From: Epiperipatus broadwayi
Taxonomy: Eukaryota; Animalia; Onychophora
Direction of reading: 5' to 3'
DNA length: 64,000 nucleotides
Assembly (NCBI GenBank): GCA_028023455.1
Contig: JAQFVV010000003.1
Location: 28,830,001-28,894,000, forward strand
Position numbers and translations under genes: made by a program. This document shows positions 1 through 64,000 of the stretch, piece after piece (the first letter of the stretch is position 1; every line of letters starts with the position of its first letter). Below the pieces are notes generated by a model. That model did no database searches. It was given only the letters and a program-made list of their open reading frames with translations, and had not been told where the DNA came from.

Positions 1-49
1 TTATTTGTGATCTTTTCTTGAGTTAGGAGTTTTTAAGTGTAAAATAATG

Positions 50-2864
50 TATGCTTAGGCAGCCTTATTTAGGGATCCCCTGCCTACCATGGTACTGGCC
101 TAGAAAATGTTAAAAAATACTTGGTGTGTTGGTCATTAAAATGATAGAAATAATATCAATAGTAATGGTACATGGAATGTGCAAACTTTACTTAATACAA
201 ACTCTTCAAGGCCATAATGGTGGATAAAGAGCTGTCAAAATTTAAGATCGATATAATGGCTCTTAGTAAAACTTGTCTTTTAAGGAAATAAGTTTAATAA
301 AATAAATAGTATTTTGTTAGTATATTTTATTCTTGGAATTCCTCTTATCAATGCAAGGTTAATAGTGTTAAAACTTGCTTTGCATAATAGTACTAATGTT
401 GAATAGTATTACTATCACAATACTACCAAAAAATCACATTTTTCATTTGGGAAATTTTAATTCATGTATTGATACAAATTTAGACTTTGGTCAAAAGTTG
501 TTCGAAATAATGGTATTGATGCTGTAAATTCAAATGCTGTTATTATTGATTTTTTGTACAACATATAGATTGACTAAGCTCAAAATTGTAGCATTTTATA
601 GATTATAGTTAGGAATGGAGAATATGAGTTCATATTACATATGCAAATTGTTGGATAGACATTAAAATAATAATTGCATTAAAAATATATCATTCCAATC
701 ATATTCACAAGAAAGTTGATGTTTAATCTTTAGAACTATCTATTGCACTAAATTTCAACAGTTCAATTGTTAATTTAGACCTTCAGGATTGTCATATTAC
801 TAAAGCATGGCATTCTCTTAAGGAGTTTGTTGTGAATGCAACTAAATCTATTCTTAGATTCACTAAAAAAAAAGACTTGATTGGTTTTCTGATAACATTC
901 TTATTATTAATAATTTGATTACAAGAAAACACGTAGCATTTTCTACTTGGCCAAATAACAAATTAAATGTTGAATTTTATAAGTATAGAGATCTGAAGGC
1001 AAAAGTTCATTGACTGTCAAGAAGGCTTAAAAATGATTGATGGATTAAAACTGCAGATATATTTGCTAATCATAATCATTCTAGATATTTTTTTGATGCT
1101 TGAAAGCAACACATGTACCTGAGAGATGATGACATAATACTATTAAATCTAACCATAGTATCCCCCTATACTGACAAAAATATTCTGAACAGGTGGACGT
1201 AGTATTTTGATTGTTTTGAATAACAATACAAGGATTGAGATGAAGACTTTCAATGACATATCCATTTCACCTATTCATGATTGTTTTGAATAACAATACA
1301 AGGATTGAGATGAAGACTTTCAATGACATATCCATTTCACCTATTCATGTAGATTTGAACAAAGACATCTAGCTTAGTGAAAACTTATTCTTATAAATAG
1401 AAAAGCAGCAAATCCTGAAGAAGTAGCAGAAGTTTTAAAATGCAGTGATATATTAGCTTCAAAAATATTGCAATTTTTAAAGAATTTATAGACCCAGGAA
1501 AATGTGCCTCCTAATCTTAAGGATGCTTGTATTATTACAAATTCTAAAAAGGGAATAAACAAGATTGCAATAATTAATGTGAAACATCACTATAGCAAAG
1601 ATGCTTTCAAGAATTTTGTTGAATTGGTTGTTTCCAGATATAGGTGGATATCAGAGACTCTATGTTTCCAGCCATAGGTGGTTACCAGAAAGTATGTGAT
1701 TTTAAAGAATGAATAAGTACTATATGCATAGTTTTTGTTGATAGGCAAATGCAAGAAAAGTGTCAGAAACAAAAGAATGTGTTTCATATTGATTTAATCA
1801 AGGCAATTGATTCAGGCACTCAAACAGTTTATGGCATTGTTTATCCACCAAAATGTATTCATCATATAGTTTCTTTATGATGGAATGAGAGAAATATTAT
1901 TATTACAGCTAGAAAATCTATGGCATTTGAAATGAAAATTTGTATTAAACAAGGATGCATATTTGGAATTTTTCAAATTTTAACAGTTGACTTTGGAAAT
2001 GTTTATAGATAGCTTAATGAAACAGGGATCAAGATGTGATATAGTTTTGATGATAGAATTTTTCATTTGAAACTATTAAAAGCAAAGCAAGAACTTCATC
2101 ATCTTGAATTCTGAATTTACAGTGTGCTGATGATTATGCTATTTTTTCCAGTTCAAAAGATGATTTACAGAATTTCAATTTAAGAGTTAATGTTCAAAAA
2201 AACTCAAATTGTTTATCAGCCAGTGATGAAAGCAAAATCCATACCAACATTTAGTTTGGATATCAACTTAAGGATGTAAAGCAATTTAAATTTCTTAGTT
2301 TTATAAATAGAAAGATGGTCATAGATATTGAGTTATAACCAAACCTCTGCTCCTTTTAACAAGTTAAAGTGTAGAGGATTTTATCATAGAAAATAACTGC
2401 TGCAATTAAGTTAGTATATATATCTCTGTGTGTAATAATGCTCAAAGCTAAAGGAGTTTATAAGTAACCAGGAGGTCATCTTGGCAGCAGTTTGTGATTG
2501 TTATCTATATTGGGATTGTCTAAGTATTGACTGGTTTCTAATATGTATATATATTTATTATTTTATCTACTTTATTGTATGGAAGTGATATTTGGTCAAT
2601 CTATTGACCCATTACAAACATATTAGAAAAATTGATTTAAGGATGCTCCACAAAATTCTAAAAATACAATGGCAAAATCATAAAACTAATCAATGTTTTT
2701 TAAATTGTTGAATGCGATACTATAGTCTACTATTACAAAATCACATTACATTGATTTAGACATATAAAATGAATGAACAATGCAAGACTATAAAAAGTAA
2801 ACTTTTCAAAGACATTCTAAAGAGGTGCGATGTTGATTGTTTTCATTGGGAAAATATGACAAAG
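50..2864 (+). mobile_element. Degenerate RTE-clade non-LTR retrotransposon (APE endonuclease + RT), near full length
   Basis: Frameshifted motifs on +: GTWNVQTL (~170), DCNN..SL (~1562), LPES.C.F (~1685), RQMQEKC..IDL.KA.DS (~1745-1815), IKQGC (~1945), ADD (~2127). The 3' segment (cattgggaaaatatg, ~2844) is shared with the copy at 31600-33900. Boundaries approximate. Confidence 0.85.
1208..1349. repeat. Perfect 70-bp tandem duplication inside the RTE copy
   Basis: Unit tgattgttttgaataac...ttcacctattca occurs at 1208-1277 and 1278-1347 with no mismatches. Confidence 0.95.
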
Positions 2865-2985
2865 TTTTTTTTTTTTCATATGTCATAGCATCGGCCGGGA
2901 GGCGAACCTACAACCGTCTGCAAACCAACTACTTGCTTGCAAGATGGCTGTGATGACCTCTCGGCTAACAACACTTGACTAAGAA
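2865..2985 (-). mobile_element. tRNA-derived SINE with poly(A) tail
   Basis: Minus strand: A-box-like TTAGCCGAGAGG, B-box-like GGTTCGCCTCC, then A12 tail (plus-strand T12 at 2865-2876). GC/CpG-rich island in an AT-rich background. Confidence 0.6.
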
Positions 2986-3329
2986 AAAGTTTTTTTGCTG
3001 AAAAAATTAAAATATAGCATTGCAAAATGTCAAATAAACAGGAAAATGAACCAACATGTTCTATACTAGTGTTTCTCAACTAACTACAAGCTGCAGACCA
3101 ATAATTTAAAATTTTTTAAATTTATGAACCAAATGAAGTATTGAATAAAAAAAAATGGACAGGTAGGGGTTTTTATAGTAAAATATAATTATTGTAATGT
3201 TTAACAAATTTAATGCATATATATATATTTTCAAATAATCGACAAAACTATACAAAAATAAATTAACTAACAAAATGTGAAGAAAAACAATGAATAATAG
3301 TTAAATAACTGAGCAAAACATAATTATAA

Positions 3330-5004
3330 AACCAAAAACTAATGTGGTTATTGCTGATTTTTCCCAGTAATTAGCTTATCAATTCTTGGAGATAAATTTG
3401 TGACCATTAAGCACAAAGCTAGATTTATTAATAAACAATTTTTCTTTTGATTTTATGAGTCCATTGCCAAAAATGTTGATTTGTATAAGTATATGATTGA
3501 AAATGGCAATAATACTAAGACCTTTTTGATTGATTCCAGATATTCAGTTTTAATTTTAAACCAAAATTGAGTTATACTTTTCAAATTAAATAATAACTTT
3601 TAAGATACATTGCAACAAGTCTTATTAATTTTTCCTGTTCCAAATCAGTTATATTCTTGTTCAATAAACGGATTTAAATTCCACATATTACCTTTCCATT
3701 TGTCTTTTTCATGTGGATAATATTGATCAAATGCACAATAAAGTTTTTTTAAAAGTCCACCAACACAATTTTTCAATTTGTAGATATTTATATTAGATTC
3801 ATTTATCAATTCTGAAAATGAATGAAACATGTCATGGTTTTTAACTTATTCTCGAATGCCTCAATTTTATTCCATAAATCAAAAGTAGTATGCCTTCCTT
3901 GCAGGCTTAAATTTAATTTATTTATTAATGAAAATATGTCTGACAAGCCAATTTAGCAATCCAATTGTTGTCGTGGAAAATATTTTTCAATTCTGTATTT
4001 TTTGTTTCTGGAAATGTTTCAATTTCTTTTCTTATTTCATAAAATCTTATTCATAGTTTCCCTCTTGACAACCATTGTGCTTCTGCATGAAATAGTAAAT
4101 TTTCATGTCCAGATCCCATTCATTGTATAAACTTGAATTGCATTTAATATTTATTTTTATCAATTAAGAACAATGTTCAAGTCAGGAGACAATTTTTAGC
4201 AGCTAAATGCTTGCAGTGCGTAACCCAATGAGTAAAAATCATTTAGTTATTCTGAATGTTTTTCAGTCATACTTGCCTCTCCATTAGTTCATATGCTAAC
4301 ACAATTTTTCCAATTAAGTTGAATTCTTTTGGATGTAATTATTAATTGCTTTAAATATATCTGAACTAGTTGTGTGATTAGGAAGTTCAATACAACAACA
4401 AAATTCTTTTTACATCATTGATTTCATAGTCAACACAACAAATATAATATAAAAGTATAGCTTTATTGGTAAACTCTGTAGATTCATCTATTTGCGAACA
4501 ATGATTTACTAACTTTTTGAATTAATTGATCTTCAACATCAGTCACTAATTCACTAAATCTGCATTGAATAGTATCATTACAAAGTGGCAAAGTTTTCAT
4601 TTTGTTTCCAGCAACCTCAGGTAAAATTTCAGAATGTCTATTAAACATGGTTTAATTAAGTTTTTGGCAATGGAGTACTGCTTTTTGAATATAGAAATTC
4701 TTAAAGCAAATAAACATGATGCTTTTATAAGAGATTGACTAAAATAAATTTGTTTTTTCAATTCAGTATTTTTATGTTCCAAAAAATTCAGTAGCTTATT
4801 TTGTAGATTTGAATGTTTGGTCTGTAGATGACACATTAATTTTAATGAATTCATGCATTCACTGGATAAAATTTCTCTGCAAATAACACATCGAGGTCTG
4901 GGTAAATTTTCTTCCGACTCAGGCCAAGAAATGAAAACAAATTTTAAATAATCAGGATTGAATTGATGAACAGTACATTTTTCATTTTGTCTGATGCGAA
5001 TCAT
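3330..5004 (-). pseudogene. Disrupted hAT (Buster/ZBED5-like) transposase
   Basis: ORF 4597-5004 contains PRPRCVICREILSSECMNSLKLMCHLQTKH, matching the P.CVIC..LS...KL..HL.TKH motif of Buster-family transposases. Downstream frames are broken (e.g. ORF 3645-3830). The 3' boundary is approximate. Confidence 0.8.
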
Positions 5005-6850
5005 TTTGTGAATGTCTAGTATTCAGCCCATCATTCCATCCTGAAAGCAATGGCCATTCTGAGAGACAAAAAACCCAAAATGCAAGATCAATGGCAATTA
5101 CCCAGATGACAATAAAAAAAAAAAAAGCTCCAATAAATTAATGAGTAAAAAACGTTATAGATTTGATCAATAAAAACATGCGCACACCTGAATGTCCATA
5201 CCAGTATGCAGTGTGTAGATATTGCAAGCATATCAGCCAAACAAAAGCTGCTTGTTTTAAAAGAAATCAGCAAATTGCTAATGATAGAATGAAGAGTTCC
5301 ATTCCAAAAAGGCAACTTAAAATAGAATAGATTACATGACTGTATAAACACGATGCGAGAGGCATTGACTCTTCTTTCAAACACAGAATTCTTATTAATG
5401 ATACGGGAACTGGCCACCAGATTTGCAATGTCCATTGTGCAAAAAAGATGTGCGCTACCATTAATAAGAAAATTAAACATCTGCTGCATCCTAGCAGCAA
5501 AACAATCATTGATCACCAAGGCAATAAAACGAGAATCAAAGTTTCAATGCCTAATAAAACTATGTATCTATCTGTGTTTGTCATCAAGTGAATATAGCAA
5601 TTTCTTAGGCTGTAACTGGTTCACTCACTTAGGTTTTGCAGTGACTAAAGTGAAACAGCTCACAACAATAAATCCAAACAGGGCTGACCAGAAGTTAATA
5701 ATCCAGACTTGAACCCCAAAATAAAGAATAAAATTAAAAGTGCAAAATCATATGCCATGCTTAAGGAAATCACCAAGTGGATTCCAGCCATTGCGATCAA
5801 AGTTAAAGGATCACAAATAGTGGTGGTTAAAACAGAAGATGGGCAGCAACATCATAGACACCGAAACTGGCTAATATTAAACTACATGTTACTAGCCATC
5901 AATGAGGAATCATCAGCCAATAAAGAATCATGGCCCAATATTGATGAGTCACCAGCCAACAATAATAAACCTAAAGTTTCAAGATCTACAAATGATGACA
6001 CTGAACCTGCTGATGAAGACACCAATGCATCTACCTGACTACACTCTTCGAGGCTAGCCAGGGGGAAAGAATGTCATATTTCACTTTGCTTTCAAATAAT
6101 GGAATCCAGATTCCATCTTATCTAAATCAGACAGAGCATTAATCATCAATGACCAATGTATATATTGATAGATAACATGTATCCATCCAATGGCAAGAAC
6201 GGGCCAATAGGCAGTGATGCTCATTGAATCAGAATATTTCCATTATGGTTGAGGATGTGGCAATAAATATGGAGATAAGGTCAGAGAACTACTATAGGAG
6301 AGAACAATTGTCACATAGGTGAAAGACAGTATTTATATTCTCTATATATGTTCTCCAAAGAACTACTGTCACAAAGTTGAAAGGCAAAATACATATCTGC
6401 CAGATATCAACTGTCAAGCTAAATGGGTAATGCAATGATGCAAGTCTATGTTTAGGATTGGAAGCTGCTAGAATCTAATGCAGACAAGAGGAGAGTTGTT
6501 AGAATGCAGCCAAAAGTGTCATTATAACTACTCACAAGTCAGACTGGCACAGTACAGCTGGAAGGAGTAAATAAAATTATAAGGACACTTGGAGTCCCTT
6601 GTTTCTCTATAGTTGCATGCCAACTAGAAGCTATCTCACCAACAGTAGCAGGTGTTAGAATAATCACTCGAAATAGTGTAAATATTAAAGTGTATATTTG
6701 TTTCATGTTATATTACTAAATATGTATATTATTAAACGTATTTTATGTGTCTTTGTTTGTAAATAATCCATGTATAAGCACAACAATGAATAAATAATAT
6801 TTTCATTAGCATTCAGAATGCTTAAGTCTGCATTAGTTTTTAATGTTTTC
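5005..6850 (+). mobile_element. Rearranged/deleted Ty3/Gypsy remnant with PPT and LTR
   Basis: SPSFHPESNGHSER (integrase core, ~5025), CRYCKH..TKAAC (zinc-knuckle-like, ~5210), DTG and FLGCNW (protease, ~5400-5620), KWIPAIAIKVKG..VVKTEDGQQHHRHRNWL (pol C-terminus, 5709-6038), PPT GGGGGAAAGAA then TGTCAT at 6072. LTR 3' end not resolved. Confidence 0.7.
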
Positions 6851-7399
6851 TTATTATTCACTTTTAAACGGCTTAAAATCTATCAAATAGTAAATATTAA
6901 GTACTTAATCATCTATTATATAGTAATTCCTATCACTGCATACCAATGCAATTCTGATTGGCTGACTACAGAAAACTACATAGTATATAAGACTGACAAC
7001 TGTTAGTTTATTTTTTTTACATACCAAAGTCCGCCTCAGTGCATGGATTAAATTGTTAATGGAGCAGTGTTTTGTTTCTTAGTTTATTTTCTATGAATAA
7101 AACAACAAACAAATGAAAATGTTTTGAACTGAATTAAGATAAATTTAATAAAATCAGTCATAATTTAAAAGATTATAAAAAAAATATGTAATAAATATGA
7201 ACAAATCTATAAACTTTTTGTGGATCATTAAAGTTTTTCTATGGATCACACTAGTTGAGAAAACGTTCTAAACAATTCATTTTAAGAAGTTTTATTATTT
7301 TCCTTTTTTAAATGGAATGGCCATCCTGGTTTATGAATGGCAGTTGTATGTATTTAATGTATGTTGAATTAAGAAAAAAAAAATCACATATCCACAAAT

Positions 7400-8480
7400 T
7401 AATAAAAAAAATAAGATATTAGAAATTGCGAACCTATCCATCTTTTGTCACTTTTATATAAGATTCTTTATTAAGATAAAATTCATCTACAAAAAACAAT
7501 CTGGATTTAAAGGTGGTTTTAGCAAAATAGATTACCAACCAAGTGTTAAAGAAGACCAATCAATATGAATTGTGCCATTTATAGTTTATAAAAAAGCATT
7601 TGATTGTATACACATTAACATTTGATTCTATACAAATTTACATGTGGTGATTAAAGCTTTCTAACATCAAGAGACAGATTTAGGTAGTCATATTTTGAAG
7701 AATATAGATAAAAATGCAACAACAGTTATTAAGTTACACATCATCACTAATATGAATTTTGATAAGAGTATACAACAGAGTTCCTCCATATTTCCAAAAC
7801 TTTTAATAGAGATTTTTCAGGCAGTATTTTGTGGATTTAAATGGAAAGCTAATATTTTAAAGATTACTCTTGCAGTAATGTTTCAGAGCATCATGATATG
7901 CTTTAAAGGATAGGACTGAAGATCAATTCTAAAAAGATTAATGTTTAATAAAGCATTTCAAAAAAAAATTGAATCATGAATTAAAAGAACTTAACAATTA
8001 TTTAAACACATTACTCATATAATTGGAAATATAATAAAATTATCATGGATGAAGTACTTTTGGTAAAAATTATTATATATATAAAACGCCTATGTATTTA
8101 ATAAGCAAAGTTTTTAAAAAATGTTGTACTTATAGATCTAAAATGTGGACACTTAATAGAAGAGTAATATAACAACTTCAGATCATAAAGAGAGATTTGA
8201 AAGAGAACATATGTGAGAGAAGAAACAAGTATATCTGATATCATTGAATGAATTGTAAGAAATTGAAATGTTGTTCTGGACAATCGATGGACAACTGAAG
8301 TCTTAAACTGGATTTTAAAAGATCGCAAAAAAAAAAAAAAAACTCCTAGAAAAAGATTACATGTAAAATGGATGAGGATATTTGCTGCATGATGAAAGGA
8401 AATATACGTTGGAGAAACTGGATTAAACTCAAAAAAATATTGAACCTACAGTAGAATGATAATGATTGAAAAATAATGAT
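7400..8480 (+). mobile_element. RTE-clade LINE, degenerate RT fragment
   Basis: YKKAFD-like motif (~7590). ORF 7695-7913 (KNATTVIKLH..Q..SIFPKLL) resembles the RTE RT region around the QG..SPKLF motif. Confidence 0.75.
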
Positions 8481-9811
8481 CTATATTCTATATAGTAAAC
8501 CTAAAATAATATGGAGAAATTGAAAAACTTGTTCATGAGATGAATTTAATAGATAGCAGAGGATCAAACACAGAAAAAAATTGTTACATCTTTATGCCCC
8601 GCACAAAAAATTAAAGATAAAAATATGTAATAATCTTTCAATTTTAACAGCAATGTCTGTGTTTTGAATGTCATAACAATTAAATCCAAAATCATTTTCA
8701 TGCTTCATGATAATGCTCCTAAACACAAACAAATCCCAATAAAAAATAAATGGTATATTGTAAATAAGAGTTGCATATGATCACTAAATTGCATTAAAAA
8801 CCCTAATCCTTTCTATTATGCTATTTGAATCAGCTGTATTATTAAGCATAATAGTTTTTGGCTATTGGCTTTTATTAACGAGGAATACCAGATTGAATTT
8901 ACTCATCCAACAGTTACCTTTCTTTTAAACTATACAATCTAATAATTTATCAAACCAAGTTGCATTTATAGCTACACAAATTAACCAGCATTTTATTGTT
9001 CTGTTTATATATTAACTGTAGGCACTTTTGACAAAAGGCTGGTATATATATCAAGGAAAGCTTACATTTATTATCTACCTTAACAACAATAATTAATCTA
9101 CTCTAGAGTCATGAGTGATCAATGAACATAAAATAGGAGTGTTGATCATTCTTTTTCTAAAGTTCCCATAATTAGCACATAATTGAAGTTCTAAATGCAG
9201 TTTCTGTTCTAATGTTAGATCTATACAACTATAAAAGCAAATTTACTTTTGTTCAAAACTATATTTGAAACAGTGAAGTCATAAGCTTTGATAATATAAA
9301 AAAGATACAGATGGTTGTTGCATATATGCAAAATCAATGCTCCTCATTGATAAAGGCCAACAGCCAAAAACTCATCTTGGGATACCATTTGATGTTCATC
9401 AAGTACTCACTTTCATAATATATGGGTCTAGAAATATGATCATTGCTTTTCATCAGTTATTAAATGTAGGATGGGAGATATTGCTATGATATGAGTATAT
9501 AGAAATTGAACACTTTAAACTATATTATCAAAATCATTATTATTATTGCTTTTAATAATAGAAATAAATAATACTAACAGTATTTTATGTACTTTCACAA
9601 TTCAAATATTCACAACTCCATAAATAGCTTATAGTTTTGACTGACATTCTTCTGCATAGCTGTTTTTATTCAGAATTTTATTTATTAAAGATATTTTTGT
9701 AAGAAAAAAAGATACTCAAGCCCCTATTTTGCAGGATTATAAGTAACTTGTCAAGACCTGATAAAATTTAGAAAAAAAAAACCCAGAATGACATCAAAAA
9801 CATAAATGTAA

Positions 9812-9817
9812 TTTATT
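9812..9817 (-). promoter_or_regulatory. Candidate polyadenylation signal of DDX20
   Basis: AATAAA on the minus strand about 64 nt downstream of the stop codon. Weak evidence in so AT-rich a region. Confidence 0.35.
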
Positions 9818-9880
9818 AATATAATATTTACAGAAATAAATCTTAGCTAATAATATTTACAATTTGTGTGATGAACTTTT

Positions 9881-11427
9881 TTAATGTCTTATTTTTGTCA
9901 TGTGATCAATGTACTGCATGTGTTTTTCTAACCAATTACACCAAAACAGCCATGATCTTTTGTTTGGATTAGAATCTGAAGCTGTAAAATAGGGATTAAA
10001 ATAATAATTTGGATTAAAACCAAAAAAATAACTGGGATAAAAATAAGGTACATAATATGGTGGATTAAACCATGGTAATGTATTTGGTAAACCATAATTC
10101 CAGTAGTAATTTTCAGAAGGTTGATATCTTATCCGACTATGCTTGCTGTTGGACGACTCATCTGAATCACTTTCTGAACTTGTTTCATTTAATTCTGTGC
10201 TTGTACTTCTATAATCATTTATATTATCTCCTGACATTATATCTTCAACAAATACCTCATTGGAACTATTACAATTTTTATTCATTTCATCTCCATCAGA
10301 AATATCATCTTCTTCACTATTTGATTCTTCATGTGTATAAGTATTATCCTTTTCATTAGGCATTTCATTTTCATTATGATTACTAGTTTTACTGATTTCA
10401 GTGTGTTTTTTTATTAGATCACTAATACCTTCTCTACCACTTATTTCTTCACTTTTGTTTAGTTTTTCTTTATCAGAATTATTTTCCATTTCCTCACAGA
10501 ATTTAATATTCAAAGCTAGAGATAAATCTTTTATTTTCTTTTGTAAATTTTCAGTAACATAAACATCAGACAGACTATCTGATTCTAATTTCTGAACTTT
10601 AAATGGCCATATTTTCTTAATTGCTGTGATTTTCTTTCTTAAATTTATCTCTGGCTCATCAATCGAATTATCTGAAATATCTGCTTCATTGCAATCTTTT
10701 CTTGCAATTTCTTCTTCACTAACTTCATCCATTTCACTAGTTGATTTATAATCATTATTGACTTTTAAAATCTCTCTCTGTAGAATGCAAATCAAAGAAT
10801 TGATAGAGTCATCTGTCATCAGGTTTCCAAAATGCAGAGGTTTTTGAAGCGAATCTTCTTGAAGCTTTGTTTGTGGAAATTTTTTGTATTTCAATAACTC
10901 CTCTTTCAATTCGAAATAACTTGAATATTTTTTTTTATTAAAATTAGGAAATAAAGTAAATGAATGATTATATTGTGAAGAAAGAATTTGAGATTTGTCA
11001 TTCCTATCTGTTATTTTAATAGATGATTTTTGACTTGAGCTTTTGATTTTTTTTTCTGGTGCACCAGATATAGAGTCAAAAATATTACAATCAGCTATTA
11101 AGGGAGAGTTTTTCTGTATTTCTAAGTTATTTTTTATAATATTTTCTTCACAAACTTCCCTACTTAATACACTGCAATCTAAAGATGGACTTGATTTTAT
11201 CTGATCAGTACAATAACAATTAGTATTTGTGATTGGTTTGTGTTCTTCAATATTTTCACTATCAGATTCTGATGAAAGATGTAAGATTACAGATCTATGC
11301 TTTTTCTTTTTCTTCTTTTTTTGCTTGGAACATTGTTTTTGTGATGACAGCCGCCGAATTGTTATGCTATCTGAAAGAATAACAGGTTGACCCTCACAAC
11401 TAAACACCAAATCAGCAGGAATAGGAT
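9881..11427 (-). CDS. DDX20: DDX20/Gemin3 last coding exon (C-terminal low-complexity region)
   Basis: Acceptor tttttacccccttttag|AT at 11428/11427, phase 1. It gives LP-DPIPADL, matching LPDPIP after the DDX20 helicase core. Open frame to the TAA at 9881; the length fits the phase. The ATG at 11509 in the ORF track is intronic. Confidence 0.92.
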
Positions 11428-12109
11428 CTAAAAGGGGGTAAAAAAAGATAATTAAAAAATATGATATGCTAAAAATTAAACATGTATATATTTTTATTAT
11501 CATTATCAAGAGCTATAAAAAAAAATATAAATTTTAATGGACAATCATGGGGTTGGTGGCAATGGGTGCATGACATTTCCTTGCCACTGGTTAGGCCCTG
11601 CACAATTTAGTGCAGTGATATAAGAGATAGACTATAGTACTAAAAGTCCATGGATCACAAATCAGCTACCACTTTCAGTGCTCAAAGATCATGTGATTCC
11701 CCCAATAATAATTTAATTACTTTGCTACTGATCAGCACCATTGTTTAATGGTATTAAAAGGCTCATGGCATAATGTTTAATGCATCTATCTAGCATGCTC
11801 ATTTATTAGAATTTGATTGTCTATTTTTTCAAGATACAAGCAGACTTAGATTTTATTTTAATAAGAAACCAGCCATTATTTATTGAACATTCATTAAATG
11901 TGTATTTAGCTAGAAGATAAAGTTCCAGTTTAATCCAGGTTAGCTAAATGAATGTTGATGCACTGAATATCAAAATAAAAAACACAGTTGTAATATGATG
12001 CAATATTCACCAATAATAAAGAGTCATCATATTCCTAGAAAGGTTGCTGAATGAATGTTTATCTTTATCAATTGGTTTTTTCTTCTTCTTTATATTTACT
12101 ACACTAATA

Positions 12110-12175
12110 CACACATGATTGACTTAGAGAGCGTCTGACTTGTGATCGGTAAATCCCAGGATCAATTCTGGCACT
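12110..12175 (+). mobile_element. Possible degenerate tRNA-derived SINE head
   Basis: AGAGCGTCTGACTTGTGATCGG..CCCAGGATCAATTC resembles a tRNA anticodon arm plus a degenerate B box. No acceptor stem or tail found. Confidence 0.3.
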
Positions 12176-14837
12176 CAAACTTCTTATAAACTCACAAACA
12201 ATAAAGCCATATGTCTTTTGTTTTTAAACTAGATTGATAATTGTTGGCTATCTACAATGGATTTAATCCTCAAGTCCGAAATTTGAGACGTAAATACATT
12301 CATATATAGAACAATAACAAAATCAATAATAAAATAAATATGCTTCAATATCTCAAATCCTCAATGAATAAATATGTTTCAGTTATTAAAATGAAGTATT
12401 TAAATCTTGGAGATATTAAAATAAATTGTCAGCAAAACCAAATTAATACTGATAATTATTACTCTACTGTCTAGTTATATGCATCTGTTGTTGAGCAAAA
12501 AATTTGACAAACAATGCATGATAGTCTAAGAAATAAAACTTATTGATAATTAAGTGAGCAATCTTATATATAAGTAAGTTCTTTGAAAAATAAAACTTAC
12601 AAATTTTTTTTATATCATGATCTCCATTCCATAGTTACTGAATTCTTAGAATGATAAATGCAAATAGATGAAAATAATAAATAGTTAGTCTGTATCTAGG
12701 TTTCTTTGGATTCTGCTTTGTTATTGTTCACTAACTAACTGTTTCTTATTTGAGTAAAATTCTTATAACAAAGACAAATGTCAACAAATGATTTTGATGA
12801 TAGATCCACTGCAGCTAAACTAATTTGAATTCCATCTCACTTTTATTTTTATGGCCCATAACAACAGTAAATTTAAAAAGTTTGTAAATAGATGGTGTAA
12901 TATTCACCCTAATTACATGAATGGCACCACAAAAATATTGTATTTAATTTTTTATTATTACTATTTTTTACTTTAACTAAAATTTGATAAGCAATGATTA
13001 GAAAATGGAATACTAATGTTTTATCAAATTGGTGCTTCATAACTATATCCCTAAGGATCAAGATGTTTAGAGAATGTGTTACATAAAAAACATTGCTGTG
13101 ATGCTATAATGTGATATGGCTACTCTTTTATTGAAGTCAGGAATCACTCAGCCACTATGTCCAAAAAAACAACAACATGTTAGCCATCTTACTTTCCCTT
13201 TCTACTCATCATCCTATGTTTTCCCTATATTTTTTTCTATCCTGCTCTATTCCATTTCCACATCATCATCATTGTCCACTCCATGGCCTATGTATCTGGA
13301 TGCCCCTTATCTTTTTCCAACCCCAGCATAAAGACCAATAATCCACTTTCTGTATAATTACTTGGTTTATATTTATTCTCCCACAATTTCATTATTTGTA
13401 CCCTTTCTGGTTCTAAGGATTTACATTCTATTATAAAATGCCTAATATTTTCCATGCCTTTATATATAATCTGCAGACTAAACCACCCACATTTCTCCAT
13501 TTATATGTATATTCCCTTGTTGCTAGCGATCCTGTTCGAGGCCTGAATAGTAAACTACTTTCCCTACTATTATTATAAATTAACTCACATTGTTTACTTC
13601 TATATATATTTAAGCTCTTTTTACTCTCCATACTAGTTCTCCATCTCTCCAGCTCCCTATTTTTTATTAATACATCTATTCTTTTATCCCAGACTTCGCC
13701 ACTATAACACTCAACAATCCTCCTAACACAATCATCCCACACTTTGTACAAGTATATTGATATAGTCTTTATCCAAACCTTCTGCATACCATACTATCTT
13801 TACCCAATTTTGTTGCTGGCCCTTAATTAATAATTTAATTAAATACTATTTTGATTATTCTCTTACTATCCATAAATTGCAATCTACCAAATATTTTCAT
13901 TTTGCATCTCCTTGAATTGCTTCCTTTGCTGTCCACACATCTACATCTAATACATATCTTCTTCTCTTTGTACTTTTTCTAAGTAACATCCCTTTGCTAA
14001 CACATAACACATCATTCCCATAGGTTAACCCTGCTATTGCCACTTCCTTCCATACAATTCTTGCTGTATCATATTTATTTTATGAAAACACTTAATTTCT
14101 TAATCGGTCCTTTTTTTCTTCTTTGCTTCATTTATCAATTTTTTCCCCTATTCCTCTGATTACTTAAGACAATTCTCAAATAGTTGTACCTATTCACCAC
14201 ACTTTACTTTATATCCCCCAAGAAAAATTGTTTCTCTTCCCTTTTCCTAGCATTTACCATCATTACTTTTGATTTTTCTTCACTAAATTTGATCCCCCAT
14301 CTTTTTACATATCCCTGCACAAGTCTTCAGCACAACTTACATATTTTCCCTACTTTCTGTACATAAGAAAATATCATCAGCAAATAAAAGATTTGATAAT
14401 GTATACTTTCCCTTGCTATCTATTAATGGTATCTCTATTCCTCATCCTAATCTTTCTATTGCCCTTTCCATTTCTCTCAAATATAACAAAAACAAAATAG
14501 GTGACATAAGGCATCTTTGCTTTAGTCCCACTTCATTTTTAACTCTAACTGATTCTACATTTCCTAATTGATACATATAATAATTATTTTCATACAATCT
14601 CTTAATAAGATCCACTAAGGCCCCATTCATTCCCAAATTTACTAAAACTTACTCATAATCTACTTCTATTCATTCTATCATATGCCTTTCTCGATATCTA
14701 TAAAGACCATGGTCTACCTGTATTTCTACTCATTTCTATAAGTTGTGTTACTACAAATAAAGTATCCCCTATATGCCTATCCTAAAGCCTCCCATGATCA
14801 CCATTTCTTATGCTTGCTCATAACTGTTATTAAATTA

Positions 14838-14986
14838 GGTAAAACTCTCCATACAATAGTGCCACTCAGTGCAAGCCAGAGTAATCAATGGATGCCAGAA
14901 GACTTGTGCATAAAATCCCTATCTAGTGCCTACTTATCCAATATCCCCAGATTAGTGAGTGGCACTACTGTATGGAGAGTTTTGCC
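14838..14986 (-). mobile_element. 149-bp insertion with ~30-bp inverted ends; short member of the hammerhead-bearing repeat family
   Basis: GGTAAAACTCTCCATACAATAGTGCCACTCA ... TGAGTGGCACTACTGTATGGAGAGTTTTGCC. The body is homologous to 36194-36290 and 36455-36532, and it interrupts the LINE RT. Confidence 0.75.
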
Positions 14987-15601
14987 TGTTTTATTCTAAA
15001 ACCTCCTTGCATTTCTCCCACTATATTATTTTCTTCCATTCATTTGCCACCCTTCAACTCAACATATATGCAAAAACTTTATACAACACCAACTACTACC
15101 AGTCTATGATCTTTACCCTTTCCTTTAAATCATAGCCTCACTCTTGTATTATTCCAGCTATCTGGGAATTCTGTCTTCTGTGTCACCTTATTAAAGCATG
15201 ATAATAGATTTAATTTTGCTCTATTCCCCAAATTTATCATCATGCTTCCCATCCATCTAAACCACTTGCCTTCCCATTTTTCAATTTCTTCCCTGCCTCA
15301 TTCATTTTCTGTAAAACTAATATTTCCATTATTATGTGCTTTTATGATGGTTATTCTGTCCTTCACATCTAACATTTTTCTATATCCATTACATACTTAT
15401 TTAAGATTGATTCTAATTCTTCTCTAGAACTATACTCTTTCTCCTTATCATTTAGTAATACTACTTCTCTTTCCCCTATATTCTTTCTTTTAATATATTT
15501 CCAAAATTTTTTACTCCCATCTTTTCCATTTTTATTAATATCTTCCAATAATTTACAATTTAATTTCATTCTTTATGTTTTCCTGAAGATGATAGTGTTT
15601 T

Positions 15602-15868
15602 AGTTGTATTTTTATATTGGACTATTTCCATCATTTAATATAAGTATTGAATGTCATTAGAAAAATTTAATTTTATTTGGCAGTACAGTGCACCCAACAG
15701 TAGTACCCTTTATTTAAATATTCCAAATACATTCAACTATTAAAAATAGCACATCAAACAAGTTAGTATCAGTTGAATGTATTTGGAATATTTAAATAAA
15801 GTTAATTTTTTCTAAAGACATTCAATACTGATATTAGATGATGGAAATAATCCAATATAAAAATACTA
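15602..15868. mobile_element. MITE-like insertion with nested inverted repeats
   Basis: 15606-15680 is the imperfect reverse complement of ~15793-15866. An inner 30-bp inverted repeat TTTATTTAAATATTCCAAATACATTCAACT lies at ~15709-15738 / ~15771-15800. Possible TA target duplication; interrupts the LINE. Confidence 0.7.
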
Positions 15869-16573
15869 TTTCATTTTCTCTATATAATTATCTATTTTAG
15901 CCAATTTCTTTTTATTTAAATAGTTTTTCCATTTAATATTAACATCTTTTTCAATTTCTTTGTTCTTAACAGCACATTATATTCTCTGCACCCCCCCCCC
16001 CTCTATTTTAAACTTTTACTAATTCTCTCTTTTCTCTTACTTTTATTTTTCTGAATACTCTCACCTAAAACCCCTATTTGCCACTTTTTCTACTTCACCA
16101 CACCAATCCTTATATTCATTCCCAACAAACTCTTCCATAACTTTTTGTATTTTTATTTTATATTCTTCTAACTTATTCTTACCATTCACTCTCCATCCAT
16201 ATCTTTCACTATCCTTTCTACTTTTATTATTATTTCCATCACATTACTAACCATTTCTATTATAAATTATAATAACTATTACATACTCTTTCTTCATTAT
16301 CAAAAACTTTTTTCCATACTTTATTCATTCCCTCTTTATTTAGTAATACATAATCATCTATTGTGTGAAATATATTATTTCTAGAATATGTATATTACCT
16401 ACCCCTCATAAATATTTGATAAATTTCCAATCTGCCCATTTTTGTTATTCAAGTCATCAATTTCTTCAATATGCCCATTCATATCCCATAATTTTCTTCC
16501 TCTTTTTTTTGAAACTCTGTATATTCAATTGACTATTTCCAGTGGCCATATACACTATAACCATATACACTTC

Positions 16574-17130
16574 TGATACCGCTATATTTTATTTAAATTC
16601 GCTAAGATTCACCCATCTTTAAAATCCGACTACAAAATATTTAACAAATGATTAAAATTTACTAAAATAACTAAATCAATAAAGGTAACTCACCATCGGT
16701 CTCTTCTTCCAGCTGCTTTTAAAATAGACTTCAGTTGTTCATGATTATAACATAATTCATTTTACACATCTGTGCCAGTTTCAAACCTCAAACTTTTGAT
16801 TTGACCCTATACTTTATTCCATTCTCATTTTCATCAAATCCAATTCTACTCTTTTTTTTTTTTAAAAAAAAAAATCAAATGGGTCCCCTTTTTCTTTTAA
16901 ACTTAGAACGTTTCCTTCTCCACCTCTGATGACAAATTTATATGAGGATGACTTATAGCTTGTTCAAATCATCCTCGGGCACCAGTCACCAGTAAGCAGG
17001 AAAGATTACATAAAATTTATAAAATATTTAATAAAAAAACTTATTTTTTTTTTTTACTATGCATTTGCACACATATATATATAATGACCTATTCAGTGCG
17101 TGGAATTGATTGATTGACGTGTCTCCTGAT
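16574..17130 (-). repeat. Left arm of a 557-bp long-range inverted repeat (partner 25065-25621)
   Basis: Direct comparison: about 3 substitutions per 100 bp against the reverse complement of 25065-25621. Confidence 0.95.
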
Positions 17131-17676
17131 CGTTATAACTGGCTACCCAACTTGGGCTGATCTTTAATAAACAAGAGTGCCCTGAGAATTTTAAAAGTGA
17201 ATCATGCCCGTAATATTTTTTCTGAAATTAGTATAAATATATTTGTTGTATTCACGTGGAGTTACAGTTTGAAATTTTGTCTTAAAGGTACTGCCAGTAA
17301 GAAAAATTGCGCATATGTAAAGATAAATACGAGGAATAAAAAGTAATAAAACATAATTAATAAATATAAATCATAATTTTTTTTTTTTAAAAAAAAGTCT
17401 TGTTTAAAATCTAATCGTTTAACTTGCCTAAATAATACTTAAAAGTAGAAGAAAAGAAACTTGGGAGGGAGCAAAAATTTAGCTGGTAGTAAGGAATCAT
17501 CAGTCAACATTTTTTTTTATCATTATATTTGTAATTATTGTTTTGTCTTTTTTAAAAAAAATAGTTTTGTCCTTTTGAAATTTCATATATAACAAATTTG
17601 TGAAATGTAATTACTAACACTAAGTAATTTTTTTTTTTTTTTAATGTTTTTATTTTTTTGAGGAAGTTTACTGATA
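17123..17676 (+). mobile_element. LTR 3'-end remnant, PBS and non-coding internal region of the long-LTR family
   Basis: ctcctgatcgttata-ac-TGGCTACCCAACTTGGGC (PBS 17140-17157), followed by gatctttaataaacaagagtgc..., homologous to 52620-52723 (minus). The 3' end ...tttactgata|TGTAAC is homologous to 51962-52030. Confidence 0.85.
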
Positions 17677-19781
17677 TGTAACGATATATAAATATGTCGT
17701 TACATTAAATTGAAATAAAAACTTTTAAGTTCGCAAATAAAAATAAATGTATTAGAAAAAAAAAAACTAAACACTAAAATTAAAATGTTTGTTAAACATA
17801 TAACTTATATATTATATTCGCACAGATGCAAAACTTTAAAAAATTTTTTTTATAAATAAAAAAAGTATTTGAACGTACTTTTTTGATAAAAAAAAAAAAA
17901 AGATTTAAATATAGAAATATTTTAATAAAGAAATAACGTAAGTTAAAATAAAAACAGGTATTAATTAATTCCTGTAATCTGTAAATGGAAATGATTGTTT
18001 ATTAATTATCCAAAAGCTGTGTAATTAAAGGGTCAGATGAAAAGTTAGCTAAGAGAATAAAGAGAAATTAGCTTGACCAATGAAATCACCAAGCCTCAGC
18101 CCGGATCCGAATGAAAAGGATCGATTAGTGACGTTTTGTTGGTTGAATCTGTGTGGATACTATAAAAGGAGAAATACAGTTTTCCTGAGAGTTTTTCCAG
18201 CTTGTTTTTGAGGGTCGTGATAGGACGCACATATCGCACTCTCTCTCTATTTTAAAAATGAACTGACTGTGATACCAAAATGAACCAGCTAATGCTACCT
18301 CCGGAACATCTGACCGGGTTTTCAAATAAAGACTCCGTGAAAATTTACATCAAGAGCAGTGATTCTTCTACTGTAAACTATTGACATGAACTCTAAGTTT
18401 AAAAATAATTAAGAACTTTCGTTCAAGCTTATGAACTTCTATCTGACTTTTAAGTTTAAAATGAATTGAAAATGTTTAAATTTATATGTTTTGCATTGAT
18501 AAACATCATTTCCATTTTATTATTTTTTTTATTTGTATTAATACTTATCGTATAAATTATTTAAATGCATGAAATTTAAAGTTGGGTATAGACGTTGCAT
18601 AGATTCGTTAGCGGTTAATTGTTGCTGTTTCATGGTCGATTGCAATATATAAGTCATCATGTCACTGCGGTGTCTTATGATGAACACCATTGGGTTTTTT
18701 TTTTATATTCCCTAGGTAATTGACATTATCAATGACTTTGTATTTTGATCGGTTATGTTTATTTTGGAATGTTTTTGACCGTGGAATCTGTGCAGTCGAT
18801 CTATACTCAACATTTTAAAACAAATTTTATAAAATTCATCTGTGCGAACATAATAAATGTTAAATTTAAGTCGGGCGTGAATGGCTGTATAGATTTGTAA
18901 AGTTATATATAGTTTAAGGGAGGGTAATCTTAGGTTATTCGTTTCGTAGTTGAATTAGCTCAATGGATTGGATATATTTGTGTAATTAGTAGATGTATGC
19001 GATCCGCTACGGGCAGGATTGCATATATACGCCACACACCTTCCGTTTGCCTATAGATGGGTTTGTAAGACGGCAAAGGACCGCAATCCATTCCTATGGA
19101 GTTTTATGTTTATTGTTATACTCGCCAACAGATGTAGCATTCCTGTTGGTGGAGAGACAATGTCTTCTGTAACTCTACTTACTGTTCAGATGTACATTCC
19201 TGACAGTATAGTATTTTGTGTTGTCGTATTTTCATGCTACATTGAATACATAAATACATCAGATGGATTGACGCCGGTTTGACTGCGAACTTTTTGGCCT
19301 AAGGCTAAATAAGGGATAGAATATTTTCTTTTCAAATGCAGATCTATGTAGTCTATTCATACTTGACAATCTTAAAATAAATATAAATTCATCTGTAGAT
19401 GATTTAAAATTTTAAAATAATAAGTTAAATTAACAGAATATTAAAATCTAAAAAAACAATTAATGTTGTTCCTCAAAATTTAAAAATGATTCAAAATTAT
19501 ATATGTGCGTAAATAAATATTTTTATGTGTTAATTTCTGGCAGTAGCTTTTATTTATTTATATTTAAGATATAAATTAAGATATAGATTATTATCTCTGC
19601 GTCTCCACTGAGCTAGTGACTTGGGCTAACAATCTAAATATTAAATAAAGTGGAATCTTATCAGCGCGTATCTGCCTACTTTATAAATTTTTCTAGGCTT
19701 AAATGCCTAGATGGCGCTCTGTAGAGCAGATATCGTAGTTTGCGGTTAGATTCGATCTTCACTTGTGTTTGGATCGTTATA
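17677..19781 (+). repeat. ~2.1-kb LTR (subfamily 1 of the long-LTR family)
   Basis: Starts TGTAAC and ends GATCGTTATA. Blocks such as agggagggtaatcttaggttattcg...gtaattagtagatgta match the reverse complement of 50860-50950. Confidence 0.88.
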
Positions 19782-19783
19782 AC

Positions 19784-19803
19784 TGGCGCCCAAATCGTGG
19801 GGC
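19784..19803 (+). promoter_or_regulatory. Primer-binding site, tRNA-Lys(CUU) type
   Basis: TGGCGCCCAA[AT]CGTGGGGC equals the known Lys1,2 PBS TGGCGCCCAACGTGGGGC with a 2-nt insertion, 2 nt after the LTR end. Confidence 0.85.
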
Positions 19804-20076
19804 CGGTAATTTATTTCCACCCCTGAGGGGATTAATGAGTATAGAGATAAAATTCTTTGTGCAAAATTAATGATTTTAAATTAAATTTTCGTTGTCCAAA
19901 ATAATGTCTATGTATAGATTTTTTTTCATGCGTTTGGACGCCCATCGCTTGGGACTTTGTTAATTATTCCCACACCCTGCAATACCCTGTATAGTATTTA
20001 AGTATATAGTGTTGTGTTTTTTTTCTTTTCTAAATAACACTAAAAGAAAAATATGTATATATATGTAAGATTTTTT

Positions 20077-23000
20077 GGTCCTGGTTTGCAGACCGTACTG
20101 CCGCCGTCAGAGGGCGCGGCGACATCATCAACAACCGGCCTGAAAATGGCAAGTGATAAATTTTTTTACAAAACGCCTCAAAATCGACAAATAAAAATGC
20201 CTAAGGCAATATATGTACAGCAAATAAAGCGAAAACTACAAATTAAAAAAAAATGAAAGAAAATGCTAAAAAATTCAAATAATAAAACCAAAAAATCATG
20301 AAAATTCCATTACGAGCTATACCCCCCCCCAAAATAAAAAAAACGCCTCAAAATCGACAAATAAAAATGCCTAAGGCAATATATGTACAGCAAATAAATC
20401 GAAAACTACAAATTAAAAAAAAATGCAAGAAAATGCTAAAAAATTCAAATAATAAAAACAAAAAATCATGAAAATTCCTTTACGAGCTATACCCCCCTCA
20501 AATCAAAATGCCTTCCCTTAAATCGACAAATAAAAATGCCTCAGACAATATATGTACAGCAAATAAATCGAAAACAACAAATTATAAAAAAAATGCAAGA
20601 AAATGCTAAAAAATTCAAATAATAAAACCAAAAAACCATGAAGATTCTATCAAGAGATATACCTCCCTCTACAATCTGACAATTCACAAAACGTGGCGGC
20701 CAAATAAAGCGGGAAAATACGAAAAAAAATCAAATTATTTACCTTCAACATAAATATGCATCTAAGTTCATATTAAAAAGCAATTCCCCCAACTGGTCAA
20801 AACGTAACACAGATTAATACGTAGTAACTAATAAAAAAATAAGCAGAAAATGCTATAAAATGCAAACTATAAAAAAATAGGATTAACAGTCCCCCCCCCC
20901 TACAATCTGGACATTCAGAAGGAAGCATGGTGGCCAAAAATAGCAGGGATCAAATTATTTACCTTAAACATAAATATGCATCTAAATTGATATTGAAAAG
21001 CAATTAATTGTTCTCTGACTTTCAAATTACTGCATATGTAAATGGAGCAGTAATATTTAAATAATCAAAAAGCAATCATTACCGATCCCTCCCCACTAAT
21101 CAAAACGTAATAAATGGTATCAATATTTTAAGATGATTTAAGTAACAGACCTAATAAGAATTCATATCATAGATTAATACGTAGTAAGTAATTAAATAGA
21201 ATTATAGTAAGTTTAAAAGAGAAGATGGAAAAATTACCTTGTTGCATTTTTTTTTGTTCAAGAAATTGTTTTTCACTGTTATATAGATTTAAATCACAGA
21301 TTGTAGTTTCAAAATGACTATCCCCTTCCCCCATTTAGTGACTTTTCTAAAACTAAGAACTCATAACACAGATTAATACGTACTAAGTGATTAAATATGG
21401 CAACAACGGACTAACTTTTATAAAATGTACTAAATCTTATGAATATTTAAAAAATCAAACACTATTTGCACATGTGTTGTGCATTATTTAAGTAATAGAT
21501 ATAACTCCTCAACACAGATTAATACCGTACATAGTAAGAAAGTTTAAAAAAGAAAGTGGGAAAAATTACCTTGTTCCAAATTCGGTTCAGAGCCATTTGC
21601 ACAATGATGACTCGATCATGATGTTCTGCAAAATGTAGCTTTGCTGGTAAATTTCTTAACACTTTTAGCAATGATGATTTCAGCAGATTAAAAAAATTAT
21701 TTAACAGAAGGTATCTACAAACACTAGCATTTATTTAAATCAAGTTATGCACACATATATAATATCCCAATTCATTTTAAAAATAATAAACAATTGTCCA
21801 CTATATTCATATTATTTTCAATTATGTTTTTATTTAAACAAAGTTGCAAGTTCATCTACATTTTTTTAATGAGAGATGTGTAATTACAAACATGAAATCT
21901 CCCCCCCCCCCCCTTTACTTGACAGCAAAAAATACTGTAAATACTTTTAAAAGAAAAGTCTTTCAACATCAAATTATTTATCTTTAAAGCAATTAATTGT
22001 TATCTGGCTCTCAAATTATGACATATGTAAATTGATCAATAATATTCAAATAATAATCAATGTAAAAAAGGAATACAAAACATAATTACCAAAGTCTTTC
22101 GGAACAGATTTTAACACTACGACTAAGAGCAAATATGGCAGAAATTAGCGGGAAAAAAAAGTTTTGAGTTAAAATTTGCGCATATCTAATGTTGTACTCT
22201 TCTCCATCAAAAAATAATCCTAATTAAGTTTGTCAAAAAATAAACATTATCCCAACAACTTGTATTTCTAGCACTACAAAATAATTAAAACGTCATAATA
22301 GAACTAAGCAGGTATTTCAAAACTCTACTTTAGCTACATTTCAAGTAAATTTGTTAGCTTTGGAAATAATATTTTTGATGTAAAATCTCTATTACGTCAT
22401 ATTTCATTTCACAGTTTGTTCTTTCAAAATTAAAATGCATACTATAAAAGAAGGATGACCGGAAATTATTTTTGGGTATCATGACTTAATAGAGATTTTA
22501 CATCAAAAATATCATTTCCAAAGCTAACAAATTTACTTAAAATGTAGCTAAAGTAGAGTTTTGAAATACCTGCTTAGTTCTATTATGACGTTTTAATTAT
22601 TTTGTAGTGCTAGAAATACAAGTTGTTGGGATAATGTTTATTTTTTGACAAACTTAATTAGGATTATTTTTTGATGGAGAAGAATACAACATTAGATATG
22701 CGCAAATTTTAACTCAAAACTTTTTTTTCCCGCTAATTTCTGCCATATTTGCTCTTAGTCGTAGTGTTAAAATCTGTTCCGAAAGACTTTGGTAATTATG
22801 TTTTGTATTCCTTTTTTACATTGATTATTATTTAAATATTATTGATCAATTTACATATATCATAATTTGAGAGCCAGATAACAATTAATTGCTTTAAAGA
22901 TAAATAATTTGATGTTGAAAGACTTTTCTTTTAAAAGTATTTACAGTATTTTTTGCTGTCAAGTAAAGGGGGGGGGAGAGAAGATTTCATGTTTGTAATT

Positions 23001-24808
23001 ACACATCTCTCATTAAAAAAATGTAGATGAACTTGCAACTTTGTTTAAATAAAAACATAATTGAAAATAATATGAATATAGTGGACAATTGTTTATTATT
23101 TTTAAAATGAATTGGGATATTATATATGTGTGCATAACTTGATTTAAATAATTGCTAGTGTTTGTAGATACCTTCTGTTAAATAATTTTTTTAATCTGCT
23201 GAAATCATCATTGCTAAAAGTGTTAAGAAATTTACCAGCAAAGCTACATTTTGCAGAACATCATGATCGAGTCATCATTGTGCAAATGGCTCTGAACCGA
23301 ATTTGGAACAAGGCAATTTTTCCCACTTTCTTTTTTAAACTTTCTTACTATGTACTGTATTAATCTGTGTTGAGGAGTTATATCTATTACTTAAATGCAC
23401 AGCACATGTGCAAATAGTGTTTGATTTTTTAAATATTTATAAGATTTAGTACATTTTATAAAAGTTAGTCCGTTATTGCCATATTTAATCACTTAGTACG
23501 TATTAATCTGTGTTATGAGTTCTTATTTTTAGAAAAGTCACTAAATGGGGGAAGGAGATAGTCATTTTGAAACTACAATCTGTGATTTAAATCTATATAA
23601 CAGTGAAAAACAATTTCTTGAACAAAAAAAAATGCAACAAGGTAATTTTTCCATCTTCTCTTTTAAACTTACTATAATTCTATTTAATTACTTACTACGT
23701 ATTAATCTATGATATGAATTCTTATTAGGTCTATTACTTAAATAATCTTAAAATATTGATACCATTTATTATGTTTTGATTAGTGGGGAGGGGTCGGTAA
23801 TGATTGCTTTTTGATTATTTAAATATTACTGCTCCATTTACATATGCAGTAATTTGAAAGCCAGAGAACAATTAATTGCTTTTCAATATCAATTTAGATG
23901 CATATTTATGTTTAAGGTAAATAATTTGATCCTCGCTATTTTTGGCCGCCATGCTTCCTTCTGAATGTCCAGATTGTAGGGGGGGGGACTGTTGATCCTA
24001 TTTTTTTATAGTTGGCATTTTATAGCATTTTCTGCTTATTTTTTTATTAGTTACTACATATTAATCTGTGTTATGTTTTGACCAGTTGGGGGAATTGCTT
24101 TTTAATATGAACTTAGATGCATATTTATGTTGAAGGTAAATGATTTGATTTTTTTCGTATTTTCCCGCTTTTTTTGGCCGCCATGTTTTGTGAATTGTCA
24201 GATTGTAGAGGGAGGTATATCTCTTGATAGAATCTTCATGGTTTTTTGGTTTTATTATTTGAATTTTTTAGCATTTTCTTGCATTTTTTTTATAATTTGT
24301 TGTTTTCGATTTATTTGCTGTACATATATTGTCAGGCATTTTTATTTGTCGATTTAAGGGAAGACATTTTGATTTGGTGGGGGGGTATAGCTCGTAATGG
24401 AATTTTCATGATTTTTTGTTTTTATTATTTGAATTTTTTAGCATTTTCTTGCATTTTTTTTTAATTTGTAGTTTTCGCTTTATTTGCTGTAACATATATT
24501 GCCTTAGGCATTTTTATTTGTCGATTTTGAGGCGTTTTTTTTGATTTTTTTTTGGGGGGGGGGGGTATAGCTCGTAATGGAATTTTCATGATTTTTTGTT
24601 TTTATTATTTGAATTTTTTAGCATTTTCTTTCATTTTTTTTTAATTTGTAGTTTTCGCTTTATTTGCTACATATATTGCCTTAGGCATTTTTATTTGTCG
24701 ATTTTGAGGCATTTTGTAAAAAAAATTATCACTTGCCATTTTCAGGCCGGTTGTTGATGATGTCGCCGCGCCCTCTGACGGCGGCAGTACGGTCCGCAAA
24801 CCACGACC
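20077..24808. mobile_element. 4.73-kb foldback-type non-autonomous DNA transposon (near-complete palindrome)
   Basis: Arms 20077-22400 and 22481-24808 are reverse complements (about 97% in sampled stretches), with an 80-bp spacer. Termini GGTC(C/G)TGGTTTGC..; perfect 8-bp TSD GATTTTTT (20069-20076 / 24809-24816). Confidence 0.92.
20170..20680 (+). repeat. Three ~170-bp subterminal tandem repeats in the left foldback arm (mirrored at ~24210-24720)
   Basis: aatcgacaaataaaaatgcc recurs at 20182, 20352 and 20521. Confidence 0.92.
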
Positions 24809-24870
24809 GATTTTTTTTTCCGGGTTTGTTTCTCTTGACCTATCGCAAAAAAATATTTGTAATTCATGTA

Positions 24871-25150
24871 GAGTATTTTTTTTCTGAATATAATATAATA
24901 ATAAAAAAGGAGTAAATTAGTATAAATCAGGAGACATGTCAATCAATTAATTTCATGCACTGAATAGGTCATTATATATATATGTGTGCAAATGCATAGT
25001 CAAAAAAGAGTATTTTTTTTCTGGATATAATATAATAATAAAAAAGGAGTAAATTAGTAAATAAATCAGGAGACACGTCAATCAATTAATTTCATGCACT
25101 GAATAGGTCATTATATATATATATATATGCAAATGCATAGTAAAAAAAAA
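24871..25150 (+). repeat. ~137-bp tandem duplication
   Basis: gagtattttttt..ctg(a/g)atataatataataataaaaaaggagtaaattag..atcaggagaca(t/c)gtcaatc..gcaaatgcatagt starts at 24871 and 25008. Confidence 0.9.
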
Positions 25151-25621
25151 ATAAGTTTTTTATTAAATATTTTATAAATTTTATGTAATCTTTCCTGCTT
25201 ACTGGTGACTGGCGCTCGAGGATGATTTGAACAAGCTATAAGTCATCCTCATATAAATTTGTCATCAGAGGTGGAGAAGGAAACGTTCTACGCTTAAAAT
25301 AAAAAGGGGACCCATTTGATTTGTTTTTTTTTTTTTAAAAAAAAAGTAGAATTGGATTTGATGAAAATGAGAATGGAATAAAGTATAGGGTCAAATCAAA
25401 AGTTTGAGGTTTGAAACTGGCACAGACGTGTAAAATGAATTATGTTATAATCATGAACAACTGAAGTCTATTTTAAAAGCAACTGGAAGAAGAAACCGAT
25501 GGTGAGTTACCTTTATTGATTTAGTTATTTTAGTAAATTTTAATCATTTGTTAAATATTTTGTAGTCAGATTTTAAAGATGGGCAAATCTTAGCGAATTT
25601 AAATAAAATATAGCGGTATCA
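25065..25621 (+). repeat. Right arm of the 557-bp long-range inverted repeat
   Basis: Reverse complement of 16574-17130. Confidence 0.95.
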
Positions 25622-25791
25622 TTTATAGGCATCTTTAATAGAGTTAGCCATAGGAACAGGATGGAAAGTGGACAGGTCGTTTTCGTTTGCGGAGTACAGC
25701 TATTTGCCGTATTATAAAAAGTCAAGTCAAAGTAAATTAATTTAGCTCTGTAAAAATATATTGGATAAATAAAATAGAATAAACTAGTAAT

Positions 25792-26150
25792 ATGGAAGAG
25801 AAAAAGGAAATAATGAATGAAGGAGAGGAAGTGAGGAATGAAAAGGAAGGTATTACATTAAGGTCTGGGAGAAAAATAACAGAAGATAGCAGCAGCATGG
25901 ACGATGACACAGAAGAGGTGTATACGGAAGAAGTTGTCATATCAAAGGAATCTGCTTCTAGTCCACCAGATGAAGATAAGACTAAATGTCTGGAGATGAG
26001 TTCAATATGTGAACAAATTAAAATGGAGATAATGAAAATGGTGAGAAGCATAGACAGGAAGCAATAGAGAGGGATGAAAAGCATAGACAGGAAGCAAAGA
26101 AAGGGATGAAAAGCATCACAAATGTTCTTGACACTTTACAGTATTTAAAT
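25792..26150 (+). pseudogene. Truncated gag-like ORF (N-terminus) of an LTR element
   Basis: MEEKKEIMNEG..ITLRSGRKI.. (LRSG motif, acidic then coiled-coil-like). It lies downstream of LTR+PBS in the same orientation; a ~33-bp tandem repeat (26048-26116) spans the premature TAG. Confidence 0.45.
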
Positions 26151-26289
26151 ATTTTTTGACATTACTCCTATACTACCACCTCTTTTTTCTTTTTCTTTTC
26201 TATTTATAGAAACAAATGACTGCAAAAGGAAAATAAAAAAGGCATATTTTATCAACAGCAATAATAATGCAATAAACAGACGTGATACC

Positions 26290-27250
26290 TGCTTTGAAAT
26301 TTCTAAAAAATGGACTACCTAACTTATTTGCATATCTTAAGTCTAATGTAAACCATACCACAGTTTTCAATGTGGCTATGATTATGAGGCTTGGATCTTC
26401 GAAAGTGCTCAGCCATAACAGAGTCATTAATATTTTTCATTTTTATAACTTCTGCAACTTGCATATTGTATGCGCTTTGTAGATTTTTTCTATTTATACC
26501 AAATTTTCCAGTGTAGGTTCTTTTTTTCTTAGACATATTTCCACTACTGCTAATACCTCAAGTTCTTCATTTTTAACTGCTTTGTTTAGTTCCAACCAGC
26601 TTTTCTGATCTCCTATCACCTTGCATATTCAAATATCCAATTGTTACAATTTCTTCCTTTCTTTCTGCTCTTTTATAAATTTTTTTGACTCTTTCTTCTC
26701 TATTATAATTACTAGATGTCTTCCCCTTTTACTGCCACCTGTAAAAAATGTAAAATTCAAATGTTTTACCAAATGTATTTAAATAATAATAAACATAAGG
26801 TTTTATCTTCTCATTTTCAATAATGATATTCATATGAAATTTTCTTATTGCTGCTATATGATTGCATATTTTGGTAGTGATTTGCTTAAAGTTTGTTGGA
26901 AGCTTGTTGAAACAGTTCAAATAGATAAATAAAACAGTCTTTAATTATTTCACTGCAGAGCAAATGCTTCTTCAACAGCTCCTTATAAAAAACCAGTGAA
27001 AGAGAAAGCATCACCATTGTTTATTAAATATTGAATTTTAACATTTGCCCATCCTCGTTTATCAGGTATTCATAATAGCAAGATACCCATTTATCAACCA
27101 ACATTAAATTAGTTGAGTCGCTATGGACTGGTCCAGATTGGAAGCAGAGCAGTAACCAGGATAGATGGATATATTACAGGATCCTTCTAATATAAGCAGT
27201 TTTATAAACCCATTTAAGCATTCATAAATCAAAACAGAATGGAACTTAGA
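26290..27250 (-). mobile_element. Degenerate retroelement mosaic: Penelope-like RT/GIY-YIG remnants plus a LINE endonuclease N-terminal fragment (~26490-26710)
   Basis: KNINDSVMAEHF resembles the S..AEH motif of PLE GIY-YIG domains. NCFNKLPTNFK/IIIENEKIKPY resembles the PLE RT end. IVTIGYLNMQG and EVLAVVE match an APE N-terminus. Confidence 0.4.
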
Positions 27251-27884
27251 CATAAGTAATTGTTGCTGGTAGATGTGTATGTAAATATATAAATCCTCTA
27301 TTGGAAGATAGAGTAACTAAAGATGAAACTCTCTCCTATAAAGACAAATTTAGACATTTTAGTAATGGCATTAACACCCCTCAATAATGCGCTAAAACAA
27401 ATGCTCAACATTCTTCAATTTTCTCTGTGCATTCTTGTTTAAAGGAAATTAATGTCTTATAAGTGGAATAATTTGTATTAATTCTTCCTTGTTCATGGTT
27501 TATGTAAGTTTAGAAATAGACATTAACCCTGTGATTCTGAACTTACAGTTCCCGTGCATTCATGGACAACTAGTTAGAAACTAAATTCATTTTTCAAAAG
27601 TTAACAAAAAGTAATGTATCAACTAAATCAGAACATATAACACTTGTCCAATAAAAAGGAAAATGATAATAATGATGATGAATGATTTACTGCTCAAGAG
27701 ATCATGTGATTTAGTGCACAAGAATTGAACTTCAATTTAAAAATCTTTAATTCAAGTCCTTAATTCTTTCACTGCATTAAACATGAAAAAAAAAAAAAGA
27801 AATGACATATTTGAAATAGTATAAACACTTTAGATTTTAAATAATAAAGTTTATTGAACATTCAAAATCATTATAAAACTGTAC

Positions 27885-27986
27885 CTGGTAATTGACACAG
27901 CTTGAGTCTGCAATGGTCTTGAATATTCAGTAAATTTTCGTACTCTGTCTTATGACTTGCAAGAGTTATAGCCACACCATGAGAAC
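27885..27986 (-). CDS. DDX20: DDX20 internal exon (102 bp, phase 1-1)
   Basis: tttctttatag|GT TCT CAT...TTA CCA G|gtacag; encodes (G)SHGVAITLASHKTEYENLLNIQDHCRLKLCQLP, following motif VI. Confidence 0.92.
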
Positions 27987-28839
27987 CTATAAAGAAATAA
28001 ATTACTATATTTCAAAAAATAAGTAGTGATTTTCCACAACAAAACTACCACATGACTCTCCTAGCTTGATGTGTCCATATAACAGTAACATTCGTTCCAA
28101 CATAACTTGCAGAATAGTAACAATACAAAAAGTGTACTTTTTAATAAGAAAGGCAAGTAAATTGAAAATAATTTCTTATGTTTTGGTACAGACATCTGAT
28201 ATGCCTGGTTATTTATGATATATTTCAGATAAGTTTGAATATTACTTATATTAAGCAGATTTTACTTGCTTTATTTTAAAGTTTGAAAAAATAAAATATA
28301 CATAATTATAAAATGGGATATTCTTTATAGTCAATAAGCACACATTTAATTATATTATGGATAGGGAGAAATTATAATCAATTAAAGAATGTTTCATTTA
28401 TTTTATGAAATTTACAATTATTAACTTTTCCTTATACTCAATCAAGTAAGAATTTAATTTTCATTTTCATATAAATACGATCAACTGAATTTAGCACACA
28501 AAATATATAATTAATATACTACAAAACTATAACTTATAAAACTATTATGAATGAGGGTATTTAAGCACTCTCATGTTTTATTTTAAAATGAGCTAATAGA
28601 GAGTGCTTAAGTAATTCCATAAATAATACATACATACATACACCCATATATATATATCAGATTATAATATAATAATATACTATAATATAGCAACAGATTA
28701 CATAATGATAGTAAAAATATTAACATTGAGAAGGATGTATGACAAGATAATTCCATATCTAAAAAACGTTTTTGTGGGTTAAAATAGCAAGCAAAGTAAA
28801 TAGAAGTAAATGGAGATTATTTAAGGCATGTAGATTTTG

Positions 28840-29480
28840 AAGGATTATGTAGTTGTTTTTGCAAATAATGCTTTAGAACTTCAGGAAATGTTGCAAGAGT
28901 TATCAGATGACAGTAAGAAAGTAGGATTAAAAATAAATGTTAAAAAGACTAAAGTAATGTTCAATGGATTTTTCTCAAAAAAAGAAAATAAAGATTAATA
29001 ATGATGAGTTAGAAGAAGTTAACAATTACAAATACTTTCATCAGATTATTACTATAGATGGACACATAATGGATGATATTAATCATAGGATTAAATTTGG
29101 TTGGAGTGCTTTTGGTAGAAATAACAATATGTGTCTGAAAAGGAAGTTAAAGGTGTGTTAACACTTTTCACTTACAGATCTGACAATTGGGTACTTAACA
29201 GAAGAATAGTACAAAGACTTTAGACTACTCAATGAAGTATGGAGAAATGCATATTAGGAGTAACAAGAAGAGATTGAAAACGAAATATCTGGGTGAGAAA
29301 ACAAAGAGGTATTACTGATAGCATTGAAAGAATTAAGAGACTGAATATATTTCTAGAAGAGACAACAATTAATGGATAATTGAAATCTTAAACTAGATTC
29401 CAAGAGATTGTAAAAGAACTAGAAAAAGCTAACATGTAAGAAACTCAGACAAAATAAGGAAGTGTGCTGGGTGATGTAGA
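28840..29480 (+). mobile_element. RTE-clade LINE 3' RT fragment
   Basis: FANNALELQEMLQELSDDSKKVGLKINVKKTKVMFN and ELEEVNNYKY..INHRIKFGWSAFG (ORF 28964-29161). Confidence 0.85.
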
Positions 29481-31599
29481 GAATTGATTGATATAATAAA
29501 TGACAATTTCATAATTGGAGTATCTTTTTTCCTTTTCTTTTTGCTTTAGATCGGAGAAGATGGATTGAACTTGGAGAGACCTTCATTCTGCAGTGGATCA
29601 ATAATGATTGAAAATAATGATGATAGTATAGTAATATTTTACATTGATAAATATTAAAATTTTTAAAATATATTATAGTTTCTATTGTGGCCCTAAATAT
29701 TATAATGGAATGCAAAATGCAAACATGTTCTCATTATAATGGATGCATGATGCCCTCAGTATACTGTTTTACCCTGAGCTACCATAGGTGTAATGGATTA
29801 TAAATAAAAATATCAAATGACAATATGTATGTGTGCATAAGAGTATAGTAAAATAATCAAATTATTTTAATACATTCCCAGAGAGACGAAACATTTATAT
29901 TTCTGAGGCATTATTTCCACTCAAAGCATGGCAATCAAACTATAACCTACACATATTTTTACAATCCTAACTACCAGACTACAGAACTCAGTAGATACAT
30001 TTGACTTTTTTAAATCTATAAAAATATAGGTTCAAAATGTTAATCAATCACATCATACATATGAATAGAAGATGTATTAAATTGAGAATAAAGAGGTAAA
30101 ACTATATTTTAAGTAACAAAAAAATATTTAATAAATAATAGTACAATATAATGAAATCATGTCCTGTATCAATATTGAACTACTTCAATTATATGCTACC
30201 CCCTCCCCCCAATAAAATAAATGTATTTAACTAAAAAAAAAGTAAATTAAGTAAAAAAATAGTAAGAGTAATAAATTTAATAAATTTTAGAATATGAGGC
30301 AGCAGCGATTTTTTCAACTTGGAAGTGTCCTCATTAAATACAATTGTGTTTATTCATAACATGTAATCTGGGTTATGTTAAAAGCATATATATATATATA
30401 TATTGTATTTTATTTTGTGACCCCCCCCCCCCAATTTTGATACGGTACAGTATTTCATATAATAAAATATTTTCTAAGCATAAAGCTAAAAGCTTTACAA
30501 AACTTAAGAATACTTATTGTATCCATTTGAAATTTTTAGCATCAAATTTTGATTTGTCATCAGTTTCTACATTTATTTTAGATTCACCTCTATTCTTGCA
30601 TTAAAAAGCAGAATTTTTAATCATTGTATTGATCTGGCATGTTCTTAAAATTTCTACATCAACTTTAACTTCTTATACATAGGCAATATTTTTAATTCTA
30701 AAAGTATCTTGCATCATTTTTAATAGCCCCCAACATTATTTTTTAATATATACATTTTTTTCTCTCTTGTGTTTTTTCTGATTTTTTTTTATCTATTTTT
30801 CTGTTTATTTCTATTTTATTTTGTTTTTTGCCTGTGTTAATTTTTCTAAACATTTCATTCTTTGGTTGCACTTGCATTATTAACTAGTTGTACAAGACTT
30901 TGGTTATCTATCTCCTAATAAATCAGCTATTGGGTTATTTTGTTATTAAATCACCCATCTCCTATCCTCATAATCAGTTAATATACATTTGTAGTCATAC
31001 AATTATCTTAAAATTTGAATTAAATAATTATGCTTTAGAATTACTCCCCTCCCCCCAATTTAATGCTGCTTTCTTCACTTTTTTCTAATCTAATTAATAA
31101 AAGTAAAAGCATTTTAAAGTCAATATTATCAAAAAATAAAATCTATTTGTTAAATCAAAAATTAAATTTAAAGTAAACAAAAAACTTTTTTTCTTATTTT
31201 TTTTTTTACATTTAAAGTAAAAATAAAATAAAAATAGAATATTATAAATTTAATCATTCTTATAAAATACATTTAAATGAGTTTATACTCACTATACAAA
31301 AAAAAAAAAAAAATTAAATAATTTATATTTCTTTGTTTGAAATTTGTGTATTACAACGTATCTGTCAACCTGCTATTTCAAAATATATTGTGACTCTCAA
31401 TATACTTAATCTATTACATACATATTCCTAAATGAATATGGTTCTTCTAACTAAAAAAAAAAAAACTGCTCTAAAAATGAGTTTTGTGATGACTACTCAT
31501 GTCCTCTTATAGAACAGAATGGACCATTTTTTGTTTGATATTTTGCAATACTATCTTTTAATTTCTTCAGCAGAAAACTTTTATTTCTGAAACATTTCA

Positions 31600-33900
31600 A
31601 TGCCATGTTTCTGCCATATTTTCCCAATGGAAATAATTGACACTGCACTTTTTCACAATGTCTTAGAGATAATCCTTATAATATGAACAGAGTCTTACAT
31701 TATTAATTTATTATACATGACCAATCCAATGAAGATATGATTTTATAACAGTGAACTCTGTTATCCCATTCAGCAAGTGGAAGAACATATTGATTGATTT
31801 TATATCTTGCCATTGTATTTTTAGAATTTTATGAAGCATCATTAAATGAAATTCCTTTAATGTCTTTATATTACATCAATAGGGTGTCTGAGTTTCACTT
31901 CCATAAATAAAATAAATAACCGCTCTCTAATCAGCAATGATTATATACCTATAATAAAATACTGTATCTTTTAACTTGTTAAATGCAGCAGCAACACATT
32001 ATAATCTCTGAATATCTAAGTCCATCTTTCTACTTATAAAATTGATTTGTATTTTCAAATTGACAATCAACTAAACTAAAAGTGGCTGAGGATTTTTTTT
32101 CTATCATTGACTGATAAAGAACTTCAGTTTTCTGATTATGAAATATTAAACCAAAGTCTTTATAAAACATTAAGTACATTCTACAAATCTTCTTTTGAAT
32201 TAAGCAAAAATAGCACAATAAATTCTGAATCCAAAAATATGAAGTTCTTGTTTTTGCTTTTAATAGATTCAAATTCTATCAATAAAATGTTATCACATCT
32301 TGATCCTCATTTCATTAAACTGCCTATACATAGTTTCAAAAACAACTGCCATGAAAATTTGAAACAATGTTGGTTCAGGTGCACATCAATGTTTAATAGC
32401 AATTTTCACTTCAAATTACTCAGATTTTTCACGTACAATATACTCTCATTCCATCATGTATAAGCGGAATAGTATGAACAAATTTGGGTGGACAATCAAC
32501 TAATTTCAAATAATGCCACAGACCTAGCCAATTAATTGAAGTAAATGCTTGGGGAAAAAATAATATGACTTCTTTGATCCTATTATTTTTTCTTGCATTT
32601 GCCTAGCAACTAAAATTATGTGTAAGTTTCTTGATTGTCTAATAACACATTGAGCCTTTAATAAATATTCATCCATGGCTGGAAGCAACCTATTCAAATC
32701 CATGAAAGTGTTTTTGCAATTGTCAATAATAATATTTTACGATAATTGCTGCAATCTTGTCTATTCCCTTAATTTTTAAAAATTGGAATAGAAGCAACCT
32801 TAAAATCAGGCTGCACAACTTGATAGATTCATATATTTCTAAAAGATTTCCAGTATTTTTGAAGCTAATATACACCATATTTTAAAATTACTCTAGATAT
32901 TTTATCAAAACACAGAGCTTTTCCTTTTATACAATTACAAAAAACTGTTTTGACTTCACTAAGCTGGATATCTTTGCCCAAATGTAAATGATTGGATGAA
33001 ATGGTTATATCCTTAAGAGTCATCGTTTTAATTCTTGTATCATTATTCAAAAGATGATCAAAATATTCTTTCCACTTGTTCAAAATATTATCATCATATA
33101 CATGAATATTATTGCTGAATTTAATAGAATTGTGATATAATTTCTCAGATCCATATGTTGCTTTCATTGCATCAAAAAAAAAAAAAAAAATCTAGAATGA
33201 TCATAATCATCTACTTTATAATTTTAATCCATCAATCATTTTTAAGCCTTCTTATAAGTAGTTAAACTTCTGCCTTCATATCTTTATTTTTATAATGAAG
33301 TTCCACATTTAATCTATTATAATAACTGCCAAGCAAAAAATGCTATTATATTTCCTTTTAATCAAATCACTAACAATAAGATCACTGTAAGAAAACCAGT
33401 CATGATTATTCTTTTTAGTGAAAGCAAAAATAGATTTATTTGTATCCATAATACACTTCATAAGAGAATTCCATGTTTCAATAATATGACAATCTTGAAG
33501 ATCCAAATTAACAATGTTAGTGTTTAATAGCTGTTAAAATTTAATACATATATTTTCTAAAGAATGAACATCAATTTTCTTGTGAATATATTTAAAATAA
33601 TATCTATTTTTTTAATGCAACTATATCATTTTAATCTTAAAGCATATTAATCTATGATCTATCTAACAACTGCACTTGTAAGTGCTCACATAATGTAAAC
33701 TTCTCTTGTATTCCGACTTCTAACTATAATGTAATCTATTAAATGTCATTGTTTTGAGCATAGATGCATCCATGCGTGTTGTTGAAAGTGACTTTTTTGC
33801 TTAAACAAAGTGTTTATGATAGTTACTCCATGTGTTATACAAAAATTCAATAATAAATAATCATTTGAATTTATAGCAACAATACCATTATTTCCAACAA
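31600..33900 (-). mobile_element. Second degenerate copy of the RTE family at 50-2864
   Basis: Minus-strand ORFs 33309-33506, 32865-33167 and 32030-32272 parallel plus-strand 780-2250 (e.g. gatcttcaagattgtcatattattgaaacatgg; aaaagcaaaaacaagaacttc). Confidence 0.8.
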
Positions 33901-35645
33901 CTTTTAGCCAAAGACTATTAATTGTAGCAACATATGCATAAAAGTCTCCAAGAAAAAAAAATTCTGTCTTTTAATGATATTGCTGTAATAATGTTATCCA
34001 GTAAGGAAACAAATTTTTCTTTCTTTCAATTCTATCTAATCTATAAGGCATATTATAAAGTGATTATATTAATGAACTTTTGTGAAGCTGTAGGAATTTT
34101 TTTTCAGAATTTTTACAATTAATCATGATCCTGAAACATTGTAATAAAGACCTGATGAATCAGGATTTATATAGTTATCAAGTTAATATAGAATGATTCT
34201 CAAACAGATATACATTACTTGTTTATGTTTCTTTTGATTGTTTGTTTTATGGAAAGATTTAGCTATTTTTGAAAATAGCTTTTATAGTGTCCTTTTTTAC
34301 ATAAAAAATTAAGTTATAAAAAATTACTGCTATCATTAGTGTGGTTTTCAATATAAGATGAAACTAACAGCATTTAGGTGGAATTTAAAGATTTAGAACA
34401 TATTTATAATAAAGCCATGACATGTGTTATATTAATAGACATTGCTCATTAACTGCAGTTATCAGCTATCTTATAAAAAAAATTATAAATAATAAAAATA
34501 AAATATTAAAACTTGTAAATTTATTAAATTTTATGAGTCTATATCACAATCAACATGATAGCAGCCAATTTTCATCTTGGAATACTCTCACTAAATCTAC
34601 TACGATTTTGTTTATTAAATATATTTTCTCTGTATTAAATAAGTCAAAAGCATAGACATTTTTCTTCACTTTATTTGTTCCAAAAGTTTGTCTTCTAAGC
34701 ATCTTTTAAAAGAATTTATAAAGTACATTCCAGTAAATGCTAAAATGAAAATTATCTATTTGTAATAAATAGAAAAAAATACCATATTCAAAAGTGTGCA
34801 GAATGTTAAAAAAGAATGAATCCTCTAATAAAAATAATGAAAAGAGAAAAACATATTTATGCCAAAAATTTTGCACTCCTGAAACATCATAAGTTATAAT
34901 CAAATTAAAGGATAATTTTAAAGTAGTAAAGCATTGAATTTATGGATAAAGATATAATCAGGAAAATGTTTCTGTAGACTTTAATAAATAAAGATAAGTT
35001 TATTACCATTATTTTTTGAGTTAATGAGAAAACATAGAGAATAAATATATATGTAAATATGCTCACTCAATTTATTATTAATATTTCAAAATAAATACAT
35101 ACAAAATGTATATAAAGAAAAACTCAGTTTAATACTTTAACAGAATATGTATTTATTTTGAATTATATTGTTCTAAGAAAAGTTTTTAAAAGATTGAAGT
35201 TACATTATTATTAATAATTATATTATTATTTTTAAATTTTTTTTTATTATATTACAATCTTAATTTGTATATAAAATAAAAACAAACTATACATGTAAAA
35301 GTCTTAGTGTTAGACATATATGTGTGTATTGAAAAATATTGTACACCATAGTGTAGTCAAGAAAATTTATAAACAAAATAAAAGCTATTTTCCTGGTATA
35401 TGATTTATGCTAGAAAGGCTTGGAATAAAATATAACAGATATTGCATCTTCACTGTACCTATAACTATAAATAAGTTTTTTCTTTTGATGAGTTTGGATA
35501 TTGCATTTTGCTATCAGTTATAAATATTAATTAGTAATTTGAAATTATATTTTTTTTAAAAAACTCAACTATAATTCAAAATATTTCCAAAGTTGGAGCT
35601 AAACACTCATTTTTGAAATTTTAGAAAATTTTTATTAATCTATTA

Positions 35646-35912
<267 letters not shown>

Positions 35913-36193
35913 TTAATATATTAGTGAAAATAATTTATTTTAGAAAATCATTTAAATATACATTGAAATATATATGTAGGTATATATATAAAAAAAAGAT
36001 AAAACAGCATTCAACCCATTACAGGGCAAAGACTCCATTACTAGTCCTTCATAAAGAAATAGTAAAAGAGAAGGCATTATACATCAGGCTTGGTTTTCTA
36101 TCATTTTATTTTCTAGCTAAGATTAGCTGGGTACTCATTTACTGACTTCAATATATAATGACTATTTGGGTTAGTTATGAATAGTTTTCACAG

Positions 36194-36532
36194 AGGATAA
36201 ACTCTCCATACAGTAGTGCCACTCAGTGCAAGCCAGAGTAATGAATGGATGCAAGAAGGTTTGTGCATAAAATCCCCATCTAGTGAGGAGCTGAGAGCAC
36301 TACACCTAGATCTTAGGATCTAATGCTTTATTAGCTTTATAGTTAGCGAATAAGGTAAAAGGTGGCTGCTGGAAGGTTCAATTAGTTTCCAAGATCTAGG
36401 TGCAGTGCTCTCAAATCCAAGGCTCCTCACTGATGAAAGCCACAAGTTAGAAACTAGTCTGGGGATATTGGATGAGTAGGCACTTAGATGGGGATTCTAT
36501 GCACAAACCTTCTTGCATCCATTGATTACTCT
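36194..36532. mobile_element. Head-to-head pair of a short non-coding repeat (Penelope pLTR/retrozyme-like)
   Basis: The minus copy 36194-36314 and the plus copy 36391-36532 both start AAGATCTAGGTG and are separated by 76 bp. The plus copy contains the hammerhead motif; the minus copy lacks it. Confidence 0.7.
36424..36465 (+). ncRNA. Minimal type I hammerhead ribozyme motif
   Basis: TCCTCA-CTGATGA-AAGCCACAAGTTA-GAA-AC-TA-GT-C-TGGGGA. Helix I has 6 bp (one G:U), the CUGAUGA and GAAA core is intact, helix III is the palindrome ACUAGU, and the cleavage triplet is GUC. The helix II closing pair is an A:A mismatch. Confidence 0.72.
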
Positions 36533-39500
36533 ATAATACTATATAATGATCAGATTATATATGTTTAATTGATTCCTAGCCTGCAAGATCTTTCTTTCTT
36601 TCTTTATAGGACCATGATGATGGCACTGGGTTTCTTTCATTTATATCATAATAATGATATAAGGCTCATTTTTTAGAAAGGAAATTTACTTTGAGGCTTG
36701 AACCTTCCCCGTGACTAATTGCTTATTTCAAAAAGGGTTTTAGTAGCTCTGCTGTCTGCTAGATTGTTTTTCTGTCTACGTTAATAAATATTTATTCCAC
36801 TTGGCCAGAGAAATTATACCTAACTATTCTTATGACTAAATTTTTTTTTTACGGGTTAGCTTTTAATGCTTATTTGTTTCCCAAAAATGAAGTGTATGTA
36901 TTTCCTGATCTAAATTTTTCATGAGTCAACTGATTTTTGAAACCTTCATGTTTCATAAGATAATTGATTTTGATATCCTTGTGGCAATCTTCACTCCTAT
37001 AACAATCAAAGATAGTTTTTAAAATTCAGTAAATTGCTTGGACTGCTAAACAATGATTACCATCATGCCTGGGTTAATCTCAGTAATTGGCTCAAATTAA
37101 ATTATCTACTTAAGTTATTTAGATTTTCAATAGAAGCCTCTCAAACATGACTTGCAAATTGTTACTTTTAAAAAATAGTTAGTGAAACTAAGCAAGTAGT
37201 TATAGATATTGAACTCAACTTCTCTTCTCATTTTCTCTACAAATTTCTTATTTTTAATTTAGAGAAAAATACAAATGGATATTTCCATCTATTCATTCTC
37301 TCTTTGGTTACCTCAATTTTCTTTATCCTGATCATCACTTTTTCCTAAAGTTCCAAATTCTAGATTTTTGTTCCCTGCTCTCTTTCCTCCCAACTTGACC
37401 ATTATTTATCAATGTTTTATTCTTTGATCTGCATTTGTTTAAAGAATTGAATGATTCCATTTACTTTATTTTGCACATCATCAATGTTATACTGATTTTC
37501 ATCTCTGATGACTTCTTGAATATCTAGTTCAATGTTTCTTATTTTTTCTTTTTGTCCTTTTTTATTTTGTTTGTATCTTTTGAATTGATTCTTCAATTTT
37601 CTGATTTAGCACTTTCAAACATTTCTCCTTTTAAAAATTTTTTTATATGTAGTCCTAGATACAGTAAAAAAATAGCCATTTCCTTATTGTGAAAATAATT
37701 ATGGTGCCTAGAGGATAGTTGTGCTTATTAAACAGTACCTAAAGTTTAACACCTTATCTGGTTATATATAATTAGCATTAAAATTAATTATCATTACATT
37801 TTGCAGGTTATTTTCATTTTTCTCAACTCAAACATTTTCATCATAGTAAGTTGTTCATGCTTTGAATCTGCTTTCTCTTCAGCCTATATTTATAGGTCAT
37901 GTTTCCAGTCTTCATCTTGCATCTTTACTACTGTGCATCCCCAACATCTCCATTAGCCCTTTTTTTATACACACGGAATGACCATTAATCTATTTCCTAT
38001 TAATCTGCCCTACTCTATTTTTATATTACTTGGTCTATTCTGATTTTTATTCTTGTATTACTCTCTATTCTATAAATATATAACTAATTTCTATGCATTT
38101 ATTTTCCCATGTGATCATTTCTGTGGTCAATCCTCACATTTAGCTCATTGTTCTAGCAAAAGCTTCATTCCCTGAACTTGATAGAATGCAATTTGAAAAA
38201 GGTTTAGACATATGCAATTATTGATGTTTGGGTTGAGATGTGACACTTGGTTAAAACATAATGTGATTTATGATGGCATTAGCATGCCTCATTTTGAATT
38301 TTTAAGTGGGATTATAGCAGAACCCCAAACTAATGATGATTAAACCAAGCAATCTTTTCTGTTTAGAATAATTCTTTCATGTAGAGAGATATTCAAAATA
38401 CATCATTTACTCTTAACTAAAGAGGATAATCTGCTAAAGATAGTTTTTTATTTTGTACTGAATATTTATAAATATTGTTGTATAGATTATCACCATCAAA
38501 AGTGAAGAGCTATCCTACAGATACTAGTTCAATCCTTAATTCTATTGTTATTGATGCTGGATTTTATCTAGTATAAAGCAGAGACACTGAAGATCATAAT
38601 AGCACATACTAAAAAATTCTTAATTGCATATGAGAAAAAAAAACAATATTTATGTGTGAGAATTAGAATAAATTGATATCACATTTGACTATTAATTTAA
38701 TAACAAATTTATTAATAATAAGAAAACAAAGAAATTCATGCAACTATATAATGGTTATATATACGTATAACTTTGGAGAATGGATAATACATACATTTAC
38801 CAGATATATATTTATAAATAAATATACTGTAGTTTTATTTTTATGTTTCCTTTATGTCTACCAATATCAATGGAATTATCATTCAATGAATTAAGTAACT
38901 TTCATATTTTCCTACACTACAGCTTCAGTGCTAACATTCAATATATATATATATAATGAACCAGATCCAAAAAAGATATTATTTAATTGAGTTTAATGGG
39001 TTTAAACACCTTTTATAATAATTTAAACAAAAAAAAAAACACAGGAACGGACAGGCCCTTCAGCAGAGAAGTAGAATATCATTGATAGATGAACCATCAA
39101 TGGTACCTATAATCAGATCAAGGTTATACAAAGCATAAACTACAATCACATTTTCAAGCTATAGCACTTCTTGACTGCTAGATTCAAACCCCTTCCATCC
39201 AAAGCATTTTATTTGTTTTGAGAATCAACCTCAGGCGCCAGCCAAACATATGTTATAGTCAGCATGCTTCGGACGACAGACACACATTCCAGCGCTTGAA
39301 ATATCTCACGACTAGCTCATACACTCAACCAGAGTCCAGCATATTTATTTAGCACATAAAAATAACTCTACACTAATTTATTAGTGACACAGTGACAAGA
39401 GAAAGAGAGAAATTAGACAAAATAACAATTAAGCAAACATTAATATTTATTCATGCACACACATATCTAATATAATATAAAATAACACAATATAATATCT

Positions 39501-41008
39501 TACATAAAAATATAAATGATTACTTTCAGGCTAGGGTTACAATAGTCCTTTGTTAAAGTTCATTTCATTTAAAATACAGTCTACATTGTGATCAGAATAT
39601 ATTTAAAAGTATCTTTACCTAGGTCTTCATTTGCTTTACTTTCCAACCGGTTGTATTGTTTCCCATTGATGGCTTCATGGCTTTCCTTCCGGGTTTGTCG
39701 AACAATGAGAGAAAGAGTATGCGGTAACTTCTACTTCATAATCTTGGCATTGGTTCCAAGTTTTGATTCAGGCAGGATAGTTGATAGCTGAGGGCTTGGG
39801 CATGAAGTTTTTGGACACTCCCATGGTTTATGCAGCTTCTGCATTAATGTTGACCGCAGTATGAATGACTAGTTTACTACTGCGCTAAAATTTCTGAATA
39901 TCTGCAGCAATGTATAACACAAATGAAGATCAGAATGATTTACAGACTCAAGAAAGAAACTCTGACAAATTGCAGACTGAAGTAATAACAAATTGATGAT
40001 TAGAATAACTCAATCACAAAATGCAGGCCAGAATTGAACTGAACTTGAACCGAACTGAATTATGGATTGAAGAGCGGAATGATCCAGCAGATTGCAGCCC
40101 TGACTGAAGAACAATAACCAAGATGTAACTTTATACTTTTTTCTCTCCCATTGTTTTCTATAGTTCCGTTTTTTTTTTAAATTAATTTTACATTTCTTGT
40201 TATCTTAATCCTTCGTTCAGATTCATCTAATACCTCGATAAGATAGTGTACATGGTTTTTTTAAAATTAATTCAATTTCAATGTCATTATCAATCAGAAA
40301 TCTTATAAACTAATTACATTTTTGAAAGTTTTACAATCATTTATTTTTACAGACTAATTTTATTTTAACTTTATATATTTACTTATTTCTATTTTATAAA
40401 AGGAGTTTTCTTTAAAATGAGAGAGAAAAAAGACTTTTAAATCTTTTTCTAATTTTATTTTAGATCCCCCCCCCCCCATTTGCTTTTTAACAAATAGTTT
40501 TATTATATTTTAAAAGAAAAATATAAGCAATCTTTTTATTTTATTTTTAAACCAGGTTTTAAAACCCCACTCCTTAATTAATTATTACTTTTTTAATAAA
40601 TCTAATCATTATTTTTAAATGAAAAAATATGTAATGCAGAATATGTGTCTCTAGCAGTACAAAATTTATTAGAAATTTTTTTTTTTAATTTCAACTTATT
40701 ATCATCTTAATATAAAATCTTTTCCTCCTGTCATAGAAAATGAAAAGAATATCTTCCTCCCAAAATTTCAAAGTATAAGTGAAAAAAAAAAATATTATAC
40801 CTTTGAACGAATGGATATAATTCTTTATATAATGTGGCCCAGTGAAAAGATATACTAGTTCTCTTTCCAAGCTGCTTGCAATACTATCTCTGAATCAATG
40901 CATGTGTTATATAGTATCATAATTTAATAACTCACCACAAAAATTTAAGGTGGTAACATCTATCATGAGTTATGACATGAAATGTGACTGTATTTTGTAT
41001 CTTAATTA

Positions 41009-41230
41009 ATGATGGAACAACACACTAACATTAAATTATGTTTTAAATTAAACAAAACTGCTATTAAAGTGTTTAAAATGATTCAAAGTGTGCATGACAA
41101 TGAAGCCACGAATCTTAATATGTTTTCAAGTGAAATGGAAAATTCCATGATGGCAAGAGGAGCATTGAAGATGATCCACAAAAGTATAAAACACAGCCAC
41201 ATTTCATGTTGTAGCTAGTAATACAGACAA
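41009..41230 (+). pseudogene. Mariner transposase N-terminal (HTH) fragment
   Basis: MEQHTNIKLCFKLNKTAIKVFKMIQSVHDNEA matches the mariner MEQR.NIKFCFKLGKTA.E...M...Y.DEA pattern; a shifted frame gives WKFHDGKRSIEDDP. Confidence 0.78.
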
Positions 41231-42150
41231 GCTAATGCATTAAATTTTTTGTAGTGAATAGGATAAGCAATGTTACTACATAACACACAAATTAACCCAT
41301 AAATAGTAGTCCAGGCAGCTAGGAGAGAGATCCTGTCACTTTTTTCATAATGAAATTTCTTATCAGAATTCTAATGACTTTTGATATTATCTATAATTTT
41401 TCAGATTAAATACATTTTTAGAATCAAAAAATTCATTCCTATTTTAAAATATGAATCACTATCTTAGCATGAATATCTATTGATCCATATCTACCTTATT
41501 CATTAGTGTAATTGATTTCACAAATTCATTGGTATTTCTTGGTCCTGAGTATAGCAAGCGAATTCCATGATAAAATTAATTAACTCTGGGAAAGATCAAC
41601 AACTCCCTTGATATAATGGACAACAAGCTACAATTTAAAGGAGCTGCTATTATGATTGTTTAAATAGTAAATTAATATGGATGGATTGTTCACTAAAATG
41701 TTAATTAATGACGAACTCCAAATTTAAAATGGAAAAAAAAAAAAACCTTCATGATATTTCTTCTCAGATTCCCGAGACATTGATTGGGTTTTATTGAGGC
41801 TAGAATATATAATGTTTGAATTATTTTTTTAAAATATAATTATGATATAAATAAGTTATAAATTCATATTGTATATTCCTGGAAATTGTGAACACCTCAT
41901 TAATAATGGTAGCAATTGGCAATTTAGAGATATGTGTATATTTACTATTCTCAATTTAATATCACTACATGTATTTTGTATAAAAATCAAAATGTATCCC
42001 TGTGAATAAAACTTAAAAAACATAAGTAGTAAAAAGAGATGAAGTTTTTGATTAATTAAATTTATGACTATACATAGAAATAAAAATATAGTATTAGTAT
42101 ATTTTTAAATAGATAAATATTGTTAATGACTGACGCATAGAAGTACAAAC

Positions 42151-42292
42151 CAGATCAGTTGAGACAAGAATACGACACTGAAAATTCTTTAATTTATTGA
42201 TTGCTGCCAGTCTTTCTTTCTGATCCAAGCTACTGCAAATATAAATTGCAGGCCAGTTTTTATTATTCAAAAGTTCGCACAGATTTTGGGCA
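42151..42292 (-). CDS. DDX20: DDX20 internal exon (142 bp, phase 2-0)
   Basis: ttttattgtag|T GCC CAA...GAT CTG|gtttgt; AQNLCELLNNKNWPAIYICSSLDQKERLAAINKLKNFQCRILVSTDL (QxxR and motif V). Confidence 0.95.
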
Positions 42293-42511
42293 CTACAATA
42301 AAAAAATATATATACATTTAAAATCTAGACATTGAACATAACATATAAACTATAGTTAAAAATTAAAATATTATATAACAGGAGTCCCACATATTCACTG
42401 TATTTGGTTTCAAGTTTTTTGTTGATATCAAATAATAGCAAAACCTATATAATACACAAGTTTTACATACATATACTTTATATTTAAATAAATCATATAA
42501 TATAATAATAA

Positions 42512-42587
42512 TTGCCCTTTTTAATGTACTTGAACTAATTTACTATTACGTAATAGTAAATTAGTTCAAGCATGTTAAAAAGGGCAA
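42512..42587. repeat. 76-bp spacer-less palindrome
   Basis: TTGCCCTTTTTAATGTACTTGAACTAATTTACTATTAC|GTAATAGTAAATTAGTTCAAGCATGTTAAAAAGGGCAA; 35 of 38 positions complementary. Confidence 0.95.
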
Positions 42588-45500
42588 AAATTAATATTTG
42601 CCAAAAGAGCTTTTTTGTATATGATGATTATTATTATATCATAAGATTTATATTTAAATATATGTAAAAGCAGCATAATGGATTAAACTTCTTTCCATTT
42701 TTTTGATATACTTTATAATACAATTTCATTTTAAAAATATACATATTAAAAAATCAACAAAAATAAATAATAATAAAAAAGGGAATAATGCAGTCATGAA
42801 AAAGATACCACAGTAATAGAGTGAGAGAAAGAGCAACCATATGACTGAATAATCGATAAATGCATGAGATATGAGAATTACTAACTGAGATGATTAGTTA
42901 TTTCAATAACATAAAAATTTCAACATTTTTTAATATAGTCATCAAATTAATAAAAAGAATGGGAATAGCTTTAAATAACTTTCTTCAAAGCAAAACCTCT
43001 CTAGCTTTTGTTCACAGTATTGAGGATAAGTGAAGAATACATTATCCAAGTATTTGTCAACTATTATTTAATGATAATTAATCATGAGTTTTTCTACCAT
43101 GTTTTATTTTTATTAACCATTTTCTCAAACCGATCTCATATGTTAACAATATTAAATTTATCATATACAAGATTGGTTTGGTTTGAGATTTAATATTATT
43201 AAAAATGGGTAGTTTTTTTGAAAGTCATATGCTATTTGATCACTGGAAATTACAGGTTTAGTTTCAATCCAGGAGTTCTTAACTTCTGATTTCATCATGG
43301 GTATATATATCAGTAACTGAATACTTCTTTACTCTAATCAAACCGAGCTCTTCTTTCAAAAAAATTCAAATTAAATGCATTTTTATTATTTTACTCATAA
43401 TTAAAATATAAAATTTTATTACTGTTGCTATGATGGATTTTATGATTTTTAAGAAACATATATGTAAGTAGTCACAGTTATGAGTAAGAATTTTCTAGCT
43501 GGGAGGAGAGTATCAGCAAAGAAACTACAAGAAATATTTCCATAATAAACTTTGGAATAAGGGGAAGCTTTCTATTACAATAAGTTATTTACTACAATAC
43601 ATAGATAAACTTTATTTAAGCAGCTTTGAAAGAATGTGATGGTGGATTTTGAATTTCAGAATAATTCAAGAAATAATGAAGAGATGTGGAGAAATGGTGT
43701 AAAGAAAGAAAAAAAAAACTTCTTAACAGTTTTGCAGAGGAAAGCAATAGATAGATATAAAAAAATGTCATAAACAAAGCAATAGACATACATAACATGA
43801 GGATTGTTAAGATAGAAGATAGTGATAACTGGGGTCCAAAAAAAAAAAAATTGTAAAAATAAAACTAGAATAAAGCTTGTTTAAAATATAAATATAAAAT
43901 GTAAAGTGAAATATATTTTGTAAATGAAAACATAGACTTTTAATCAAGTGGAAATGTTATTGTGAAAAAAACAAACAAATTGGTTTTAAAATTTGGTACC
44001 AATCTGATAATTAGATCATATAAAAATTGGATCTTCCATTTAAAAAGAAGACTTTAGACTAGTAGAGAGGGATATCCAGGACCTAAAGAATCTATGGTTT
44101 AATAACTAGTTTACATTGTGAAATAGGTTACCTAAATTTTTGTAATAACTTAATAAACTTAATCAGCTAAAGATATTATGTACATATGTATTGTTTATAA
44201 TATATAAGCCCAGGTATTTCTAAAATTTAAGTACAAAATTGTACAAATTCAAAATAGAAAAATCAAACTGTCTATTTATAAAATATTAATTTTTCATCAT
44301 ATTCATTTGTGTGTGTTCATTATAATTAACCAAATTAAAAGCATGTGAAAAATTATGTTCACATTCATAACTTGTCACCTGTTAATTAAGTCTAATTTCT
44401 GAACATGAATAATAAGCAACTACTAATTGGGGTTCCTGAATCTAACAAAGTTTTATCAATATAAGTATCTTTTTTTAAAAAAAATTCATTAAACTAGAAA
44501 CACATCTATTCAAAATTTTAAAAGACTAGTTACTATTGAAAATTATAAATGATATATTATCAATTAATATTGCATTATAAGTCTATTCAATCCTTCTGTA
44601 AATATAGAAAGTAAAAAAAAGGTCATTTAAATAATATAGTGTTTTTAATATCAATCATAACGAATCACCTAAAAAAGCATTTTATTGCTATAAAAAATAT
44701 TAATTTCATTCTTTTATAATATCTATAATATATATCAATAGTACTGTATTACATAAATTTTAAAATCTAAATGATAACATATTTATATTAAACATTGATT
44801 ATAAATGTTTTAACATTAACCATTACTATCACATTTTTATCAAGACAATGTTAGTATCCAAAATCCATAAATATAGGAAATGAATTAGAATAAGTTAATC
44901 ATTTTAGATATCTAATTCTAATAAATATTGAAAGCATAAACTTCTTTTTAGCAGCTTCATTGATTAAAAATAAAATGACTGCTTCATTGTGTTTTCTGAT
45001 TGAGTATAAGGAAAAATTTAGAAGGAATGTGATCTTGTTAAGTCAGGATAATTGATTTGTAAACAAATATATATATTTTTCTGTTGGTAATTTATAAGCT
45101 TTTATCTCTTTAATAGGAAGGCTAGTTGAGTTCGGGATAGTAATTTTTTGATCTTATAGTTGTTTGGCTTATTTCTGGAAGATTAGAGCTATTAGTAGTA
45201 GCTTGCTTATTTTCTGAGGAAGTCTTTTCTTCTCGAGATCACTAGTGATTATATCCAGTAGTGCTGGTAGATGTACAGTGCCTTTTAATTTCAATAATAG
45301 TTTATTGAATTATTGGCATTTTTAAAATTCTTATTGTTATAATTTTTGTGGTATAACAATAAGTTGATTTCTATTGATAGTCTTCACAGTAAGCTTTAGA
45401 TATATTGGATTTTTGTAGGGGAACTTATTCAATGCAAGCATTTATTAATAAGAAGAAAGAATCATGCAGTGATAATTTTGAGTGAAATATATACATTTAT

Positions 45501-46199
45501 TTTATTAAAGAAAAATAAAACATTCAATAATCAATATCTTAAAATAAATTTGCAAAAATACAAAAGCAAATACTTATAATTTCAACATCAATACGAAAAT
45601 AATGATCTTTAGGGTGAATGCCAGTACAGCAGATTATTCATGAAATGTTATAATGAACACTACTAAAGAAAATAAGTGTCAGAAAAATAATTTCATCTAG
45701 TTATTGTAATGAAAAGAAAAACAAGAACAGATTTAAAAGTGTGAAGTTTAATCACTGACAGGACATATTCCATCTTCTATAGGTTGATGATTAAGCTATT
45801 GGATCAACAATGTTAAAAAGTGAAGTATTATGGTAAGTTGAAATGTAAATTGACTGGGTGAAAATTTAAGTAAGAAAATCCAAATTCCAATACACTAAAT
45901 GAATGTGATATGAATAATAACAAGGAAAACAGAGATATGATAACTTAAAAAGTCTGCATTAGCTTTTTTTTTAATGACAATTTTATAGATGCCATAATAT
46001 TTTAGTACTCAGATAAATTATCAATTTTATTTTATTTTTTTAAATTATATTTGATACTATTTATTACATCTCATACTTATTTAATTATTTTATTACCTCA
46101 TATGTTTTTTTTTTTTTTAGGATTTTTACAATTTCTTGGTCCAGTTTAAGATTTATTGTCCATCTACTATCATCTCTTCTGGAAACAAGTTCAGCCTAG

Positions 46200-48420
46200 C
46201 TTCATTTCAATCTCTTAATTCTTCCAATGTTATCAACAATACCCATTTGTTTTATTTTTCATTTATGCATTTCACTTTCTATCTTTTCTTGTTACTCTTA
46301 ATCGTATCTTTCCACTCTTCACAGTAATTTGTATGTTGCTCTTCCAAATTAATGTCTAGGAATTAGATCCACAAGTAAATATTGGTAAAAACATTTATGA
46401 AAATTCTTCTTCATAGAGACATTTTAAAGCTATTTCTATTAAAAGTTCAGTTCTATAAGAAATTTCATTTATTATGCTGCCATTTATACTAATACTTTCA
46501 GTCGTTAATTTCCTCTAATTTATATTACCAATCTTTATTTTCTTTTTGAGAAGCCATTGAACATTAGTACTTTCAGCATTTTAACTTTATTTTACTTTCT
46601 TGCTTTAGAATGGTAACTCTCACGTACGTTTCCTGATAATCTAAAACATTATTTGCCAAAACAATAATATTATCTGCAAAATCCTTATAACTTAAATAAT
46701 TTCCAATTATTTTTATTTTCCTAATTTCCTATTTTAATCTATAAATTTTTTTGGAGAATTTGTGTAATCAATGGATAATATAGTTTAATTACTGATATTG
46801 TATTTTGATAAATATTTTTCATCATTTGAGATTATCTTAAATCTGTCTTGATATTCAAAAGTGTTAATAATCTCAGAAAGTCGTTTATAATCAAATGCCT
46901 TTCATTCAAAATATAACTTCCCCTACTATAATTTTTCTTAATATTCAAATGTGAGCTACTGTGCTGAAATAACTTTTAAATCTAGTTTGTCTTTTTGGCT
47001 TGACCAAAGTTTTCAGTAGACAAATTATAATAATTTTAGCAAAGATTGCTGAAGACTGATAGGTTTGTAATTTTTAGTATCTCCTTTCTTCTTTATTAAA
47101 TATCAATATTATTGCTGCATTCTTCAAATCATCTATCTTTAATATTTAGCTATTAGATATATAGTTTGCTAATAAATTCTCTATTTCTTCATCTATTTTT
47201 CAAAAAATAGCTATAATTTCATCATTTTCTAAAAGTTTTCTATTCTTCATAAATTTAATTCTATGTTTTACCTCTTCATTTAAAACACTTGAAATTTCAA
47301 AAGACATTGTCATAGTTATAAAGTTATTTTGTTTTTGGCTCTCAAATATTATATAGTATTTTGGAGAACTATTTTATACACTTTATGATGACATCTCTTT
47401 TCTTAATAATAGTGCCATCTTATATTATTATTGTTATAGAAAACTTTCCAATCTTAAAATGTTTTATATTTTTGAGACTTTTGTTTTCTTTGCTGCATTC
47501 ACATAATTCCAGATAATCAATTTTTCTATATGAATCATTTTTAAATATTTTCATATTCTTCCTTTTTTTTTTTTTTAAGCATTACCTTATATCAGTTGAA
47601 AATTTAATGGTGAATTGCTACTTTATTACATCACTATTTGTGTAAAAATTCTTAGAAATATATCAATTATCTTACTGATCTGATTTGAATTTACTGAAGT
47701 ATTTCTAAAGATTATAGGTATCAACTATTGATACTATCTTCCATAATAACTTTTGTTTCATTAGTTTTGCATTAACATGTATCTTACACCTCATTAATTG
47801 CTGATCACTTTCACATGTTGATCTGCTTGCTTTGGTGCAGTGGTAGAGAGACAGATTCTGGAGATTAAATTTTGTAAGCACATTTGAATAATAACATTAT
47901 TCAATATTTATTTTATTTACTTCATTGTGTTAAATCTACTATGCAGATTACAATCTTAAAGTATGTATTTGTTTGACTGAATCTTCATTTGATACTTCTA
48001 AGACTATTTCTAGTTCAGATTTTTCTCAAAACAGAAATTTATAATTTTTTTTAAAAAAATTCCTTAAGTTTTCTAATTCTATAACTAAATTTACACTTTC
48101 ATCTTTCAATCATTTTTCAATTCTAACATTAAAATCTTCAAGGAAAATTTAAAATGTGGTTTAATTTATTCAGTGAGAACTTATTGGGATGCAAACATAA
48201 TATCTTCCATTAATTAAGGTGAATCTTGCTATTTTGTCAGATTTGCCATAAATATTCACAATTTTGTTCTTACATCTTTTTCTTATGATGAATCCTTCTT
48301 TGTTTGTATTTCCAATTATTGTCCATTTTTCTAATTAATTGTTTTTTCCTAATTTCACAAAGTTCGACAATGTCTCAGTTGATATTAGACAGTTCTTTCA
48401 ATTCACAATTTTTCTTCATT
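46200..48420 (-). mobile_element. Degenerate RTE-clade LINE (endonuclease + RT)
   Basis: Minus strand: SDKIARF (~48240), SD-Q-L (~47800), NYKPISL (~47070), KAFD (~46895), FADNII (~46675). Confidence 0.75.
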
Positions 48421-49064
48421 TGAAAGTGTTCTACAATTAGATAATTAAATAAAAGACATTGATAAATAAAGATTTAGATCTATAAACTAGTGTTTCTTAG
48501 AATATCTGGTTTCAGTCACTAACAACTATATTGGCCAATGACTTTAGTCTCCAGAAAATGATGGCCATAATTTATGTTTGTCTGTCATAATTTTAATTAT
48601 AAAAGAAAATTAGCATCCATATATATATATGCATTTATTTATCTCATCTTCAAGAATCTAGATAAAATAATAATGTCTTAGTTAAGGACTATCAGGAAGA
48701 AAAAGCTGATACTTTTTTTTGGTTTTAAACTGAAGTAAAAAGGAGTAAATTCGTCATTCTAGTTGATGTGTATTGGTGAACAGCCTATCAATGTTCATTT
48801 ACTGTGTGAATAATCACATGATAATTGTAATATTTACACAGCTGCAATGACAAACATGTATGAAATGAACATTAGGAATTTGCCCTACTTCTTTAATGCC
48901 TTTAAGAGGAATAGAAAGAGTCTTCTTTTAGTTAAAAACAAACTTTTTTAAAGCCATAATACATAAATAATTTTTATTTAAATACTTTCACTAATAAAAT
49001 TTCAATAAAACACATGTATAAAAAGTAATAATTGCACTAATTATAATATAAAACAATACTTTAC

Positions 49065-49203
49065 CTAGTTTGATAGTTGCAGAATATCAAACACTGATTA
49101 AAAGACACAGAAGCCAACAATGATAATACAATTTCAACTTTAGATTGAAAAACTTTATGTACAAAAGGGTGAAAAGGAACTAACTGATAATATTGTCTCA
49201 CTC
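49065..49203 (-). CDS. DDX20: DDX20 internal exon with motif IV (139 bp, phase 1-2)
   Basis: tttttttag|GA GTG AGA CAA...ACT AG|gtaaag; (G)VRQYYQLVPFHPFVHKVFQSKVEIVLSLLASVSFNQCLIFCNYQT. Confidence 0.95.
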
Positions 49204-49764
49204 CTAAAAAAAAAAAATCAAATAAATTTAATTATTTTTTAAGACTAATAATATATTTATAGATCTCATTACAAATTCTTCAATAACATTAGTAAATAGA
49301 TGTTAATATAAAAATAAAAAAGCACAGTAAATCTTGGAATTTTTATTATAATGAAAATATTTTTTTTTGATTTAAAAAAAAAAAAGTATATTATTACACT
49401 TGGATTGACAAGTGTCAAACTTTCAGCACTCATAACATTGACATCAAACATTTCAGACAACTACATTAATGATTATTATTAATCATTTATTAAATTAATG
49501 ATTATCCCTAACCCAAATATAAATTTTAAATCTCGTTAAGGATTAATATGTCTGTTTTTGTTTTGAAATTCGTCTATCTTTTTCTATATGTGCAATATCT
49601 TTTTTAGATATAGTAAAAATTTTCAACTCTCATTACTCATTCTTGGAATATATGAAAAAAAGACAGCATTTGTCTTTTTCAAGTATTTTTATTCATATTT
49701 CAAGAACACCTGTTAAAGTAAAATTTAAATACATCTAAAATTATAGATACAATATATTCTGTAA

Positions 49765-51961
49765 TGTAACGATCCGGAGAATGACTTAAACGTGATCTGC
49801 ACTACGGGGCGCCACTAGGCATTTGAACCTTGAAAATTTATAAAGTAGGCAGATACGTAAGTCAAAAAAACTAATTTTTATTTTATTTGATATATTTTGA
49901 TATCCGGTCGTTAGCCCATTGTCACTAGCTCAGGGAGTTGCAGAGATTTATATTTATAATAAATTCTTATCTAAGAATATTTAAAAAAAAAGAATAAAAT
50001 AAGCCACTGCCAGTAATTAACATACAAACATTTATTTACGCACATATATATAAAATTTAAAATTATTTTAGTATTAGTTTTACATTTTAAAATTTAACTT
50101 ACATTTTTAACTTTGATTTTTGATTTTAATTTACATTTAATTTTTATAAATTTACATTTTAATTCTTTTATAAGTTCGCACAGATGGGATTATAAAAGCT
50201 TGTTTTATAATGTTGAGTATAGATCGATTACATAGATTACACGGTTAAAAACATTTCAAAGTAAACATAAACGATCAAAATACAAAATCATTGATACCGA
50301 CAATTGCATAGGGAATATAAGAAACCCACTAGCCTTCATCGTAAGATGCCCGCATTGTCACCAATAACTTAAAAGACATCTGAATAAATACATTTTAGAT
50401 ACTCACCGTACGGTATCATTATTTACCAAATGTCTATATATTTTGATCAAATATGAAAAACAAAAACACAATTAACCGATAACGAATCCATGCAACTTCC
50501 ATACCCAACTTAAATTTAATGCATTTTTATTTAGAGTGTTGAGTATGAATAGACTACACAGATTTGCATTTGAAAGAAAATATTCTATCCGTATTTAACC
50601 TTAGGCCAAAGGTTTGCAGTCAAACCAAACTTCAATCCATCTGATATATCGATGTGTTCAATGTAATACGAATACGGCAGCACAATTAGGTTAAGAGAAG
50701 AAACTGCTTCTCTTCAGATAGGAATATTACATCTATCTGACGATGAGAGCAATAAAAAAAAAACTCCATAGGAAAGGAACTGCGGTCTCAGTCTTATAAT
50801 TCCTCCCATAGGCAAAACGAGTGTGGGCGGCGTATAATAGCGATTCTGTCCATAGCGAATCTCGTACTACATCTACTAATTACACCAATATATCGAATCC
50901 ATTGACCTAATTCAACTACGAACCGAATAACCTAAGATTACCCTCCCCTAATATAACTTTACAAATCTATATAGCCATTCACGCCCGACTTAAGTTTAAT
51001 ATTTATATAACTAGTTTAATGAAAAACAGAAATCATAATAAAACTTAAAGAACAAAAAAAAAACTAAATGGAAATGATTTAAAAAAAAAAAAAAATACAT
51101 CAAATAAAATTATAACTAATTAATAAATTAAGTTGGTCAGATAGGAATCTATTTCTTTTTAAATACGGGACAAGTTTTAGAAATAAAGTTCTTATTGTTT
51201 AGAAATGTATATAAAGTTCTTACGATTTTGAAAAATATCCAGCTTTATCCGTGGCTTGCCATTTAAACGTGAATTCCCATGCCGTCCTAAATAGATATTG
51301 GTATCCAGTTAGCCATTGTTTTTTTATTTATCCGGAGGTCTTTTAGTTTAGTGGGTCCTTAATGTAGAAAACGATAGTTCATTTCTCTTTCTTGCTAACG
51401 AGATTGAAGGGATTGAAGTGTGCGTCTTTTCAATCCCTTCTCCTTCACTTCCGCACTAACACATATCTGTCACATCGTAAATAATCAATAACTAATAATT
51501 TTCAAACTTGTCCTTTTATATTCATTTGAAGGATTGAATTTACATTACGTCATCGATGCGATGGTCCTTTCGCTGAGGTCCGATTCCATAGGGATTTCTT
51601 TTTATTTGCTAAAAGTTTCTATTGTTTTCCTATCTGACCGATGTTTTTACATTTAAATGCCCAAGGCTGGTTTACATTTAACTAATTAAAACAATCATTT
51701 CTATTTCTGATTAATTAATGTGTTTTCCAAGATTAAAGATATATTTTTATCTCTAAATCTTTTTAGGTTTTTGTTTTTAAAATACCTTTCTATTTTTAAT
51801 AAAGTTTTATTTTAATATATATATTTTTTTTTATCTGTGCGATTTATATATATGAGTTTAAGATGATATTTAATTTCAATTTTTAATTCTTAAAGAAAAT
51901 TTTTAAATGCGAACATGTTTAATAATAAAAAAACAATGTAACATCGTCTGTGCTTGTTACA
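49765..51961 (-). repeat. 3' LTR (2197 bp)
   Basis: Near-identical to 52724-54911; TG...CA termini. Confidence 0.95.
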
Positions 51962-52723
51962 TATCAGTAAAGTTGCTTAAAAAAAAAATGTTAAAAAAAA
52001 AAAAATTTTACTTAGAGTTAGTAATTACGGTACACGATTAACGCAGACATTTACAAAACATCCGGTTAGTAATTTTACAAAAAGACTATACAATATACGA
52101 GAAAAAAAATGTTGGCTATCGTTTTCCCAAGGACCATTTACGTTTACACCTCCTCCCCACAAGAGTTCTATTTTTTTTATACATTTTATTTTTACACACG
52201 GCATGACAAGCAAATTATTTAAATTATTTAGAAAGATTGCATTGAAGTAAATACGTTTTGAAAGATAATGGGTTTATATGTATATATTTGCAGCACAATT
52301 ATAAATACCACCAACTTATTTATGACTGATTAAAATGCTTAAATGGGATTACACTGAAGTAAATTCCCAACGGTACTCTCCGTAAGGTACCACATTTACC
52401 ATCATAAACTTGCGTGGCTGTGCGCTCCTATACACATTAAAGCATAATTTATATTAACAACAAAAAAAAACTTATCAATCGCAACCTTTTGACTTTCTTT
52501 TTAACGAAATACAGTTTAAAATTATTTATACTTTCTAGTATTTAATATATGTGCTATTTCTTTCTGGAAGTGCTTTTAAAACATAATTCAAACTATGACT
52601 TTACGATAAACAGATAAAAATATATTTATATTTCAGAAAAAAAAAAATTACGGGCATGATTCACTTTTAAAATTCTCAGAGCACTCGTGTTTATTAAAGA
52701 TCGGCCCAAGTTGGTTCACCAGT

Positions 52724-54911
52724 TGTAACGATCTGGAGAATGACTTAAACATGATTTGCACTACGGGGCGCCACTAGGAATTTGAACCTAGAAAATTTAT
52801 AAAGTAGGCAGATACGTAAGTAAAAAAAAAAAAAAATTTTTTTACTTTATATATTTTGATATCCGGTCGTTAGCCCATTGTCACTAGCTCAGGGAGTTGC
52901 AGAGATTTATATTTATAATAAATTCTTATCTAAGAATATTTAAAAAAAAATAAAAAAATAAGCCACTGCCAGTAATTAACATACAAACATTTATTTATGC
53001 ACATATATATAAAATTTAAAATTATTTTAGTATTAGTTTTACATTTTAAAATTTAACTTACATTTTTAACTTTGATTTTTGATTTTAATTTACATATTTT
53101 TATAAATTTACATTTTAATTCTTTTATAAGTTCGCACAGATGAGATTATAAAAGCTTGTTTTATAATGTTGAGTATAGATAGGTTACATAGATTACACGG
53201 TTAAAAACATTTCAAAGTAAACATAAACGATCAAAATACAAAATCATTGATACCGACAATTGCATAGGGAATATAAGAAACCCACTAGCATTCATCGTAA
53301 GATGCCCGCATTGTCACCAATAATTTAAAAGACATCCGAATAAATACATTTTAGATACTCACTGTACGGTATCATTATTTACCGAATGTCTATATATTTT
53401 GATCAAATATGAAAAACAAAAACACAATTAACCGATAACGAATCCATGCAACTTCCATACCCAACTTAAATTTAATGCATTTTTATTTAGAGTGTCGAGT
53501 ATGAATAGACTACACAGATTTGCATTTGAAAGAAAATATTCTATCCGTATTTAACCTTAGGCCAAAGGTTCGCAGTCAAACCAAACTTCAATCCATCTGA
53601 TATATCGATGTGTTCAATGTAATACGAATACGGCAGCACAATTAGGTTAAGAGAAGAAACTGCTTCTCTTCAGATAGGAATATTACATCTATCTGACGAT
53701 GAGAGCAATAAAAAAAAACTCCATAGAAAAGGAACTGCGGTCTCCATCTTATAATTCCTCCCATAGGCAAAACGAGTGTGTGCGGCGTATAATAGCGATT
53801 CTGCCCATAGCGAATCTCGTACTACATCTACTAATTACACCAATATATCGAATCCATTGACCTAATTCAACTACGAACCGAATAACCTAAGATTACCCTC
53901 CCCTAATATAACTTTACAAATCTATATAGCCATTCACGCCCGACTTAAGTTTAATATTTATATAACTAGTTTAATGAAAAACAGAAATCATAATAAAACT
54001 TAAAGAACAAAAAAAAAAAACTAAATGGAAATGATTTAAAAAAAAAAAAATAACTACACCAAATAAAATTATAACTAATTAATAAATTAAGTTGGTCAGA
54101 TAGGAATCTATTTCTTTTTAAATACGGAACAAGTTTTAGAAATAAAGTTCTTATTGTTTAGAAATGTATATAAAGTTCTTACGATTTTGAAAAATGTCCA
54201 GCTTTATCCGTGCCTTGCCATTTGAACGTGAATTCCCACGCCGTCCTAAATAGATATTGGTATCCAGTTAGCCGTTGTTTTTTTATTTATCCGGAGGTCT
54301 TTTAGTTTAGTGGGTCCTTAATGTAGAAAACGATAGTTCATTTCTCTTTCTTGCTAACGAGATTGAAGAGTGCGTTTTTTCAATCCCTTCTCTTTCACTT
54401 CCGCACTAACACATATCTGTCACATCGTAAATAATCAATAACTAATAATTTTCAAACTTGTCCTTTTATATTAATTTGAAGGATTGAATTTACATTACGT
54501 CATCGATGCGATGGTCCTTTCGCTGAGGTCCGATTCCATAGGGATTTCTTTTTATTTGCTAAAAGTTTCTATTGTTTTCCTATCTGACCGATGTTTTTAC
54601 ATTTAAATGCCCAAGGCTGGTTTACATTTAACTAATTAAAACAATCATTTCTATTTCTGATTAATTAATGTGTTTTCCAAGATTAAAGATATATTTTTAT
54701 CTCTAAATCTTTTTAGGTTTTTGTTTTTAAAATACCTTTCTATTTTTAATAAAGTTTTATTTTAATATTTTTTTTTTTTTTTATCTGTGCGATTTATATA
54801 TACGAGTTTAAGATGATATTTAATTTCAATTTTTAATTCTTAAAGAAAATTTTTAAATGCGAACATGTTTAATAATAAAAAAATAATGTAATGTTGTCTG
54901 TGCTTGTTACA
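52724..54911 (-). repeat. 5' LTR (2188 bp)
   Basis: Near-identical to 49765-51961; followed on the minus strand by a 2-nt spacer and the PBS. Confidence 0.95.
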
Positions 54912-57623
54912 GTAGCTGTAACTCCCTAAATTCAAAACTATTAACATCCAGACAATATATGCAAAAAAATATAATTTGTATAGTCAATGCTTTGCATAAA
55001 TATATTGTCATTGAAATTGTTGTTAATATCATGCTTTACTAAAAATATTTTGTATTTAATTTAATCATTTAGGTGATTCTAATGCAATAGCAATTGCCAG
55101 TGATTCTATCAGTACAGATTTCTGTTCTTATCAATTTGTGTAATGTTAAAGTATAGAAAAAATTAAAAAAGAATTTTTTCATATCATATTTATAAATATT
55201 TTCAAATATAGTAATTTCAAGCTTATTATCTTTTAAAATAGAATAATAAAAAGTTTTTTTTAAATATTCCTTTGTAAATAATAATCTTTAATAATAAATA
55301 TATGTAATTTTATTAAGTCCTATGTGCAGATTACTACAAAATGAGAATCTGACTTGTGAGTTATTTTAGTAACATATTCGAATTTAATTGCTTCATGAAT
55401 AAGTTTATATTCCCAGCATTACATATTTAATAATAGTAATCCATTTATGGGCTTATTAAAATCTTTAGAAAATATAAGATTATAAATTGTAAATTTTCAT
55501 TCACTTTCCAGAACATTCCATTATGCTTTTCACTTATAAATATCTATAAAATTGTAAAAGTAAAAATACTATATTGTTCATTTTTTCTATTAACAGAGAA
55601 AGTAATTATTATATTTTAACATTTTTGCAAAATCTAGTTAGCCACCTTTAGAAATAACTGCAAGGGAAAAAATGTGTGTATTCTTAAAGTTATTAAAAGA
55701 AAATAAAAAAAGTATTTAAGAATTAATAATTTTTTACTTGATGCAAAAAAAAATTAAATCAAGAAAGATCAAAGTGCATCAAAGTGCTTCTACCTGATGA
55801 AATATAAACTTTTTTTTCTAAGTAAATTATCAATTAATATAGAAATGTACAAAAATACTTTTAACCTATATTTCATCTTATCACTATTAAAGAGTGCTAT
55901 ACTTAAATATATAAAAAAATCATTAATACAAAAAGTTGGAGAAATAATGTCAGATTAGCAGTAATACATCAATATGCTAAAAATTAATCTTAAATTAAAT
56001 ACATTAATTTAAAAAAAAAAAAACTGTAACTAACAAGCTATATTAAACAATTTAATATTGATTCATTATAAAATTCCACAAAAATCACTCCTTATCCCTG
56101 ATTTATATATATATTAAAAAATATTAGTCCATATACTCACTATACTATATATATTATTTCAAATTTTCTAAAATAATTTTGAAATTTTCTTGGTTATTTA
56201 TTTATACATAAACATTTATTTATAAAGTTTTTTAAAATTTTACTGACTAATAAAAAATCTTTTTTCCTTTTTTATTCATCAGAAAGATGACTATATAATG
56301 ACTAGTTATAACTGAAATTTTTTATTTATTCAATATTATTTTTTATCTTATGAATTACACCATTATTGTCACTATATAAAGCAACTAAAGTGTTAATAAA
56401 CTATCATTTTTTTGGTATTTCATCATGAGATAAGCAATGCAGTCATATATGACATTAAACACCCTCACTTTTAAAACAGTAAATAATACATCTTCACTTT
56501 GTGCATGACAATACTACAATATATTCACTTTACAAAATTACGTATAAATAGTTTAATATTTATTACAAGTTAAAATAAAAAAAATAACAAGGATTTTACT
56601 TTGCTAATGAAAATCAATCTGTTTGATCACTATAAAAACAATAAAAATAATTAGATTGATTAAGTATCATACTCCCTGCCATAAGTATTGTAGACAATCT
56701 CCTTTATATACAAAGAGGACCAATGGAAAAGTGATTTATTGACATGTATGAAGATGGGATTGTGTATTATTAACTGCAGCAGCATTTAAAAATGTGTTTA
56801 ATGTATATATATTCACATTGTGAATTACTTTATTATATATATAAATTTCTACTTAAAACACTTAAGCACTAAGAATGTGAATTAAAATAAAGTTGTGATT
56901 TTTTCCAATTAATGGTTTTCAATGTCATACTCAAAAAAAAAAAAAAAGCTTAGGTTATAATCTCCCATTTTTTTATCTTTAGAAAAAAAAAGGGTATTTT
57001 CAAAATTTTATAATAAGACTATGAGGAAAGTCAGTACATAGATTACTAAATAGTTTTACAAAATAAAATTAGAATGCATTATCTATTGACATTGATATAA
57101 TTATTCCATCGCTTCATAAACTAATGAAACCAGTGGTGTAAAAGTTCATTAATTGTGCACTTCTTTTCAATTTCATATTCAGTTACAAATAATATAATGT
57201 GATAACATTTTTCACTAGAAATATTTTCTTATGAATATCCATTTAATTACAAAACAAAAAAACAAGCAAAAGCATGCTGCTTTTGATAATACACTTTCAA
57301 ATAGTTACCATTTTAACTACTGACACCAGTCAAAAAACATGCTTATACATATCAATTATTTTAATTGTGATCATTCTATTTTGGACCACTCTAGAATTAC
57401 AGTTATTTTACTTCCATTTGTAATCCATTTATTTATGTTCATATGTATGTATGGATGCCGTAGAATCAATAAAGACTTATGATCATGCAAAAATTCTTGA
57501 TCTTTGAATTATTAGTACTCTTTATGAATAAATTTATACAATAATAGTTTATCTGATATATTATGTAAATATACAACATTTGGATTATTTAAAAAAAATT
57601 ACAATCTTTATAATATTACCAAC

Positions 57624-57766
57624 CTAATAAAGCTGGATCAGCAGAGTTTAATCGAATAAAAGTAGGATTTCTCATGTAACAAGTTAATAAATTTGCTAAG
57701 ACCTCTGGATAAGTAGCAGATAATGCCAGCATTTGTTTATTTGAAGGCAAATTATGATAAATCCAG
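57624..57766 (-). CDS. DDX20: DDX20 internal exon with motif III (SAT) (143 bp, phase 2-1)
   Basis: tttttttcag|C TGG ATT...TTA TTA G|gttggt; [48 protein letters not shown]. Confidence 0.95.
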
Positions 57767-57959
57767 CTGAAAAAAAAAAATATTGAACTTAGTTATTATT
57801 TATCTAAAAATAAATAAAATACTTTAAAATGATTAAGCTTAAATTGATATATTCTATAAGAGAATTTATTAAAGTGATATTGTTATGAAGAAACAGCATA
57901 AAAACTGAGAAATTATTTTAAAAATATAATGATTTTTTTTTAATATTCATGGTTCAAAA

Positions 57960-59620
57960 CCTCTTCCATTTAACATTATCAATTTCAGCCAAATGAATAA
58001 ACATCAGAGAAAGGCAAAAGGATAACAAAATGCATTTCTGCTGAACTAATATTATTAGGTGAATTTGATTATTCTATTCTATCAAATATCTTCATTGTTT
58101 ATCCATAAGCCTATTGTTCTTGTACAATTTTAAAGATTATTATTGTCTTTTTAGATATATATGTCACTTTTATTAATAATTATTTATTAGATTATAGATT
58201 TTTATATTCTTATTAGCCTAGATATAAACTATAGACTTTTGTTTAAAGTTTTATATATCTACATACAGTTTAGTATTATTTTAACTCACCTTTTATTCAC
58301 ACATGTATACAAGTCATCATCATTCTTCATTTTCAATTATTATCAAACCACTGCAGAATGAAGATCACTCAGAATTTAGTTCAGTTTCTTTGATACATAA
58401 TCTCTCTTCTCCACATAATATCATCAAACTTTTTTATTTCATTCATTCATCTCTCATGTGGTCTCTTTCTGAGTATTTTAAAATCTGTTGGGATTTAGTT
58501 GAAGACTATCTCACTTCTTCATATAAAATACATGGCAATTCAGGGGATATAGTATTTGTTGTGGTTATTTTATTTTCTGGTTCTTTATTACTATATAATT
58601 CTTTATCGAATCGTCCCACATATTTCATAAAGTTGTTCTCCTATTTATTAATAATTTCATCTTTTCTTCTTATTGCTGAAATAACTTTTTTTATAATAAC
58701 AAAATGGTTTATACTTTTGAAACGTTTATTCATTTTTATAGTTTTCTTTATTAATTGATAGTTATATTTATATCATTTTTTTTTTTTTTGTAAAATTTTA
58801 CAAAATTCTGGATATTCAATTCTTCTTAATGTATCATTTTAATATTCTTTTCTTCATACTTCCTTTTATTCCAGTTAAAAAAATTTATCGAGTTGCTGCT
58901 TTTTTGTACTGGCTGGCTATCTTTAAGTTTGAATCACTCTCAAAGTCTGTCAATATTTTAAAATAATTATTAAATTGCAATTTAAATACAGATTAGGAAC
59001 ATCAGCTATCAATATTGTTTTTTTAATAAATTGAGTTTCTCCAGTTGTGCATTACTGTGTATTTATATCTTACTAATCGATGATCATTTCCTGTCCTGAA
59101 TCTATTAAGATTACAATCTTGAAATAAATATTTTCTGTTAGTTAAAATATAATCCAATTTTGTAATACTTTTGTTTGGATGTTTCCATGTCCATTTCTGT
59201 TTTGCATTTTTCTAATAGAAAGAATTAATATACAATTTTTCTTTTGCTGCAAATTATACACAGGCGTGTGTTTTCTTTCAACTCTGTCACCACAGCCAAA
59301 TACATCCACAACATTTTAATTTTTCAATTGTTTTCAGACTCTAGCATTAAAGTCTTTCATAATAATTTTAAGTTGTTGTCTGATCACAAGTATTTTATAT
59401 ATTTATATAAAAATCTTTACTTCATCATATTGAGAACTTGGGGTAAAACTTGAATTATCTGCATTTATTACCTTCCATTAAGTTGAATAATTAAACTTGT
59501 CACTCGGTCTGACATATCATCAATCTTCACAATGTTGATCTTCCATTTTTAATTTTTAATTTCAAAGCTTATATCTTTTTAGCACAGTACATGTCCACTT
59601 TTTAAATCATACTTCACCTT
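57960..59620 (-). mobile_element. Mosaic of RTE-clade LINE fragments
   Basis: Minus strand: RKWTWKHP (~59190), DHRLV (~59040), RPHERW (~58465), plus an RT fragment near 58000-58150. Non-collinear, so probably more than one insertion or deletion. Confidence 0.7.
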
Positions 59621-60099
59621 TTTATAACTTCACAAAGTCAAACAATTTCATTTAATATTAGCTAGATCTTTTCCAATTCAAGTCATCTCATTTGAAAATG
59701 ATCTGTATTTGTAAATACCTAAATAATGTCATCATCAAATGGCAGCCTGGGTCTGCAATTAGAAAATTCTCAGCATCATCTACTTTCAGTTACCACTTCT
59801 GATTTGGTTGATGACTTTACAGCTTTCAAGAAATAAGACCCTAATCTAGTTTTATCTTCATAAAATTTTGAAATAAATAAAAAAAATCATGCAAACAACA
59901 CAATCATCCTGTTTTAAAAAAAACTCAACAGATATTTTAGTTGAGAACTACCAAGCAACTAAGATAATAGACTATGGTGTTTCATGGTCATGCCCCAGTA
60001 AACAGTTTCTTTATCATATGAATAATCACACAGTAATTGTTATTTACTCATGGATATTATAGACAATACTAACTAAGTACACATCGGTAAAATTTAATA

Positions 60100-63000
60100 T
60101 AATAAAACTCAACATGAAAATTTAAACTTAAGAGCACACTAACTAGAGGCAAAACAAATAGGTATTAGTAGAAGGAATATAATTCATTGACTAATTTTCT
60201 TAGCAATGAATACAATATTTATGGACAGACTTCTTCTTAAAGAGTGTTAAGCTTCTTCATATACACACTTTAATATACATTATGAATACTTATTTGCATT
60301 TGCTTTTCTGTTTTTCTACTCACATACAAGACAGATTTTTGCAATTTTATAACACTTGTTTAAAGTGCATAAATTAGCATCCATTGATTTACTGAGAATT
60401 TATGCAAATATTCTAGTGTTTATACTTTGGGGAAATTTGTTTCCTGTCTGACTATAATTATAACAAATTTATGAAATTTTATTTACAAAACCAATAAAAC
60501 TTACATATATGCATGCACATACAGTATTATAGTTAGTCAGATAGTACATTCCTCCCCTCATTCTAGACAATAGTTTGTTTAGGCACAAATATGATCTTTG
60601 AATCTCTGTGGTCTTCTGCTATCTCTTGCATGTCTTGGTGGTGTATAGGTTTTTCTTCCTCTTGCCTTGTTATGTTCTCTTCAGACTGTTCTGAAATTAG
60701 TAAATCCATCACTGGTACTGGTAACTGATCATTCAAAATAGATAGATCGGTCTCATCTATTTGCTTATTACTTTGTGTTTCTTCATTTCATACCCTTGAT
60801 GATATATCAGCGCAGTCATTTTCTTTACTGAAATAATCACTTTGATTAAAGATCTCCTTATATTTACTGATTCTAATGGCTCATTCTGATTACTTCTCAG
60901 ATGATCAATATGTCTTCTAAATTCATTTCCATTGGCCAGCTGTATGAGTCCCAATTGTTTTAATAGAACTTTCACTACAACTCCAGGCAGTCACTTTTTT
61001 TAGAACATCTTGTATCTACACAGTATCTCCAACACTAAATCTTACCCTATTGAAATGTTTTCTCTTATCATGCTTCTATTCAGCCCTAATACAGACAAGA
61101 CGTAAAAAGTTTTCACTGCATTAATATTACAACAGGTGTTTTTTTTAGTAGATGCACTCAGTATAGAATGTTAGTAGAACATGGTAGTCAGTTATATATC
61201 ATTTAAATAGTAAGTTTTATTTAGCATTGACTTTAGATGTTGCACTGTCTTTTCAGTATTCTGTTAGACACTGTATTATAATGTGGTATTAATATATGAT
61301 GAATCCTCTTATTAGCTAAAAAGTTTTTAACTGCAATGGTACAAAACTAGCTCCATTATCAAATATGATAGTTTCAGGATATCCATGACATGAGAATAAT
61401 TCATTAAAACTTTAATGATGTACTTTCATTTGTATTTTAACCACTTTGTATTCAGTCCATTTAGAATATGAATCACTGCGCCAAGGTTGAGTGGTGCTTG
61501 CAGCCAAGGTTCCAGCTTTTTCAAAAGTAAATTGGCTGTGGATTAACATTTTCTATATGGCTTACCTGTTTGTTCAATCTCATGGCTCATGCTGGGCCAC
61601 CATACACATGATCATGATAATTCCTTCTTCTTCACTATTCCCAGATATCCTTATATAACAAGTCTAATAATACATGTTTCCTGCCTTTAGTTAGAATTCA
61701 TATGAAATCTGTCATTAAGATATTACTATTGCACATTGATAGCCTTTCATTTACATTCCATAAAGTTTCTATAACTCTGCTAGGTCGACTTCTAGGTCAT
61801 CCATCTTTACTCCATTTCTTTAGAATTTGATATCTGAAATCATTTTTAGTCCATTTTGATACAAAGATGTTATGTATAAATGCATTCGACTCTATCGAAT
61901 CTATATAGTTTATCTCAGTGATCGTATTCTCAAACTCACTCACACATCTCCAGTTATCTTGATAGTGTGTGTGGATGACATGTTTCTCTACCAGTTTATA
62001 GATGAGTTCAAAGTCATATGATGCCAAAATATTAATCCAACAAATCATTCTTTGATTACCATGAACAGGAGTCATCTTCAAGTTTCCCAAAATTTCCAAA
62101 AGAGGTCACCGGTCCATGTAGATCTTGAATTTACATCCGTAAATGTATTGGTGAAATTTTTTCATGCAGAAATGATCGTTAATGCTTCCTTATTTAACTG
62201 ACTATAGGTGTTTCTGCAGTTGTTAATGTTTTGGATGCATATCAGATTTTCATCTCTATAGCAAAAATGTCTTATAACAGCCCTTATGTTATACTCAGAA
62301 TTATTTGTTGTAACTACCACTTCTTAGATATTGTGGCAGTGAACGAGGAGTAGATTCAAGGTTAACATCCCCTTAGTCTTCTCAAATGCTTTATCATGCT
62401 CAACTCACCACTTCCATTGCTGTTTCTTTTTAATCAATTGATATAATGGTATCAATAAATGTGATTTGCCTTAATCCCAAAAAGGCTTATAAGTTCTTTA
62501 ATGTTTTATGGTTTAACATTCTGGATAGTTTTCACCTTTTCTGAATTTAAGTATTTGTCTCTATTGTTTATGATATGTCCCAAAATTGATTTCAATAGTA
62601 GATTAAATGCACTTCAATGCTTTAAACCTTGCACCAATTTTTTTCTAATTTAGAACAAACTTTATATATGTGTATTGCAATTTAATCTCTGCTTCAGCAG
62701 TTATTAAAATATCATCAAAGTAAAAAAAAAACTCTTTTCATCACCTGCAAAAGACAATCCATTTCCGCTTGAAACACATTTGATGTTACTGTTATTCCAT
62801 ATGATAGATAATTTGTTCCTTTAAATAATCTCAAATGGATGTTGATAGTCAAAAGTTCAGTTATTCTGATTATTATGGAAATTTGATGATATGCAGACTT
62901 AAAATCGATTTTAGCAAAATATGTTGCTTTCTTTATAATAATAATGCTAAGATCTCATAAACACTGGGTTTGGAATAAGCTCTTTTATTGATGTATTTGT

Positions 63001-64000
63001 TCAGTGTTACATGAAAGTTGCTACATAGATGAAAAGGTCCCTTCTGACTTTAGAGTTACCATGATTGGTGTTGCCATAGAATGTCTCTTTTAATTAAATC
63101 ATGAAATGTTCATTCCATTTTGGACTTTAAAACAAAAGGAATTGTTGATCGACTATGTGTTTAGCTCTGATGAGTCCAATTTAAATAACTGTGGAAAATT
63201 TTTTCTCAGATTTCTGACTTCAACTGTAAGCTGTTTACTATCTTGATCTGAATTCCTAAAAGTTTAATCTAATTTCTACCCAATGTTGGGCTTAAATCTC
63301 TTTTCATTATGTAAAGGAATAAATGTTTACCTCTTAAATTAATTTTAACTGAAAACAGTTTCTATTCCATGAACTACTATCCTGTTTCCCTTTTCATTGG
63401 CTGCTAGCACATCAGTTTTGTGTAGAATTTTATATTCATTTTACTATCTTTGTGACGTTAGACAATCCTATTCTGCTGTCTATTTCCATTTTAATTTTTT
63501 GTTCAAAGAGATGAGTGTCCAATATAATATGGCTATTATCCACATCATTTGTCTTTTTAATGCCAATTTTTGATAAATGTTCTATTTTTCCACAAACATG
63601 GCATCATTCTTTTATAAATTTAGTTTTTCTTCAAACACTCTTTCTTGCCACTGCAATAATGTATCCAAACATTGGTGGTACTACTGTGGTTTGAACTTTC
63701 AATTTCTGCCTCATTTACAATCACTGGGATTTTCTTCACATTTGAAGTATTTTGGAATTCTGCAGCACTTTCTAGTACCACTTTATAACTAAACATTCTT
63801 CTATCATATGTTTATATGTTAGATCAGATTCACTCTATAGGACTTGACTGAGCTTAGTGTCAACACATTCCCTCTAATGATTGAGCAAAATGTCATCCAG
63901 TTTGATGTTAAAGATGCACTCTTTAGCTAGTATGCTTAATCCTATGTTGTAATCTTGAATTCTCTCACCTGGTGCCTGGTTTGTTTCTAAATCTGAGATG
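60100..64000 (-). mobile_element. Degenerate Ty3/Gypsy retrotransposon (RT-RNaseH-integrase, PPT, start of 3' LTR); extends beyond the window
   Basis: Minus strand: YFAKIDFKSAYHQI (~62900), YFDDIL (~62715), WINILASYDFELIYK (61797-62099), HGYPETIIFDNGASF (~61360), PPT TGAGGGGAGGAA (60560-60549) then TGTACT at 60548. LTR distal end not resolved. Confidence 0.87.

Follow-up and report, generated by a model that had tools for sequence, protein, structure and literature searches.

Feschotte is said to have described the Merlin superfamily of DNA transposons in 2004. Merlin is related to bacterial IS1016/IS1595, and its defining features are GG termini, a TSD of 8-9 bp and a DDE_Tnp_IS1595 domain (PMC8101967). 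It has been described as having no N-terminal Zn_Tnp_IS1595 domain, and its reported TIR lengths of 24-462 bp are descriptive, not defining (PMC8101967). Foldback architectures are known from other lineages. Galileo, with Kepler and Newton, represents foldback-like elements of the P superfamily in Drosophila; it was first labelled Foldback-like, and its superfamily was settled by the discovery of a transposase-bearing copy (PMC3573991). Drosophila FB, Tm1 of root-knot nematodes (PMC3169594) and Tetris of D. virilis (PMC4079207) are also foldback elements with tandem repeats in their arms, are mostly non-coding, and have a MULE-like transposase lineage. A literature search for a foldback Merlin found none.

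We analysed a window of 64,000 nucleotides from the onychophoran Epiperipatus broadwayi and searched the genome of this animal (5.6 Gb, 28% GC) for related sequences. The window contains a palindrome of 4,732 bp (20077-24808). This palindrome is very probably a non-autonomous foldback member of the Merlin superfamily that was cut and pasted into an older repeat within an intron of DDX20. The element is notable mainly because Merlin was not previously known to have kilobase-long inverted arms; otherwise, it is a well-behaved mobile element.

An inverted-repeat scan and self-BLAST delimit the palindrome, and bear out the original prediction of a near-perfect palindrome of ~4.73 kb with ~2.3-kb arms and an 80-bp spacer. 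The left arm (2,324 bp; 20077-22400, plus strand) is mirrored by the right arm (2,328 bp; 22481-24808, minus strand). Between them lies an unpaired loop of 80 nt (22401-22480), which the autonomous copy and other foldback copies share. Element positions 1-2324 pair with positions 4732-2405 at 97.3% identity over 2,337 aligned columns, with 42 substitutions and 30 gap columns between the arms. Most of the substitutions are transitions (29, versus 13 transversions), as had been predicted. Folding of the central 1 kb predicts a single hairpin (-731 kcal/mol, z = -77).

The ends of the element are GGTC...GACC. Its left end is GGTCCTGGTTTGCAGACCGTACTGCC, and its right end, when reverse-complemented, is GGTCGTGGTTTGCGGACCGTACTGCC; the two begin GGTCCTGG... 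and GGTCGTGG..., with the 5'-GG of Merlin TIRs. The left terminal 93 bp (20077-20169, plus strand), beginning GGTCCTGG, have 53% GC inside an element of 28% GC, and the right terminal 93 bp (24716-24808, minus strand), finishing ...CCACGACC, have 54%. Subterminal tandem arrays adjoin these ends, with 2.9 copies of a 170-bp unit on the left (20170-20667, plus strand) and 2.9 copies of a 180-bp unit on the right (24210-24715, minus strand). The element is flanked by a perfect 8-bp duplication, GATTTTTT on both sides (20069-20076 and 24809-24816); the chance of a random 8-mer match at the local base composition is ~7e-5. The GGTC termini, the perfect 8-bp TSD and the subterminal repeats all agree with the original prediction, as does its description of a foldback transposon without a recognisable ORF: the longest ORF inside the element is only 76 aa.

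The original prediction left the superfamily between Merlin-like and Mutator/Foldback-like, and suggested looking for an autonomous transposase relative. We found such a relative, a 5,710-bp copy (L032) that has the same termini as the window element, arms ~97% identical to it and its own perfect 8-bp TSD, GATCATTT. The arms of L032 pair without interruption over 1,184 bp. It contains an intact ORF of 311 aa, or 288 aa when counted from an ATG, that matches PF12762 (65.8 bits, cut-off 27) and NF033547 of NCBIfam (107 bits, cut-off 75). The predicted catalytic residues D159, D220 and E259 align with those of a second Merlin transposase of the same genome. A Pfam scan (E <= 0.01) yielded only PF12762 and a sub-threshold Diedel match, and did not detect an N-terminal Zn_Tnp_IS1595 domain. 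A short-TIR Merlin family of this genome, with GG ends and an 8-bp TSD, has a transposase that shares 56% identity with the ORF. Because L032 is an autonomous copy whose TIRs are those of the window element and whose transposase is an IS1595/Merlin DDE enzyme, the superfamily is resolved as Merlin, and the Mutator/Foldback half of the original suggestion is not supported.

Accordingly, the family resembles Merlin in its 5'-GG termini, its 8-bp TSD, its single transposase of ~300 aa with a DDE_Tnp_IS1595 domain and no Zn_Tnp_IS1595 Pfam match, and the spacing of ~60 residues from the first catalytic Asp to the second. Unlike Merlin TIRs, its arms lie far outside the range of 24-462 bp: those of the autonomous copy measure at least 1.2 kb, and those of non-autonomous copies 2.1-2.3 kb. 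A further difference from known Merlin elements is that the non-autonomous copies are palindromic save for the 80-nt loop.

In L032, the transposase cassette lies inside one arm, 225 bp from the loop, and breaks up an otherwise foldback structure on that side. This arrangement could fit an element of another or unknown superfamily, such as hAT, in which the Merlin gene of L032-type copies is a nested insertion or capture that later spread. Moreover, hAT transposons likewise make 8-bp TSDs, and L032 is the sole autonomous copy read end to end; elsewhere, the link between cassette and terminus consists of coordinates. However, the cassette junctions show no TIR of their own, no GG...CC ends and no TSD. 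The cassette has identical junctions in at least 40 scored copies, five of which adjoin inner-arm matches, and at least 16 cassette copies, at 94% or higher amino acid identity, have no stop codon. Transposase-bearing copies other than L032 lie, for example, on C14 (~14.069-14.075 Mb), C2125, C12546, C240 and C84. Identical junctions and intact ORFs are expected of the family's own autonomous form. The GG termini and 8-bp TSD of the element also match those of Merlin in general and of another Merlin family here. The hAT terminal consensus is YARNG, which the GGTC termini do not fit, and Pfam finds no hAT domain in the L032 transposase. We therefore consider a captured gene to be quite improbable. 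Given L032 and the at least 40 copies that have its cassette at identical junctions, at least 16 of them with open frames, we interpret the window element as a non-autonomous Merlin derivative that is mobilised in trans.

Elements of the FB and MULE type typically have a TSD of 9 bp. A Mutator/Foldback element comparable to Drosophila FB or nematode Tm1, and moved by a MULE-type transposase, would resemble the window element in its long, internally repetitive inverted arms and GG termini (PMC3169594). By contrast, the TSD is 8 bp in seven copies of the present family, and the only transposase found between these termini is of the IS1595/Merlin type, with no MULE domain in Pfam. The family is like FB, Tm1 and Tetris in its foldback structure, arm repeats and mostly non-coding copies, but differs from them in transposase lineage and TSD length. 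We regard an origin from the Mutator/Foldback superfamily as highly improbable.

The Merlin family described here is also like Galileo in several ways. In both, the majority of copies are nothing but long TIRs with internal repeats, a tandem repeat within the TIR (~200 bp in Galileo) is present in differing copy numbers, the flanks of some copies do not match, and a transposase-bearing copy settled the superfamily (PMC3573991). The two differ in the transposase (P-type in Galileo, IS1595/Merlin in the present family), in the TSD (7 versus 8 bp) and in the length of the TIRs or arms (0.3-1.2 kb versus up to 2.3 kb). Neither the 7-bp TSD nor the P/THAP9-type transposase of the P superfamily is seen in this family.

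The family is abundant in the genome. Searches with the 93-bp terminus gave 1,281 first-look candidates, with 40 scored copies at 98-100% identity, and searches with the inner arm gave 1,236. The terminal 93 bp are the most conserved stretch of the family and are presumed to be the end recognised by the transposase. Arms of other copies are 95-98% identical to the window arm, the copy number of the subterminal tandem array differs among family members, and all family termini read, except two, start with GGTC. Shorter derivatives form a size series from 230 to 1,334 bp. Perfect 8-bp TSDs flank 6 of 10 complete copies (the window copy, L032, L034, L036, L017 and L013), so the further copies with shared termini and 8-bp TSDs anticipated in the original prediction exist, five of them with perfect duplications. 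The flanks of L037 match at 7 of 8 TSD bases, and those of the remaining three (L031, L033 and L018) do not match.

Several other candidates for autonomous copies were rejected. On C12500, the pair of termini L035/L038, which spans 12.6 kb, is a family copy with a Gypsy-type LTR retroelement inside it. L039 and L040 match only in the terminal 92 bp and have no transposase within 10 kb inward; we classify them as solo ends. The 30 best Merlin DDE matches (L041-L070) represent one unrelated short-TIR family, and none of them has a GGTC terminus or similarity to the element.

The window element interrupts an older, interspersed host repeat, whose left half (19800-20068) has 1,223 first-look candidates in the genome. 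The right half (24817-25700) is joined directly to the left half in paralogues. Three paralogous copies of this repeat (L072-L074) are uninterrupted and have one GATTTTTT each at the same point, and so represent empty sites. When the flanks were used to look for an allelic or polymorphic empty site, all matches were paralogous copies of the repeat, and a second haplotype was not found.

Long reads are well known to yield false near-perfect palindromes with a short centre, when a foldback chimera, caused for example by a missed hairpin adapter, creates a palindrome that is absent from the genome. Such a chimera does not account for the substitutions and gap columns that separate the arms, for precise TIR termini with an 8-bp TSD and an empty site in paralogues, or for palindromes on other contigs that share the same 80-nt loop, which foldback copies L031 and L033 have in common with the window copy. 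The artefact explanation is effectively refuted, and we assign it a next to negligible probability. In view of the empty paralogous sites and of the 8-bp TSDs around many other copies, the palindrome reflects a real transposition event, as the original prediction had argued against a chimeric read. It is a fairly young transposon insertion. A foldback derived from a retroelement, such as one of the Penelope or retrozyme type, is scarcely conceivable given the 8-bp TSD, the symmetric arms with defined TIR termini, the DDE transposase partner and an Rfam scan of the element that found no hammerhead or other family at E <= 1.

The transposase of the autonomous copy would act in trans on window-type Merlin elements, binding their ends and probably also the subterminal 170-bp repeats. 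The element would then be excised and inserted via an 8-bp staggered cut. Where the autonomous form has the cassette, the foldback form has a mirrored duplicate of the opposite arm. The foldback form may have been born when repair of a gap or break used the element's own other arm as a template, and may then have been amplified as a palindrome. For the two diagnostic variants adjacent to the loop, the autonomous copy and L031 are a/b, the window copy is a/a and L033 is b/b. From such sequence variants, we infer that arm-to-arm conversion is probably still ongoing.

The predicted location inside a DDX20 intron is upheld by homology-based exon mapping, which places minus-strand exons to the left and right of the element. 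With DDX20 homologues from molluscs, the intron is mapped as ~16 kb long. In tblastn searches with molluscan and other DDX20 homologues, there were 28 collinear matches without composition correction. The exon transcribed directly before the element (27877-27990, minus strand) corresponds to approximately amino acids 365-402 of the homologues, and is matched by four of them with composition correction (E 0.002-0.013). An exon encoding helicase motifs V and VI (ARGID...) is located by homology at 35790-35900 (minus strand). Downstream of the element is a large open frame (9881-11509, minus strand; 542 aa from the first start codon) that is single-copy in the genome. Its collinearity with the C-termini of DDX20 homologues is seen only without composition correction; with the correction, the match is not significant. 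We read it as the terminal DDX20 exon because of its length, single-copy status and collinearity.

For DDX20, the practical point is small: one of its introns holds a sequence able to form a 2.3-kb hairpin. If transcribed as part of DDX20, the element could form dsRNA that is a potential substrate of ADAR or Dicer. In a broader scenario, a Merlin lineage that is still active has reshaped itself into perfect palindromes on the kilobase scale, and a genome of 5.6 Gb tolerates many of them, some within essential genes. Ongoing gene conversion within elements would keep the arms identical, and the dsRNA stems of 2.3 kb formed by intronic copies would enter ADAR editing or small-RNA pathways. We consider this scenario speculative and rather unlikely. 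If it is true, the foldback Merlin family would both mark an unusual tolerance of palindromes and regulate host transcripts.

The window element and its relatives extend the Merlin superfamily to a foldback architecture, with arms approximately five times as long as the longest Merlin TIRs on record. They repeat the lesson of Galileo in a third superfamily, namely that "Foldback-like" denotes a structure and not a lineage. Since autonomous, foldback and miniature forms occur together, with many intact transposase genes, the family is a usable system for studying how long palindromes originate, how the two arms become homogenised and in what way a genome tolerates such structures.

The 4,732-bp element at window 20077-24808 is, as originally predicted, a near-perfect palindrome. 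An inverted-repeat scan and self-BLAST pair 20077-22400 with 24808-22481 (97.3% over 2,337 columns), and leave an unpaired 80-nt spacer at 22401-22480. The differences between the arms are mostly transitions (29, versus 13 transversions, with 30 gap columns), and most of these sites show a change private to one arm relative to the other family copies, with ~20 such changes per arm (<1%). The element starts with GGTCCTGGTTTGCAGACCGTACTGCC, and its opposite end is the same 26-mer apart from two differences. Each arm has a GC-rich 93-bp end (53-54% GC, in a 5.6-Gb assembly of 18,588 contigs with ~28% GC), followed inward by 2.9 tandem copies of a 170-180-bp unit. The element contains no ORF longer than 76 aa, in line with the predicted lack of a recognizable one, and an Rfam scan of it matched no family. 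The central kilobase, folded computationally as RNA, is predicted to form one hairpin (-731 kcal/mol, z = -77).

The octamer GATTTTTT occurs on both flanks as a perfect 8-bp target site duplication (TSD), for which the probability of a chance match given this base composition is ~7e-5. Both flanks are parts of an older interspersed repeat. In all three paralogues of this host repeat that were read (L072-L074), ...AAGATTTTTT runs straight into CCGGGTTTG... with a single copy of the octamer, the arrangement of an empty site. Genome-wide, first-look candidates number at least 1,281 for the 93-bp terminus and at least 1,236 for the inner arm; 40 scored candidates for the terminus have 98-100% identity. 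Perfect 8-bp TSDs, differing in sequence, flank five of ten complete copies read (L032, L034, L036, L017 and L013), and a sixth, L037, matches at 7/8 bases. The palindromic design and the 80-nt loop recur in L031 (4,374 bp) and L033 (4,305 bp), so the palindrome is a property of the family and not one assembly event. Both ends are also kept in shorter derivatives of 230 to 1,334 bp. Given the empty sites, the other copies with their own TSDs and the additional palindromes, the window element is a real transposition, as the original prediction had argued, and not a chimeric read.

Other features of the family vary. L031 (G000:C6241:8333712-8338085), L033 (G000:C6260:5829313-5833617) and L018 are complete copies whose flanking octamers are unmatched. 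Across copies, the fifth base of the terminus is either C or G (GGTCC or GGTCG), and the two ends disagree at this position in 6/10 complete copies. Solo termini of 92-99 bp occur at G000:C96:~1475333 and G000:C12:~13000232; they end exactly where the 170-bp repeats would start, and are followed by unrelated sequence. Another family copy, on contig C12500, contains a Gypsy-type LTR retroelement with protease and RT/RNase H ORFs (L035:7396-9899, L038:2-1719).

The superfamily had been left between Merlin-like and Mutator/Foldback-like, and the Merlin part of this proposal is borne out by an autonomous copy. In a genome search for Merlin transposases with the PF12762 profile, the 30 top-scoring loci all come from a single, unrelated Merlin family that has short terminal inverted repeats (TIRs), GG ends and an 8-bp TSD (e.g., L042, GGTACTTACGG..., TSD GTTTTTTC). 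The coordinates of inner-arm matches show that, in several foldback-family copies, one inner arm is interrupted at an identical position; contig C14 has a Merlin DDE match ~500 bp from this position. The copy L032 (5,710 bp, TSD GATCATTT) has the same termini as the window element and arms ~97% identical to it, and holds a 311-aa ORF in a unique 1.5-kb segment, the cassette. This ORF reaches 65.8 bits against PF12762, whose cut-off is 27, and 107 bits against the NCBIfam model for IS1595 family transposases, NF033547, whose cut-off is 75. The short-TIR family's transposase has 56% identity to it, and the catalytic residues D159, D220 and E259 are conserved between the two. An independent nested insertion is very unlikely as the source of the cassette, since its junctions in L032 have neither inverted ends nor a duplication of their own. 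The junctions are identical in at least 40 scored copies, and a stop-free frame is kept in at least 16 cassette copies at ≥94% amino acid identity. Merlin elements are recognized by GG termini, a TSD of 8 or 9 bp and a transposase with a DDE_Tnp_IS1595 domain (PMC8101967); the foldback family has all of these features, its TSD being 8 bp. Within this Merlin family, the window element is a non-autonomous copy.

Merlin transposases are extremely abundant genome-wide: PF12762 has at least 5,573 first-look candidates and the L032 protein at least 29,595. These transposases represent several families, whose open frames span 318 to 386 aa, and many are intact. One-strand clusters of copies occur on single contigs at G000:C12538:2.71-3.06 Mb, where copies, some of them intact, have 70-77% identity to L032, and at G000:C7823:2312-21375, where the ~4.5-kb spacing resembles a tandem array.

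As predicted, the window element appears to lie inside an intron of DDX20, based on homology-mapped exons on either side. The exon at window:57622-57765:- was used as a query for full-length homologues, the best being those of the molluscs Sinanodonta woodiana, Pecten maximus and Mytilus, and tblastn of these against the window gave collinear minus-strand exons at 57765-57622, 49204-49064, 42291-42136 and 35900-35790. The exon at 27990-27877 (minus) directly follows in homologue numbering; it has 28 matches without composition correction and, with correction, E-values of 0.002-0.013 for four homologues. A 542-aa open frame at 11509-9881 (minus), single-copy in the genome, aligns with the C-terminal ends of homologues only with composition correction off. 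Its length, uniqueness and collinearity suggest a putative terminal exon. On this mapping, the element would be in a ~16-kb intron from 27877 to ~11.5 kb, and might affect DDX20 transcripts via dsRNA, ADAR or Dicer. Short ORFs resembling reverse transcriptase/LINE fragments occur in the same intron (13288-15569, minus) and at 28837-29161 (plus). The repeat at 19269-19780 is highly abundant, with at least 6,769 first-look candidates, and forms head-to-head pairs 1-3 bp apart on two contigs (C15052:3910-4394 with 4397-4832; C8319:21262-21747 with 21749-22182).

In the orientation fetched, L032 consists of a complete 2,338-bp arm, the 80-nt loop, 225 bp of the other arm, the transposase cassette, a 55-bp tandem array and the outer part (~1.45 kb) of the second arm. 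In place of the cassette, the window element has a mirror copy of ~650 bp of the opposite arm. We infer that a break or gap in a cassette form may have been repaired with the element's own other arm as template, yielding a foldback form that was then amplified. The reverse order, from foldback to cassette form, is conceivable. Individual copies differ beside the loop, where two variants, a and b, are distinguished by ~14 diagnostic sites in a stretch of about 60 bp. The two arms are of different type (a/b) in L032 and L031, and of one type in the window copy (a/a) and in L033 (b/b). In most other copies, identity to the left inner arm of the window element is 94-98% for one arm and 89-93% for the other. 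These patterns point to arm-to-arm conversion in individual copies, which would make arm identity a poor clock for insertion age.

The closest parallel is Galileo, which was first filed as Foldback-like since most copies are long TIRs only, and was reassigned to the P superfamily once a transposase copy was found (PMC3573991). Its TIRs have ~210-bp tandem repeats in varying number, proposed to contain secondary binding sites, and chimeric copies with dissimilar flanks also occur; copies with unmatched flanks are attributed to ectopic recombination among Galileo elements (PMC3573991). The foldback family shows the same pattern, but within Merlin. An L032-type transposase would bind the 93-bp ends and 170-bp repeats, and would mobilize the window element in trans. 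Described Merlin TIRs are 24-462 bp (PMC8101967), in contrast to the kilobase arms here, and no foldback or kilobase-TIR Merlin was found in the literature searched. We therefore rate the foldback, kilobase-arm architecture of this family as a new form within the otherwise known Merlin superfamily.
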